A DNA stretch of 39,692 bases from a virus, in the IMG/VR virus record IMGVR_UViG_3300045988_124394; one strand, 5' to 3'. A program made the translations under genes and the position numbers. This document shows positions 1 through 39,692 of the stretch, one piece after another. Every line of letters starts with the position of its first letter. Positions within the stretch are counted from its first letter, which is position 1. The notes beneath the pieces were generated by a model, which saw only the letters and a list, made by a program, of their open reading frames with translations, was not told where the DNA came from and made no database searches.

Positions 1-55
1 GTGTATATCCTGTCCATGCTGGAAAACAATGTGGATAACTGGGCAGAGAACGGCT
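1..55. repeat. Terminal 55-nt overlap identical to 39638..39692 (circular closure of the contig)
   Basis: nt 1-55 (gtgtatatcctgtccatgctgg...cagagaacggct) recur exactly at 39638-39692. An ORF reads through the junction in frame. Confidence 0.95.
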
Positions 56-201
56 ATCTCACATCAAAAGGGGAACCGGTGAGCAACGCTGATCAATGGA
101 GGGAGCTTCACGATATTGCGCAAAATCATTTGCTCCTGTCCGAACCGGGCAAACATACCTACACAAAATGGATGATAGAAAGGATGAAGAAAGATGTTTG
201 A
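1..201 (+). CDS. RNase H-like protein, C-terminal part (same gene as 39419..39692)
   Basis: Frame continuity across the 55-nt overlap. Ends at TGA 199-201. Confidence 0.5.
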   Translation: MYILSMLENNVDNWAENGYLTSKGEPVSNADQWRELHDIAQNHLLLSEPGKHTYTKWMIERMKKDV

Positions 202-688
202 TAAATTTGGGGAAATGAGCAGCTACAAAGAGATCAACACCCTTGCAGAGAATCTGTTTAATGAGAACGACATTGAAAACCTGAAAGAAATGGCGAAGGA
301 AAACGGAATCCCGGAAGACTTCGTAGAACTCTATCTGTCGGGGGACATCATGGAGCTGTGCGATGCCGAAACGGCAGCATACGGAAAGATCGATGTCGAA
401 GTGGCCGATCTTAAGTTAAAAGGAATCATGGAAGACTGGGTGGAATATCTTCGTGTCCAGATTTCGGACAATGATTTACTTGCTCATCGGGTAAGAATGA
501 AAGATAAGAGCCTAAAAGGTTGCATAGCTGCATTACTTAAGTGGTCTTTTAAAAATCAAGTTCCAGTAGGTAAGGAAATCTTAAAAGCAGCAGGAGTAAC
601 AGCCGGCAAGGTGACACTTGGCATCCCTGCAATGGGGAAGGCGAAAGAAATTATTCTTGATTATTACTTAGGAGGTAAAAGGGCGTGA
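194..688 (+). CDS. Early protein, possibly PcfK-like (AcrIIA9-family-like); function unverified
   Basis: ATG overlaps the upstream gene by 8 nt. 164-aa acidic helical protein lying directly upstream of PcfJ-like coding sequence, as pcfK/pcfJ are adjacent on pCF10-type elements. The N-terminus ..EINTLAENLFNENDIENLKEMAKENGIPEDFVELY.. matches my recollection of that family only. Confidence 0.4.
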   Translation: MFDKFGEMSSYKEINTLAENLFNENDIENLKEMAKENGIPEDFVELYLSGDIMELCDAETAAYGKIDVEVADLKLKGIMEDWVEYLRVQISDNDLLAHRVRMKDKSLKGCIAALLKWSFKNQVPVGKEILKAAGVTAGKVTLGIPAMGKAKEIILDYYLGGKRA

Positions 689-1533
689 AAAGAGCAAAGT
701 TTTTGAAAATACCTCCATGCACTTTGTCAGATGTGAAGAGCGAAAAAGAAGTAATAGCAAAAAGCCGGATTCTGGAAGTTGGTGGTGAAAAAGCCGCAGA
801 AATTAGCCTGTATTATAAAAATCAATTAAAAGCCCGCTATTTCGCAGACGAAGAAAATCATTATGCCTGGATTAACGATAAATGGACAACCTGCAGGTTA
901 GATAATGTAGCAAGAATGTGCAAGAACTTACCTGTTGAAAAAGAAGCTTATTATTGGAGCAACAAAGAATTTATCTGGAATACAAAAGAGGATAAACAAA
1001 GAGTAACAGATTTCTTGGATTCATGCGATGTCGATGATTATGAAACTAATTTAAGTGAAATCAAGAGAGCAAGAGCGAATAAAAGAAAGTCTGAAAGGAT
1101 TGAAAAGGAAATGTCAGACGTTCCTTGCGTCACAGAAGACATGGAACGTTGGCTGGATGAAAAAGTATTTCCGGGTCACATTTTATTTTCAAAAAGAGAA
1201 GGTAAGGGAACGGCATATATCTGTACTGCCTGCAAAAGGAGCGGATCAGTAAAGGAAAAATGGAAACATAAAGAGATTGTCCACTGCCCTAAGTGCAATC
1301 AAGTAGCATCTGTAAATAACCGTCAGAAGCAAAAAGTTGAACATGCGCCAGTAGTGATATTGCAGAAATGTAATAATAGATGGGTAGAACGACAATTTAA
1401 AGCAGTATGCCGCTGGAGCAAGGAAGGCAAAGTAATTGAGTTGTTTGAACAATGCCGGGCAATTATTCCAATGGGGAAAACATACGGAAAAGTCTATTAC
1501 GGAACGATCAATAATGCAGATGAGTTTGAATAG
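685..1533 (+). CDS. Zinc-ribbon protein (CTAC...CPKC); may be the N-terminal part of the following PcfJ-like ORF
   Basis: GTG start inside GTGA overlap with the upstream stop. Four-Cys motif YICTACKRSG..IVHCPKCNQ. Ends at TAG 1531, in frame with ORF 1609..2604. Confidence 0.6.
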   Translation: MKRAKFLKIPPCTLSDVKSEKEVIAKSRILEVGGEKAAEISLYYKNQLKARYFADEENHYAWINDKWTTCRLDNVARMCKNLPVEKEAYYWSNKEFIWNTKEDKQRVTDFLDSCDVDDYETNLSEIKRARANKRKSERIEKEMSDVPCVTEDMERWLDEKVFPGHILFSKREGKGTAYICTACKRSGSVKEKWKHKEIVHCPKCNQVASVNNRQKQKVEHAPVVILQKCNNRWVERQFKAVCRWSKEGKVIELFEQCRAIIPMGKTYGKVYYGTINNADEFE

Positions 1534-1608
1534 GACTTCTGGGATAAGAATCCGGCCGGAAAACGATTCTCACCTTCATATCTATATCCGGGAAATCTAA
1601 AGGAAGTT

Positions 1609-2604
1609 TTGCCATGTGGAAATCTGGAGAGGAGCGGGATGGATATTCTTGCAGATAAAGGAAAGAAATTCTACGTGAATAGATATATCATGTGCTTTCA
1701 TGCAAGACGATATTGGGAGTATCTAGTGAAAAGCGGATTATACGAACTGGTGACAGAACTTTGTAATGGATATTGGTGGGGCGAACTTTCGATACACTCT
1801 GCAAAGGCCAGAAATCTAAAAGAACTTTTAATGGTAGATGGAAATCGCGTAAATCGAATGAAACAGATCGATGGCGGAGTTAATGAATTAGAATGGCTGC
1901 AATATGAGCAGAAGCAGGGGATTAAGATCTCCAAGGAAAGCTTGGAGTGGCTGTCAAAGAAAAAAATGACCTTATCAGAATGCAAAGAAATCTTGAATGA
2001 TTTAGGAAGTGTCAACAAAATGGTTAACTATTTAAAAAAACAAAAAATAGCACCAAGCAAGGTGATCACAACCTGGAGAGATTACCTCCGAATGGCACTC
2101 TTAGAAGGATACGACACACGAGATAGCATAGTTCGCTTTCCGAAAGACTTAAAACTTCGCCATGATCAGTTGGCAGAACGTAGAAATGAAAAGGAAAATA
2201 AAGAAAGACTAAACAAATATGCAGAAATAGATAAGCAGATACAGGAACGCCTGCCAGAAGTAAGGAGATATTTCTACGAAGATGATACATACATGATTAT
2301 TCCGGCCGGTAAATGCAAGGAGCTGATGAAAGAAGGAAGAGAACTTCATCATTGTGTAGGAGCAAGTGATTTCTACATGAAGAAAATGGCAGCAGGAGAA
2401 ACATGGATCCTATTTCTTCGCAAGAAAGAAGATTTAGAAAAAGCATATTACACAGTGGAAATTAACCTAAAAACAGATAAGATCATACAGTTTTATTCAG
2501 AATTTGATAGACAGCCAGATAAAAAAGTAATTGGGAAGTTATTGAACAAATACACAAAAAGACTTAAAACGATGAAAGAACCAATCATGGCAGCGGCAGT
2601 ATAG
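1609..2604 (+). CDS. PcfJ-like domain protein
   Basis: C-terminal ..ELMKEGRELHHCVGASDFYMKKMAAGETWILFLRKKED.. fits the PcfJ-like signature. The start is uncertain: TTG 1609, or ATG 1639 behind GGAGAGGAG. Confidence 0.6.
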   Translation: MPCGNLERSGMDILADKGKKFYVNRYIMCFHARRYWEYLVKSGLYELVTELCNGYWWGELSIHSAKARNLKELLMVDGNRVNRMKQIDGGVNELEWLQYEQKQGIKISKESLEWLSKKKMTLSECKEILNDLGSVNKMVNYLKKQKIAPSKVITTWRDYLRMALLEGYDTRDSIVRFPKDLKLRHDQLAERRNEKENKERLNKYAEIDKQIQERLPEVRRYFYEDDTYMIIPAGKCKELMKEGRELHHCVGASDFYMKKMAAGETWILFLRKKEDLEKAYYTVEINLKTDKIIQFYSEFDRQPDKKVIGKLLNKYTKRLKTMKEPIMAAAV

Positions 2605-2612
2605 GAGGCAAT

Positions 2613-3797
2613 ATGGAATATAAACAAATGACACTCGCAGAGTGGCTAGATATCAAACAGAAATTAAAACAGGATATCTCGTCCGCAAAGGACAAGCTAA
2701 ACGGATTGAAGAAAGATTTTGTCCGTATCGGCTATCTCTTGCGCAAAATAGATGATAACGAATTATACAAGCAAGATGGCTATAAAAGTATCGCAGAATT
2801 TGCGAAAGCAGAATGTGGCTTATCTCCGTCAGATACAACAAGATTCATTCAGATAAACAAAAAATATTCCATAGGCGGCAATTCTGAAGAACTCCGGCCG
2901 GAATTTTTAGAGTATGGCCAAAGTAAGCTTGCAGCCATGTTAGCTCTTCCTGATGCCGACTTAAACATGATCACTCCGCAGACGAGCCGAGAGGACATTA
3001 GAGAATTAAACCGTTTTAACAAGTCAGATCCGGAACAGGGAGCGGATGACGACATAGAGCAACTTATCAGAGACTTCTATGTGTCACAAGAACTTGTAAG
3101 AAAAGCGGTAACGGTAAAAGACGATCCCAAAGCCTTATGCGAATTAATTGCTCCAAGTGGAAGCCGCTCTTTCCGGAAGGGCATCTGGTTTATCCTATTT
3201 CATGAGAACAAGATAAATATCAAAAAATACTCCGGGGTAGCAAAAGAAATATCCTGGGAAGAGTTTACAAAGATAACGGCTAAGGTCCTAGAAAAATATG
3301 AACCAGATGATGCAACACGGGAGGAAAACACAGATGGATTTAAGGGAGATAGCAAAGACAATAAACAAGACAGCATCAGAAGTAGAGCAGATAATGAACG
3401 AAATAGTATTGGGAATGGAGGAAATGTCGGAAAGACAGAAGAGAACGAGAACATACCGAAGCCTCAGCAGAGTGAAACAGAACATGAAACCAATAACGAT
3501 ATCCCTGAACCCATCACAGAAAAGAACGTGGGATACCCAGAGAAACCAGAGGGAGAGAAGGAGCAGGAAAAGGAAATGATTGCGCCGGCGCAAAAACCGT
3601 CAAAAACCGCATTAATCCCAAGCAAGGAAGAGGTTTTAAAAGAGGATAAAGAGCTAATCGTTCGCTGGGATAAAATGAAATCCATGTCTATCTCAGAAGT
3701 AGCCGAATTATTACACTTGGGATACAAGAGCCACCATCTAACCTTTAACAGCATCACAGACGTAGAAAACTGGCTGAGTGAGGAAATGGAAAAATAG
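2613..3797 (+). CDS. Putative DNA-binding early protein (ParB/KorB-type HTH-like N-terminus, acidic low-complexity middle)
   Basis: SD TAGGAGG 5 nt upstream. ..YKSIAEFAKAECGLSPSDTTRFIQINKKY.. is HTH-like. Long D/E/K/N-rich segment at aa 230-330. Confidence 0.55.
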   Translation: MEYKQMTLAEWLDIKQKLKQDISSAKDKLNGLKKDFVRIGYLLRKIDDNELYKQDGYKSIAEFAKAECGLSPSDTTRFIQINKKYSIGGNSEELRPEFLEYGQSKLAAMLALPDADLNMITPQTSREDIRELNRFNKSDPEQGADDDIEQLIRDFYVSQELVRKAVTVKDDPKALCELIAPSGSRSFRKGIWFILFHENKINIKKYSGVAKEISWEEFTKITAKVLEKYEPDDATREENTDGFKGDSKDNKQDSIRSRADNERNSIGNGGNVGKTEENENIPKPQQSETEHETNNDIPEPITEKNVGYPEKPEGEKEQEKEMIAPAQKPSKTALIPSKEEVLKEDKELIVRWDKMKSMSISEVAELLHLGYKSHHLTFNSITDVENWLSEEMEK

Positions 3798-3908
3798 CTG
3801 GACACCCTCTAAGGGTTTACATATTACACGAAACTTATCAACGGTTCCATGGGAACTATATGCCATTGTTATTCCTCCGGAATAAATCCGGAGGAGGAAG
3901 GAGTCGAA

Positions 3909-4019
3909 ATGTTTTTGAACCCTAAGATTTTAAAAAAGTTATTAAAAGAAGCGTATAAGCATAGAACCCTTTATCTTGCCTGCAAAGCAGAAAGCTTATA
4001 TATAGCAGCAGGATACTGA
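3909..4019 (+). CDS. 36-codon ORF with very strong SD; either a leader ORF or the true N-terminus of 4023..4484 across an in-frame TGA
   Basis: GGAGGAGGAAGGAG then 6 nt then ATG 3909. Stop TGA 4017-4019 is in the same frame as, and 3 nt before, ATG 4023. Confidence 0.4.
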   Translation: MFLNPKILKKLLKEAYKHRTLYLACKAESLYIAAGY

Positions 4020-4022
4020 GAA

Positions 4023-4484
4023 ATGGAATTTTTAAAAGAATACATCCCCAAAGAAACATTAGGGGATATTGTAGCACTTTCAGGAATGCTTCCAGAAGAT
4101 GGACAGCGGTATCAAGTCTTAGAATCAGGTAATCAGTTAGAGACTGGATTGCCACTTGAAATAAAAAAATATGTGGATATGCGCCCAACAGAAGTGACAA
4201 ATTGGTTAACTGTTTCAAGCGCAAGCAGAATGTTGCGAGTATTGCAGGATGCATCTGGTGAAACCAAATTGTTAGATGATACATGCGTAAAAGCAGTAGA
4301 CAGTAGTTATTGCGAAACAGAGAAAGGAGAAACAGCTCCAGCAACCCCTACTTATAACGAATGGTCTGCTGTATGGGAAAATAATGTTGGTAAATTCAGA
4401 GTAATGCTTCACCGAATGGATGAAGACAAAGAGGGAGTATTAAAACAATTAGGAATGGTAGATCTGAGGAGGAATCCTGATTGA
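4023..4484 (+). CDS. Hypothetical early protein
   Basis: 153-aa ORF. Its stop overlaps the TTG start of the next gene (TTGA). Its own SD is weak (AGGA 10 nt upstream). Confidence 0.7.
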   Translation: MEFLKEYIPKETLGDIVALSGMLPEDGQRYQVLESGNQLETGLPLEIKKYVDMRPTEVTNWLTVSSASRMLRVLQDASGETKLLDDTCVKAVDSSYCETEKGETAPATPTYNEWSAVWENNVGKFRVMLHRMDEDKEGVLKQLGMVDLRRNPD

Positions 4485-4807
4485 AAAAACGAAAGAAACA
4501 TAAATCGAGTATATTACAACAAAAGGGAGAACCTTGTTACCTCTGCATGAAATTAAAACCAATTCGAGAGTGGAGACGAGCAGTACACGAACACCATATA
4601 TTTGGCGGTTCGAACAGAAACAAGTCGGAAGCGGAAGGATTAAAAGTTTATCTTTGCCTGGAACATCATATCAGTGGCAAGGAAGCGGTACATAACAATG
4701 CTGAAATGATGAGATTGCTTAGAGAAGATGGACAAAAAGCCTTTGAACAGAATCATACAAGAGAAGAGTTTATGGAACTCTTTGGAAAAAACTATTTGGA
4801 GGATTAG
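4481..4807 (+). CDS. Putative HNH-type zinc-finger nuclease-like protein
   Basis: Motif order CYLC ... HEHHIFGGSNR ... CLEHH ... VHNN is typical of small phage HNH-like proteins. Confidence 0.45.
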   Translation: MKKRKKHKSSILQQKGEPCYLCMKLKPIREWRRAVHEHHIFGGSNRNKSEAEGLKVYLCLEHHISGKEAVHNNAEMMRLLREDGQKAFEQNHTREEFMELFGKNYLED

Positions 4808-4808
4808 C

Positions 4809-5120
4809 ATGGATTTCGGAAAAAGATCACGAGAAGCATTAAAGGTCAGCTGGATTCCTATTGAAGTAAAATTTCCAGAACATGAACAAGTAGTACTTAT
4901 TTCTGCCCAAAATAGACCAGATACGATGATTGCAACATATCGTGAGGATACGGAAGGAGGAGCATTTTACCCACCGTTCGGTAATGCAAGCTACACACAA
5001 TATGACGTCTTCGTGACTGCATGGATGCCTATACCAGAACCATATAAACCAAAAGATACAGAAGTCGTGACCTGGAAGAATAAAGTACTAGATGATTTCA
5101 TGAAGGGAGCAGAAAGGTAG
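4809..5120 (+). CDS. DUF551-like phage protein
   Basis: ATG 4809 follows GGAGG and the upstream TAG. ..WIPIEVKFPE.. and C-terminal ..VTAWMPIPEPYKP.. resemble DUF551. Confidence 0.45.
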   Translation: MDFGKRSREALKVSWIPIEVKFPEHEQVVLISAQNRPDTMIATYREDTEGGAFYPPFGNASYTQYDVFVTAWMPIPEPYKPKDTEVVTWKNKVLDDFMKGAER

Positions 5121-5130
5121 TGAGTGACCT

Positions 5131-5361
5131 ATGAACCATGAATCCAGAATACTACAAGATATGCTCATTACCGGGAGGATGGATGTACACGAATTTAAAG
5201 AGCGGATAGACGCAATTAAACCGGATACATATATGAATTTATCAGAGAAGTTCATGAAATGTGAAATAGGCGAAGAAGAGTTCGTGGAGCGGTATAATAG
5301 ATTAATTGAACAGGACGCCGAAAAGCACTGGGAACCAATCAGACCGCATGAGCACATATAA
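5131..5361 (+). CDS. Hypothetical protein
   Basis: 76-aa ORF in a tightly packed + strand series. Confidence 0.55.
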   Translation: MNHESRILQDMLITGRMDVHEFKERIDAIKPDTYMNLSEKFMKCEIGEEEFVERYNRLIEQDAEKHWEPIRPHEHI

Positions 5362-5468
5362 TTTTACAAAATAATATGAGAAATAAGAGATACTTGACAA
5401 AAAAACACTACACACAAGAAATAATAAACAGGTTATTTGTAAAGTGAGAAATAGAAAGGGTGAAATAG

Positions 5469-5765
5469 ATGAATAAAGTGATAGAAGTTCAAAAGGAAAT
5501 TGATAGCATAAAAAGCCAAGTCGTAGGATTTACGTACAGACACTTTAAAGGTGGGATTTACATTGTAACAGATGTTGCTGTTAATACAGAAACATTGGAA
5601 TTAGAGGTAATATACAAACCAGTTAACGCCCCTGGCCTTGTCTGGTGCAGACCTTTAAGTATGTTTTTATCAGAGGTGGATAAAGAAAAACATCCATACG
5701 CAACTCAGAAAATGAGATTTGAACGACTTAAAAGTATTATGAGGCAAAATGATGAAAAAGCTTAG
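5469..5765 (+). CDS. DUF1653-like protein
   Basis: SD AAAGGGTGA. ..YRHFKGGIYIV..EVIYKP..WCRPLSMF.. resembles DUF1653. Confidence 0.55.
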   Translation: MNKVIEVQKEIDSIKSQVVGFTYRHFKGGIYIVTDVAVNTETLELEVIYKPVNAPGLVWCRPLSMFLSEVDKEKHPYATQKMRFERLKSIMRQNDEKA

Positions 5766-5880
5766 CATAGAAGACATAGATTTTGAGTTTATCCCGGCGT
5801 CTGTTCTTCAAGATGTAGACAACAGGATTGCAGATTGGCGAGCGGCTGGAGGGAAAGATAACGACCAATATGTACAGTAG
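5749..5880 (+). CDS. Small ORF (43 codons) ending at an in-frame TAG; the frame stays open to TAA 5944-5946
   Basis: ATG 5749/5752 behind GAGG, overlapping the upstream gene end. After TAG 5878, 21 more sense codons end 1 nt before ATG 5948. Confidence 0.35.
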   Translation: MMKKLSIEDIDFEFIPASVLQDVDNRIADWRAAGGKDNDQYVQ

Positions 5881-5947
5881 CAACTTAGATATTTAAAGAG
5901 AGTAGAAAAGCTTTGTAAGCAGAGTACGAATCAGGAGGAGAAATAAA

Positions 5948-6223
5948 ATGTTACAGCCAAAAGTAAAAGCAAAAGAATTTACCAAGTATGGTTTTAAAAG
6001 ATGCAGAGACATTCCGGTAACCTCAGAATGTTATTACCTTTGTGTTGCAAGAGGGCGAAAGATGTTATTTGTAAGCGATGTCTGCTTTGCGGTAAATGAC
6101 TGGGCTGAAAATGACCCGCGCATACATAAACGAGCAAATTGCCGATATAGAGATGAGAGAGACTGGTTAGATATTGTTTATCTATTAATTAAAAATAATA
6201 TGTTAAGGAGCACGATGGAATAA
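5948..6223 (+). CDS. Hypothetical protein
   Basis: SD AGGAGGAG 7 nt upstream. 91 aa. Confidence 0.65.
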   Translation: MLQPKVKAKEFTKYGFKRCRDIPVTSECYYLCVARGRKMLFVSDVCFAVNDWAENDPRIHKRANCRYRDERDWLDIVYLLIKNNMLRSTME

Positions 6224-6412
6224 ATGGATACACGAAATCACGAACATTACAAAGACAAAACAGCGCATGATGCGATTAAGGCAGCGGATAAGCCGCCCAA
6301 TGCCGTAAGAGAGACGGTTGAGAATATGAGAAGAGAAGCAAATAAAAGAGGATTTGAAGTATTTGGACGAATTAAACTCAGAGATAAGAAAACAGGCAAG
6401 ATTTATAGATAG
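6224..6412 (+). CDS. Hypothetical small protein
   Basis: ATG immediately follows the upstream TAA. 62 aa. Confidence 0.5.
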   Translation: MDTRNHEHYKDKTAHDAIKAADKPPNAVRETVENMRREANKRGFEVFGRIKLRDKKTGKIYR

Positions 6413-6929
6413 CAGGAAAGAGGTGATTCCATTGGAAAAGTCAGTCCTGATCCAGTATTGCGATATGCAAGCGGAGATAAAAGAGCTGAGGAGGCTCGTA
6501 AGAATGACAGAAGAAAGGCTAGGGAAGATTGAGCAAGAAGGAGCGGTGAGCGATGTAGTAAGTGGAGGGATGGGAGGAATACAGCATTTTACAGTTGAAG
6601 GTTTTCCGGTTCCAGAACATGGAAAGGTAAAACAATTACTGATATCGAGGCGGCAACGCTTGAGGATGAAAGAGGAAGAACTTCTTGAACTTACCAATCA
6701 AGCAGAAGAATACATAGAATCTATCGAAAAAAGCGAACTTCGCATCATGTTCCGCCTGTACTATATCGAAGGATTGACTTGGGCACAAGTAGCTTACAGA
6801 ATGAATAATCTATTTCCCAAAAGAAAAGTAACTTACACTGAAGAGAATTGCAGGAAAAGAAATTTTAGATTTTTCGAAGAAAATTTAAAAATGTCCCCCA
6901 ATGTCCCCTTAAAGTGTGATAAAACTTAA
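6354..6929 (+). CDS. Putative late-gene transcription regulator (sigma-70 region-4-like / DUF1492-type)
   Basis: C-terminal ..SELRIMFRLYYIEGLTWAQVAYRMN.. is a region-4-like HTH. It is the last gene before the packaging module. The start is uncertain (ATG 6354, or TTG 6432 behind AGGAAAGAGGTGA). Confidence 0.45.
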   Translation: MKYLDELNSEIRKQARFIDSRKEVIPLEKSVLIQYCDMQAEIKELRRLVRMTEERLGKIEQEGAVSDVVSGGMGGIQHFTVEGFPVPEHGKVKQLLISRRQRLRMKEEELLELTNQAEEYIESIEKSELRIMFRLYYIEGLTWAQVAYRMNNLFPKRKVTYTEENCRKRNFRFFEENLKMSPNVPLKCDKT

Positions 6930-6993
6930 AGTGGAGACAGAAGAAAGCACATCCTTTTATCTTCTACTTCGTGAGATGTTTTTTGTTAGAGAG

Positions 6994-7022
6994 ACACCCT
7001 GTATTTTGCAGGGTGTTTTTCT
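6994..7022 (+). terminator. Rho-independent terminator after the early region
   Basis: ACACCCTG / CAGGGTGT 8-bp stem, 7-nt loop, followed by TTTTT. Confidence 0.75.
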
Positions 7023-7095
7023 TATGCAATTTAACGACACAATGCACAGCACCTGCGAGCCATAGAGGCATAGGCTATGATGTTTGTTAACTTCT

Positions 7096-7128
7096 CCTTC
7101 GCAGGCAATAACAGATTGTCTGCGAAGG
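7096..7128 (+). promoter_or_regulatory. Strong hairpin in the untranslated leader upstream of terS (regulatory or packaging-site candidate)
   Basis: CCTTCGCAGGCAAT-aacag-ATTGTCTGCGAAGG: 14-bp stem with one G-U pair. A T-rich tract lies 14 nt downstream. Confidence 0.4.
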
Positions 7129-7170
7129 TGCTGGCATACGTGTTTTATTTTTTAGAAAGAAGGTGACTGA

Positions 7171-7683
7171 GTGGCAATAACGGATAAGCAGAAAAAATTT
7201 GTAGAAGAATACCTGATTGACTTAAATGCCACTCAGGCAGCGATTAGGGCAGGATATAAAGCAAAAAATGCACAGAGAGCAAGTGAAATAGGATGTCAAC
7301 TACTCCAGAAAACTCAAGTTTCAAATGAAGTTGCGAAGCGAATGGCGGAGCGGTCAAGACGAACAGGAATCAATGCAGATAGAGTTCTAATAGAATTGGC
7401 AAAGATAGCATTCGTGAATGCTGATGATGTCATAGAGTCAAAAGATGCAACATTAAAAGAAAATGCATCAAGAGATGATTTAGCAGCAATACAGTCGATA
7501 AAGGTAAAAACATTTGGTGAAGATGGAGTAGAAAGAGAGATTAAACTTGCTGATAAACTAAAGGCATTAGACATGCTCGGAAGACATCTAGGCATGTGGA
7601 ATGATAAGTTACAGGTATCTGGCATGGAAGAAGAGCAAAAGAAACTTGCAGACATTCTACAGCAATTGCGTGGTGATGGCTAG
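7171..7683 (+). CDS. terS: Terminase small subunit (P27/Terminase_2-like)
   Basis: N-terminus MAITDKQKKFVEEYLIDLNATQAAIRAGY is the classic small-terminase HTH signature. GTG start behind GAAGGTGA. Confidence 0.85.
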   Translation: MAITDKQKKFVEEYLIDLNATQAAIRAGYKAKNAQRASEIGCQLLQKTQVSNEVAKRMAERSRRTGINADRVLIELAKIAFVNADDVIESKDATLKENASRDDLAAIQSIKVKTFGEDGVEREIKLADKLKALDMLGRHLGMWNDKLQVSGMEEEQKKLADILQQLRGDG

Positions 7684-9083
7684 TGAGTAAGGAACGATTA
7701 GTGCTATCGGAAAAGTATAAAGCATTCTTAAAATGCGATGTACCAGTTGAGTTCTTAGAGGGAACTACAGCAGCTGGCAAGACAACGGTCGGACTCTTCA
7801 AGTTCATGTGCAAAGTTGCCGAGTCCCCCAAAAAGCTTCACGTTTTAGCCGCAGATGATACTGGAACAGCAGAAAAGAACATCATCAATAAAGACTTAGG
7901 AATCTTGGATGATTTCGGCATCTTAGTAGAGTACAATGGTTCGGGAACAAAAGATGATAAGATTCCGCACTTACTTTTTCATGCGCCGAGCGGAGATAAA
8001 GTTATATATGTCCTTGGATATGGAAATAAAAAGAAATGGAAAAAGGCATTAGGAGGACAATATGGTTGCTTGTACATAGACGAGATTAACACAGCGGATA
8101 TAGAATTTGTCCGAGAGTCTTCTATGCGGTGCGACTACCTCATGGCAACGCTTAATCCAGATGATCCCGGACTTGATGTATATAAAGAATATATAAACTG
8201 TAGCAGACCACTTCCTGAATGGGAGGATAGCACACCAAGAGAAATTAAAGATGAACTAAAGGAAGAACCAAAGCCCGGCTGGGTCCATTGGTTCTTTTCT
8301 TTTGACGATAATGCCGGACTTCCGGAAAAGAAAAAACAACAGATTCTCCAAAACACCCCAAAGGGCACGAAGATCTGGAAAAATAAGATTGAAGGACTGA
8401 GGGGAAAAGCAACAGGCCTTGTATTTAGTATTTTTAATAGAGCAAAACATGTAAGAACGAAGGAATGGGCAAAACAATTTGTACAAAAGAGAGGAGAAAG
8501 AAGAAAAGAAGAATTTTTCCTATACTTTTCCGCAGCGGTAGATACTTCTTACTCGCAGAAGTCTCCGGATACTATAGCCTTTTCTTTCTTAGCAATTACA
8601 AACAAAGGCAAATGTGTAGTCCTGGATGAGAAAGTATATAACAATGCAGAATTGAATATTCCACTTGCCCCTTCGGATACAGTAAAGAATTTAATAGATT
8701 TTCTCAACAGAAATAAAGAAGAATGGGGATTGGCAAGGAATGTATTCCTTGATAACGCAGACCAGGCAACGATGCAGGAGTGGAATAAATATAAGCGCAG
8801 AAATGGCTGCATATATGTCTTAAATGATGCCTGGAAGGGAATGCAGATTATAGACCGTATCAATGCACAGCTTGGCTGGATGGCATTCGATGAAAACGCA
8901 GGAATAGAGCCATGCTTTTATGTACTTGACACCTGCACAAACTACATTCACGAGATGGAAATTTATAGTTGGAATGAAGAGAAAGACAATACACCAGAAG
9001 ATGGACATGATCACATGGTTAACTCAGTACAATATGCCTTCATACCATATCAGAGTAAAATTTATAGAAAGGAGGGAAAATAA
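7683..9083 (+). CDS. terL: Terminase large subunit (PBSX-type)
   Basis: Walker A EGTTAAGKTT. GTG start overlaps the terS stop. 466 aa. Confidence 0.9.
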   Translation: MSKERLVLSEKYKAFLKCDVPVEFLEGTTAAGKTTVGLFKFMCKVAESPKKLHVLAADDTGTAEKNIINKDLGILDDFGILVEYNGSGTKDDKIPHLLFHAPSGDKVIYVLGYGNKKKWKKALGGQYGCLYIDEINTADIEFVRESSMRCDYLMATLNPDDPGLDVYKEYINCSRPLPEWEDSTPREIKDELKEEPKPGWVHWFFSFDDNAGLPEKKKQQILQNTPKGTKIWKNKIEGLRGKATGLVFSIFNRAKHVRTKEWAKQFVQKRGERRKEEFFLYFSAAVDTSYSQKSPDTIAFSFLAITNKGKCVVLDEKVYNNAELNIPLAPSDTVKNLIDFLNRNKEEWGLARNVFLDNADQATMQEWNKYKRRNGCIYVLNDAWKGMQIIDRINAQLGWMAFDENAGIEPCFYVLDTCTNYIHEMEIYSWNEEKDNTPEDGHDHMVNSVQYAFIPYQSKIYRKEGK

Positions 9084-9086
9084 AAA

Positions 9087-10631
9087 ATGAATTGGTTTCA
9101 AAATTTTGTTGCAAGACTGCTCAACATAATACCGGCGCGAGATAGGAGCATTACAATCCGAGAAGCACATACCTTCCGGGAAAATGTAATCAAAAATAAG
9201 CTCTGGTACCAAGGGGACAGTGCAGAACTAGAACAATTTTTTAAGAAAACAGCAAGATGGGATGTAGAAAAAGCGAGGTTCTGGGCGGCACATGCACAAG
9301 GAACAATCAGAAAGATGCATAGTGGTATCGTTGCTACAGTAGTAGACAGATACAAAGACATTGTACTTGCCGATTTGGACGCAATAGAATTTGGAGAAAA
9401 CGCAACCGCATTGGATGAATTATGGAAGGAGTTATATCAGAAAGCGGAATTAAATGACGTAATCGGAAAAGCGATAACAGGGACGCTGGCTGCTGGTGAT
9501 GGTGCGTTTAAGATTAGTGCCGATGAGTGCAGCCCATATCCTATTGTAGAGTTTTATGATGCAGAAGACGTAGATTATGTCTATATTCATTCTACACTTC
9601 GAGAGATTAAGTTCTATACCACCTATAAAAACGGTAATAAGGATTTAAGATTGGAAGAAACCTATGGCTTTGGCTATGTCAGATATAAATTATATGATGA
9701 CAGAGGAAAAGAAGTACCAATGAGTACACTACCGGAAACAGCACACTTGATTGATTTTGGGATAGAAGGAGATTTAATGTTAACTGTTCCGATGAGGATT
9801 TTAAACTCTGCCAAATACAAGAATCGAGGGAAAGCATTATTTGATAGCAAAACAGACGTTTTAGACGGTCTTGACGAGGTAATCAGTCAGTGGATGGATG
9901 CAATCCGTATGGGACGAATTAAGAGATATATCCCAGATAGCTTGATTCCAAGAGACCCAGAGACAGGCGAACTCATGCCTGCGAATCCGTTTGATAATGA
10001 CTTCATTGCAATAGGTGATGATATGTCGGAAAAGTCAAATAAGCAGGTGGAAATCTCCCAACCACAGATTTCTTACGAAGCTTATGTAAACAGCTATGCA
10101 AGTTTTTTAGACTTAGTTCTTCAAGGCGTTATATCACCGTCCACACTTGGAATCGACTTAAAAAAGACCGATAATGCAGACTCGCAAAGAGAAAAAGAAA
10201 AAATCACGTTAGAAATCCGAGGAAAGATTGTGGATACTTTGAATAAGGTTCTTCCACAGCTTTTTACAGCGGTTCTGCAATGTTATGACCTTATGTGTGG
10301 AAAAACACCAGGAGAATATGAACCGACTGTAAAATTTGGAGAATATGCTTCTCCTGACTTTGGCACAACGGTGGAGACTGTAGGTAAAGCGAAACAATAC
10401 GGTGTGATGAGCCTAGAAACATCCGTGGACCAGCTCTACGGAGATAGCTGGACGCAAGAAGAAAAAGATGCAGAAGTAGAACGGCTAAAGGCAGAACAGG
10501 GAATTCAGGAAATAGAAGAACCTGGTGTGAATTTAGAAGTAGGAGACTTTAAAGCAAATCTGGAAGGTGGTGAGGGTGATGAAGGTAAAAGTGGCGAACA
10601 GAATGTACCAGATGAACAGGAAGGAATATAA
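9087..10631 (+). CDS. Portal protein (SPP1 gp6-like)
   Basis: 514 aa directly after terL. N-terminal ..WYQGDSAELEQFFKK.. and an acidic C-terminus are typical of SPP1-type portals. Confidence 0.85.
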   Translation: MNWFQNFVARLLNIIPARDRSITIREAHTFRENVIKNKLWYQGDSAELEQFFKKTARWDVEKARFWAAHAQGTIRKMHSGIVATVVDRYKDIVLADLDAIEFGENATALDELWKELYQKAELNDVIGKAITGTLAAGDGAFKISADECSPYPIVEFYDAEDVDYVYIHSTLREIKFYTTYKNGNKDLRLEETYGFGYVRYKLYDDRGKEVPMSTLPETAHLIDFGIEGDLMLTVPMRILNSAKYKNRGKALFDSKTDVLDGLDEVISQWMDAIRMGRIKRYIPDSLIPRDPETGELMPANPFDNDFIAIGDDMSEKSNKQVEISQPQISYEAYVNSYASFLDLVLQGVISPSTLGIDLKKTDNADSQREKEKITLEIRGKIVDTLNKVLPQLFTAVLQCYDLMCGKTPGEYEPTVKFGEYASPDFGTTVETVGKAKQYGVMSLETSVDQLYGDSWTQEEKDAEVERLKAEQGIQEIEEPGVNLEVGDFKANLEGGEGDEGKSGEQNVPDEQEGI

Positions 10632-10815
10632 AGGACTTCTCAAAGTAGCAAAAGAGCAGGTTCTATTTGGAATATATGCTCTTGAAAAAGCAGATTACGC
10701 AGAATTAAGATGCGATAAATGTGATAGTATCACACAGTTAAAAGAACTTACGCGACAGTTTAGAAAACAGGGCTTTAAGGTATATTCAAATGGCAAAGAT
10801 AAACACAGAGTATGA
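10612..10815 (+). CDS. Possible small protein overlapping the portal 3' end and the MuF 5' end
   Basis: Internal ATG of the 82-aa track ORF (MNRKEYKGLL..). No clear SD. Confidence 0.3.
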   Translation: MNRKEYKGLLKVAKEQVLFGIYALEKADYAELRCDKCDSITQLKELTRQFRKQGFKVYSNGKDKHRV

Positions 10816-13156
10816 TGTTGGATCAGCATTTGAAGCAATAGAGGAAGAGTTGATTTCTTCAATGATTCGCAACATGGAGCGGCATAAGTTGGAAGAGATT
10901 GAAGAGGACAAACAATGGTCCATGTGGCAGGCGGAACAGTTAAAGGCATTGGAAAAGTACCGGAAACAAAATAAAAAGAAATTCGGGAAAGAGTTTAAGG
11001 AAATCAACAAAAAAATAGACCGTCTAATTCTTGGAGCAAACGAAGATGGACAAATGGACCAGGAGGCGGAGATTTTAAAGGCGATTAAAAAGGGATTTCC
11101 AGCTAAAAAAGTTTCTCGTGGCGGTACGGCAGAATTTTTTAAAGTAAATGATAGAAAACTCAACGCACTACTTGAGGCGACATCTTCCGATATGCAGAAA
11201 GCAGAAAGTGCTGTTTTGAGGCGGGCAAACGATCAATACCGCAAGGTTATATTTAATGCACAAGTTTATGCTAACACTGGTGCAGGAACATACGAGAAGG
11301 CAGTAGACATGGCAACAAAAGACTTCTTAAGTGCGGGAATTGACTGCATAGAATATGCCAACGGAAGCCGTCATACGATAGCGGATTATGCAGACATGGC
11401 GATCAGAACAGCTTCTAAGCGGGCGTATTTGCAAGGAGAAGGCACAAAGAGACAGGAATGGGGTCTACATCTTGTTATCATGAATAAACGTGGTTGTCCT
11501 TGTCCTAAATGTTTGCCGTTCGTAGGGAAAATCATGATTGATGATGTGTGGAGCGGTGGCAGCAGCAAGGATGGGAAATATCCATTGATGTCTAGCGCCA
11601 TAGCGGCCGGTCTATATCATCCACGTTGCAGAGATGTTCACACCACCTATTTTCCCGGTATCACTACTGTGGATCCGAAATACAATAAGCAAGAGATTAC
11701 TGATATTGAGGATACAGCGAAGCGGGAAGCTAAACAGCAATATGCAAAGCGTCAGGAAAAGAGATTTGAAAGACTGGCAAAACATTCGCTAGATTCTGAA
11801 AATCAAAGAGCGTATAAGAAGAAACAAAAAGACTGGCAAACAGTTATAAAACAAGAAGAAATCGAAGATGTAAAGAGTCAGCTTAAAGATTTGGAAAAAC
11901 AGTTTGACGATATTACGGAAGGCTATTCATATGATGACTTTATGAAAGATTTCGAGTCTGTTGAGGAGGGATTTGAAGGTGCTAGTGAGGAAGAGATTAA
12001 AAGAGCCAAAGAAATAGATAAAAAAATCAAGTCATTAAGGGAAAAAATAAATTCTGAGAAACAAGTTTCAAAGAAAATGGTTCGCACAAAAGAAGAATCA
12101 ATACAGGCATTCGAAGGCTTGGGCATAGATTTCAAGGATAATTCAACTGGCATATCAGATGCAACGTTGAATAAATTTGTTGAGTTTGCCGAGAAATTTG
12201 AACAAGAACATTCAGGGTATTTTGTTAAGAATAAATTGCAATTAAAATCTCTTTCTGTTGTTGATGATTTAAGCGAAAATGGGGTAACGGCGGCCGGCGC
12301 GTACTATAGCGATTCGCAATCAATTAAACTTATGAAAAAGGCAATAGAAACAAAACCGACTTCTAAATTATTTACTTATTCGAGGTCAGATGATTATGAA
12401 ATGCATTTCTTCGCTCATGAATACGGTCATTATATAGCCGATAGCTTGTCGAAAAAACTTTCAATCACAGATTATGATATTATTCAAAAAAGCTTACTTA
12501 AGTATTTCGATGGTGATATATTTAAAACGAAAACAAGTAATCTAGTGGATGTTCTAGGGTCATATGGTAGCGAAAATGCACAAGAAGCATTTGCAGAAGC
12601 ATTTGCAGAAGCGTATACATGTAAAGAACCAGGAAGATTTGCAAGTATATTCAAAGAAGAGTTAGAAAAAGTACTAGATGTTAGTCTTGAAAAGAAGGCT
12701 ACATCTGATATAATGGTATCAGGAGCAAGAATTACAGATATCTTTAGCAAAGAAGCTGACGAATTTGCAGAAATGTACTACAAAGAGATTCGTAGTTTTT
12801 CAACAGATGCCAAAAAGATAGCGGAAAACCTTAACAAGAAAGAATCTGATATCAGGAAGATTAAATCATATCTTTTTGAAGATAAATCATTACTGGATAC
12901 CGATACCGGAGAATGGAGACGGTTTGACCCAGATTGTGCAATAGCTCAGAGTTGGCAAAGACTAATGATTGGTAAAGATATTAAACCACATGACAAAACC
13001 TTAATTGAACATGAACTTCTTGAAATGAAAATAAAGAAAGAAAATCCAAATATGGAACATTGGAAAGCTCATGAGATAGCTTCAGAAAAATATGATTACC
13101 CGAAGGAGGCAACAGAGTATTATGGTAATCTTGAAAAACATAAAAAAAACAAATGA
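10790..13156 (+). CDS. Head morphogenesis MuF/SPP1 gp7-like protein fused to a long C-terminal extension with an HExxH metallopeptidase-like domain
   Basis: The N-terminal ~290 aa carry ..YHPRCRDVHTTYFPG.. (MuF-type motif). Then a K/E coiled-coil linker, ..FFAHEYGHYIADS.. plus ..EAFAEAFAEAY.., and a further ~140-aa domain. Confidence 0.8.
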   Translation: MAKINTEYDVGSAFEAIEEELISSMIRNMERHKLEEIEEDKQWSMWQAEQLKALEKYRKQNKKKFGKEFKEINKKIDRLILGANEDGQMDQEAEILKAIKKGFPAKKVSRGGTAEFFKVNDRKLNALLEATSSDMQKAESAVLRRANDQYRKVIFNAQVYANTGAGTYEKAVDMATKDFLSAGIDCIEYANGSRHTIADYADMAIRTASKRAYLQGEGTKRQEWGLHLVIMNKRGCPCPKCLPFVGKIMIDDVWSGGSSKDGKYPLMSSAIAAGLYHPRCRDVHTTYFPGITTVDPKYNKQEITDIEDTAKREAKQQYAKRQEKRFERLAKHSLDSENQRAYKKKQKDWQTVIKQEEIEDVKSQLKDLEKQFDDITEGYSYDDFMKDFESVEEGFEGASEEEIKRAKEIDKKIKSLREKINSEKQVSKKMVRTKEESIQAFEGLGIDFKDNSTGISDATLNKFVEFAEKFEQEHSGYFVKNKLQLKSLSVVDDLSENGVTAAGAYYSDSQSIKLMKKAIETKPTSKLFTYSRSDDYEMHFFAHEYGHYIADSLSKKLSITDYDIIQKSLLKYFDGDIFKTKTSNLVDVLGSYGSENAQEAFAEAFAEAYTCKEPGRFASIFKEELEKVLDVSLEKKATSDIMVSGARITDIFSKEADEFAEMYYKEIRSFSTDAKKIAENLNKKESDIRKIKSYLFEDKSLLDTDTGEWRRFDPDCAIAQSWQRLMIGKDIKPHDKTLIEHELLEMKIKKENPNMEHWKAHEIASEKYDYPKEATEYYGNLEKHKKNK

Positions 13157-13340
13157 TGCCATATCGGCGGACTATTATCCAGAGGGGAAGGAACCTAAAG
13201 GATTTATGAAGATGAAAGATGGCAAAATTGTCGAACATAATAATACAAGTTCGTTTGCAGCGGCACATGTTCGAAGAGAATTAAAACGTCTTGCAAGACT
13301 GGATAACCCGCCAAAAGAAAAAACAATATTATGGTACTAA
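13122..13340 (+). CDS. Small protein overlapping the MuF gene end (candidate partner or immunity protein)
   Basis: ATG 13122 overlaps MuF by 35 nt in another frame. 72 aa: MVILKNIKKTNDAISADYYPEG...KEKTILWY. Followed by a terminator. Confidence 0.5.
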   Translation: MVILKNIKKTNDAISADYYPEGKEPKGFMKMKDGKIVEHNNTSSFAAAHVRRELKRLARLDNPPKEKTILWY

Positions 13341-13375
13341 TACCACCTGTCATTTCTGACTGGTGGTATTTTTAT
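13340..13375 (+). terminator. Rho-independent terminator
   Basis: ATACCACCTGTCA-tttc-TGACTGGTGGTAT (one mismatch) followed by TTTTTAT. Confidence 0.75.
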
Positions 13376-13406
13376 ACCCATTTTTAAGAAAAGGAAGGTA
13401 AGAGAC

Positions 13407-13853
13407 ATGAAAAAGTATGTTGGAACAAAAGTAGTTGAAGCAAGACCAATGACAAGAGGAGATTACAATAACTACAGAGGTTGGCAGATTCCAGTGGACG
13501 AAAATCCAGAGGATGCAGGCTACCTTGTCAAGCATAGTGATAGTTATGTAAGCTGGTCTCCAGCATATGCATTTGAAGCGGCTTACAGAGAATATGATAA
13601 GAATAAACTTCTGGTGACAGCAGTGGATATGATGAGCGAAGATTACAAAGAGCGTTTCAAAGCAGAATATAAGCAGTTAGAGATTCGCTTTGATGGATTA
13701 AGAAAAATGCTTAAGAAATGGGATGAGGGAACGCTTGCCTTTGAACCTACTTGCCCGCGCAGCACCTACAATATGCAGCTTAAAGCTATGGCAGATTATA
13801 TGGCGGTACTTGAAGCGAGAGCAGTAATGGAAAATATAGACTTAATGGTTTAA
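13407..13853 (+). CDS. Hypothetical phage protein (two-part; function unknown)
   Basis: SD AAGGAAGG. 148 aa, ..ARPMTRGDYNNYRGWQIP..GYLVKHSDSYVSWSPAYAFEAAY.. plus a helical C-terminal half. Confidence 0.7.
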   Translation: MKKYVGTKVVEARPMTRGDYNNYRGWQIPVDENPEDAGYLVKHSDSYVSWSPAYAFEAAYREYDKNKLLVTAVDMMSEDYKERFKAEYKQLEIRFDGLRKMLKKWDEGTLAFEPTCPRSTYNMQLKAMADYMAVLEARAVMENIDLMV

Positions 13854-13885
13854 TTGCGCCGGCACAATGAAAGGAGAATGAAACG

Positions 13886-14278
13886 ATGAAAAAGAAGATT
13901 TTATTAGCAGTAACAGCGGTAATGTTAGCTTCAGGAGCATTAGTGGGGTGCACAGAAGCAAGTAAGGTATCCAATAACGTCTCACAGGAAGCAGACAACT
14001 TTAACGTCCTAAGAAGATTTGCGGTTATTAACACCAGAACAGACAAAGTAGAGTTTGAACTTGTCGGAACCTTTTCCTTAGATGCTTCCGATAGCAAGAA
14101 AATCAGCTTAATCTGCGAAATGGAAGACGGGACTTACAAGAAACAGATTATTGGTTTAAACAGGGACTCTATGTATGTGATTGAAGATTTAGGAGATGCA
14201 AAGGTAAACAAATATAAGTACGAAGTGAATTATATTCCAGAATCTATTGTACCGTTTACAATTACAAACAAGAAATAG
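13886..14278 (+). CDS. Lipoprotein (signal peptide plus lipobox LVGC)
   Basis: MKKKILLAVTAVMLASGALVGC-TEAS is a textbook Gram-positive lipoprotein signal. SD AAAGGAGAA. Confidence 0.8.
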   Translation: MKKKILLAVTAVMLASGALVGCTEASKVSNNVSQEADNFNVLRRFAVINTRTDKVEFELVGTFSLDASDSKKISLICEMEDGTYKKQIIGLNRDSMYVIEDLGDAKVNKYKYEVNYIPESIVPFTITNKK

Positions 14279-14287
14279 GAGGCTGAG

Positions 14288-14470
14288 ATGAAAATTAAAG
14301 TAACACATGATTTTAAAGATGCAGAGGAAGACTTGAAACTTCGCAAAAAAGGTGAAGTTTATGAGGTGGCAGAAGACAGAGGAAGATACCTGATTAACTT
14401 TAAGGTTGCAAAAGAGGTAAAAGAAAAGAAAGGCGGTGATCCAGAGTCTCCCGATAAGATGCCGGGTTAA
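14288..14470 (+). CDS. Hypothetical small protein
   Basis: SD TAGGAGG. 60 aa. The stop sits in the loop of the following terminator. Confidence 0.55.
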   Translation: MKIKVTHDFKDAEEDLKLRKKGEVYEVAEDRGRYLINFKVAKEVKEKKGGDPESPDKMPG

Positions 14471-14484
14471 GCATCTTATTTTTG
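14454..14484 (+). terminator. Rho-independent terminator
   Basis: ATAAGATGC-cgggttaa-GCATCTTAT perfect 9-bp stem followed by TTTTT. Confidence 0.75.
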
Positions 14485-14523
14485 TGTCCGAAATGACAGG
14501 AAACTAGCAGAAAGGAGTATAAG

Positions 14524-15123
14524 ATGAGAAAAGAAGAATTTGAAGCACTCGGTATTGAAAAGAGTTTGGCAGAGAAAGCAGCAGAAGCTTCAAAAAAGGA
14601 ACTGGAAGGCTATGTATCAAAAGAGAAATACGATGCAGAACAGCAGAAATGCACACAGTTAGAATCTACGGTAAGTGACTATGAGAAGCAGTTAGATACT
14701 TTGAAAGCGGCGGCGGGAAACAATGAAGAGTTAAAGCAGCAGATTACAACTCTCCAGGAGCAGAATAAGCAGAAAGATGCAGACTACAAAAAAGAATTAG
14801 ACGCATTAAAAATGACAAATGCAATTAAAATGGCTATAGCAGCGACAGCACAAGATAGCGATCTTGTTGCTGGACTGGTAGACCGCAACAAATTAATCTT
14901 GAGTGATGATGGAAAGATTACAGGTTTAGATGAACAGTTAAAAACCATCAAAGAGAGTAAACCGTTTTTATTCAAACAGGAGGGGCCAAAACCTTCCGGA
15001 AAAAAAGGATTCTTCCCACTTGGACCCAAAGAAAAAGGGGGCGAAGGCGAGAAAGGGCAGGTTTCAATGAAAGAAGCGATTGCAGCAAGATTAAATTTAG
15101 GCACAGAAGGAAAGGGTGAATAA
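14524..15123 (+). CDS. Head scaffolding protein (GP20-like)
   Basis: Coiled-coil K/E/Q-rich 199-aa protein immediately upstream of the capsid gene. Confidence 0.75.
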   Translation: MRKEEFEALGIEKSLAEKAAEASKKELEGYVSKEKYDAEQQKCTQLESTVSDYEKQLDTLKAAAGNNEELKQQITTLQEQNKQKDADYKKELDALKMTNAIKMAIAATAQDSDLVAGLVDRNKLILSDDGKITGLDEQLKTIKESKPFLFKQEGPKPSGKKGFFPLGPKEKGGEGEKGQVSMKEAIAARLNLGTEGKGE

Positions 15124-15124
15124 T

Positions 15125-16081
15125 ATGGCAGTTACATTAGAAGAGGCAAAGAAAAATGTACAGGATGATCTCCAGATGGGGGTTATTGATGAATTTCAAA
15201 AATCAAACTGGATTTTAGAACACATCACATTTGATGATGCAGTGACACCGACAGGCGGTGGAGCAACGCCGTCTTACAGCTATACAAGATTAAAGACACA
15301 GCCAACGGCAGCATTTCGTGAAATCAATAAAGAATATGTACCAAGTGAAGTAACAAAAGAACGCCACACAGTAGAGATTAAAGTCTTCGGTGGCGCTTAC
15401 CAGATTGACCGTGTTATCGCGAACATGGGCGGAATTGTAAGCGAGGTTGAGCTTCAACAGGCTCAGAAGATTAAGGCGGCACAGGCATTATTCAATGATA
15501 CATTTATTAATGGAGATTCCGCAAAAGACACAAAAGCTTTTGACGGTCTTGACAAAGCTCTGACTGGCAGCAGTACAGAATACAATATAGCAGGGACGAT
15601 TGATTTATCTACATCGGAACTGGTAACGAAAAATTATCAGTATTTTCTTGATATGCTCGATGAATTTCTTGGCGGTCTGGATGGCAGACCTTCGTTCATT
15701 GCAGGAAATAACAAATTAATTTCTAAGATTCGAGCATGTGCGCGCCGGGCAAGCATGTATCAGGTAACACAGGATAACTGGGGTAATCAGGTAGAAAGTT
15801 ATGGAGATATCCCATTTGTTGATATGAAGACAAAAGCAGGAACAAATGAGGAAGTAGTCCCTATTAAGTCAGAGGATGGTACAACTTCCCTCTATGTTGG
15901 ACGCTTAGCATTGGATGGACTTCATGCGGTTTCTTTTGCAGGGGTAGCACCGGTGCAGACCTGGCTTCCTGACTTTTCTACTGCCGGAGCAGTAAAAACC
16001 GGAGAAGTAGAAATGAATGCAGCGATTGCATTAAAAACATCCAAGGCAGCGGGCGTATTCAGAAATATTAAAGTAAAATAG
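15125..16081 (+). CDS. Major capsid protein
   Basis: ATG 15125 lies 2 nt after the scaffold stop. 318 aa. Assigned by position and size. Confidence 0.8.
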   Translation: MAVTLEEAKKNVQDDLQMGVIDEFQKSNWILEHITFDDAVTPTGGGATPSYSYTRLKTQPTAAFREINKEYVPSEVTKERHTVEIKVFGGAYQIDRVIANMGGIVSEVELQQAQKIKAAQALFNDTFINGDSAKDTKAFDGLDKALTGSSTEYNIAGTIDLSTSELVTKNYQYFLDMLDEFLGGLDGRPSFIAGNNKLISKIRACARRASMYQVTQDNWGNQVESYGDIPFVDMKTKAGTNEEVVPIKSEDGTTSLYVGRLALDGLHAVSFAGVAPVQTWLPDFSTAGAVKTGEVEMNAAIALKTSKAAGVFRNIKVK

Positions 16082-16091
16082 GAGACATATA

Positions 16092-16313
16092 ATGAAAGTT
16101 TATAGTCCAAATAAGGAATATACAGGAATCTCTGCTTCCGTTCCCTTTTGCAACGGAACGGGGGAGACAGATGACCCTCACTTAATTGAATGGTTTAAAG
16201 AACATGGGTACACAGTGGAAGAACCAATGAAAGCAGAGGTTCCAATGGAAGAGGCAGTAGAAGAGGTTCAAACCGAAACTCCAGCACCAAAAGGAAAACG
16301 CGGTAAAGCGTAA
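16092..16313 (+). CDS. Hypothetical head-associated small protein
   Basis: SD TAGGAGA. 73 aa with an acidic tail. Confidence 0.55.
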   Translation: MKVYSPNKEYTGISASVPFCNGTGETDDPHLIEWFKEHGYTVEEPMKAEVPMEEAVEEVQTETPAPKGKRGKA

Positions 16314-16322
16314 GGTGAACAT

Positions 16323-16709
16323 ATGGCATATAAATCATATGTAAATGCGGATTATTACCTGAACAGGTATGAGGGCGACATAATCCCTGAAGAGGAACTC
16401 AGCAAAGCTCTCAAAAAAGCTTCAAGACATATTGATTCCCTGACTTATAATCGTATCGTAAGTCAGGGCTTTCTTAATCTGACAGAATATCAGCAAGACA
16501 TCATAAAAGAAGTCATATGCGAACAAGCAGACTTTGAATACGAGAATGCCGATGAAATTAATATGATCTTATCTAGTTACAGCATCAATGGAGTATCAGC
16601 AAGCTTCGGAAGCAGTTGGAACGTCTACACCGATAAAGGCGTGGCGATGAAAAGAGATACCTATGCTTTGTTGTCGCAGACGGGTCTATGCTGCAGGTTA
16701 GCGAGGTGA
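16323..16709 (+). CDS. Head-tail connector (gp6/gp15-like adaptor)
   Basis: Position and N-terminus MAYKSYVNADYYLNRYEG..EEELSKALKKASRHIDSLTYNRI are typical of connector proteins. Confidence 0.6.
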   Translation: MAYKSYVNADYYLNRYEGDIIPEEELSKALKKASRHIDSLTYNRIVSQGFLNLTEYQQDIIKEVICEQADFEYENADEINMILSSYSINGVSASFGSSWNVYTDKGVAMKRDTYALLSQTGLCCRLAR

Positions 16710-16713
16710 GAGG

Positions 16714-17052
16714 ATGAAATATCCATGTTTAGTAAAAAAGAGCTTGTGCAAGACAGACGTTACCTGTGAATTTGAAAGAGAGGGCTTAAACCAGTATGGA
16801 GAACCTCTCGAAACGATAAAGTTCATGGGTAAATGCAACTATCAGGATAAAGCCAGAACAGTACTGACAACAGAAAAGAAGACGGTACAGGTTACAGGCA
16901 CAGCACTGTTTCCGGGCGATATCTGCCCGGAACTTCCAGTTATCTCTAGTGGAACTGCGACAATCTTCGGAGCAAAAAGAAGAATCGAACAGGGAAGAAA
17001 AGCTCGCAACCCGGATGGAAGCGTTAATTATACAGAGGTGACACTGGTATGA
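16714..17052 (+). CDS. Head closure / head-tail joining protein
   Basis: Assigned by position in the connector series. ATGA overlap with the next gene. Confidence 0.5.
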   Translation: MKYPCLVKKSLCKTDVTCEFEREGLNQYGEPLETIKFMGKCNYQDKARTVLTTEKKTVQVTGTALFPGDICPELPVISSGTATIFGAKRRIEQGRKARNPDGSVNYTEVTLV

Positions 17053-17429
17053 TGAAAGTAAGTTCTGTAATAAGATTGAATCTTCCAAAAATCAGAGAAT
17101 TGACGGATGCACAAGTAGAAGCCTTAGAACAGACGGCAGAAGCATTACATACAGAAGTGATACAGGCGGAGATTATGCCTCACGATACTGGAAATCTTCA
17201 AAATGAATCCACTTTTGTAGATACGTCCAAAAGTAAGCAAGGAAAAGTTTCGCTAGTATCCAGTACTCCATACGCCCGCCGCTTGTATTTTCACCCAGAG
17301 TATCATTTTCAAAAGTATGAGAATGCTTTTGCGAGCGGTAAATGGTACGAACCCTGGATTGATGGGGTATCTGCTGATTTTTGTAGGGAAGCATATAAAA
17401 AGATTTATAAGAGGTTAACAGACGTATGA
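17049..17429 (+). CDS. HK97 gp10-like tail-completion protein
   Basis: ..IMPHDTGNLQNES.. motif and position. Confidence 0.55.
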   Translation: MMKVSSVIRLNLPKIRELTDAQVEALEQTAEALHTEVIQAEIMPHDTGNLQNESTFVDTSKSKQGKVSLVSSTPYARRLYFHPEYHFQKYENAFASGKWYEPWIDGVSADFCREAYKKIYKRLTDV

Positions 17430-17833
17430 CACTTGCAGATGTAAGAGATTATATCGCATCTTTAAACTTAACAAAAGAAGTATACATGGGGAAACTTCCA
17501 GATAAACCGGAACAGTCCATAGGAGTTTACAACAGCAAGCATCAGTATCCACCCCACAGAACCCTTGGAGGCCCAGACTGGCAAGGATACGGGATAAAGC
17601 ACGTAACTTTGCTTGTGCACTGGAATAAGTCGCCTAGAGACACGGAAAAGGCAGCAACAGCCTTATTTGACGCAATAAATGTTGTAAGAGATGCGAAAAT
17701 AAACGAAACAACAATAAAATTTATACAGACACTTTATGATTTACAAGAGATTGGAACAGATGATGCTGGTGTTTATGAGTATGTCATTGAAGCGGCTGTT
17801 ATTTATGAAAAGGAGGTAAAAAATGAGCGGTAA
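17426..17833 (+). CDS. Tail terminator / neck protein
   Basis: ATGA overlap. Lies just upstream of the tail tube gene. Confidence 0.5.
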   Translation: MTLADVRDYIASLNLTKEVYMGKLPDKPEQSIGVYNSKHQYPPHRTLGGPDWQGYGIKHVTLLVHWNKSPRDTEKAATALFDAINVVRDAKINETTIKFIQTLYDLQEIGTDDAGVYEYVIEAAVIYEKEVKNER

Positions 17834-18260
17834 AGCGACAAATGTATTCCCTGTCTTAGACAATAAATTTAAGGCAGGAGCAGCAAAAGAATCAGCAACT
17901 ATGATTGCAGATATGGAAAGTTTTTCAGTGGCGTTTTCAAATGGAGTACAGACATGGACTCCAATGGATCAGGAAGGCTGGCAGAGAGGATTAATGACAG
18001 CAAAAGCAATCACAATTACCCTCAATGGAAAGCGAAATGTCGGAGATACAGGAAATGATTTCGTAGCTGGAAAAGCGTTCAAAAACGGGCACGATGCAGA
18101 AGGGTATTTTGAGTGGGAGATGCCTGATGGCACAAGTATAGCATGGGAAAACGCAATCTTTGATATCAAAAACTGTGGCGGCGGTAACAGTACCGATGTC
18201 GGACCATTAGAATTTGATACGATCAGTAACGGAAAGCCGACAATCACACCGGCTGTATAG
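17823..18260 (+). CDS. Major tail (tube) protein
   Basis: 145 aa, directly upstream of the chaperone pair and tape measure. Confidence 0.7.
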   Translation: MSGKATNVFPVLDNKFKAGAAKESATMIADMESFSVAFSNGVQTWTPMDQEGWQRGLMTAKAITITLNGKRNVGDTGNDFVAGKAFKNGHDAEGYFEWEMPDGTSIAWENAIFDIKNCGGGNSTDVGPLEFDTISNGKPTITPAV

Positions 18261-18273
18261 AAAAGGAGATACA

Positions 18274-18576
18274 ATGACGAAAAGAATCAACATTACAGAT
18301 AAATTGTGTTTTGAAGAAAATCCAGTTTTGGAAATCGGAACATTGGACGTAGAAGTAAAAGCAGATGCGGAAACAATGCTTCGCCTGATGGGAGTGTTCT
18401 CAGAGAAGACAGAACTTGAAGCGGTAGGAGAAGCATTAAATCTGATATTTGCACCAGAAGACGTGGAAGCTATTTGCAATCTTGAAAGAAACGGAAGAAA
18501 ATTGTCCGCAAAATCATTAATGACAATCGTACAGGCTGCAATGTCTTTGGTGATGGGAGACGAACAGGGAGAGTAG
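18274..18576 (+). CDS. Tail assembly chaperone (gpG-like)
   Basis: ATG 18274 behind AAAGGAGA. 100-aa acidic protein before the tape measure. Confidence 0.6.
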   Translation: MTKRINITDKLCFEENPVLEIGTLDVEVKADAETMLRLMGVFSEKTELEAVGEALNLIFAPEDVEAICNLERNGRKLSAKSLMTIVQAAMSLVMGDEQGE

Positions 18577-18592
18577 TGACCCGTACTATGAT

Positions 18593-18931
18593 TTGATAGA
18601 AGACTTCTCGTTGATTATTTCTTCTTTTCAGTCACAGTACGGGATTCGTTTGTCAAGAGAACTTCCGGCCGGAATGAAATGGGATGAATTTAGAGACCTC
18701 CTGATTGGCCTTGGACCGGATACGGCACTTGGTAGAGTTGTAGCAATCCGGGCAGAAGACAGGAAGGAATATCTTGAAAACTTCACCCCAGAACAACACC
18801 GAATCAGAAATGAATGGCAACGGAAGCGAGCAAAATATTTAGCTCAGACAATAACAAAAGAACAGATGAATAATACAATGAACATGTTTAAAACAGCATT
18901 TTTAAGCATGGATGGATTAGGAAGTGATTAA
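18593..18931 (+). CDS. Second tail chaperone-like protein (Gp15/gpT-like)
   Basis: The ORF is open from 18554 in the +1 frame relative to 18274..18576. TTG 18593 is the first canonical start. Confidence 0.5.
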   Translation: MIEDFSLIISSFQSQYGIRLSRELPAGMKWDEFRDLLIGLGPDTALGRVVAIRAEDRKEYLENFTPEQHRIRNEWQRKRAKYLAQTITKEQMNNTMNMFKTAFLSMDGLGSD

Positions 18932-18933
18932 AA

Positions 18934-19083
18934 ATTGAAAGAAAGAAGATAAAATGTCCTTACTGTGGACACGAACAAAAAATTCAGTACGCCCCGGATG
19001 CAAAATGCCGGGGCGTATTTTTCAAGTGTCAGGCAAGACACTGTAAAAAGATATTTGAGATAAAGATTAATCCGGGCAAGTAG
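18934..19083 (+). CDS. Possible Com-like four-Cys zinc-ribbon peptide lacking a canonical start codon
   Basis: Frame open 18928-19083: ..IKCPYCGHEQKIQYAPDAKCRGVFFKCQARHCKKIFEIKINPGK. There is no ATG/GTG/TTG before the first Cys. ATT 18934 lies 6 nt after AGGAAGTGA. Confidence 0.3.
   Translation: MERKKIKCPYCGHEQKIQYAPDAKCRGVFFKCQARHCKKIFEIKINPGK
18988..19022 (+). terminator. Terminator-like GC-rich hairpin between chaperones and tape measure
   Basis: TACGCCCCGG-atgcaaaatg-CCGGGGCGTA perfect 10-bp stem followed by TTTTT. Confidence 0.6.
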
Positions 19084-19121
19084 TGCCATGTGCCGATGCC
19101 TTTTAAAAAGGTGGTGGTATT

Positions 19122-22097
19122 ATGGCGGCTACAAGCGTAGGCGAGATTGGACTTGACCTGGTCGTAAATCAAAATCAATTTAAAACACAGATGGCAGGAA
19201 TCACTGGACTTGCTAAAAAAGCCGGTATGGCTTTAGCTGCCGCTTTTTCGATTAAAAAAGTAGTAGATTTCGGAAAGTCTTGTTTAGAACTTGGCTCTGA
19301 TTTAGCAGAAGTTCAGAATGTAGTTGATGTTACATTTCCGTCTATAACGGCACAAGTTGACAAATTTGCACAGAGTGCAGCTAAAAGCTTTGGATTGTCA
19401 GAAACGATGGCAAAACAGTACACTGGTACATTTGGAGCGATGGCGAAAGCTTTTGGTTTTACGGAAAAACAAGCCTATGATATGGGAACCACTCTCACGG
19501 GTCTGGCGGGCGATGTGGCATCATTTTACAATATCAGTCAGGATGAAGCCTATACGAAGCTGAAAAGCGTCTTCACAGGTGAGACAGAGTCTTTGAAAGA
19601 CTTAGGCGTGGTAATGACCCAGAGCGCCTTAGATGCGTATGCGATGGCAAATGGTTTTGGCAAGACAACGGCTCAGATGAGCGAAGCAGAAAAGGTAGCT
19701 CTCAGATATGCGTTTGTACAAGATCAGTTGACAGCAGCAACAGGAGATTTTGCAAGGACTTCTGACTCATGGGCGAACCAATGCCGTATCATGAAACTGC
19801 AGTTTGATTCCTTGAAGGCCAGTATTGGACAAGGGTTGATTAATTTATTTACCCCTGTCCTTCGCGTTATTAATGCAGTGATTGGAAAGCTTGCTGTATT
19901 AGCGAGCGCATTTAAGAGTTTTACAGAACTTATAACAGGAAAAAAATCTAGTGCACAGCAGATAGCGGATGCGGGGAATGCAGCGAGCACCGGAATGGAT
20001 AGCGCTGCAGAATCGGCGGATAATGCTACAAAATCAACAAATAAGACGGCTGGGGCCGCAAAGAAAGCCGCAAAAGAGATGCGTTCCCTGATGGGATTTG
20101 ACAAGATTAATAAGTTAGATTCAAAGACAGACAGCTCAACGCCCCTTAATAGGAACGCAGTCCCTCCAACAGATTTTGGAAGTTTGGCGCAAGGGGATAC
20201 TGTAATTGATAAAACAGACAAGAAAATGCAGGGATTAATCAACCGTTGCAAAGAACTTGCAGATTTATTTAAAAAAGGTTTTCAGATTGGATTTGGAGAT
20301 TCTGATAAGAAAATCGATTCGATAAACACCAGTATTAAAAATATTGGAAAGAATCTCAAAGAAATCTTTACGGATCCAGCAATTGTTCGTGCGGCGAATG
20401 AATGTGCAAATTCCATCGCACTTGCATTTGGAAAGATTACAGGTTCTTTTACTCGAATTGGTCTTACTATCGCTGATAATCTTATTGGTGGCGTAGATAA
20501 ATATCTCGAAAAAAGCAAAGATTATATTAAAAAGAATCTTATATCTATTTTTGATGTAACTGGTGAAATTGCAGACTTATCTGGTAATTTCGCGGTTGCT
20601 ATTGCAGATATTTTTGACGTTTTTTCAAGTGATGATGCAAAAGGAATAACAGCTGATATTATCGGTATTTTTGCAGATGGCTATCTTGGAGCAACAACTG
20701 TTGGCCTGAAATTTGTAAGAGATATTGAAAAACTTATTGTCACACCTGTTACACAGAACGTCGACAAAATAAAAACGGCGTTTGAAAATATATTATTGCC
20801 AATCCGAATTGTAATGGACACAATCCGCCAATCAGTAAAAGATACTTTTACAAAAATAAACGCTGTATATGATAAACACATAGCTCCATTTTCTGATTCT
20901 ATCGCTCAGGGTATCTCTGAGATTGTCGGAACGTTACTTGATGGGTTCAACACTTATGTAGCACCTGTATTGCAGGGGCTGGCAACAGATTTTGACGGAA
21001 CATGGAAAGATTCTGTGCAACCTGCGCTGAATGGGATTATTGAGCTACTTGGAAGTGTATTCGACCTGTTAAAAGTGCTATGGGAAAATCTACTACAGCC
21101 AATCTTAAATTGGGCAGTAAAAAATGCCATGCCTATCATAGCGTCACTCATTAAAAATACGGGTGATGATTTTAACTGGGTACTGGGCGTTATATCAGGC
21201 GTGATATCAGAAACCGCGAAGCTCCTTAAAGGATTGATAGATTTCTTGACAGGAGTATTTTCCGGGGATTGGAAAAAAGCATTCAGCGGCTTAAAAGAAA
21301 TTGCAGATAGTTTTAAAATGAGTTTCAAAGCGGCTTGGAAATATATAAAAGATGGTGTTTTGGGCGGGACATTGGCCCATATCAAGACAGTATTTTCTCC
21401 TGCCTGGAATGGATTTTTTAAAGATTTTAAATCTGTAGCAGAGGGGTTCAAGACCAAGCTTAAAAACGTGTTTAGCAGTGGCCAAACATATTTTAACGGA
21501 ATCATTACTTTTGTAAATAATAAATTCTTGGGCAAGTGGAAAAAAGCCTGGAAAAACATTAGAGACACCTTCTCGGATGTATTCGGCGCACTTGGTTCGT
21601 TAGCGAAGAAGCCGATTAATGCGATAATCTCAGCTTTTAATTCGGTAATAAAAACAATCAATGCTTTAATTACGAAAATTAACAGCATTAAGTTTACGAT
21701 TGACATCCCAGACTGGATTCCGGGTTTCGGAGGAAGTTCATGGGGATTCAGTGGTTTTAGCATCCCTAAGATGTCTTATGTGCCAGCATTAGCACAGGGC
21801 GCATACGTAAAACCAAATACACCACAGCTTGCCATGATTGGTGACAATATGCATCAAGGCGAGTTTGTAGCCCCAGAGGATAAATTAAAAGAAATGGCAA
21901 AACAAGCCGTCAGAGAAGCCGGAGGCAGCGGAGTAACAAAAGAAGAATTAGAATCTATCGTCAATAGGGCGGTAATGAGAATTGTAACTGCACTGGCGGA
22001 AATGGGATTCTATATTGATTCAGAGCAAGTAGGCAGAGCGACACAAGCGGCTCGCACAGCAGCAGACCGTAGATTTAACGCGGTGGAGGTAGGGTGA
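19122..22097 (+). CDS. Tail tape measure protein
   Basis: 991 aa with hydrophobic/helical repeats, in the canonical position. Confidence 0.9.
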   Translation: MAATSVGEIGLDLVVNQNQFKTQMAGITGLAKKAGMALAAAFSIKKVVDFGKSCLELGSDLAEVQNVVDVTFPSITAQVDKFAQSAAKSFGLSETMAKQYTGTFGAMAKAFGFTEKQAYDMGTTLTGLAGDVASFYNISQDEAYTKLKSVFTGETESLKDLGVVMTQSALDAYAMANGFGKTTAQMSEAEKVALRYAFVQDQLTAATGDFARTSDSWANQCRIMKLQFDSLKASIGQGLINLFTPVLRVINAVIGKLAVLASAFKSFTELITGKKSSAQQIADAGNAASTGMDSAAESADNATKSTNKTAGAAKKAAKEMRSLMGFDKINKLDSKTDSSTPLNRNAVPPTDFGSLAQGDTVIDKTDKKMQGLINRCKELADLFKKGFQIGFGDSDKKIDSINTSIKNIGKNLKEIFTDPAIVRAANECANSIALAFGKITGSFTRIGLTIADNLIGGVDKYLEKSKDYIKKNLISIFDVTGEIADLSGNFAVAIADIFDVFSSDDAKGITADIIGIFADGYLGATTVGLKFVRDIEKLIVTPVTQNVDKIKTAFENILLPIRIVMDTIRQSVKDTFTKINAVYDKHIAPFSDSIAQGISEIVGTLLDGFNTYVAPVLQGLATDFDGTWKDSVQPALNGIIELLGSVFDLLKVLWENLLQPILNWAVKNAMPIIASLIKNTGDDFNWVLGVISGVISETAKLLKGLIDFLTGVFSGDWKKAFSGLKEIADSFKMSFKAAWKYIKDGVLGGTLAHIKTVFSPAWNGFFKDFKSVAEGFKTKLKNVFSSGQTYFNGIITFVNNKFLGKWKKAWKNIRDTFSDVFGALGSLAKKPINAIISAFNSVIKTINALITKINSIKFTIDIPDWIPGFGGSSWGFSGFSIPKMSYVPALAQGAYVKPNTPQLAMIGDNMHQGEFVAPEDKLKEMAKQAVREAGGSGVTKEELESIVNRAVMRIVTALAEMGFYIDSEQVGRATQAARTAADRRFNAVEVG

Positions 22098-22453
22098 TGG
22101 CGAAAAGAATCATATGGTCAGGAAGTACTACCCTTCCTGCACCAACAAGTCTTTCGGTAAATGATGAAATCATATGGTCATCTGACACAGGAAGAACACT
22201 CTCAGGTCGCATGGTCGGAGATCCGGTAGCACAAAAAAAGACCGTATCCCTTAAGTGGGAATATTTAACGGAAGCAGAAGAAAAGATTATAAAAAATACT
22301 CTGGTTCCCGGATACTTCCCGGTATCTTTTCGCGATGATGGGATAGATATTACAATCGAAATGTACCGGGGAACATTAAGCAAGGAACAGCTTGGATGGC
22401 TCTCGGGTATCTTTTATTACAAAAGCGTTTCGGTAGATATAGTACAGAGGTGA
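22094..22453 (+). CDS. Distal tail / baseplate component (short)
   Basis: GTGATG overlap with the tape measure stop. Assigned by position. Confidence 0.5.
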   Translation: MMAKRIIWSGSTTLPAPTSLSVNDEIIWSSDTGRTLSGRMVGDPVAQKKTVSLKWEYLTEAEEKIIKNTLVPGYFPVSFRDDGIDITIEMYRGTLSKEQLGWLSGIFYYKSVSVDIVQR

Positions 22454-22457
22454 TGAA

Positions 22458-24491
22458 ATGATAAATACATCAGCCGAATATAAAAAAACAATATTAAAAA
22501 ATAGAGTTTTGCATCATGAAACAAAAATAGAGTTCGCGGATGGGACCGTTATTACAGCGCAAGACGCAGACCTATATACATTTAAGATTTCCGATAATAC
22601 ATCAAATACAAATAGTTTTGACATCGGAGCGGCTATTGCAAAACAGTTAGAACTCAAGATAGACAATATTGAGGGGGCTTATAGCGAGCGTAACTTTTCA
22701 GGAGCGAAGATTACGGCCAGAGTCGGACTTGAATTATCAGAAACAACAGAATGGCTAAAAAAAGGAATTTTTTACGCAGAACCTGGAACACTTTCAGGAG
22801 ATACGGTAAGTGTCACAGCTCTCGACAGTATGACAAAATTCGATAAGTCATATACAGAAAGTAAATTGCAGTATCCGGCCACGCTTGGTCAGATTGTAAG
22901 AGATACCTGCAGTGCTTGCAATGTGTCTATGTCAGCAGATATAGCCTCTTTTCCTCAGAATAACTTTGTCGTAACTGCCAGACCCTCAGATACATCTTTA
23001 ACTTTTAGGCAGGTTCTCCAGTATGTCGGAGAAATTGCCTGCCTATTTTTTAAGATCAATGAAGATGATGAGTTAACAGCGAGCTGGTACAATACTTCCC
23101 TTTTGGAATCTGAAAACATTAAAGAAAATACGGAAACTGTAAAAGTAGAAGACTACACAGGAACAATAGAAACAGATGACGTTGTAGTAACTGGAATAAA
23201 GGTTGTAGAAGAAAGCACAACTGATTCGGACACAGAAAAAAATGAAACAGAATATCTCTATGGAACAAAAGGGTACGTCTTAGAAATTAAAGAAAATAAA
23301 TTGATTCAGGACGGGAAAGGAGCTTCTGTAGCCGAGTTCGTAGGTAAAAAAGTCAATGGTCTTACATTCAGACCCTTGACGATAAAATGCCAGGGAGACC
23401 CTGCAATAGAGGCCGGAGACATAGCCGTAGTTACTGACCGGAAAGGAAAAGAATACAAAACAATCCTTACAGGAGCAACATATACGGCAAAAGCTCTACA
23501 GGAATTGCTGTGCGGGGCGGTATCACCAGAGCGCCTCTCATCAACGAGATACAGTAAAGCAACACAGGTCTATAGAGAACTAAGGAAAACTCTGACACAA
23601 CAGCAATCAGAGTTTTCAAAAGCACTCGAAGGTTTAAAAAATGCAATGGATGAAAAACAAGGGCTTTATCCGGTAACAGAGAAGCAGGAAGACGGGAGCA
23701 ATATTTTATATTTTTGCGATAAACCTACAAGGAAAGAATCTAAAGTAGTGATTGAATTAAATGCGAAAGGCTGGGGAATGTCAACAGATGGCGGAAAAAC
23801 CTGGAACGCTGGAACGCTGGTGGATGGAACTACGATAACTAAGATATTGAATACAATAGGCGTTAATGCAGATTGGATTAATACGGGCGCTCTGACGGTT
23901 AAGGATGATGAGGAAAATATAATATTTCAGGTTGACATCAATACTAAAACAGTGACCGTTTCAGGAAATATTTTCTTAGGAAATAAAGATAATAAAAAAG
24001 GCTTCTTAAAAATACTTGATAAAAATGGAAACGTAAAAACTATTCTTGACAAAGATGGTATTGTACATTTTGATTCTGAAAATAAAAGTGCACCTTACCA
24101 TTATCGTTCAGAACATTGTGAATTGAGAATTCGATATAAAGACTTTGAGGGTGGTGGGCAAGAAGTATGTACTGCATCTGTAGAATTTATGCTTGCAGAA
24201 ACTTCGCTATCGGAAGAATTTTTAAAATATTGGATGACCTATGGTTCAGATGCAATCAAAATAACAGCAAGTATCAAAAAAATAGTGAGCCCGGGAAGTC
24301 CAAACGTAAACGGAATATACGCCTTGGGTACGTTTGGAATTGGAGACATTGATTTATATTTTGATGATGTAAAGACTCCATGCATGAAAGTAAATATTGA
24401 GTGTTCATACATTAATTATGGTTTCAATAATATATCTCCGCGCTACATTGCGCCAAATTACGTCTATCTTAACGTGGACATTGTATATTAA
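22458..24491 (+). CDS. Tail-associated / baseplate hub protein (prophage tail endopeptidase-family-like)
   Basis: 677 aa. Assigned by position after the Dit-like gene. Confidence 0.6.
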   Translation: MINTSAEYKKTILKNRVLHHETKIEFADGTVITAQDADLYTFKISDNTSNTNSFDIGAAIAKQLELKIDNIEGAYSERNFSGAKITARVGLELSETTEWLKKGIFYAEPGTLSGDTVSVTALDSMTKFDKSYTESKLQYPATLGQIVRDTCSACNVSMSADIASFPQNNFVVTARPSDTSLTFRQVLQYVGEIACLFFKINEDDELTASWYNTSLLESENIKENTETVKVEDYTGTIETDDVVVTGIKVVEESTTDSDTEKNETEYLYGTKGYVLEIKENKLIQDGKGASVAEFVGKKVNGLTFRPLTIKCQGDPAIEAGDIAVVTDRKGKEYKTILTGATYTAKALQELLCGAVSPERLSSTRYSKATQVYRELRKTLTQQQSEFSKALEGLKNAMDEKQGLYPVTEKQEDGSNILYFCDKPTRKESKVVIELNAKGWGMSTDGGKTWNAGTLVDGTTITKILNTIGVNADWINTGALTVKDDEENIIFQVDINTKTVTVSGNIFLGNKDNKKGFLKILDKNGNVKTILDKDGIVHFDSENKSAPYHYRSEHCELRIRYKDFEGGGQEVCTASVEFMLAETSLSEEFLKYWMTYGSDAIKITASIKKIVSPGSPNVNGIYALGTFGIGDIDLYFDDVKTPCMKVNIECSYINYGFNNISPRYIAPNYVYLNVDIVY

Positions 24492-24501
24492 GAGGTGAAA
24501 T

Positions 24502-25236
24502 ATGGAAACGATAACAGCATTTTTTGAAGAAAGCAATTATTGCAAGGCCTCAGGCCTCTGGCAATATGATTACGGACAAACACTTTCAATAGAAGGATTA
24601 AGCCTTCCTAAAATAGTAGAAGTTCACTTTTCCTTAGATGATAAAAGCGGAGACTCGATAACAAGAATAGGACTAACTGAAAACGGCATCACGACAGTAC
24701 ATATTCCAGACACACTATTAGAAAATGATGATACCGCGTCAAATTACAATATATATGCATTTATATACATCGCAGATTCCATAGAAGGTAACACGGAATA
24801 CCGTATCACTATGCCGGTAAAGGCGCGCCCTAAACCAAATGTTTCAGAAAGTTCAGAAGACCCAGGAATGTTCCATGAAGTCATTGGAGCGGTTAATAAA
24901 GTAGCAAGCGAAACAGAACAGGCGAAGAAAGAAGCGGAATCCTGGGCGCATGGCCACGCGGACTATCCTGATCGAGATACCGACAACGCTGCATATTATG
25001 CTTCAGAAGCAAAAAACGCAGCAAAAGAAGTACCAGGGCGGGTTAAAGAGGGCAAACAGCAGATTGATGACTATGTGAGGGAAAAAGAGACACAACTGAA
25101 AGGTGAGACAGGAAATGTATATTTCGCAGGCTTTGCAGTCGTAAAAGGTAGGCTAAAAATGTATTCAGACCCCACTGTGGATAAGGTACGTTTTCGCCGG
25201 GAAGGTAGCCGTTTAAAATATAGGTTAGCATTATAG
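24502..25236 (+). CDS. Baseplate / fibre-associated structural protein
   Basis: 244 aa with ..AAYYASEAKNAAKE.. fibre-like repeat content, directly upstream of the tail fibre. Confidence 0.55.
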   Translation: METITAFFEESNYCKASGLWQYDYGQTLSIEGLSLPKIVEVHFSLDDKSGDSITRIGLTENGITTVHIPDTLLENDDTASNYNIYAFIYIADSIEGNTEYRITMPVKARPKPNVSESSEDPGMFHEVIGAVNKVASETEQAKKEAESWAHGHADYPDRDTDNAAYYASEAKNAAKEVPGRVKEGKQQIDDYVREKETQLKGETGNVYFAGFAVVKGRLKMYSDPTVDKVRFRREGSRLKYRLAL

Positions 25237-25256
25237 GTTGAAAGGAAGGTGAGAAG

Positions 25257-28214
25257 ATGCAGACAGAAAATACATATGTTGAAACCGATTTGGGCAATAT
25301 TGCACTAAATCCCAGAGGCGAGTATTCGGGTGAGGCATCGTATGAGCATTTAGATACCGTTTCGTATATGGGCGGCTCATATGTGTGTCTTGCAGAACTG
25401 ACAAAAACCATCAGCGGAATTGCGCCGGCGCAAGGCGAAAACACAGAGCATTGGCAGATGCTGACTCTACCGGGGCAGTTAACCCCGGAAGCGGTCGCAA
25501 TGCATGATGATGTAGTTAACAAGGCAAAGCAGGTCGAAACATCCAGAGCCGCTGTAGAACTGTCCCAACAGGAGGTTGAGGCAGCACAGGCAGATGTGAC
25601 CCAGATGCGGCAAGATACGCAAGAAGCATCCGAGGAGGCTATTGCAAGCCGGGACAGTGCGGCAGGGTATGCACAGTCAGCAGAAGCCTCCAGAACGGCG
25701 GCAGCGGAATCTGAACAGAATATCAACGCGCAGGTAGCTGGCTTTGATACACATGTTGCGAAGAAAACATCTGAGGCAGAGTCAGCGATTACAGAAGCAA
25801 GACGGGCGGCAGTCAGCGCTGTATCTACAAAACAGGATAATGCCACGCAGGCTGTGACGGATGAAGGCGATAAGCAGATAAAAAAAGTAGAGGACGCCGG
25901 AACAGAGCAGGTTGGCAAGGCCAAAAGTGCAGGGGCAAGTGCAGTGAGTGCGGCAGGTGCCGCTGGAATGTCAGCGGTTAATGCAGTCAAAGCACAGCAA
26001 ACTGCATCCATTAAAGCGGTCGCGGACGAGGGAACGCAACAGGTGACGGCTGTCAATACTGCAGGAAGTACACAGGTATCTACAATAGAGACTAAAGGTG
26101 CAGATCGGGTCAAAGCAATACAAGAAGCTGGTAAAAATGCTTTGCAAAACATCAGTAATGGTGTAGATAAGGGTTTATCAGAAGAAGGTAAAGCTGCAGA
26201 TGCAAAGGCGACAGGAGAGGCGATAAGTAAGCTAACGGAAGATTTAGATAATGTATATAACACTACTGAATTAACACCTGTACCAACGAATAAGATTACA
26301 CCAACAGAAATATTAGATAAATCAGTATATTATAATTCGACATATGGATTATTAGGATTTACAAATAATGGAGATAATCTTAAATGTAATATATATCCTA
26401 TAATAAAGGGCAAATCTTATTATTTGATAGGAAATGGTAAAAACCATGAGGGTTGTCCGGTTGCAATCTTTGCTGAATCATACGTTAGTGACGGTACTAC
26501 AAAATATAAAGAAGTCGTATCTGGAGAATCTGAAAAGTTGCATAATATTAAAAAGTTCTTTAAAGCCTCATATGATGGATATATATACATTAATTGTATA
26601 AATGAATTAGATGGATTATTTAATGTAGAGTATGTATCGAATATACAAAAAATAAATAATAGTTTAAAAAATGAATTAGATTGTAAATTATCGCTATATG
26701 GTGAATTTCAATTAGTCGAATCGACAATTATTAATAATAAAGTTTTTAATATAAATAAGCTAACTGAGCAGAATCAATCCGATGGCTGTTATATGCGTGA
26801 AAAAATCAACAATGATGATGATATTATACGAGTATCTGGATATTCATATTCGAGTAATATCAGTTATCCACTGATTGCATTTTTTGATGAGTACGACAAT
26901 ATAATTGAATATTATGGCGACGCTAGTACATTGTATTCAGATAAAATATTTAAGATTCCTTACAGAACAAATTACATAATTGTCAATGGAAAAACGTCTA
27001 ATATTAAAGTTGAAAAATTTATTCTTAAAAACAATTTAACCGAAACGGTAGAGTCTCTTAAAAAACAAACAACGTTTGCTAATATAAAATCAGTTGAAAA
27101 GCAAAATGAAAAATACGAGATAAAGAATATTAAGATAAGTGATTTTGAAATAATTCAAAACAAGTTGTATACGTTTACAGCTAAAATGGATGAATCTGAT
27201 AGATATAGTACAGTCTTGTTGAAATTTAATTTAGAATTAAATAGTATCAAAATTTTATATGGAGCAGGTGTTTATGGTGGTGCATTTTTAGATAAAGATA
27301 AAAAATACATTTCTTCAATTAACGCAGGCACTTTAGATGTTGTAGTTACAGTACCACAAGATACTACATATATTGCATACACTTACAGTAATGGAATGAC
27401 TGATTTTGAAATTGGGGTATTATATAATATCTATGAATCTAAACAGTTCACGGTACCGGGTATTTCACATTTCTTAAATCCATGGGAAAATAAGAAAATA
27501 GTATTACTAGGTACATCTGTTGGATTTGGATCTAATGCAACTACTTCATATATATATGAAGCATCAAAATATCTTGGATTTAACTTTGTAAATACGTCTG
27601 TTCCAGGGTTAGCAATCCATACGGAATCAGATGGTCGTCCGTTAATATATGGTTCAAGCTCATTGAGTGTTTCGGAATATGCTAGCAATGGGAAGATTCT
27701 ATCTACAGCTCCAGTTGATTATGTACCAGGAGGAAAGTATAACACGTATTATCAATCATACGAACGTATATTTACTGACAAAAATGCAGATGCAGATTTA
27801 TGGTTGTATGCAGTCGCACCGAATAATGATAATTTTGATCTTAAAGATTGGAATGATTTTAACAAATCATCGTGGAAATATAATGACGAGAGTGGATTTG
27901 ACGAACACAGGACTACTTTCATAGGAGCATTATTATTCTTAATGAATAAAATGTACGAACTTAATCCGAATGCTCGCATGGCGTTCGTGTTAGATAGTGC
28001 TTTTGCCTACGGTGATTCACAAGGCGGTGGAAACATAAAGACTGTGGCGAATTATTGGGGAATACCTGTAATTGATTTATGGGGAAAAATTAACAGGTCA
28101 CCGAAATCTCTTGAAGTTATCAAAAGCAAAAATGGTACGGACAGTCACCCATCAACGTTCGGTCACGAGAAAATGGGCATGATGATGGTCGGAGAATTGT
28201 TGCGGATTGGTTAA
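25257..28214 (+). CDS. Tail fibre / receptor-binding protein with C-terminal SGNH (GDSL-like) esterase domain
   Basis: Ala-rich coiled-coil repeats at aa 90-330. The C-terminus carries SGNH blocks LLGTSVGFG (I), AVAPNNDN (III) and GTDSHPSTFGH (V). Confidence 0.8.
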   Translation: MQTENTYVETDLGNIALNPRGEYSGEASYEHLDTVSYMGGSYVCLAELTKTISGIAPAQGENTEHWQMLTLPGQLTPEAVAMHDDVVNKAKQVETSRAAVELSQQEVEAAQADVTQMRQDTQEASEEAIASRDSAAGYAQSAEASRTAAAESEQNINAQVAGFDTHVAKKTSEAESAITEARRAAVSAVSTKQDNATQAVTDEGDKQIKKVEDAGTEQVGKAKSAGASAVSAAGAAGMSAVNAVKAQQTASIKAVADEGTQQVTAVNTAGSTQVSTIETKGADRVKAIQEAGKNALQNISNGVDKGLSEEGKAADAKATGEAISKLTEDLDNVYNTTELTPVPTNKITPTEILDKSVYYNSTYGLLGFTNNGDNLKCNIYPIIKGKSYYLIGNGKNHEGCPVAIFAESYVSDGTTKYKEVVSGESEKLHNIKKFFKASYDGYIYINCINELDGLFNVEYVSNIQKINNSLKNELDCKLSLYGEFQLVESTIINNKVFNINKLTEQNQSDGCYMREKINNDDDIIRVSGYSYSSNISYPLIAFFDEYDNIIEYYGDASTLYSDKIFKIPYRTNYIIVNGKTSNIKVEKFILKNNLTETVESLKKQTTFANIKSVEKQNEKYEIKNIKISDFEIIQNKLYTFTAKMDESDRYSTVLLKFNLELNSIKILYGAGVYGGAFLDKDKKYISSINAGTLDVVVTVPQDTTYIAYTYSNGMTDFEIGVLYNIYESKQFTVPGISHFLNPWENKKIVLLGTSVGFGSNATTSYIYEASKYLGFNFVNTSVPGLAIHTESDGRPLIYGSSSLSVSEYASNGKILSTAPVDYVPGGKYNTYYQSYERIFTDKNADADLWLYAVAPNNDNFDLKDWNDFNKSSWKYNDESGFDEHRTTFIGALLFLMNKMYELNPNARMAFVLDSAFAYGDSQGGGNIKTVANYWGIPVIDLWGKINRSPKSLEVIKSKNGTDSHPSTFGHEKMGMMMVGELLRIG

Positions 28215-28225
28215 CTAATGAGGGC

Positions 28226-28255
28226 TTAAGATCACTTATATATAAGTGATCTTAA
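28226..28255. repeat. Perfect 30-bp palindrome at the tail-fibre / Abi boundary
   Basis: TTAAGATCACTTATA|TATAAGTGATCTTAA, 12 nt after the tail fibre stop. Confidence 0.9.
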
Positions 28256-28411
28256 ATCACAGAAATATAAACTGCAAAAACCTGTAGAAGGAACTATATA
28301 TGCAGAAGTATTAAATTTCATAGATGCCTTAGGCATGTCGTTTCTTACGGTATTATTTGCTATCGAGGTGCATTATTTTATTCTAGAGATGAGAACATTG
28401 AGATTAGAGAC

Positions 28412-29182
28412 TTATGGATTAAGGACACATATATTGTAAAAAAGGGTAGATAAATCTGAAGGTTTTATGTATCGGTTGTCATACTCAAGACTTTCACCAG
28501 AATTAAGAGATATACTACTTTGCTGCTCTAATTCCTGAAACAGAGGGTTTTGCTTGACATGGTCATATGCTTGTGTATTAGAATAGTACTCTCCGTATGG
28601 AATTTCAATTAAACCTAAACGCAATAAATTATCTATAGACGCTGCACATTGCTTGATAGAGAAATCGCTTATCCAAGAGCAGTGAGATTGAATAAGTAAA
28701 GAACCACCTCCTGGAAACTCCTTTTTCAAATCGATAATAGGTCGGGGTCGAGAAGACATTATTATCTGAAATATATGGGCATCTATTGGCGACATTTGCT
28801 TGATTATTTCAACAAATGAAGGGTGAACAGTATCTTTTGTATCACTAATCATAGATTTTGCAAGGAGATTAGCATATAGATTACGTAATTCATCACTATT
28901 CATAGCATAGGAAATAGCTTGTATTGCGGGAATTGCAACGTATGGTTCTGGCTCAACGATTTTATCAGGGTCGACTTTATTGAGTTTTTCAGTAAGTAAT
29001 TTTTTTGTTTCATCAACGCTGTATTCTCTATTTAGGATCCATTTGTCGAGTCCAGAAAAAGCCGCATTAATAGCCCGTGGTATTCGAGCAAGCATTTTAC
29101 CTGTTTCTTGTGCAGAAGGTTGGAGTGTATCGTGGTATAATTCAGGAACTGTTTTGAGTGCTTTCCCAAGTTCGTTTTTCAT
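28412..29182 (-). CDS. Abi-alpha (DUF4393)-like abortive-infection protein
   Basis: ..AIPAIQAISYAMNSDELRNLYANLLAKSMISDTKDTVHPSFVEIIKQMSPIDAHIF.. matches the Abi_alpha core as I know it. ATG 29182 lies behind GAAAGGA. It is antisense to all flanking late genes. Confidence 0.65.
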   Translation of the reverse strand: MKNELGKALKTVPELYHDTLQPSAQETGKMLARIPRAINAAFSGLDKWILNREYSVDETKKLLTEKLNKVDPDKIVEPEPYVAIPAIQAISYAMNSDELRNLYANLLAKSMISDTKDTVHPSFVEIIKQMSPIDAHIFQIIMSSRPRPIIDLKKEFPGGGSLLIQSHCSWISDFSIKQCAASIDNLLRLGLIEIPYGEYYSNTQAYDHVKQNPLFQELEQQSSISLNSGESLEYDNRYIKPSDLSTLFYNICVLNP

Positions 29183-29215
29183 AAAAATTTGTCCTTTCAA
29201 AATATTTTTGATTAC

Positions 29216-29243
29216 ATTATACAAAAAAATAAAATAATATCAA
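29216..29243 (-). promoter_or_regulatory. Near-consensus promoter for the Abi-alpha gene
   Basis: Minus strand reads TTGATA, 16 nt, TGTATAAT (extended -10), about 35 nt upstream of the ATG. Confidence 0.6.
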
Positions 29244-29265
29244 TAGATAAAAGGTGGTAGACAGT

Positions 29266-29502
29266 ATGTTTAAAGCGATAATGTGTTTTTCAGTAAGAGA
29301 AAAAGTGAAAGTATTAGGAGGAGGGAGTACCTTAGATATATTGACACTTACAACAGCGATATGTAAAGCAGTAGCTGAGAGGATAGAAAAAGAAAAAAAT
29401 ATAAAATATGAAGACGCTATAAAGTTTGTAATAAGTAGCATTAATGAGACATGTACCGAATTAGAAAACACGAAAAATGATCATAAGAAATATATCGTAT
29501 AA
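29266..29502 (+). CDS. Hypothetical small protein divergent from the Abi-alpha gene
   Basis: ATG 29266 lies 8 nt after AAAGGTGG. 78 aa. Followed by a hairpin plus T-run. Confidence 0.5.
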   Translation: MFKAIMCFSVREKVKVLGGGSTLDILTLTTAICKAVAERIEKEKNIKYEDAIKFVISSINETCTELENTKNDHKKYIV

Positions 29503-29507
29503 AGGAA

Positions 29508-29535
29508 AACAGCCCCTTTAGGAGCTGCTTTTTAA
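29508..29535 (+). terminator. Imperfect rho-independent terminator
   Basis: CAGCCCC-ttta-GGAGCTG (one mismatch) followed by CTTTTT. Confidence 0.5.
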
Positions 29536-29660
29536 AATATGAAAAAAATCATGACCTTGAAAGGCAGGTCAATGATGTTATCATAACATATTTTGTGTAA
29601 TACACAATGGTATTTTTTAATACTGTTGTGTATTTTTTTATTCTCAAGGAGGTGAGAAAA

Positions 29661-30194
29661 GTGAGAATAGTAGCAACAAAAAACAGGAAAAGAAAAAAGA
29701 AATTCCCATGGCGAATCGCACTAGACAACGGAAGACAGATTCCGGTGCCATCACAGTATAATTTCAAATCTTCGTTCATCCGCACACACGGATGCAGTCT
29801 CGTAGCGTTTTATATGGCACTGCGATACAAAGGCATCAAGAAAAATATGCAGCAGGTGCTACAGTATGCCCGAAGGAAATTGAAATGCGGCGCAAAGTAT
29901 CCGCTCACAGAAATTGCGAGGGGAATCAATATGATCTGCCCAGGGAAGCCGGCATCCTATCACAAGTCTTTGACGACCGAACAATTAAAGGCAAAATTAA
30001 AGAAAGGCTATATGATCCTGTTTGAAGAAGGAAACCCGATCCACACGGTTGTCTTGTTGAGAGATTCAAAATCGGGAAAAATTTGGAGGTTTTCTGACGG
30101 TCACAAGAACGTAACGACAGTTGCAAAGGAGAATGCAAAGAAATGTACAAACGAGAAGTACAGGGGAATAATTGTAGTGAAGCGAGGAAGATAG
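29661..30194 (+). CDS. Papain-like cysteine peptidase (C39/CHAP-like) at the head of the lysis cassette
   Basis: GTG 29661 lies 4 nt after AAGGAGGTGA. Basic N-terminus. ..THGCSLVAFYMAL.. (Cys) and ..NPIHTVVLL.. (His) are spaced as in C39-like peptidases. Confidence 0.5.
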   Translation: MRIVATKNRKRKKKFPWRIALDNGRQIPVPSQYNFKSSFIRTHGCSLVAFYMALRYKGIKKNMQQVLQYARRKLKCGAKYPLTEIARGINMICPGKPASYHKSLTTEQLKAKLKKGYMILFEEGNPIHTVVLLRDSKSGKIWRFSDGHKNVTTVAKENAKKCTNEKYRGIIVVKRGR

Positions 30195-30196
30195 CT

Positions 30197-30475
30197 GTGT
30201 GTATAGATGCAAATACAATCATTACCGCCGGGGCGCTGCTCGGAGCAACAACGGCAATTGCCGGAGTCGCCTTTAGTGCGTACCGCTGGTATTTAAAGCA
30301 GAATAAACAGGACGAGGAAATCGAAAGGATGAAAGGCGAACAGTGCTTATTGACCTATGGCATTCTCGCTTGTTTGAAGGGGCTGAAGGAGCAGGGGTGT
30401 AATGGCCCTGTCACAGAAGCGATTGACAAAATCGAGAAACATATTAATAAACAGGCACACGATCAGGAGGATTAA
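30197..30475 (+). CDS. Lysis-cassette membrane protein (single N-terminal TM, helical C-terminus)
   Basis: GTG 30197 lies 6 nt after GAGGAAG. TM segment IITAGALLGATTAIAGVAFSAY. Confidence 0.5.
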   Translation: MCIDANTIITAGALLGATTAIAGVAFSAYRWYLKQNKQDEEIERMKGEQCLLTYGILACLKGLKEQGCNGPVTEAIDKIEKHINKQAHDQED

Positions 30476-30477
30476 TT

Positions 30478-30687
30478 ATGATGAATATTAATGCAAAAAC
30501 AAAAAAATGGTTAAAATGTGCAGGAGTAAGAGCGGTAAAGACGGCAGCACAGACTGCAGTCGCATTGATTCCGGCGGCAGTATCCATTAACGCTGTTGAT
30601 TGGACAACAGTGATCGGCACAGCGGCACTTGCAGGAGTAGTAAGCTTATTAACCAGCATCGCTGGACTTCCGGAATGTAAGGAGTAA
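30478..30687 (+). CDS. Holin
   Basis: 69 aa with two TM segments. ..RAVKTAAQTAVALIP.. and ..LLTSIAGLPE.. are typical Firmicutes phage holin motifs. Directly upstream of the lysozyme. Confidence 0.7.
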   Translation: MMNINAKTKKWLKCAGVRAVKTAAQTAVALIPAAVSINAVDWTTVIGTAALAGVVSLLTSIAGLPECKE

Positions 30688-30691
30688 TAAA

Positions 30692-31309
30692 ATGAAGAAA
30701 ATCAGTAATAAATGCTTGGATTTGGTAAAAGAATTTGAAGGCTGCAAATTGACGGCATATCGCGATGAAGTGGGAGTTTGGACTATCGGGTATGGAATTA
30801 CAAATGCTGATAGAAGCATCACAGGAAAATCAATCCATAAAGGCATGAAAATCTCTAAAGAGACAGCGGAAAAATGGTTAAGTAAAGCTCTTACCAAAAA
30901 ATATCTTCCGCTTGTTTTAAAATATGACAAGCAGTACGACTTTAATCAGAATGAGATTGATGCATTAGTAAGTTTTGCCTATAACATCGGCTCTATTAAA
31001 CAGCTCACAGCAAACGGTACTCGTTCCAGGGCTACGATTGCGAGCAAGATGCTACAATATAACAAAGCAGGAGGTAGAGTTTACAATGGACTCACCAGAA
31101 GGAGAAAAGCAGAGAGAACATTGTTTCTCACAAAGGTAAAAGAAACACCTAAAAAAGAGACGGTAAAAAAGAAATCAAATGAAACAATTGCTAAAGAAGT
31201 TCTGGCCGGAAAATGGGGTTCTGGAAAAGAGCGTAAAAAGAAATTAAAAGCAGCAGGGTATAACTATGCTGCTATACAGAAAATTGTAAATAAGTTGTGT
31301 AAAAAATAA
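30692..31309 (+). CDS. Endolysin: GH24 phage lysozyme with C-terminal CW_7 (Cpl-7-like) wall-binding repeat
   Basis: ..LVKEFEGCKLTAYRDEVGVWTIGYG.. is the GH24 catalytic signature. C-terminal ..LAGKWGSGKERKKKLKAAGYNYAAIQKIVNKL is CW_7-like. Confidence 0.9.
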   Translation: MKKISNKCLDLVKEFEGCKLTAYRDEVGVWTIGYGITNADRSITGKSIHKGMKISKETAEKWLSKALTKKYLPLVLKYDKQYDFNQNEIDALVSFAYNIGSIKQLTANGTRSRATIASKMLQYNKAGGRVYNGLTRRRKAERTLFLTKVKETPKKETVKKKSNETIAKEVLAGKWGSGKERKKKLKAAGYNYAAIQKIVNKLCKK

Positions 31310-31371
31310 TCCGGCACCCATAACAGATACCGGAAAAAAGATTATACCATAGCATTTTTATATTTTTTTGA

Positions 31372-31391
31372 GGGGCAAAAAAGGGGCAGAA
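31372..31391 (+). repeat. Direct repeat GGGGCAAAAAAGGGGCAGAA (copy 1) in the att region
   Basis: Near-identical to 31592..31610. Each copy contains GGGGCA twice. Confidence 0.85.
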
Positions 31392-31516
31392 TATGAAATT
31401 ATATGACTTAATTAACATAAGTTTACCCTATAAAAGAACTTGTATTTAAGCCATTTTTAAACCATATGTAATTTTTTTTGCAAAATAAGCAAAAAAATGT
31501 TTTTTTATTCGTAACA

Positions 31517-31588
31517 TCCATATATTGCAGGCTGAAATCCGCATAAACAGTAGATATTAGCGATTCTGTGGAATCTGCAATATATGGA
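31517..31588. repeat. 14-bp inverted repeat pair in the att region
   Basis: TCCATATATTGCAG (31517-31530) and CTGCAATATATGGA (31575-31588). Confidence 0.85.
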
Positions 31589-31591
31589 AAA

Positions 31592-31610
31592 GGGGCAAAA
31601 AGGGGCAGAA
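31592..31610 (+). repeat. Direct repeat GGGGCAAAAAGGGGCAGAA (copy 2), 8 nt from the integrase stop
   Basis: See copy 1. Confidence 0.85.
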
Positions 31611-31617
31611 ATGGTTT

Positions 31618-32718
31618 TTAAAGAATTTTAATGCTCTGTATCTGCTGGTTGTCCCTCTCTCGCATTTTCTTCGTGACGTGAAGATATATCTTTTTAGTAA
31701 TATGAGAATCTTCATGTCCGAGACGGCGGGAGATTGTTTCGATGTCTACACCCTGTTCCGCCAAAAGAGACGTATGGGTGTGACGAAGGGTGTGAGGGGT
31801 GATCGTGCGCCCTAATGCCTTTTTAGATACCTGGTTTAACTGGTAACGATAGGTAGGATAGGCCAGAGGGTTTCCCTCCTGCTGAAAAACCAGATCATTT
31901 CCGTAAATGAGCTTATTTGCGAGCGCACATTTTTTCAGTTCTTTCGCTAGAGCAAATAACTCATCCTGAATGTATACACGTCTCTTCGAAGAGCGTGTTT
32001 TTGGTGAACTGCTAAGTTTGTTTATGTAATCATAATTAGTAGAAATGATAATATAGCGGTTCTTCAGATCAATATCATTTGCTGTAAGCGAAAGAGCTTC
32101 TCCAATTCTGGCACCGGTAAGGACCAGGAAGCGGGTAAGCGTTCGCCATGGTTCTTTTTTCATTTCCTTAAGAAGTTTTGCAACTTCGTCAGATTCAAGA
32201 TATTTTTGTTCAATGTCTTCATCGGTACCTTCAAAAGGAGATTTCTTTTCCAATTTGTCTAGGTAAGACTTATCTTCGATGTAGTCATTTTTAAATCCCC
32301 AAATTATCATTCTTTTAAATACAGAGATTCGTCCGGCAGCAAGTTCAAGATCTTCGCCAGGATCAACAATATGTTCCCTGACATAACGGGCAGTAAGTTT
32401 GTTTGCAATACAATCTGCTCCTAACATTTCCACAACCTTATGACTGTTTCTTTTCTCAGAGATATAAGAACTCTCCTTCCAGCGTCTTCTTTTGTCGGTT
32501 AGCCATTTTTCTCTGAGTTCGGCAAGAGTGATATTAGAAACAGTCCTTGCATCCAGTAAGGCATCTATTTTTGTAAGAAGTGCCCTCTGCGCAGACTTTC
32601 TGGCTTGTGCGGTATTCTTCTCTGTTGTGATAGAAACTTTCTTTTCCTTGCCTGTTATCGGGTCTGTGTAGCGTTCTACGTGTTTGAATTTACCATTCTT
32701 TGTTTTCTCAGTCCACAT
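31618..32718 (-). CDS. int: Tyrosine site-specific integrase
   Basis: C-terminal ..TPHTLRHTHTSLLAEQGV..ISRRLGHEDSHITKKIYLH.. carries the R..H-x-x-R..Y catalytic motifs. N-terminal MWTEKTKNGKFKH.. is an arm-binding-type domain. The ATG at 32718 has the best spacing to GAAAGGA; the track ORF extends to 32727. Confidence 0.9.
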   Translation of the reverse strand: MWTEKTKNGKFKHVERYTDPITGKEKKVSITTEKNTAQARKSAQRALLTKIDALLDARTVSNITLAELREKWLTDKRRRWKESSYISEKRNSHKVVEMLGADCIANKLTARYVREHIVDPGEDLELAAGRISVFKRMIIWGFKNDYIEDKSYLDKLEKKSPFEGTDEDIEQKYLESDEVAKLLKEMKKEPWRTLTRFLVLTGARIGEALSLTANDIDLKNRYIIISTNYDYINKLSSSPKTRSSKRRVYIQDELFALAKELKKCALANKLIYGNDLVFQQEGNPLAYPTYRYQLNQVSKKALGRTITPHTLRHTHTSLLAEQGVDIETISRRLGHEDSHITKKIYLHVTKKMRERDNQQIQSIKIL

Positions 32719-32772
32719 ATACATCATCCTTTCGTAAAAATGGGTATAAAAAATACACCCTGTTAAAAAATC

Positions 32773-32823
32773 GGATGCTGTGGTATAATCTAATTGTTGA
32801 GGTTAGGTTATACGTCAGCATCC
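32773..32823 (-). terminator. Long composite hairpin followed by a U-run on the minus strand, inside the int leader
   Basis: GGATGCTG..GTATAA..TCTAA / TTAGG..TTATAC..CAGCATCC (about 19 bp with a 2x2 internal loop). The minus strand continues GATTTTTT. Confidence 0.45.
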
Positions 32824-32847
32824 ATGTTGACAGGTAATCTATGAGAA

Positions 32848-32880
32848 AGTCCGGTGTTACCAGCACTGGACTTTTTATTT
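32848..32880. terminator. Hairpin with A-run and T-run on either side (bidirectional terminator candidate)
   Basis: AGTCCGGTG-ttaccag-CACTGGACT, then TTTTT on the + strand. The minus strand has a weaker TTCTC tract. Confidence 0.5.
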
Positions 32881-32904
32881 AATTTTTGAATTGTGCCGGC
32901 ACAA

Positions 32905-33396
32905 TTAATTTTGTTGCGGTATAGGCTTTTTCATCAAAGCAAAAGCAATAAAACATAAAACAGATTGTATCATTACAAAATAGCAGTAAAGAGGAAACAG
33001 TACAGCAGAAACAGCATAAAGGATAGCCGCTGTTAAAGTTAGTCCTCTGCGGTATGCAAATAAAGCAGCAAAATTGAAAATTGTCGCGATAATTGCAACG
33101 ATAACATGGGGAACAACTAGAAAAGTTGCAATACCAGCACCAACTTTTTCAAATCCGGATGTACCACTCGTAGCGGTACTCCAATAAATAATACTATATA
33201 AAGAATATGCAAATCCCATAAGGTGAGAGATGAATAAACAAACCATAGCAGGCATATTACGTTTACCATCCGCATTTGTGTGGGAAGTTTTTTTCACAAT
33301 TTGTTTCTTATGTTCTACTGGACAGCCACAGTTTGGACAAGCTACGGCCCTGTCCGATATTTCCTTTCCACATTCTTCACATTTAATAAGTGCCAT
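32905..33396 (-). CDS. Zinc-ribbon plus four-TM membrane protein
   Basis: MALIKCEECGKEISDRAVACPNCGCP (CxxC..CxxC), then four hydrophobic segments. SD AAGGAGGAAAG lies inside the upstream gene. 14-nt overlap. Confidence 0.7.
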   Translation of the reverse strand: MALIKCEECGKEISDRAVACPNCGCPVEHKKQIVKKTSHTNADGKRNMPAMVCLFISHLMGFAYSLYSIIYWSTATSGTSGFEKVGAGIATFLVVPHVIVAIIATIFNFAALFAYRRGLTLTAAILYAVSAVLFPLYCYFVMIQSVLCFIAFALMKKPIPQQN

Positions 33397-34030
33397 ATCT
33401 TTCCTCCTTAGTTTTTATCAAATCTTCAAGTTTTTCTCTATCCCAAAGTAATACTTGATTGCTTTTAGCTAATTCTTTTGCAGATTTTGTAAAATGTTGA
33501 TTTGTCAAAACAACAGCAACATGACAGTTATAAAAGGTTCTTCCAGCAAAAGCCTCTTGGACAGCTTTATTTCCGATATCAGACGAATAGCATTTACACT
33601 GAATACCGTATTTAATACCATCCTTATATGCCAAAATATCAAGTCCTTGGTCCCCACTACCTTTTGTTACCTCTACATTATCATAACCATTTCGAGCTAG
33701 AAGTTCGGCACAATAATGTTCAAATGCATGTCCATCCATGTTGTCGAATGGCTGATTTAAATTGTAGTATGGTTCAGGCTCTGAGTGATATGAAGAATGA
33801 TGATAACGCTCAGAAGATGAAGAATAGTTCATAGAATGTTTGTTAGGCGAAATGATCCATTTACACCATGCTAGAACGGCACTGCAAGAGTCGATTATCC
33901 ATCCGATTCCGAAAAGTCCTATGGTAAAGAAATATAAAAATCCCATACCGATTTTTCCATCCATAAACTTATGAACTCCGAAAGGACCAAGAAATATAGT
34001 GACAAGCATTCGTGTTGTAGGTGATTTCAT
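33383..34030 (-). CDS. TM2-domain / Mrr-like (PD-(D/E)xK) restriction-endonuclease-domain fusion protein
   Basis: N-terminus ..IFLGPFGVHKFMDGKIGMGFLYFFTIGLFGIGWIID.. is a TM2 domain. C-terminus ..GSGDQGLDILAYKDGIKYGIQCKCYS..VGNKAVQEAF.. is the Mrr_cat D...QxK core. SD TAGGAGGA. Confidence 0.7.
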   Translation of the reverse strand: MKSPTTRMLVTIFLGPFGVHKFMDGKIGMGFLYFFTIGLFGIGWIIDSCSAVLAWCKWIISPNKHSMNYSSSSERYHHSSYHSEPEPYYNLNQPFDNMDGHAFEHYCAELLARNGYDNVEVTKGSGDQGLDILAYKDGIKYGIQCKCYSSDIGNKAVQEAFAGRTFYNCHVAVVLTNQHFTKSAKELAKSNQVLLWDREKLEDLIKTKEERYGTY

Positions 34031-34062
34031 TAAATCAATCCTCCTATATGTATTTTTATAAT

Positions 34063-34070
34063 ATTATACA
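34063..34070 (-). promoter_or_regulatory. Extended -10 (TGTATAAT) upstream of the TM2-Mrr gene
   Basis: The minus strand reads TGTATAAT about 32 nt upstream of ATG 34030, in the AT-rich gap after the ImmA-like gene. The -35 is weak. Confidence 0.4.
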
Positions 34071-34105
34071 ATAAAGAGAAAATAATTTATATAGTATATA
34101 TAAAT

Positions 34106-34585
34106 TTATTCAATTCCATAATTCATATCCACAACTCCCAGTGGTTCAAAAAATATCATGTAATTATCTACTACAGTGTATTTCCCATATTTTAAGAGAT
34201 AGGCATCCAAAGCATCCTTTAAAAATGCTTCTGTAACATCCAGATGCTCTGCCATTTCGTGTAGATTCCTACAGCCATATTGATAAGCAGATAATATGCC
34301 AGATAAACCAATTTGTTTATTGTAAGCCCACATCCGGGCTTTTCGTTCTTGTTTTATATTCTCTATCTCTGTCTGATCTAAGATGTTTCCGGCACTGGTA
34401 TAATGATGTCCTAACTCTTCGGCAAGGACACAGGCTTTCTTTACCTGGGTGGGAATGTCCTTGCGAATTGCAATACATTTATCCCTGATCAGACCGTCAT
34501 GAGTGGAGAGAGATACTTCTTTTACTGCCAGACCTTCTTGATCGGCAGAATCTAAAAGTTGTTCATATGTCAAGTGAGACACCAC
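34106..34585 (-). CDS. ImmA/IrrE-family metallopeptidase-like protein
   Basis: ..CIAIRKDIP..KACVLAEELGHHYTS.. fits the COG2856/DUF955 layout. The motif reads EELGHH rather than canonical HExxH. Confidence 0.7.
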   Translation of the reverse strand: MVSHLTYEQLLDSADQEGLAVKEVSLSTHDGLIRDKCIAIRKDIPTQVKKACVLAEELGHHYTSAGNILDQTEIENIKQERKARMWAYNKQIGLSGILSAYQYGCRNLHEMAEHLDVTEAFLKDALDAYLLKYGKYTVVDNYMIFFEPLGVVDMNYGIE

Positions 34586-34604
34586 CTTCCCATGTAGCGA
34601 TTTG

Positions 34605-34829
34605 CTATAATCCTAGTTCCTTTAAAACTTCTTCCTGAGACATTGCAGGCTGATAATCAGGGTCACCAGAATGATATGCATTAAGAGCAGCGATTTCTTC
34701 TGGATCAGGAGTAACTTCTTCTACATTGTTAAGCAAAAATGCTGCCTGAATTAAATTCCAGACTTTCTCAGCATCTTCATCGCTCATGATAGTAACAGCA
34801 CCAAAGATTCTTTCTTTTACATTAGACAT
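34605..34829 (-). CDS. Small acidic protein downstream of the RelE-like toxin (candidate antitoxin)
   Basis: ATG 34829 begins 4 nt after the toxin stop codon (34834..34836). 74 aa, D/E-rich. Confidence 0.4.
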   Translation of the reverse strand: MSNVKERIFGAVTIMSDEDAEKVWNLIQAAFLLNNVEEVTPDPEEIAALNAYHSGDPDYQPAMSQEEVLKELGL

Positions 34830-34833
34830 ATAA

Positions 34834-35076
34834 TCACACTCCTTTATAAATCTGTCCGCGGTTACCAATATCAATAATATCAATGATAACACCATTTACA
34901 TCAAATAATACTCGAAAATTACCGACACGCAGGCGATAGCCGGAAGCTCCCTGCAACTTTTTAATATCGCCTTCTAAAGGTAATCTGGAGATGGCAGTCG
35001 TCAAACGTTTCTGTGTAGGCTTATCTTGCTTTTTTAGAAATTTAATAGCCTTTTTACCATAAATGATTTGAAACAA
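34834..35076 (-). CDS. RelE/ParE-family toxin
   Basis: 80 aa: ..AIKFLKKQDKPTQKRL..I..L..GDIKKLQGASGYRLRVGNFRVLFDVNG..I.IIDIGNRGQIY is the RelE/ParE fold signature. TTG start lies 6 nt after AAAGGAGA. Confidence 0.75.
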   Translation of the reverse strand: MFQIIYGKKAIKFLKKQDKPTQKRLTTAISRLPLEGDIKKLQGASGYRLRVGNFRVLFDVNGVIIDIIDIGNRGQIYKGV

Positions 35077-35091
35077 TAAAATTCTCCTTTC

Positions 35092-35634
35092 TTACTTCCA
35101 CAAACTATCATCATTCATAATATCTAAATCATTCTGTATCCCTTCTGGAGTCACTTCTATATCAGTACGCTGGTGGGCGGCAAGAAGTTCAGATTTTTTA
35201 GTTATATGCTCATCAATTAATCGTTCTATATTATAGTTCATGTCTTTGTAACAACGGTTAATCATACTCATAAAATCTTTACGATTGAAAACATACTTTT
35301 GTTTTGATTTTGTTTTGATTTCAACAGTTTCTGAATTTAAATTTATTTCATAGCCATATGATTCAAATAATTGTATATAGAGATTTGTTTGGCCTGAAAC
35401 TCGTTTCATTTCATTAGAAATTAATTTTACAGGGGGTTCCCAACCCATTAGATAGGCGGGAGATACGCCACTTAAAGTAGCAGCAGCCTCTATTTTGTCT
35501 GATGGTATATTAGTAATAATGTTGTTTTCGTATTTATATAATGTTTGCTTTGAGACATTGATTTTGTCTGCGAATTCTACTTGACTTAGTCCAAGTTGTA
35601 TACGTGCTTCTTTTATGCGCTCACCAACTGTCAT
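35092..35634 (-). CDS. XRE-family HTH repressor (CI/ImmR-like)
   Basis: MTVGERIKEARIQLGLSQVEFADKINVSKQTLYKYENN.. HTH_XRE plus a 110-aa C-terminal domain. Divergent from the cro-like gene. Confidence 0.8.
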   Translation of the reverse strand: MTVGERIKEARIQLGLSQVEFADKINVSKQTLYKYENNIITNIPSDKIEAAATLSGVSPAYLMGWEPPVKLISNEMKRVSGQTNLYIQLFESYGYEINLNSETVEIKTKSKQKYVFNRKDFMSMINRCYKDMNYNIERLIDEHITKKSELLAAHQRTDIEVTPEGIQNDLDIMNDDSLWK

Positions 35635-35682
35635 ATAGTGGTTCCTCCTTAAAAATAGTAACTTAATAATAGCACAAAAATG

Positions 35683-35711
35683 TTATAAAGGCAACAAAAA
35701 TATCTTGACAA
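35683..35711 (-). promoter_or_regulatory. Leftward (repressor operon) promoter
   Basis: The minus strand reads TTGTCA, 17 nt, TTATAA. Its -35 overlaps the -35 of the rightward promoter. Confidence 0.5.
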
Positions 35712-35732
35712 GTTACGAAAATGTGTTATACT
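35705..35732 (+). promoter_or_regulatory. Rightward early promoter
   Basis: TTGACA, 16 nt, TATACT, with TG extended -10 (TGTTATACT). Confidence 0.65.
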
Positions 35733-35733
35733 C

Positions 35734-35753
35734 AAAGTAACTTTTAAAGATAC
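35734..35753 (+). repeat. 20-nt box AAAGTAACTTTTAAAGATAC (copy 1; operator candidate)
   Basis: Repeated with one substitution at 35960..35979. The core AAGT(A/T)ACTT also occurs at 35657-35664 and, inverted, at 35710-35716. Confidence 0.7.
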
Positions 35754-35765
35754 GGAGGTGAGAAA

Positions 35766-35966
35766 TTGATTAAAACAAATGAACTACGCGGAGTAATAGC
35801 AAAAAATGGGTATTCCCAATCAGATATTGCTAAAATGATAGGGATAACACCAAAAACATTTTATGAAAAAATGAAAATAGGTGTGTTTGGGAGCGATGAG
35901 ATTCAAGTAATGATTGATAACTTGAAAATAGAGGACCCGATTGCTATTTTTTTTGCACGAAAGTAA
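35766..35966 (+). CDS. Cro-like HTH regulator
   Basis: TTG start behind GGAGGTGA. ..GYSQSDIAKMIGITPKTFYEKM.. is an HTH. 66 aa. Confidence 0.65.
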   Translation: MIKTNELRGVIAKNGYSQSDIAKMIGITPKTFYEKMKIGVFGSDEIQVMIDNLKIEDPIAIFFARK

Positions 35967-35979
35967 CTTTAAAAGATAC
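35960..35979 (+). repeat. 20-nt box AAAGTAACTTTAAAAGATAC (copy 2), overlapping the cro-like stop
   Basis: See copy 1. Confidence 0.7.
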
Positions 35980-36002
35980 TTCTAAAGCATAAGGAGGCCA
36001 AA

Positions 36003-36512
36003 GTGAGTAATTTAACAAGAAACACCATTACTTCAATGGAAGTAGCAGAAATGGTAGGAAAAGAACACAAAGAATTGCTTCGAGATATTCGGAGGTATGT
36101 AGCACAATTAGCCGAGAGCAAAATTGCGCTGGGCGATTTCTTCACAGAAGCCACATATAAAGATGCAAATAATCAAAATCGTCCATGCTTTCAGGTCACA
36201 AAGAAAGGCTGTGAGTTCATAGCTCATAAGCTGACTGGACAGAAAGGAACAGAATTTACTGCAAGATACATAAACCGTTTCCATGAAATGGAGGATGGTA
36301 AACTTCCGTGTCCTTTGAATCCGATTATTGCATCCAGTGTTGCAGAACTCGGTAGAGTCACAGATCGAATCATGACAAAGCAGGGTTCAGCACCGTATAA
36401 GATTGCAGAAGCATTCAAAAGAGAATGTGAACAGTTTGGCATTTCGTTGCCGGATGATTTTGTAAAAGTTCCAGAGTATGAGCAAATGAAATTATCACTG
36501 GAAGTAAATTGA
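36003..36512 (+). CDS. Rha-family phage regulatory protein (antirepressor-like)
   Basis: ..ITSMEVAEMVGKEHKELLRDIRRY..PCFQVTKKGCEFIAHKLTGQKG..FTARYINRFHEME is the Phage_pRha signature. GTG start behind AAGGAGG. Confidence 0.7.
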   Translation: MSNLTRNTITSMEVAEMVGKEHKELLRDIRRYVAQLAESKIALGDFFTEATYKDANNQNRPCFQVTKKGCEFIAHKLTGQKGTEFTARYINRFHEMEDGKLPCPLNPIIASSVAELGRVTDRIMTKQGSAPYKIAEAFKRECEQFGISLPDDFVKVPEYEQMKLSLEVN

Positions 36513-36586
36513 AGAAAGAACAGAAGAACCAGAACGCAAGAGTAGTTAACATAATGTAGAGCGAAGAAAGCAGGATAGGAGTATTG

Positions 36587-36754
36587 ATGGACAAAGAGAA
36601 TCTTATTCACTTGCATACAAAAGAAACCCCAGAGGGAACAGATATATATCTGGATGATAAATTACTTCATCATGTAAAAGAAATTAGAATCGAGAGTTCA
36701 GTTATCTCTGGCACAGCCGAACTCTCGATAAAGATGAAAGTAAAGTATCCTTAA
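36587..36754 (+). CDS. Small ORF (55 aa)
   Basis: ATG lies 5 nt after AGGATAGGAG. Its stop overlaps the stop of the convergent minus-strand gene. Confidence 0.35.
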   Translation: MDKENLIHLHTKETPEGTDIYLDDKLLHHVKEIRIESSVISGTAELSIKMKVKYP

Positions 36755-37113
36755 CCAAGAAAAAATGCAGAGGCTACTTGCTTAGCAAGTTCTATAAGGA
36801 TACTCAAAGAAGCACCAGCACCTTTTGACATTACTTTTTTCCAAACAGAATCATTACGAATATTGGCGAGAAATTCATGACCTGCCGGAGTGAGATCGGA
36901 AATGTCAGTGTGCTTTCCGTTGTCATAGTAATGTACTTCTTGAATCAGTCCAGATTGTTCACATTGACGGATGCGATACAGAATTTCAGGATGAGCATAA
37001 GAGGAAAGTTCGGGGAATGGGTCCTCAACTTTGTACTTAGCTCGCGTGTAAAAATCGCTGTGTGCTTCAACTGCAATTAAAATATCACGAATGCAGTTAG
37101 GGTTTAGTTGCAT
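36751..37113 (-). CDS. DUF2513-like protein, antisense to the early operon
   Basis: MQLNPNCIRDILIAVEA......LSSYAHPEILYRIRQCEQSGLI..TPAGHEFLANIRNDSVWKK resembles DUF2513 (winged-helix-like). Confidence 0.5.
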   Translation of the reverse strand: MQLNPNCIRDILIAVEAHSDFYTRAKYKVEDPFPELSSYAHPEILYRIRQCEQSGLIQEVHYYDNGKHTDISDLTPAGHEFLANIRNDSVWKKVMSKGAGASLSILIELAKQVASAFFLG

Positions 37114-37163
37114 ATTTAAGGTCTTCTTTCTTTCGTACTTGGCATTACAGTGCCTGCATAGAA

Positions 37164-37192
37164 AGAATATTGGAGAATTAGTGAAAAGTCAA
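37164..37192 (-). promoter_or_regulatory. Promoter for the DUF2513-like gene
   Basis: The minus strand reads TTGACT, 17 nt, TATTCT. Confidence 0.55.
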
Positions 37193-37215
37193 GAGCGGTT
37201 AGGGGGTGAGAAAAT

Positions 37216-37377
37216 ATGAATTTAACATGTTGTGTAGCTGGAATCGCCTTGTTAGTATTAGCGGTTATTCTCTGTGCTATTACGGAAAATAAAATTCTCT
37301 GGATATCAATATTGATTATTGGAGAAATAGTGGCGTTTTTAGGATATGCACCAGTATTCTCAAAACTCTTTAGTTAA
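37216..37377 (+). CDS. Small two-TM membrane peptide (53 aa)
   Basis: SD AGGGGGTGA 6 nt upstream. MNLTCCVAGIALLVLAVILCAI...ILWISILIIGEIVAFLGYAPVF. Confidence 0.4.
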   Translation: MNLTCCVAGIALLVLAVILCAITENKILWISILIIGEIVAFLGYAPVFSKLFS

Positions 37378-37546
37378 TAAAGATATGCAACGTTCATATA
37401 ACTTATCGGTATCTTTAGATGCACCGCGTTCAAGTACCTGATTAGCTAATTTAAATAGTGCAAAAAACTTATTAAAGATTTTTCTGCAACATTTCTTGGA
37501 GAATGTAAGAAATGTCAATAAAAATATTGAAAAGGGGGTGAGCTTT

Positions 37547-37855
37547 ATGGAGGGCGTGGCACTTTTGGAAATTGTACATGGACAAATGTATTACTCAAAC
37601 AAACAGCTCGCAGAGGCATTTGGTGTTTCTCTGGGGACTGTCCATCGTAGAAAGATAGGGATTGAAAAAGAACAGAAGAGATATGGTAATTATGCCATTA
37701 TCTCTTCCGGAACAAATCTCTATGCCTACATAGATTACGATAGGTATCACAAAGACTTGGAAGACCCGATAATGAGAAAACACGTTCCAGACTATAATCC
37801 AGCAGAAATAGCTGCATCTTGTGGCTACGGAAAGCGGATCAGGATGCTCAAATAA
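37547..37855 (+). CDS. HTH DNA-binding protein (regulator or excisionase-like; unassigned)
   Basis: ATG 37547 behind AAGGGGGTGA. ..NKQLAEAFGVSLGTVHRRK.. is an HTH. Confidence 0.45.
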   Translation: MEGVALLEIVHGQMYYSNKQLAEAFGVSLGTVHRRKIGIEKEQKRYGNYAIISSGTNLYAYIDYDRYHKDLEDPIMRKHVPDYNPAEIAASCGYGKRIRMLK

Positions 37856-37859
37856 AAAA

Positions 37860-37897
37860 ATGTGCCTGAGGGAGCGGCAACTCCCGGTTAGGCACAT
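37860..37897. other. Strong hairpin with a 5' A7 tract and no 3' T tract on the + strand
   Basis: ATGTGCCT..GGGAG-cggcaa-CTCCC..AGGCACAT. Read on the minus strand it is followed by TTTTTTT. Confidence 0.7.
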
Positions 37898-37954
37898 AGC
37901 AAATAAATCACTTAAAGTATACCTCACGATGAGGAAAAAGAAAAGGAGAAAATT

Positions 37955-38212
37955 ATGACCACAGAAGAAAACAAGTTTTTAGAATTAGAAGAGATTGAGC
38001 TTTTGCTTGAAAAAGTATACGCAGCACAGCAGGCCGGAAACCATGTTATTTTCAGATACGGTAACTATTCAGTGGGTGTGAGTGCCATGAAGGGGAAAAT
38101 TTCTGAAAACAAAGAATGGGACAAACAGTTTGAAATAGAAACTTATGCTAGTGGCATCATGCAGAAATACAATGCCTGCATGGATTACCTTCACCGGTTG
38201 GCCAAAGAATGA
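37955..38212 (+). CDS. Hypothetical protein
   Basis: SD AAAGGAGAA. 85 aa. Confidence 0.6.
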   Translation: MTTEENKFLELEEIELLLEKVYAAQQAGNHVIFRYGNYSVGVSAMKGKISENKEWDKQFEIETYASGIMQKYNACMDYLHRLAKE

Positions 38213-38221
38213 GGTGACGAC

Positions 38222-38389
38222 ATGAAGAAATTTATAGGAAATACGATAGTGATCATATCCTTCCTGTTTCTTCTGTGGGTATGCGTGAGCTGGATCAATG
38301 TCCTGGCACATAATGACCCACATAGGGGAGATCAGAAGTATGCACCAGGAAATGTGTTCGTGGTGATGACGAAGGGATATGAAAAGTAA
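38222..38389 (+). CDS. Small membrane peptide (55 aa)
   Basis: SD GAGGTGA. TM segment IVIISFLFLLWVCVSWINVL. Confidence 0.4.
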   Translation: MKKFIGNTIVIISFLFLLWVCVSWINVLAHNDPHRGDQKYAPGNVFVVMTKGYEK

Positions 38390-38525
38390 ACAAAAAGAAA
38401 ATCCAGTGAAAATAATCCGCTGGCAAGATGGAAGCTTAGAGTGCTTCCATGGAACAGAAGCAGAAGTGGAAAGTTATGTGGCACAGAAAAGTAAAGTGAT
38501 CAAACAAACCTATATCATAGCATGA
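38379..38525 (+). CDS. Small ORF (48 aa)
   Basis: ATG overlaps the upstream ORF end by 11 nt. Confidence 0.3.
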   Translation: MKSKQKENPVKIIRWQDGSLECFHGTEAEVESYVAQKSKVIKQTYIIA

Positions 38526-38529
38526 AAAA

Positions 38530-38555
38530 AGAGGAGTCAAAGATTTGACTCCTCT
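38530..38555. other. Perfect 11-bp-stem hairpin with a 5' A6 tract upstream of rep (origin or reverse terminator candidate)
   Basis: AGAGGAGTCAA-agat-TTGACTCCTCT. Confidence 0.75.
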
Positions 38556-38660
38556 TAGTAGCAAATACCAAGATGGTACACGCCTAAAAAACCATATCTA
38601 GAGTGTACTATCTGTAATTTAAAATGTCAAGAAGTAATCGGGTGAAAGTCCCGTATAAAG

Positions 38661-38667
38661 CTTGATA
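38661..38667 (+). promoter_or_regulatory. CTTGATA, candidate rolling-circle nick site (dso core)
   Basis: Exact match to the nick-site core shared by phiX174 and pC194/pUB110-family origins. It ends 24 nt upstream of the Rep ATG, inside the imperfect palindrome TATAAAGCTTGATA. Confidence 0.4.
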
Positions 38668-38691
38668 AACGTATTAAGGATAGGACCAGAT

Positions 38692-39417
38692 ATGAGTTAT
38701 ACGAAACATATATATAATCTTGGAAATGCAATAGAAGTGGAAGAAAAACACACGTATAGACTTCGTGCCCCCGGGATGAAGAGGGAGAAGAAAAGAAAAC
38801 TGACCCCTGCCCAGATGAAAGCTGTCAATCAGAAAAATAAAGAGAAGAGATGCAGGAGAAGATTGAGGAAGTATTTCAGGGAGAATGATTATTTTGTATG
38901 TCTTACTTACAAAAAAGAAGAACGTCCTTCCAGCATGGCGGAAGCTAGGAAAGATTTTTCGGACGCTTTAAGGAAAATCCGCAAAGAGTATGCAAAAGCT
39001 GGCTACAAGGTAAAGTGGATCCGGAATATTGAAGTAGGGACAAGGAACGCATGGCATATTCATTTAGTCATCAACAGGATACCGGACACAGACTTGATCC
39101 TGCGGAAATCCTGGAAGAAAGGCAAGGTGATCTGCCAGCTCATGTACGAAAAAGGAGAGTTTAAGGACCTGGCAGCCTATCTCACAAAGACTCCGGAAAC
39201 AGACAAGCGTTTAAGGGAGTCGCTTTATGATACATCAAGGAATCTTCCTCTGCCAGAACCGAAGAAAAAAACATACATACACTGGAAAACTTGGAACAGG
39301 ATACGTGTACCAAAAGGATATTACATAGACAAAGATTCCGTCTATGAGGGAGTCAACCCTGTTACAGGATACCCATTTAGAGAATACACACTATTGAAAA
39401 TAAAGAGGAGGGAATGA
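38692..39417 (+). CDS. HUH-type rolling-circle replication initiator (Rep)
   Basis: Motif order FVCLTY (motif 1), WHIHLVIN (HUH), AAYLTKT (catalytic Tyr). ATG 38692; the track ORF starts at TTG 38662. Confidence 0.65.
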   Translation: MSYTKHIYNLGNAIEVEEKHTYRLRAPGMKREKKRKLTPAQMKAVNQKNKEKRCRRRLRKYFRENDYFVCLTYKKEERPSSMAEARKDFSDALRKIRKEYAKAGYKVKWIRNIEVGTRNAWHIHLVINRIPDTDLILRKSWKKGKVICQLMYEKGEFKDLAAYLTKTPETDKRLRESLYDTSRNLPLPEPKKKTYIHWKTWNRIRVPKGYYIDKDSVYEGVNPVTGYPFREYTLLKIKRRE

Positions 39418-39418
39418 G

Positions 39419-39692
39419 ATGGAAGTACATATCTACATAGGGACAGATAGTAAAGCCCCGAAGTCATGTACAAGAAAGTACGGATATGTACTGGAATGTA
39501 ATTTGAGAGGGACACCATGGACAAAGGAAAAGTTCGGAGAAGCGGCCGGAACGTATCACAGCATAGTCCTTCGTGCGCTTATCGAAGCAATGAAAAGACT
39601 CACAAAACCAAGTGAAGTACATATCCACACAGAGGATGTGTATATCCTGTCCATGCTGGAAAACAATGTGGATAACTGGGCAGAGAACGGCT
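39419..39692 (+). CDS. RNase H-like protein, N-terminal part (continues at nt 56..201 after circular closure; merged product 139 aa)
   Basis: ATG 39419 lies 1 nt after the Rep stop. The ORF is open to the window end and in frame with 1..201 (39638-39419=219). Translation MEVHIYIGTDSK..YVLEC..HIHTEDVYI..NWAENGY.. resembles the RNase HI acidic-residue layout. Confidence 0.5.
   Translation, partial: MEVHIYIGTDSKAPKSCTRKYGYVLECNLRGTPWTKEKFGEAAGTYHSIVLRALIEAMKRLTKPSEVHIHTEDVYILSMLENNVDNWAENG
39638..39692. repeat. Second copy of the 55-nt end overlap
   Basis: Identical to nt 1-55. Confidence 0.95.

Follow-up and report, generated by a model that had tools for sequence, protein, structure and literature searches.

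The two small genes, designated A and B, that lie between the ImmA-like gene and int in the 39,692-nt stretch of phage DNA analysed here (the window) are best explained as a composite moron, a reading to which we assign a probability of roughly 55%: two modules of independent origin that would be co-transcribed only in this phage lineage, with A serving as a single-gene anti-superinfection nuclease and B as an independent membrane protein. The window belongs to a temperate phage whose prophage host is the gut bacterium Anaerobutyricum (Lachnospiraceae), and the A-B locus is located within its lysogeny module, in which the minus-strand order is HTH repressor, ParE-like toxin, small ORF, ImmA-like gene, A, B and int:

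35092-35634, minus strand: HTH repressor
34834-35076, minus strand: ParE-like toxin
between the ParE-like toxin and the ImmA-like gene, minus strand: small ORF
34106-34585, minus strand: ImmA-like gene (Pfam score 20.5 against a cut-off of 22)
33383-34030, minus strand: gene A, a predicted 215-aa membrane-anchored Mrr-type nuclease (ORF, Pfam, AF2)
32905-33396, minus strand: gene B, a 163-aa zinc-ribbon and four-helix membrane protein (ORF, Pfam, PHROG, AF2)
31618-32727, minus strand: int

The original prediction had described two overlapping genes with a Shine-Dalgarno sequence inside the upstream one, and the coordinates agree with it: A and B overlap by exactly 14 nt (33383-33396, ATGGCACTTATTAA), the GGAGG of B is situated inside A at 33403-33407, 6 nt ahead of the B ATG, and A has its own GGAGG at 34040-34044, 9 nt ahead of its ATG. 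The proposed moron position between the ImmA-like gene and int matches the slot in phage TP-J34, whose gene order is int-ltp-metalloprotease-cI and in which the ImmA-int slot is the superinfection-exclusion slot of Firmicute temperate phages (PMC3952083), with the ImmA call in the window being sub-threshold. Megablast of positions 31500-35700 found nothing similar in the phage collection. The holin and endolysin of the phage are encoded elsewhere, at 30478-31309.

The exact protein A was found on 897 contigs from gut metagenomes and is deposited in GenBank as a 'restriction endonuclease' (DAZ52797.1). Pfam and AF2 bore out its predicted composition of a TM2 domain, a His/Ser/Tyr-rich linker and an Mrr_cat nuclease core:

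33890-34027, minus strand: residues 2-47, TM2 domain forming a two-helix membrane hairpin (PF05154, 53.3 bits; cut-off 27.9)
33746-33850, minus strand: residues 61-95, His/Ser/Tyr-rich flexible linker of about 35 residues (AF2, homologue alignment)
33416-33745, minus strand: residues 96-205, Mrr_cat PD-(D/E)xK core (PF04471, 107.5 bits against a cut-off of 21)
33719-33721, minus strand: catalytic residue E104
33638-33640, minus strand: catalytic residue D131
33599-33601, minus strand: catalytic residue Q144
33593-33595, minus strand: catalytic residue K146

In the AF2 model of A (mean pLDDT 85.7), the hairpin helices span residues 4-60, the linker is disordered (pLDDT below 50 at residues 67-79) and varies in length and sequence between homologues, and the core, most of which has a pLDDT above 90, adopts an alpha/beta restriction-endonuclease-like fold. 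The core covers positions 2-115 of the 115 in the Mrr_cat profile, and its match to the inactive-type family NA-iREase1 is far weaker (44 bits, Pfam). All four residues of the E...D...QxK motif are invariant in 49 homologues, and the motif aligns with the D...ECK motif of AF1548, the sole match in a PDB sequence search. A Foldseek search with the core also recovered AF1548 (E 3.5e-5), together with MspJI, AspBHI, Can2/Cdn1 and the Avs4 nuclease. The nuclease core of A is intact and its catalytic residues are all present, as had been predicted. Apart from TM2, the linker and the catalytic core, Pfam and AF2 revealed no modified-DNA reader domain in A, nor a DNA-recognition or adapter domain such as DUF4041 of SNIPE or the N-terminal domain of Mrr, and NCBIfam profiles returned nothing for A. 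Relatives with the order zinc ribbon-2TM-Mrr_cat point to an N-in and therefore C-in topology, which would place the nuclease of A in the cytoplasm.

Mrr_cat proteins with membrane anchors form a large family in Lachnospiraceae prophages, to which gene A belongs; its nuclease core is highly conserved, whereas the anchors have been swapped. TM anchors were found in 114 of its 120 best homologues, the remaining six being fragments or truncated calls, and the nuclease core identity across homologues is 50-85%. The anchors comprise TM2, two TM helices without a TM2 match, a zinc ribbon with two TM helices, and a C-terminal TM2, classes defined by the presence or absence of Pfam TM2; about a fifth of the homologues carry their own N-terminal zinc ribbon. 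BLASTP clustering of the N-terminal anchors was dropped, as hydrophobic segments joined everything. In about 40 of 62 IMG/VR loci, many of which share one metagenome and are not independent, the membrane Mrr_cat gene is located 19-180 nt upstream of int in the same orientation. Blautia genomes have the order repressor-ImmA(M78)-Mrr_cat-int, at one A-type locus the tyrosine integrase is replaced by a serine recombinase, and homologues of A at 71-74% identity occupy the same slot without B. Zinc-ribbon membrane proteins recur beside membrane Mrr_cat genes (L012, L015 and L061).

The exact protein B (GenBank DAZ52822.1) is intact on at least 1000 contigs. Its predicted CxxC..CxxC zinc ribbon and four TM helices were recovered by both CxxC pairs and the AF2 helices, respectively:

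33316-33387, minus strand: residues 4-27, CxxC...CxxC zinc ribbon, predicted cytoplasmic (PF13240, Zn_Ribbon_1, 24.8 bits against a cut-off of 25)
32935-33255, minus strand: residues 48-154, four-helix membrane core (PHROG, alignments, AF2)

The zinc ribbon scores just below its cut-off, yet both CxxC pairs are there and short strands appear in the AF2 model (mean pLDDT 80.4), in which the helices span residues 48-77, 82-114, 117-133 and 135-154. Residues 53-159 match phrog_31229 (E 3e-24). Foldseek comparison of the B model with the PDB returned generic four-helix bundles only (E at least 0.25), with no significant fold match, and NCBIfam gave only a weak, irrelevant TcaA match. The B homologues of loci L063 and L065 (56-59% identity) are arranged as zinc ribbon-4TM-TM-Ser/Thr spacer-two Ltp repeats (PF07553, E 1e-41) and are encoded between repressor and int with no Mrr gene. 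The PF07553 (Lipoprotein_Ltp) repeat domain was absent from B in Pfam searches. In addition, the membrane core of B is found by itself, in stand-alone family members about 120 aa long, and TM-only homologues occur in prophage and chromosomal contexts in which the nuclease is absent. We considered B as a truncated Ltp gene and found no support for this: B is not an obvious truncation, because its C-terminus coincides with the natural end of the stand-alone family members.

The nearest known system to A is Epona and, by mechanism, SNIPE. The original prediction knew of no named system of this composition; for A alone, one has been described. Epona is a chromosomal-integron cassette of Vibrio cholerae N16961 that combines Mrr_cat with two TM helices and reduces phage plaquing in E. 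coli (bioRxiv 10.1101/2024.07.02.601686). Like A, it is a single stand-alone polypeptide of Mrr_cat and a two-TM membrane domain carried on a mobile cassette, a likeness drawn from its description and the shared Pfam domain Mrr_cat, and E. coli is the only host in which its activity was observed. The Epona anchor is described as a 'holin domain' while that of A is Pfam TM2, and Epona resides in a Gammaproteobacterial integron while A resides in a Firmicute prophage lysogeny module. Most integron-cassette systems found alongside Epona cause growth arrest or lysis (bioRxiv 10.1101/2024.07.02.601686).

SNIPE (TM-DUF4041-GIY-YIG) is a nuclease anchored constitutively in the inner membrane that cleaves phage DNA during injection; deletion of its TM domain is toxic, the tether preventing autoimmunity, and its homologues combine a conserved nuclease with highly variable N-terminal membrane adapters (bioRxiv 10.1101/2025.11.03.685801). 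A shares with SNIPE an N-terminal anchor, a nuclease that in A would likewise be cytoplasmic, and, across homologues, conservation of the nuclease alongside diversification of the anchor. The two differ in that the nuclease is GIY-YIG in SNIPE and PD-(D/E)xK in A, which matched only Mrr-type nuclease families in Pfam; the DNA- and tape-measure-binding DUF4041 is absent from A, in which residues 61-95 form a disordered linker; SNIPE has one TM helix and A a hairpin; and SNIPE is a chromosomal E. coli system whereas A is a prophage gene.

Other comparisons are partial. A PADLOC check, which the original prediction had proposed, matched the nuclease core of A to ZorD (in its Mrr-like C-terminal nuclease, E 3.5e-21), to PDC-S02 (E 3.4e-16) and to LmuA (E 6.5e-9), but gave no full-system match and nothing for B; the profiles were a 2023 copy that predates the description of Epona. 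ZorD (Zorya type I), LmuA-Mrr (Lamassu) and PDC-S02 (a PADLOC candidate) share only residues ~88-208 of A, which has neither the helicase nor the N-terminal regions of PDC-S02 and is not accompanied by ZorABC or LmuB; its neighbours are the ImmA-like gene, B and int. Membership of A in any of these three was rejected, because the match to these multi-domain or multi-gene systems did not extend beyond the nuclease core. E. coli Mrr, MspJI and AspBHI have the catalytic fold and D...QxK active-site configuration of A, but they are soluble and carry an N-terminal modified-DNA reader where A has a membrane hairpin. PdpSau/AbiP are prophage membrane-anchored Abi proteins that protect lysogens from other phages (PMC10127798); like A, they are products of prophage accessory genes with an N-terminal membrane anchor and a cytoplasmic nucleic-acid-directed domain, which differs from A in being an OB-fold DNA-binding domain with no nuclease, and their gene adjoins the lysis module. 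Ltp of TP-J34 is encoded, like A-B, in the lysogeny module with int on one side and the ImmA-like metalloprotease gene on the other, and it blocks injection via the tape measure protein. The nearest relatives of B mirror its layout of anchor, Ser/Thr-rich spacer and repeat domain (two Ltp repeats), their anchor, in place of the lipid, being a zinc ribbon with five TM helices. Neither an Ltp domain nor a lipoprotein signal occurs in B itself, which exposes almost nothing outside the membrane (AF2), whereas Ltp acts there.

Comparison of the window with the heteroimmune backbone L075 delimited the A-B cassette; the promoter-like motif was read from the sequence and the hairpin was called by a scan:

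32871-34140, minus strand: A-B cassette, an exchangeable unit from the promoter-like region to the terminator-like hairpin
34063-34070, minus strand: promoter-like TGTATAAT in the 75-nt AT-rich gap upstream of A, with a perfect TATAAT at 34063-34068
32844-32876: terminator-like hairpin between B and int, a 15-pair stem followed by a T-run on the plus strand

The A-B block differs from that of L075 by 4 mismatches in 1270 nt (0.3%), and the flanks on the ImmA and int sides differ by 66 mismatches in 1828 nt (3.6%); the block has been exchanged as one unit between two phage backbones. The hairpin, for which a weaker minus-strand call was also obtained at 32851-32863, coincides with the edge of the low-divergence block. 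The extended -10 element originally proposed for the AT-rich gap stood in part: its TATAAT is perfect and the motif is conserved, but the TG of TGTATAAT is displaced by one base from where a canonical extended -10 would have it, and a consensus promoter scan did not call the element, the -35 being absent. The motif and the RBS region are kept upstream of ~72% identical A homologues that have different upstream genes. From this conserved -10-like motif we infer a promoter function for TGTATAAT, and together with the hairpin calls it suggests that a promoter and a terminator probably belong to the cassette itself, in line with the independent expression of A-B that had been proposed.

A and B are neighbours only within one Anaerobutyricum phage lineage of at least 97% nt identity (L001, L075-L081 and L102). 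At 61 of the 62 IMG/VR loci with an A nuclease core, the B TM domain is absent, the exception (L001) being the same phage, and metagenome and Blautia genome loci with A-type nucleases likewise occur without B. About 60 other A-type loci lack B and about 55 other B-type loci lack any Mrr nuclease. By tblastn, no remnant of the missing gene was detected at loci that have only A or only B. The listed 78% homologue of B with A upstream (P0123) was rejected as a sign of deep pair conservation, being the same gene at 99.9% nt identity with two compensating frameshifts. At the junction, homology of A to L070 and L074 stops about 9 codons before the A stop codon, and beyond it the similarity passes to the B-like genes of L063 and L065 (RBS and 5' end); judged from these alignments, the 14-nt overlap (33383-33396) is a recombination junction at which the RBS of B was joined to a 3'-truncated A. 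The two-gene module of the original prediction is not supported: the A and B families do not co-occur outside one lineage, an outcome that the prediction had itself named as refuting. B is a separate add-on and not a conserved partner of A, nor, in the reading preferred here, an obligate one. A genuine two-component system, in which B would bind the TM2 hairpin of A and gate, position or activate the nuclease, for example at the DNA-injection channel, seems quite unlikely. It would account for the overlap with its internal Shine-Dalgarno sequence, the movement of the block as one low-divergence unit between two backbones, the membrane embedding of both proteins with cytoplasmic domains in the AF2 models, the zinc ribbons fused in cis to about a fifth of A homologues, and the injection-blocking Ltp domain borne by relatives of B. 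Against it stand the restriction of the pair to one lineage, the lack of Mrr_cat in B-family loci (10 genome, 37 metagenome and about 10 other), the origin of the overlap by joining, and the relatives of A, which evidently work, or at least persist, alone. A more specific form, in which this phage assembled a two-part device with B joining the TM2 hairpin of A to place or gate the Mrr nuclease at the DNA entry channel of a superinfecting siphophage, is in our view very unlikely.

A could instead be an abortive-infection effector that is held inactive at the membrane, is released or activated by infection-induced membrane perturbation or oligomerisation, and then degrades host and phage DNA indiscriminately. 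This is consistent with the lack of a specificity domain in A, with the use of Mrr_cat as a suicide or indiscriminate effector in Avs/NLR-like, Lamassu and CRISPR-ancillary (Can2/Cdn1) systems, with the growth arrest or lysis caused by most of the integron-cassette systems found with Epona, and with the existence of prophage membrane-anchored Abi proteins such as PdpSau. However, SNIPE exemplifies direct, non-abortive defence by a tethered nuclease, the sequence of A contains no sensor or release mechanism (protease site or signalling domain), and the mode of action of Epona itself was not determined; we consider this reading unlikely. The least probable of the readings weighed here is that the locus has no defence role, A serving the phage life cycle through host-DNA degradation after induction or through integration/excision processing, and B being a holin/antiholin-like protein or a decaying Ltp-type remnant. 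A-type genes do lie directly upstream of int in the same orientation at most loci, and B has neither a fold match nor the Ltp ectodomain from which a function of its relatives can be recognised. Yet the int linkage holds with both tyrosine and serine recombinases, which favours a shared slot over a shared mechanism, and the slot is a documented superinfection-exclusion slot (PMC3952083). Moreover, a holin and an endolysin are already encoded elsewhere in the phage (30478-31309), B ends where its stand-alone relatives naturally end, and its exact protein is intact on at least 1000 contigs.

In the composite-moron reading that we prefer, A would be an active Mrr-type nuclease whose TM2 hairpin and flexible linker of about 35 residues tether it to the membrane on the cytoplasmic side; it would be expressed in the lysogen, probably from its own promoter. 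By analogy with SNIPE, the tether would keep the nuclease off the chromosome and position it where superinfecting phage DNA emerges, and that DNA would be cut during or just after injection; the idea of a membrane-tethered nuclease attacking entering DNA, put forward in the original prediction, thereby has an experimental precedent. B would most likely be a membrane protein that acts independently when DNA enters the cell, or may be simply an anchor-only derivative, its relatives using the same zinc-ribbon/four-helix module to anchor surface-exposed Ltp repeats. Within this lineage A and B may cooperate, as the exchange of the block as a unit and the translational coupling of B to A would suggest, and the recurrent zinc ribbons near or in membrane Mrr_cat proteins could hint at a functional link that B supplies in trans.

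A two-gene system is only weakly supported by translational coupling alone, and the coupling of A and B is a recombination scar. A broader reading, more probable than the two-part device, is that the whole membrane-tethered Mrr_cat family in the repressor-ImmA-X-int slot of Lachnospiraceae prophages would be the PD-(D/E)xK equivalent of SNIPE, uncharacterised and very common in the human gut. The distinction of self from non-self by location is already known from SNIPE, for which it was only recently shown, and the anti-phage effect is known from Epona. Here the PD-(D/E)xK form of the membrane-tethered nuclease design proves to be part of the standard accessory gene repertoire of Lachnospiraceae prophages and to be highly prevalent among them. 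If validated, A would extend the principle of defence by location to a second nuclease superfamily and to Gram-positive gut commensals, in which phage-phage competition is poorly understood.

The window carries a temperate, siphophage-like genome in which structural and lysis genes occupy the plus strand, and the lysogeny module runs along the minus strand in the order repressor, ParE-like toxin, small ORF, ImmA-like gene, gene A, gene B and integrase (int). The features concerned are as follows:

30478-30687, +, r1t-type holin
30692-31309, +, lysozyme with CW_7 repeats
31618-32727, -, tyrosine integrase (int), lysogeny module
32844-32876, terminator-like hairpin
32905-33396, -, gene B, lysogeny module
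33383-34030, -, gene A, lysogeny module
34063-34070, -, promoter-like TGTATAAT, containing a perfect TATAAT read from the sequence
34106-34585, -, ImmA-like gene, Peptidase_M78 match under the Pfam cut-off, lysogeny module
between the ParE-like toxin and ImmA-like genes, -, small ORF, lysogeny module
34834-35076, -, ParE-like toxin, lysogeny module
35092-35634, -, HTH repressor, lysogeny module

Pfam and PHROG matches and AlphaFold2 models agreed with the architectures put forward in the original prediction. Gene A encodes a TM2 domain (53 bits) joined by a His/Ser/Tyr-rich linker to an Mrr_cat nuclease (107 bits), and its model (mean pLDDT 85.7) shows a helical hairpin (4-60) and an alpha/beta core, with a disordered stretch around 61-95 between them. 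Gene B encodes a CxxC...CxxC zinc ribbon (24.8 bits, narrowly missing the Pfam cut-off) and a hydrophobic core matching phrog_31229, modelled as a ribbon with four long helices (mean pLDDT 80.4); a fold search with B returned no significant match.

The original prediction had treated A and B as a candidate two-gene defence or exclusion module, to be given up if the two families did not co-occur elsewhere. A adjoins B only in copies of one phage lineage of at least 97% nucleotide identity (L001, the phage of the window, L075-L081 and L102). Homologues of A with 71-74% identity occupy the same place in other prophages without B, with either nothing (L070) or an unrelated soluble protein of 227 aa (L074) between them and int. 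Among 62 IMG/VR loci sharing the nuclease core, the membrane domain of B was found in none except L001, and tblastn detected no B remnants in A-type loci. Conversely, B-type genes without A were found in three viral and five metagenomic loci (56-59% homologues), in ten genome loci (Oscillospiraceae MAGs, Peptostreptococcus russellii and an actinobacterium) and in about 30 further metagenome loci, and homologues consisting of the TM part only, again without A, occur in a further prophage (L083-85) and in a chromosomal setting (L082). No Mrr_cat gene was present within 4-6 kb of these other B-type loci. By this distribution the pair fails the co-occurrence check: A and B are separate modules that have come together in a single lineage, and not a two-gene system conserved across lineages. 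An apparent 78% homologue of B behind A (P0123) turned out to be the same gene with two compensating frameshifts. Unrelated and differing zinc-ribbon membrane proteins repeatedly adjoin membrane Mrr_cat genes in other prophages, at L012 (6639-7487), L015 (3466-4563) and L061 (7014-7766); such proteins have a high background frequency in Firmicute prophages.

The junction itself points the same way. As predicted, A and B overlap by 14 nt, and GGAGG precedes each gene, the copy for B lying within A. Similarity of A to its homologues in L070 and L074 ends about nine codons before the stop of A, and beyond this point the window matches the ribosome-binding site (RBS) and first codons of the B-like genes of two other phages (L063/L065), which have their own TGTATAAT upstream. 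The overlap is thus a recombination junction, at which A runs through the RBS of B to the next stop. The extended -10 promoter proposed upstream of A stood in part: its TATAAT is perfect, but the TG sits out of the canonical register by one base and a -35 is missing, which explains why a consensus promoter scan did not list it. The motif and RBS are nevertheless kept upstream of about 72%-identical A homologues with different upstream genes, which supports a putative autonomous promoter for gene A.

Within close relatives the two genes seem to travel together. Compared with L075, a heteroimmune backbone that lacks the ParE module and whose repressor differs at the N-terminus, the block 32871-34140 differs at 4 of 1270 nt (0.3%), while its flanks carry 66 mismatches in 1828 nt, so that about 46 would be predicted for the block. 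The low-divergence block extends from the promoter-like gap to the terminator-like hairpin; its divergence is roughly a tenth of that of the adjacent ImmA-like gene and int (2.5-4.0%). These data indicate that the A-B cassette was exchanged recently between two phage backbones, and that it behaves among close relatives as one exchangeable moron. Such exchange is compatible with cooperation of A and B, and just as much to be expected for any two neighbouring genes that share a promoter and a terminator.

The nuclease half carries the catalytic set typical of Mrr (upstream Glu, Asp and QxK) as E104, D131, Q144 and K146, which, together with about 40 other core positions, is invariant across 49 diverse homologues, confirming the expected D..QxK residues. 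The motif aligns with D...ECK of AF1548, and among solved folds Foldseek places the model closest to AF1548 itself, the MspJI and AspBHI catalytic domains, Cdn1 and Can2 (CRISPR-ancillary nucleases) and the nuclease of Avs4; A matches the 'inactive' NA-iREase1 family far less well than Mrr_cat. Over the best 120 database matches the core is 50-85% identical and the anchors vary, being a TM2 hairpin, a two-TM hairpin without TM2 match, a zinc ribbon ahead of two TM helices (in about a fifth of the matches), or a zinc ribbon in front of Mrr_cat with TM2 at the C-terminus. TM segments are predicted in 114 of these, the other six being fragments or N-terminally truncated gene calls. Since zinc ribbons need the cytoplasm to fold and two TM helices bring the chain back there, we infer that the A-type nuclease faces the cytoplasm.

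The genomic position of A-type genes is also conserved. In about 40 of the 62 viral loci the gene lies 19-180 nt upstream of int in the same orientation, Blautia chromosomes show the order repressor-ImmA(M78)-Mrr_cat-int, and in one lineage a serine recombinase takes the place of int. This position is the one classically used for superinfection exclusion in temperate phages of Firmicutes, as in TP-J34 (int-ltp-metalloprotease-cI), where ltp transcription occurs in the prophage state (PMC3952083).

The nearest non-self relatives of B (L063-65, L103 and L105-108) share its zinc ribbon and four helices. Past this module, L063-type proteins have one more TM helix (the fifth), then a spacer rich in Ser/Thr and a pair of Lipoprotein_Ltp repeats (PF07553, E 1e-41 to 3e-45), an architecture seen in L063 (6001-6981), L065 (6001-6975), L103 and L105-L108. 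Their genes are placed between repressor and int, and the phages concerned have lysis genes with 85% identity to those of the window. Ltp is an anchor-spacer-repeat protein whose repeats bind the tape measure protein of the incoming phage and block DNA injection (PMC3952083); by this layout, the B-type module in L063-type proteins serves as a membrane anchor made of protein, to which a known exclusion domain is attached. These proteins are candidate Ltp-type exclusion proteins with a polytopic membrane anchor replacing the lipid, and no description of the zinc ribbon-five TM-Ltp architecture was found in the Ltp paper (PMC3952083). The C-terminus of B coincides with the end of stand-alone family members of about 120 aa, and its outer loops are very short in the AlphaFold2 model. 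B may work at the stage of DNA entry like small membrane Sie proteins, may help A, or may be a derivative reduced to the anchor. On freshwater metagenome contigs L131 (3902-4935) and L132 (2244-3277), a stand-alone B-type four-helix protein has as its neighbour a convergent gene weakly similar to Ltp (E 8e-5), possibly a second, independent association of the two modules.

Integrated copies (L075-L080) border genes whose exact products are annotated in Anaerobutyricum soehngenii or A. hallii; in L075, the gene that int faces encodes an HI0933-like oxidoreductase of Anaerobutyricum. A protein identical to A occurs on 897 contigs and one identical to B on at least 1000, with GenBank entries naming them 'restriction endonuclease' and 'zinc-ribbon containing domain protein' of uncultured Caudoviricetes. 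As the lysis cassette adjoins int, the window represents an excised or circularly permuted form, and attP should be located in the gap at 31310-31617, where the two meet. The ImmA-like protein may belong to a divergent or inactive subfamily, given its sub-threshold score; it has EELGHH at the expected HExxH position, a variant common to the ImmA-like genes of L059 and L061. Behind the ParE/RelE-like toxin gene (PF05016) lies a small acidic ORF, with a probable start at about 34829 and its end at 34605; the insertion of both (34605-35076, -) between repressor and ImmA-like gene is missing in the otherwise related L075, where the ImmA-like gene directly follows the repressor. A 270-aa Abi_alpha gene (28412-29224, -; PF14337, E 1e-51), on the opposite strand between tail genes and lysis cassette, is a second candidate prophage defence moron. 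A DUF2513 gene (36751-37113, -; E 3e-21) lies on the opposite strand inside the early region, and the family's equivalent position in Blautia prophages L099 and L101 suggests another accessory-gene hotspot; Blautia prophage L100 has an Abi_alpha gene in this slot.

The original prediction gave no named system of this composition. PADLOC had no match for B and matched only the nuclease core of A (ZorD C-terminus, candidate PDC-S02 and LmuA). The nuclease half, however, already has a described counterpart in Epona, a V. cholerae integron cassette in which Mrr_cat is fused to a two-TM 'holin' domain and which reduced plaquing in E. coli (bioRxiv 10.1101/2024.07.02.601686); A likewise combines Mrr_cat with a two-TM membrane domain, the comparison being to Epona's described architecture. 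SNIPE (TM-DUF4041-GIY-YIG) is constitutively inner-membrane-bound, cuts lambda DNA as it is being injected and associates with the tape measure protein; removal of its TM domain makes it toxic, and its homologues conserve the nuclease while their membrane-targeting N-termini are highly variable (bioRxiv 10.1101/2025.11.03.685801). A lacks SNIPE's defining domains and is therefore not a member, but it has the same design and evolutionary pattern, by analogy with which A is proposed to work like SNIPE. The locus, in a typical moron position, thus stays a candidate for defence or exclusion, composed of two separate modules that one lineage has joined. Membrane Mrr_cat proteins occur very commonly in prophages of the human gut and, if this proposal is true, location-based discrimination of self from non-self would extend to Gram-positive commensals and to a second superfamily of nucleases.

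Follow-up and report, generated by a model that had tools for sequence, protein, structure and literature searches.

The region analysed here lies at positions 34,106 to 35,634 of the window, that is, the whole 39,692-nucleotide stretch of viral DNA (IMG/VR record IMGVR_UViG_3300045988_124394). Four genes follow one another on its minus strand, encoding an XRE repressor, a RelE-type toxin, a 74-aa acidic protein and an ImmA/IrrE-like protein, and an open reading frame check placed all four where the initial annotation had put them. The first (35092–35634, minus strand) specifies an ImmR/CI-like XRE-HTH repressor of 180 aa, matching Pfam HTH_3 (1.2e-13) and the transcriptional repressor families PHROG 8 and 4. 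The gene for the 80-aa toxin (34834–35076, minus strand) has a TTG start exactly 15 nt past the repressor stop, as originally described, and that for the acidic protein (34605–34829, minus strand) begins with ATG 4 nt past the toxin stop, again as described. The ImmA/IrrE-fold protein (34106–34585, minus strand) has 159 aa when counted from GTG at 34585; since its homologues begin MTYEQLL, however, translation probably starts at the TTG at 34573 instead. Toxin and acidic protein are each preceded by a ribosome-binding site, AAAGGAG, on the minus strand; that of the toxin occupies 35084–35090, and that of the acidic protein (34839–34845), a direct repeat of it, falls within the last toxin codons.

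Two opposing promoter-like sites lie beyond the repressor start. The leftward site (35666–35694, minus strand; TTGCCT-17-TATTAT with an extended TG) would drive the repressor operon, and the rightward one (35705–35732, plus strand; TTGACA-16-TATACT, 11 of 12 matches) is placed to serve a divergent 66-aa Cro-like HTH gene (35766–35966, plus strand) and a Rha gene (36003–36512, plus strand); the rightward site is the stronger of the two. The 15-nt gap after the repressor stop holds no strong promoter-like site and no evident terminator, which implies that toxin and acidic protein are co-transcribed with the repressor. The arrangement as a whole, with an XRE-HTH repressor, a lytic promoter that diverges from it and a COG2856/M78 protease gene in the repressor's own orientation, is that of switches of the ImmR/ImmA type. 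Rfam gave no match across the whole window, and blastn against deposited phages matched the ImmA gene alone, in C. difficile and Paenibacillus phages. The closest cellular match was a MAG assigned to Anaerobutyricum.

The toxin (pI 10.3, charge +9.5) matched Pfam ParE_toxin (PF05016; 28.2 bits against a cut-off of 23, E 2.8e-6) and phrog_1213, a RelE-like toxin (4.6e-17), and matched no HigB- or Gp49-type model in Pfam, NCBIfam or PHROG. It has 476 homologues; the start position is conserved, the codon itself being TTG, ATG or GTG in different homologues, and the median dN/dS of 0.065 indicates purifying selection. RLRVG..R and GNRGQIYK are invariant stretches of the family alignment, and residues R48, R50, R55, R73, Y77 and K78 are invariant across 16 diverse homologues. 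When a profile of the family was compared with the PDB, it matched aRelE (1wmi, 7.8e-10), RelE3 (3bpq, 1.7e-6), E. coli RelE on the ribosome (4v7k, 4e-4) and RelG Rv2866; ParE structures were absent at E ≤ 0.1. These sequence comparisons place the toxin in the RelE/ParE superfamily and, by its conserved basic residues, its C-terminal Arg/Tyr and its greater closeness to RelE than to ParE, in the RelE branch of it. That it is instead a ParE-type gyrase poison, and not a RelE-type ribosome-dependent mRNA endonuclease, might be read from the name of its sole Pfam match, ParE_toxin, and from the NCBI label 'RelE/ParE family toxin' given to its homologues. We consider this very unlikely, since the PDB matches are to RelE-type structures only, the invariant C-terminal R-G-Q-I-Y-K aligns with the R-G-R-A-Y-K that ends aRelE, and the PF05016 model spans RelE and ParE alike.

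The 74-aa protein is as acidic as the toxin is basic (pI 4.05, net charge about -11.4 against +9.5). It has 171 homologues and its gene a median dN/dS of 0.157, also reflecting purifying selection; the many homologues and low dN/dS of both reading frames, together with the conserved toxin start, mark them as real genes and not chance ORFs. An AF2 model (four helices, pLDDT 78.8, pTM 0.39) predicts an all-helical, non-globular protein. Searches of Pfam, NCBIfam, PHROG and PADLOC returned no match, comparison with PDB sequences, using the single sequence and two profiles, gave nothing usable, and Foldseek found no PDB fold match for the model; no HTH, RHH, Phd or AbrB domain could be recognised. 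Distant relatives gave weak C-terminal hits to DUF6290 and the RelB model NF046040 (E 0.015–0.2, sub-threshold), and assignment of the family to RelB/DUF6290 was set aside because none of 32 close family members reproduced them.

The relationship between the two genes was surveyed in viral loci seeded with the toxin, among which 35 homologues were intact. The partner gene was present beside all 35, downstream of the toxin where toxin identity was 62–100%, and upstream, overlapping the toxin start, where it was 45–53%; no locus with the toxin alone was seen among those surveyed. Comparison by hhalign of the 74-aa family with the upstream partners of the distant toxins gave a probability of 94.3% (E 1e-7, 71 columns). 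The antitoxin family is thus found in both gene orders. Where the toxin comes first, the junction ATTTATAAAGGAGTGTGA-N4-6-ATG is conserved and is of the translational-coupling type. Divergence of toxin and antitoxin is correlated (Mantel r 0.89, p 5e-4, n=21), as is expected for any tightly linked genes, and ImmA divergence correlates likewise in the small subset of loci having ImmA.

The pair also occurs on its own, amid housekeeping genes in the chromosomes of Blautia and other Lachnospiraceae. One such copy lies between CN_hydrolase and epimerase genes (Blautia wexlerae type); another, between GntR and GH42 genes, is a variant present in at least 2877 assembly-collection blocks and has a promoter, TTGACG-17-TATAAT, some 70 nt upstream; nine further genomes carry the pair alone. 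No convincing operator-like inverted repeat was found upstream of these stand-alone cassettes. Two small, adjacent, co-oriented genes are therefore inherited as one unit across unrelated contexts, in the manner of a type II pair, and we regard them, on linkage and gene order, as an autonomous, mobile, toxin-first cassette. Loci bearing the partner without the toxin are frequent (L010, L063, L066, L067–70, L073–81), at least 12 being partner-only or partner-remnant; with no toxin-only locus among those surveyed, this is an imbalance characteristic of toxin-antitoxin pairs. Two independent losses of the toxin were precise deletions between the two AAAGGAG repeats, and the orphan 74-aa copies are intact, with dN/dS of 0.04–0.12. 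Since the pair is autonomous and mobile, the linkage strict, the charges complementary, the upstream partners homologous and partner-only loci frequent, we identify the 74-aa protein as the toxin's putative antitoxin, a role for which the repressor would not be needed; neutralisation would presumably be through binding. This assigns a candidate role to the widespread 'hypothetical' acidic proteins of 70–80 aa in gut Lachnospiraceae, as partners of a very common RelE-type toxin.

Of the two readings offered by the initial annotation, one saw a toxin-first, HigBA-like pair with the acidic protein as antitoxin. The pair itself is borne out by the linkage, the stand-alone copies and the homologous upstream partners; the HigBA affiliation is not, since an HTH is missing from the antitoxin and the toxin's matches are to RelE, not HigB.

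The other reading, under which the phage repressor doubles as antitoxin, can be judged from the company that the cassette keeps. Near-identical blocks of toxin, antitoxin and ImmA (95–100%, 93–100% and 77–96% identical respectively) were found behind six repressors whose DNA-binding domains are unrelated; over the full length, identity is 30–34% for three of these repressors. At one locus (L013) the cassette follows an S24/LexA-type CI repressor and ImmA is absent, and at two others (L030/31) ImmA lies upstream of the cassette instead. What is conserved behind the unrelated HTH domains is the C-terminal tail of the repressor, ELLAAHQRTDIEVTPEGIQNDLDIMNDDSLWK (35095–35190, minus strand). The tail motif covaries with the ImmA variant; the tail is retained at ImmA-bearing loci that have no toxin (L010, L066, L080) and is missing from L013, which has a toxin and no ImmA. 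From this pattern we infer that the tail is the region recognised or cleaved by ImmA, and that the repressor is not the antitoxin but forms with ImmA a separate switch, probably acting through this tail. A likeness between IEVTPEGI in the repressor tail and EEVTPDPEEI in the antitoxin hinted at a shared ImmA site and was dropped, because members of the antitoxin family do not all have the Thr, and the motif is missing from other variants of the tail. In several phage lineages the tail, toxin, antitoxin and ImmA travel as one block, and this co-movement leaves room for some functional coupling of the cassette to the switch.

This block inheritance is one argument for an XRE repressor serving as antitoxin, or second antitoxin, and as transcriptional controller, such that cleavage by ImmA at induction frees a translation-inhibiting toxin. 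XRE, toxin and COG2856-type protease do share one operon, both here and in a second phage lineage with a serine recombinase, and a statistical link of COG2856-Xre proteins to RelE/PIN toxins was reported by Makarova et al. (PMC2701414); the proposal is in essence the three-component Xre-COG2856-RelE/PIN prediction of that 2009 paper, and so is not new. We nevertheless hold it to be extremely unlikely here. The toxin barely changes behind six unrelated HTH domains, it occurs with an S24-type repressor, with ImmA upstream, or with neither repressor nor ImmA, the repressor tail follows ImmA and not the toxin, and the toxin already possesses a dedicated, co-inherited partner. An attractive but unsupported idea is thereby replaced by a testable, more ordinary one. 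The main role of the 74-aa protein might also be that of co-factor to the repressor/ImmA switch, modulating ImmA, say, or dimerising the repressor, with its part as toxin partner acquired only secondarily. In two lineages (L010, L066) an intact copy without the toxin does lie in the XRE–ImmA slot, under purifying selection; in-frame fusion of an XRE HTH domain with the complete 74-aa domain has arisen twice independently (L068/L070 and L069); and ImmAR-regulated pneumococcal prophages are reported to have additional co-regulators in their lysogeny cluster (PMC12637031). Most copies, however, belong to toxin/antitoxin pairs that stand alone, far from any ImmA or XRE gene, orphans exist without ImmA (L063, L068), the homologues are upstream partners of related toxins in the classical antitoxin-first order, and the toxin-less forms arose by precise deletion of the toxin, which makes a primary switch function highly improbable.

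A further view of the locus came from a survey of gene order in related prophages, as the initial annotation had recommended, seeded with ImmA. In this non-random sample, the best 80 of at least 592 matches, repressor and ImmA were adjacent in 41 of 72 unique related loci (57%) and separated by cargo in 31 (43%), so the adjacency that had been taken as normal is only a modest majority and the slot is often filled with similar cargo. Such cargo included DUF4258 with an MqsA-like gene, DUF4160 with DUF2442, Abi_2, Fic and other genes. By gene content the present locus is a commonplace case, a toxin-antitoxin pair whose antitoxin family lacks annotation, inserted in a commonly filled prophage slot. 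In these prophages toxin-antitoxin and abortive-infection cargo has landed repeatedly at the repressor-ImmA junction, which should be useful for mining prophage defence and addiction genes. Literature searches turned up neither this cassette nor any case of cargo separating repressor and ImmA, and came closest with the work on pneumococcal ImmAR co-regulators (PMC12637031) and the prediction of Makarova et al. 2009 (PMC2701414).

The protein at the far end of the slot departs from HExxH at its metal site. It was assigned to the metallo-protease family phrog_87 (7e-35), fell just below the cut-off of PF06114 (20.5 against 22 bits), and its AF2 model (pLDDT 95.2) had as best Foldseek matches IrrE (3dte/3dti) and PprI (8sln). 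Residues 55–61 read A-E-E-L-G-H-H, so that the HExxH zinc motif is absent (EELGH) and E56-E57-x-x-H60 (34406–34420) with E80 stands in place of the HExxH...E site. The initial annotation had remarked upon EELGHH where HExxH is expected; the motif does read so, yet it is no anomaly of this copy: of 150 sequences that represent the ImmA clade, 145 start the motif with Glu. Alignment of the metal site, which had also been proposed, found E57, H60 and E80 to be about 97% conserved across the clade and invariant among 46 aligned sequences, so EExxH is a clade-wide signature and not a lesion. In the literature searched, the ZIP8/ZIP14 transporters were the one subject under which 'EEXXH' appeared. 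The ImmA clade that has EExxH instead of HExxH is a large one and merits flagging.

Taken as a whole, the explanation that we favour, and consider highly probable, is that a temperate Lachnospiraceae phage maintains lysogeny through this operon, and that its ImmR-like repressor and ImmA/IrrE-fold protease have come to flank an inserted, mobile cassette of two genes, a type II toxin-antitoxin pair present here as a copy with no promoter of its own. In the lysogen, toxin and antitoxin would be transcribed with the repressor from the leftward promoter (about 35694–35666), and antitoxin translation would be coupled to that of the toxin through the ribosome-binding site in the last toxin codons. 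Free toxin would cleave ribosome-bound mRNA. The pay-off may be prophage addiction, in which cells that lose the prophage are poisoned, or exclusion of other phages in the manner of abortive infection; either fits the other cargo seen in the repressor-ImmA slot. The slot might further be a dedicated cargo site and not just a place where insertions are tolerated, with TA and Abi genes that are read from the lysogenic promoter changing their transcription upon ImmA-triggered repressor cleavage. We think this rather unlikely; were it true, the labile 74-aa antitoxin would decay and leave the RelE-type toxin to act at a set stage of the lytic switch, or, in an alternative form, the antitoxin would also be cut by ImmA, and in either form toxin action would be programmed into induction or into surveillance for prophage loss. 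As a further part of this unlikely reading, the conserved EExxH motif might mark a clade of ImmA proteases with a different metal preference.

Among known systems, RelBE resembles the present pair in its toxin, the family profile matching aRelE of aRelE-aRelB from P. horikoshii (PHS013, 1wmi) and RelE3 of M. jannaschii (3bpq) over the full length of these structures, with a shared RLRVGDYR core and C-terminal R..YK; each system joins a small basic toxin to a small acidic partner that is helical and non-globular. The present clade differs in its toxin-first order, there being no RelB/RHH antitoxin upstream, and in an antitoxin without detectable sequence or fold relation to RelB or to any solved antitoxin. 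HigBA combines toxin-first order with a RelE-superfamily toxin, as here, and its second gene specifies HigA, an XRE-HTH protein; the downstream 74-aa protein, in contrast, has no XRE-type HTH, and the XRE protein upstream is the phage repressor. In lambda cI-rexA-rexB, exclusion genes are co-transcribed with the repressor, so that cargo harmful to cell or phage sits in the repressor operon and is expressed in the lysogen; the cargo here differs in being a putative type II toxin-antitoxin pair and in lying between repressor and protease. The switch itself resembles ImmR/ImmA (ICEBs1), DdrO/IrrE(PprI) (Deinococcus) and CapH/CapP (CBASS), the latter two described previously (PMC6868357, 10.1101/2022.04.27.489752), in pairing an XRE repressor with a COG2856/M78-fold protease, beside a lytic promoter of opposite direction and with the integrase downstream. 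It departs from them in the clade-wide replacement of the first zinc-binding His of HExxH by Glu, and in carrying cargo between repressor and protease, as do 43% of related loci among the best 80 of at least 592 matches. Finally, the system predicted by Makarova et al. 2009 (PMC2701414), in which Xre was proposed as antitoxin and mostly fused COG2856-Xre proteins were involved, unites the same three protein families in one operon, often in prophages. The toxin described here, in contrast, is not inherited with Xre, which is swapped while the toxin sequence stays constant, and it appears to have a dedicated antitoxin of its own, independent of Xre and COG2856.

The gene content around window 34106-35634 identifies this stretch and its flanks as a temperate-phage immunity region. 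Four genes lie there in one orientation on the minus strand: an XRE-HTH repressor of 180 aa (35634-35092) matching HTH_3 and PHROG repressor families; a basic 80-aa toxin (35076-34834); an acidic 74-aa protein (34829-34605); and an ImmA-like protein of 159 aa (34585-34106), whose true start homologue comparison suggests to be the TTG at 34573. As the initial annotation had proposed, the toxin begins with TTG 15 nt past the repressor stop and the acidic protein 4 nt beyond the toxin stop. Each of these two small genes is preceded by an AAAGGAG ribosome-binding site, the second placed within the last toxin codons. Two facing promoter-like sites occupy the 130-nt region separating the repressor from the upstream 66-aa Cro-like HTH gene and Rha gene. 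We consider it highly probable that the pair is an autonomous RelE-type toxin-antitoxin cassette, with the 74-aa protein as antitoxin, which entered the repressor operon as cargo.

Two further cargo-like genes, for a membrane nuclease and a zinc-ribbon membrane protein, separate the ImmA-like gene from a tyrosine integrase downstream. The nuclease (215 aa, 33383-34030, minus) combines an N-terminal TM2 membrane domain with an Mrr_cat nuclease domain, and PADLOC matches it to PDC-S02 and to the nuclease domain of ZorD; its gene overlaps by 14 nt that of the zinc-ribbon protein (163 aa, 32905-33396, minus). The remaining window, read without family searches, consists of large co-oriented plus-strand ORFs resembling a siphovirus structural block. 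The closest cellular match is a metagenome-assembled genome assigned to Anaerobutyricum (L009).

Comparison across loci indicates that the toxin and the 74-aa protein form a unit of their own. On Blautia wexlerae-type contigs the two genes occur alone, flanked by divergently oriented housekeeping genes, and the stand-alone pair was found in 9 of 13 genome loci. The commonest toxin variant (85% identical, in at least 2877 collection blocks) likewise belongs to a stand-alone pair, flanked by genes for a GntR regulator and a GH42 galactosidase, with a near-consensus promoter about 70 nt upstream. The toxin/antitoxin junction, ATTTATAAAGGAGTGTGA-N4-6-ATG, is kept across homologues, and both genes are under purifying selection (median dN/dS 0.065 for the toxin, 0.157 for its partner). 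The two genes diverge in parallel (Mantel r 0.89, p 5e-4, n 21), which is consistent with a cassette and not decisive, because as much is expected of any two closely linked genes.

Three lines of comparative evidence point to the acidic protein as the antitoxin, the first of the two readings offered initially. When viral contigs were surveyed with the toxin as seed, a partner was present beside all 35 intact toxin homologues. It lies downstream where toxin identity is 62-100%; at 45-53% it is an upstream, acidic protein of 69-81 aa overlapping the toxin start, the canonical antitoxin-first order. Homology between these two groups spans the whole protein (hhalign Prob 94.3%, E 1e-7), and they are one family employed in both orders. 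Loss is one-sided: of the loci surveyed, many retain the partner alone and none the toxin alone. In two different lineages (L010:2935-3010 and L066:3950-4025, against window 34827-35094) the toxin was removed by precise deletion between the AAAGGAG repeats flanking its ORF, leaving repressor-antitoxin-ImmA; two further loci (L073, L075) carry in-frame deletion chimeras joining the toxin N-terminus to the antitoxin C-terminus. Orphan antitoxin copies are intact (dN/dS 0.04-0.12). The 74-aa protein has no match in Pfam, NCBIfam, PHROGs, PADLOC or PDB, and all 171 homologues are 'hypothetical' and from Lachnospiraceae; the family is unannotated and without detectable relative. Its AF2 model has four helices and a pTM of 0.39, hence a fold predicted not to be compact, for which no structural neighbours were found.

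Decayed or altered copies were also seen. A chromosomal remnant from Hadza gut metagenomes (L005-L008, about 2320-4300) holds an XRE gene, a DUF3644/EC042_2821 protein, a 65-aa N-terminally altered antitoxin copy and a 27-codon ImmA stub; it resembles what is left of an immunity module that had a different cargo gene again. In Diplocloster agilis (L013:4090-4281) a 63-aa acidic ORF (MSKEMLHGLIDMIPESDAETIYHVLLKF...) immediately after the antitoxin resembles the N-terminal half of antitoxin-first relatives; it has no Pfam match and no adjoining toxin.

Public records already name toxin homologues RelE/ParE family, and the 80-aa protein exceeds the Pfam threshold for PF05016 and matches PHROG 1213, 'RelE-like toxin'. 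A ParE-like rather than RelE-like activity is nevertheless very unlikely: a profile of 16 diverse homologues matched only RelE-type structures in PDB (aRelE 1wmi at 7.8e-10, RelE3 3bpq, ribosome-bound E. coli RelE and RelG) and no ParE structure. Two stretches of the toxin do not vary, RLRVG..R and the C-terminal GNRGQIYK; the start position is fixed (TTG, ATG or GTG), and the pI values of toxin and partner, 10.3 and 4.05, follow the classic charge pattern of such pairs. Toxin-less copies hint at a role of the 74-aa domain in the switch, as do two independent in-frame fusions (L068:3752-4231 and L070; L069:1997-2446) in which the whole domain is attached to an XRE HTH and no toxin is nearby; we consider such a role most improbable. 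One fusion has an HTH 77% identical to the window repressor N-terminus, and the fusions could be either working orphan regulators or by-products of deletion.

The second initial reading, in which the repressor doubles as antitoxin, is contradicted by the comparison of loci. Six repressors with mutually unrelated DNA-binding domains precede blocks nearly identical to that of the window (toxin 95-100%, antitoxin 93-100%, ImmA 77-96%), and the three aligned full-length share 30-34% identity with the window repressor. In D. agilis the cassette lies 17 nt after a 259-aa repressor whose C-terminus, read by eye without family search, looks S24/LexA-like, and there is no ImmA. Elsewhere ImmA is upstream of the cassette (L030/L031) or the order is XRE-ImmA-antitoxin-toxin-integrase (L039). 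Makarova et al. 2009 (PMC2701414) proposed that RelE or PIN is freed when its Xre antitoxin is cut by a COG2856 protease; this scheme does not fit the window, the toxin block being constant behind swapped repressors. The different repressors do have a common C-terminal tail (ELLAAHQRTDIEVTPEGIQNDLDIMNDDSLWK; window 35095-35190, motif ..AAH.RTD.E.T.EG...D.DIM.DD..W.), found behind unrelated HTH domains in L010, L015, L022-L027, L057, L066, L080 and L097-L171. Tail, toxin, antitoxin and ImmA move as one block, as coupling of the cassette to the ImmA switch would have it; we give such coupling a slight to very slight chance. The tail is kept where ImmA occurs without toxin and is missing from D. 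agilis, and a second type (AAHFDGxEYTEEELxEIxxFAEF) accompanies other ImmA variants. We infer that the tail serves ImmA rather than the toxin; since its variants match those of ImmA, it may be where ImmA recognises or cuts the repressor.

The ImmA-like protein (model pLDDT 95.2; best fold matches IrrE and PprI) does read EELGHH where HExxH was expected, with EExxH at 34406-34420 and E80 at 34346-34348. Glu replaces the first His in 145 of the best 150 representatives (50% clustering). Conservation there is about 97% for E57, H60 and the expected third ligand, E80, and an alignment of 46 sequences shows no variation at these three residues. EExxH is therefore the conserved signature of a large ImmA clade, carried by at least 592 viral contigs, and no fault peculiar to this protein. 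Altered metal preference is possible. We found no report of EExxH in ImmA proteins, nor any description of a repressor-ImmA cargo hotspot, in the searchable literature, and both appear undescribed.

Such a hotspot is indicated by a census of the best 80 of at least 592 IMG/VR contigs encoding a relative of the window ImmA, which gave, among L096-L175, 72 unique scorable loci. Repressor and protease, initially taken to be normally adjacent, are so in 41; the other 31 carry cargo, and insertion is less unusual than assumed. The cargo comprises a DUF4258 toxin with an MqsA-like zinc-ribbon protein (14 loci), DUF4160 with DUF2442 (5-6), Abi_2 (3), RelE with an antitoxin of the 74-aa family (1), and Fic and unclassified genes (7), as at L097:2391-2965, L114:2383-2979, L121:1847-2860 and L167:2135-2974. 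Another phage lineage, which uses a serine recombinase, has the exact HTH-toxin-74aa-M78 order in 511 collection blocks. From these we conclude that the junction is a cargo hotspot of which the window is one instance. No strong promoter-like site or evident terminator was found between repressor and ImmA in the window, which, with the 15-nt gap, fits co-transcription of cassette and repressor. A labile antitoxin would bind the toxin, which would otherwise cleave mRNA, and the pay-off might be prophage addiction or phage exclusion. In the lambda cI-rexAB operon, cargo lies beside the repressor and is expressed with it in the lysogen; the window cassette may be likened to it, as cargo expressed together with its repressor in the lysogen.
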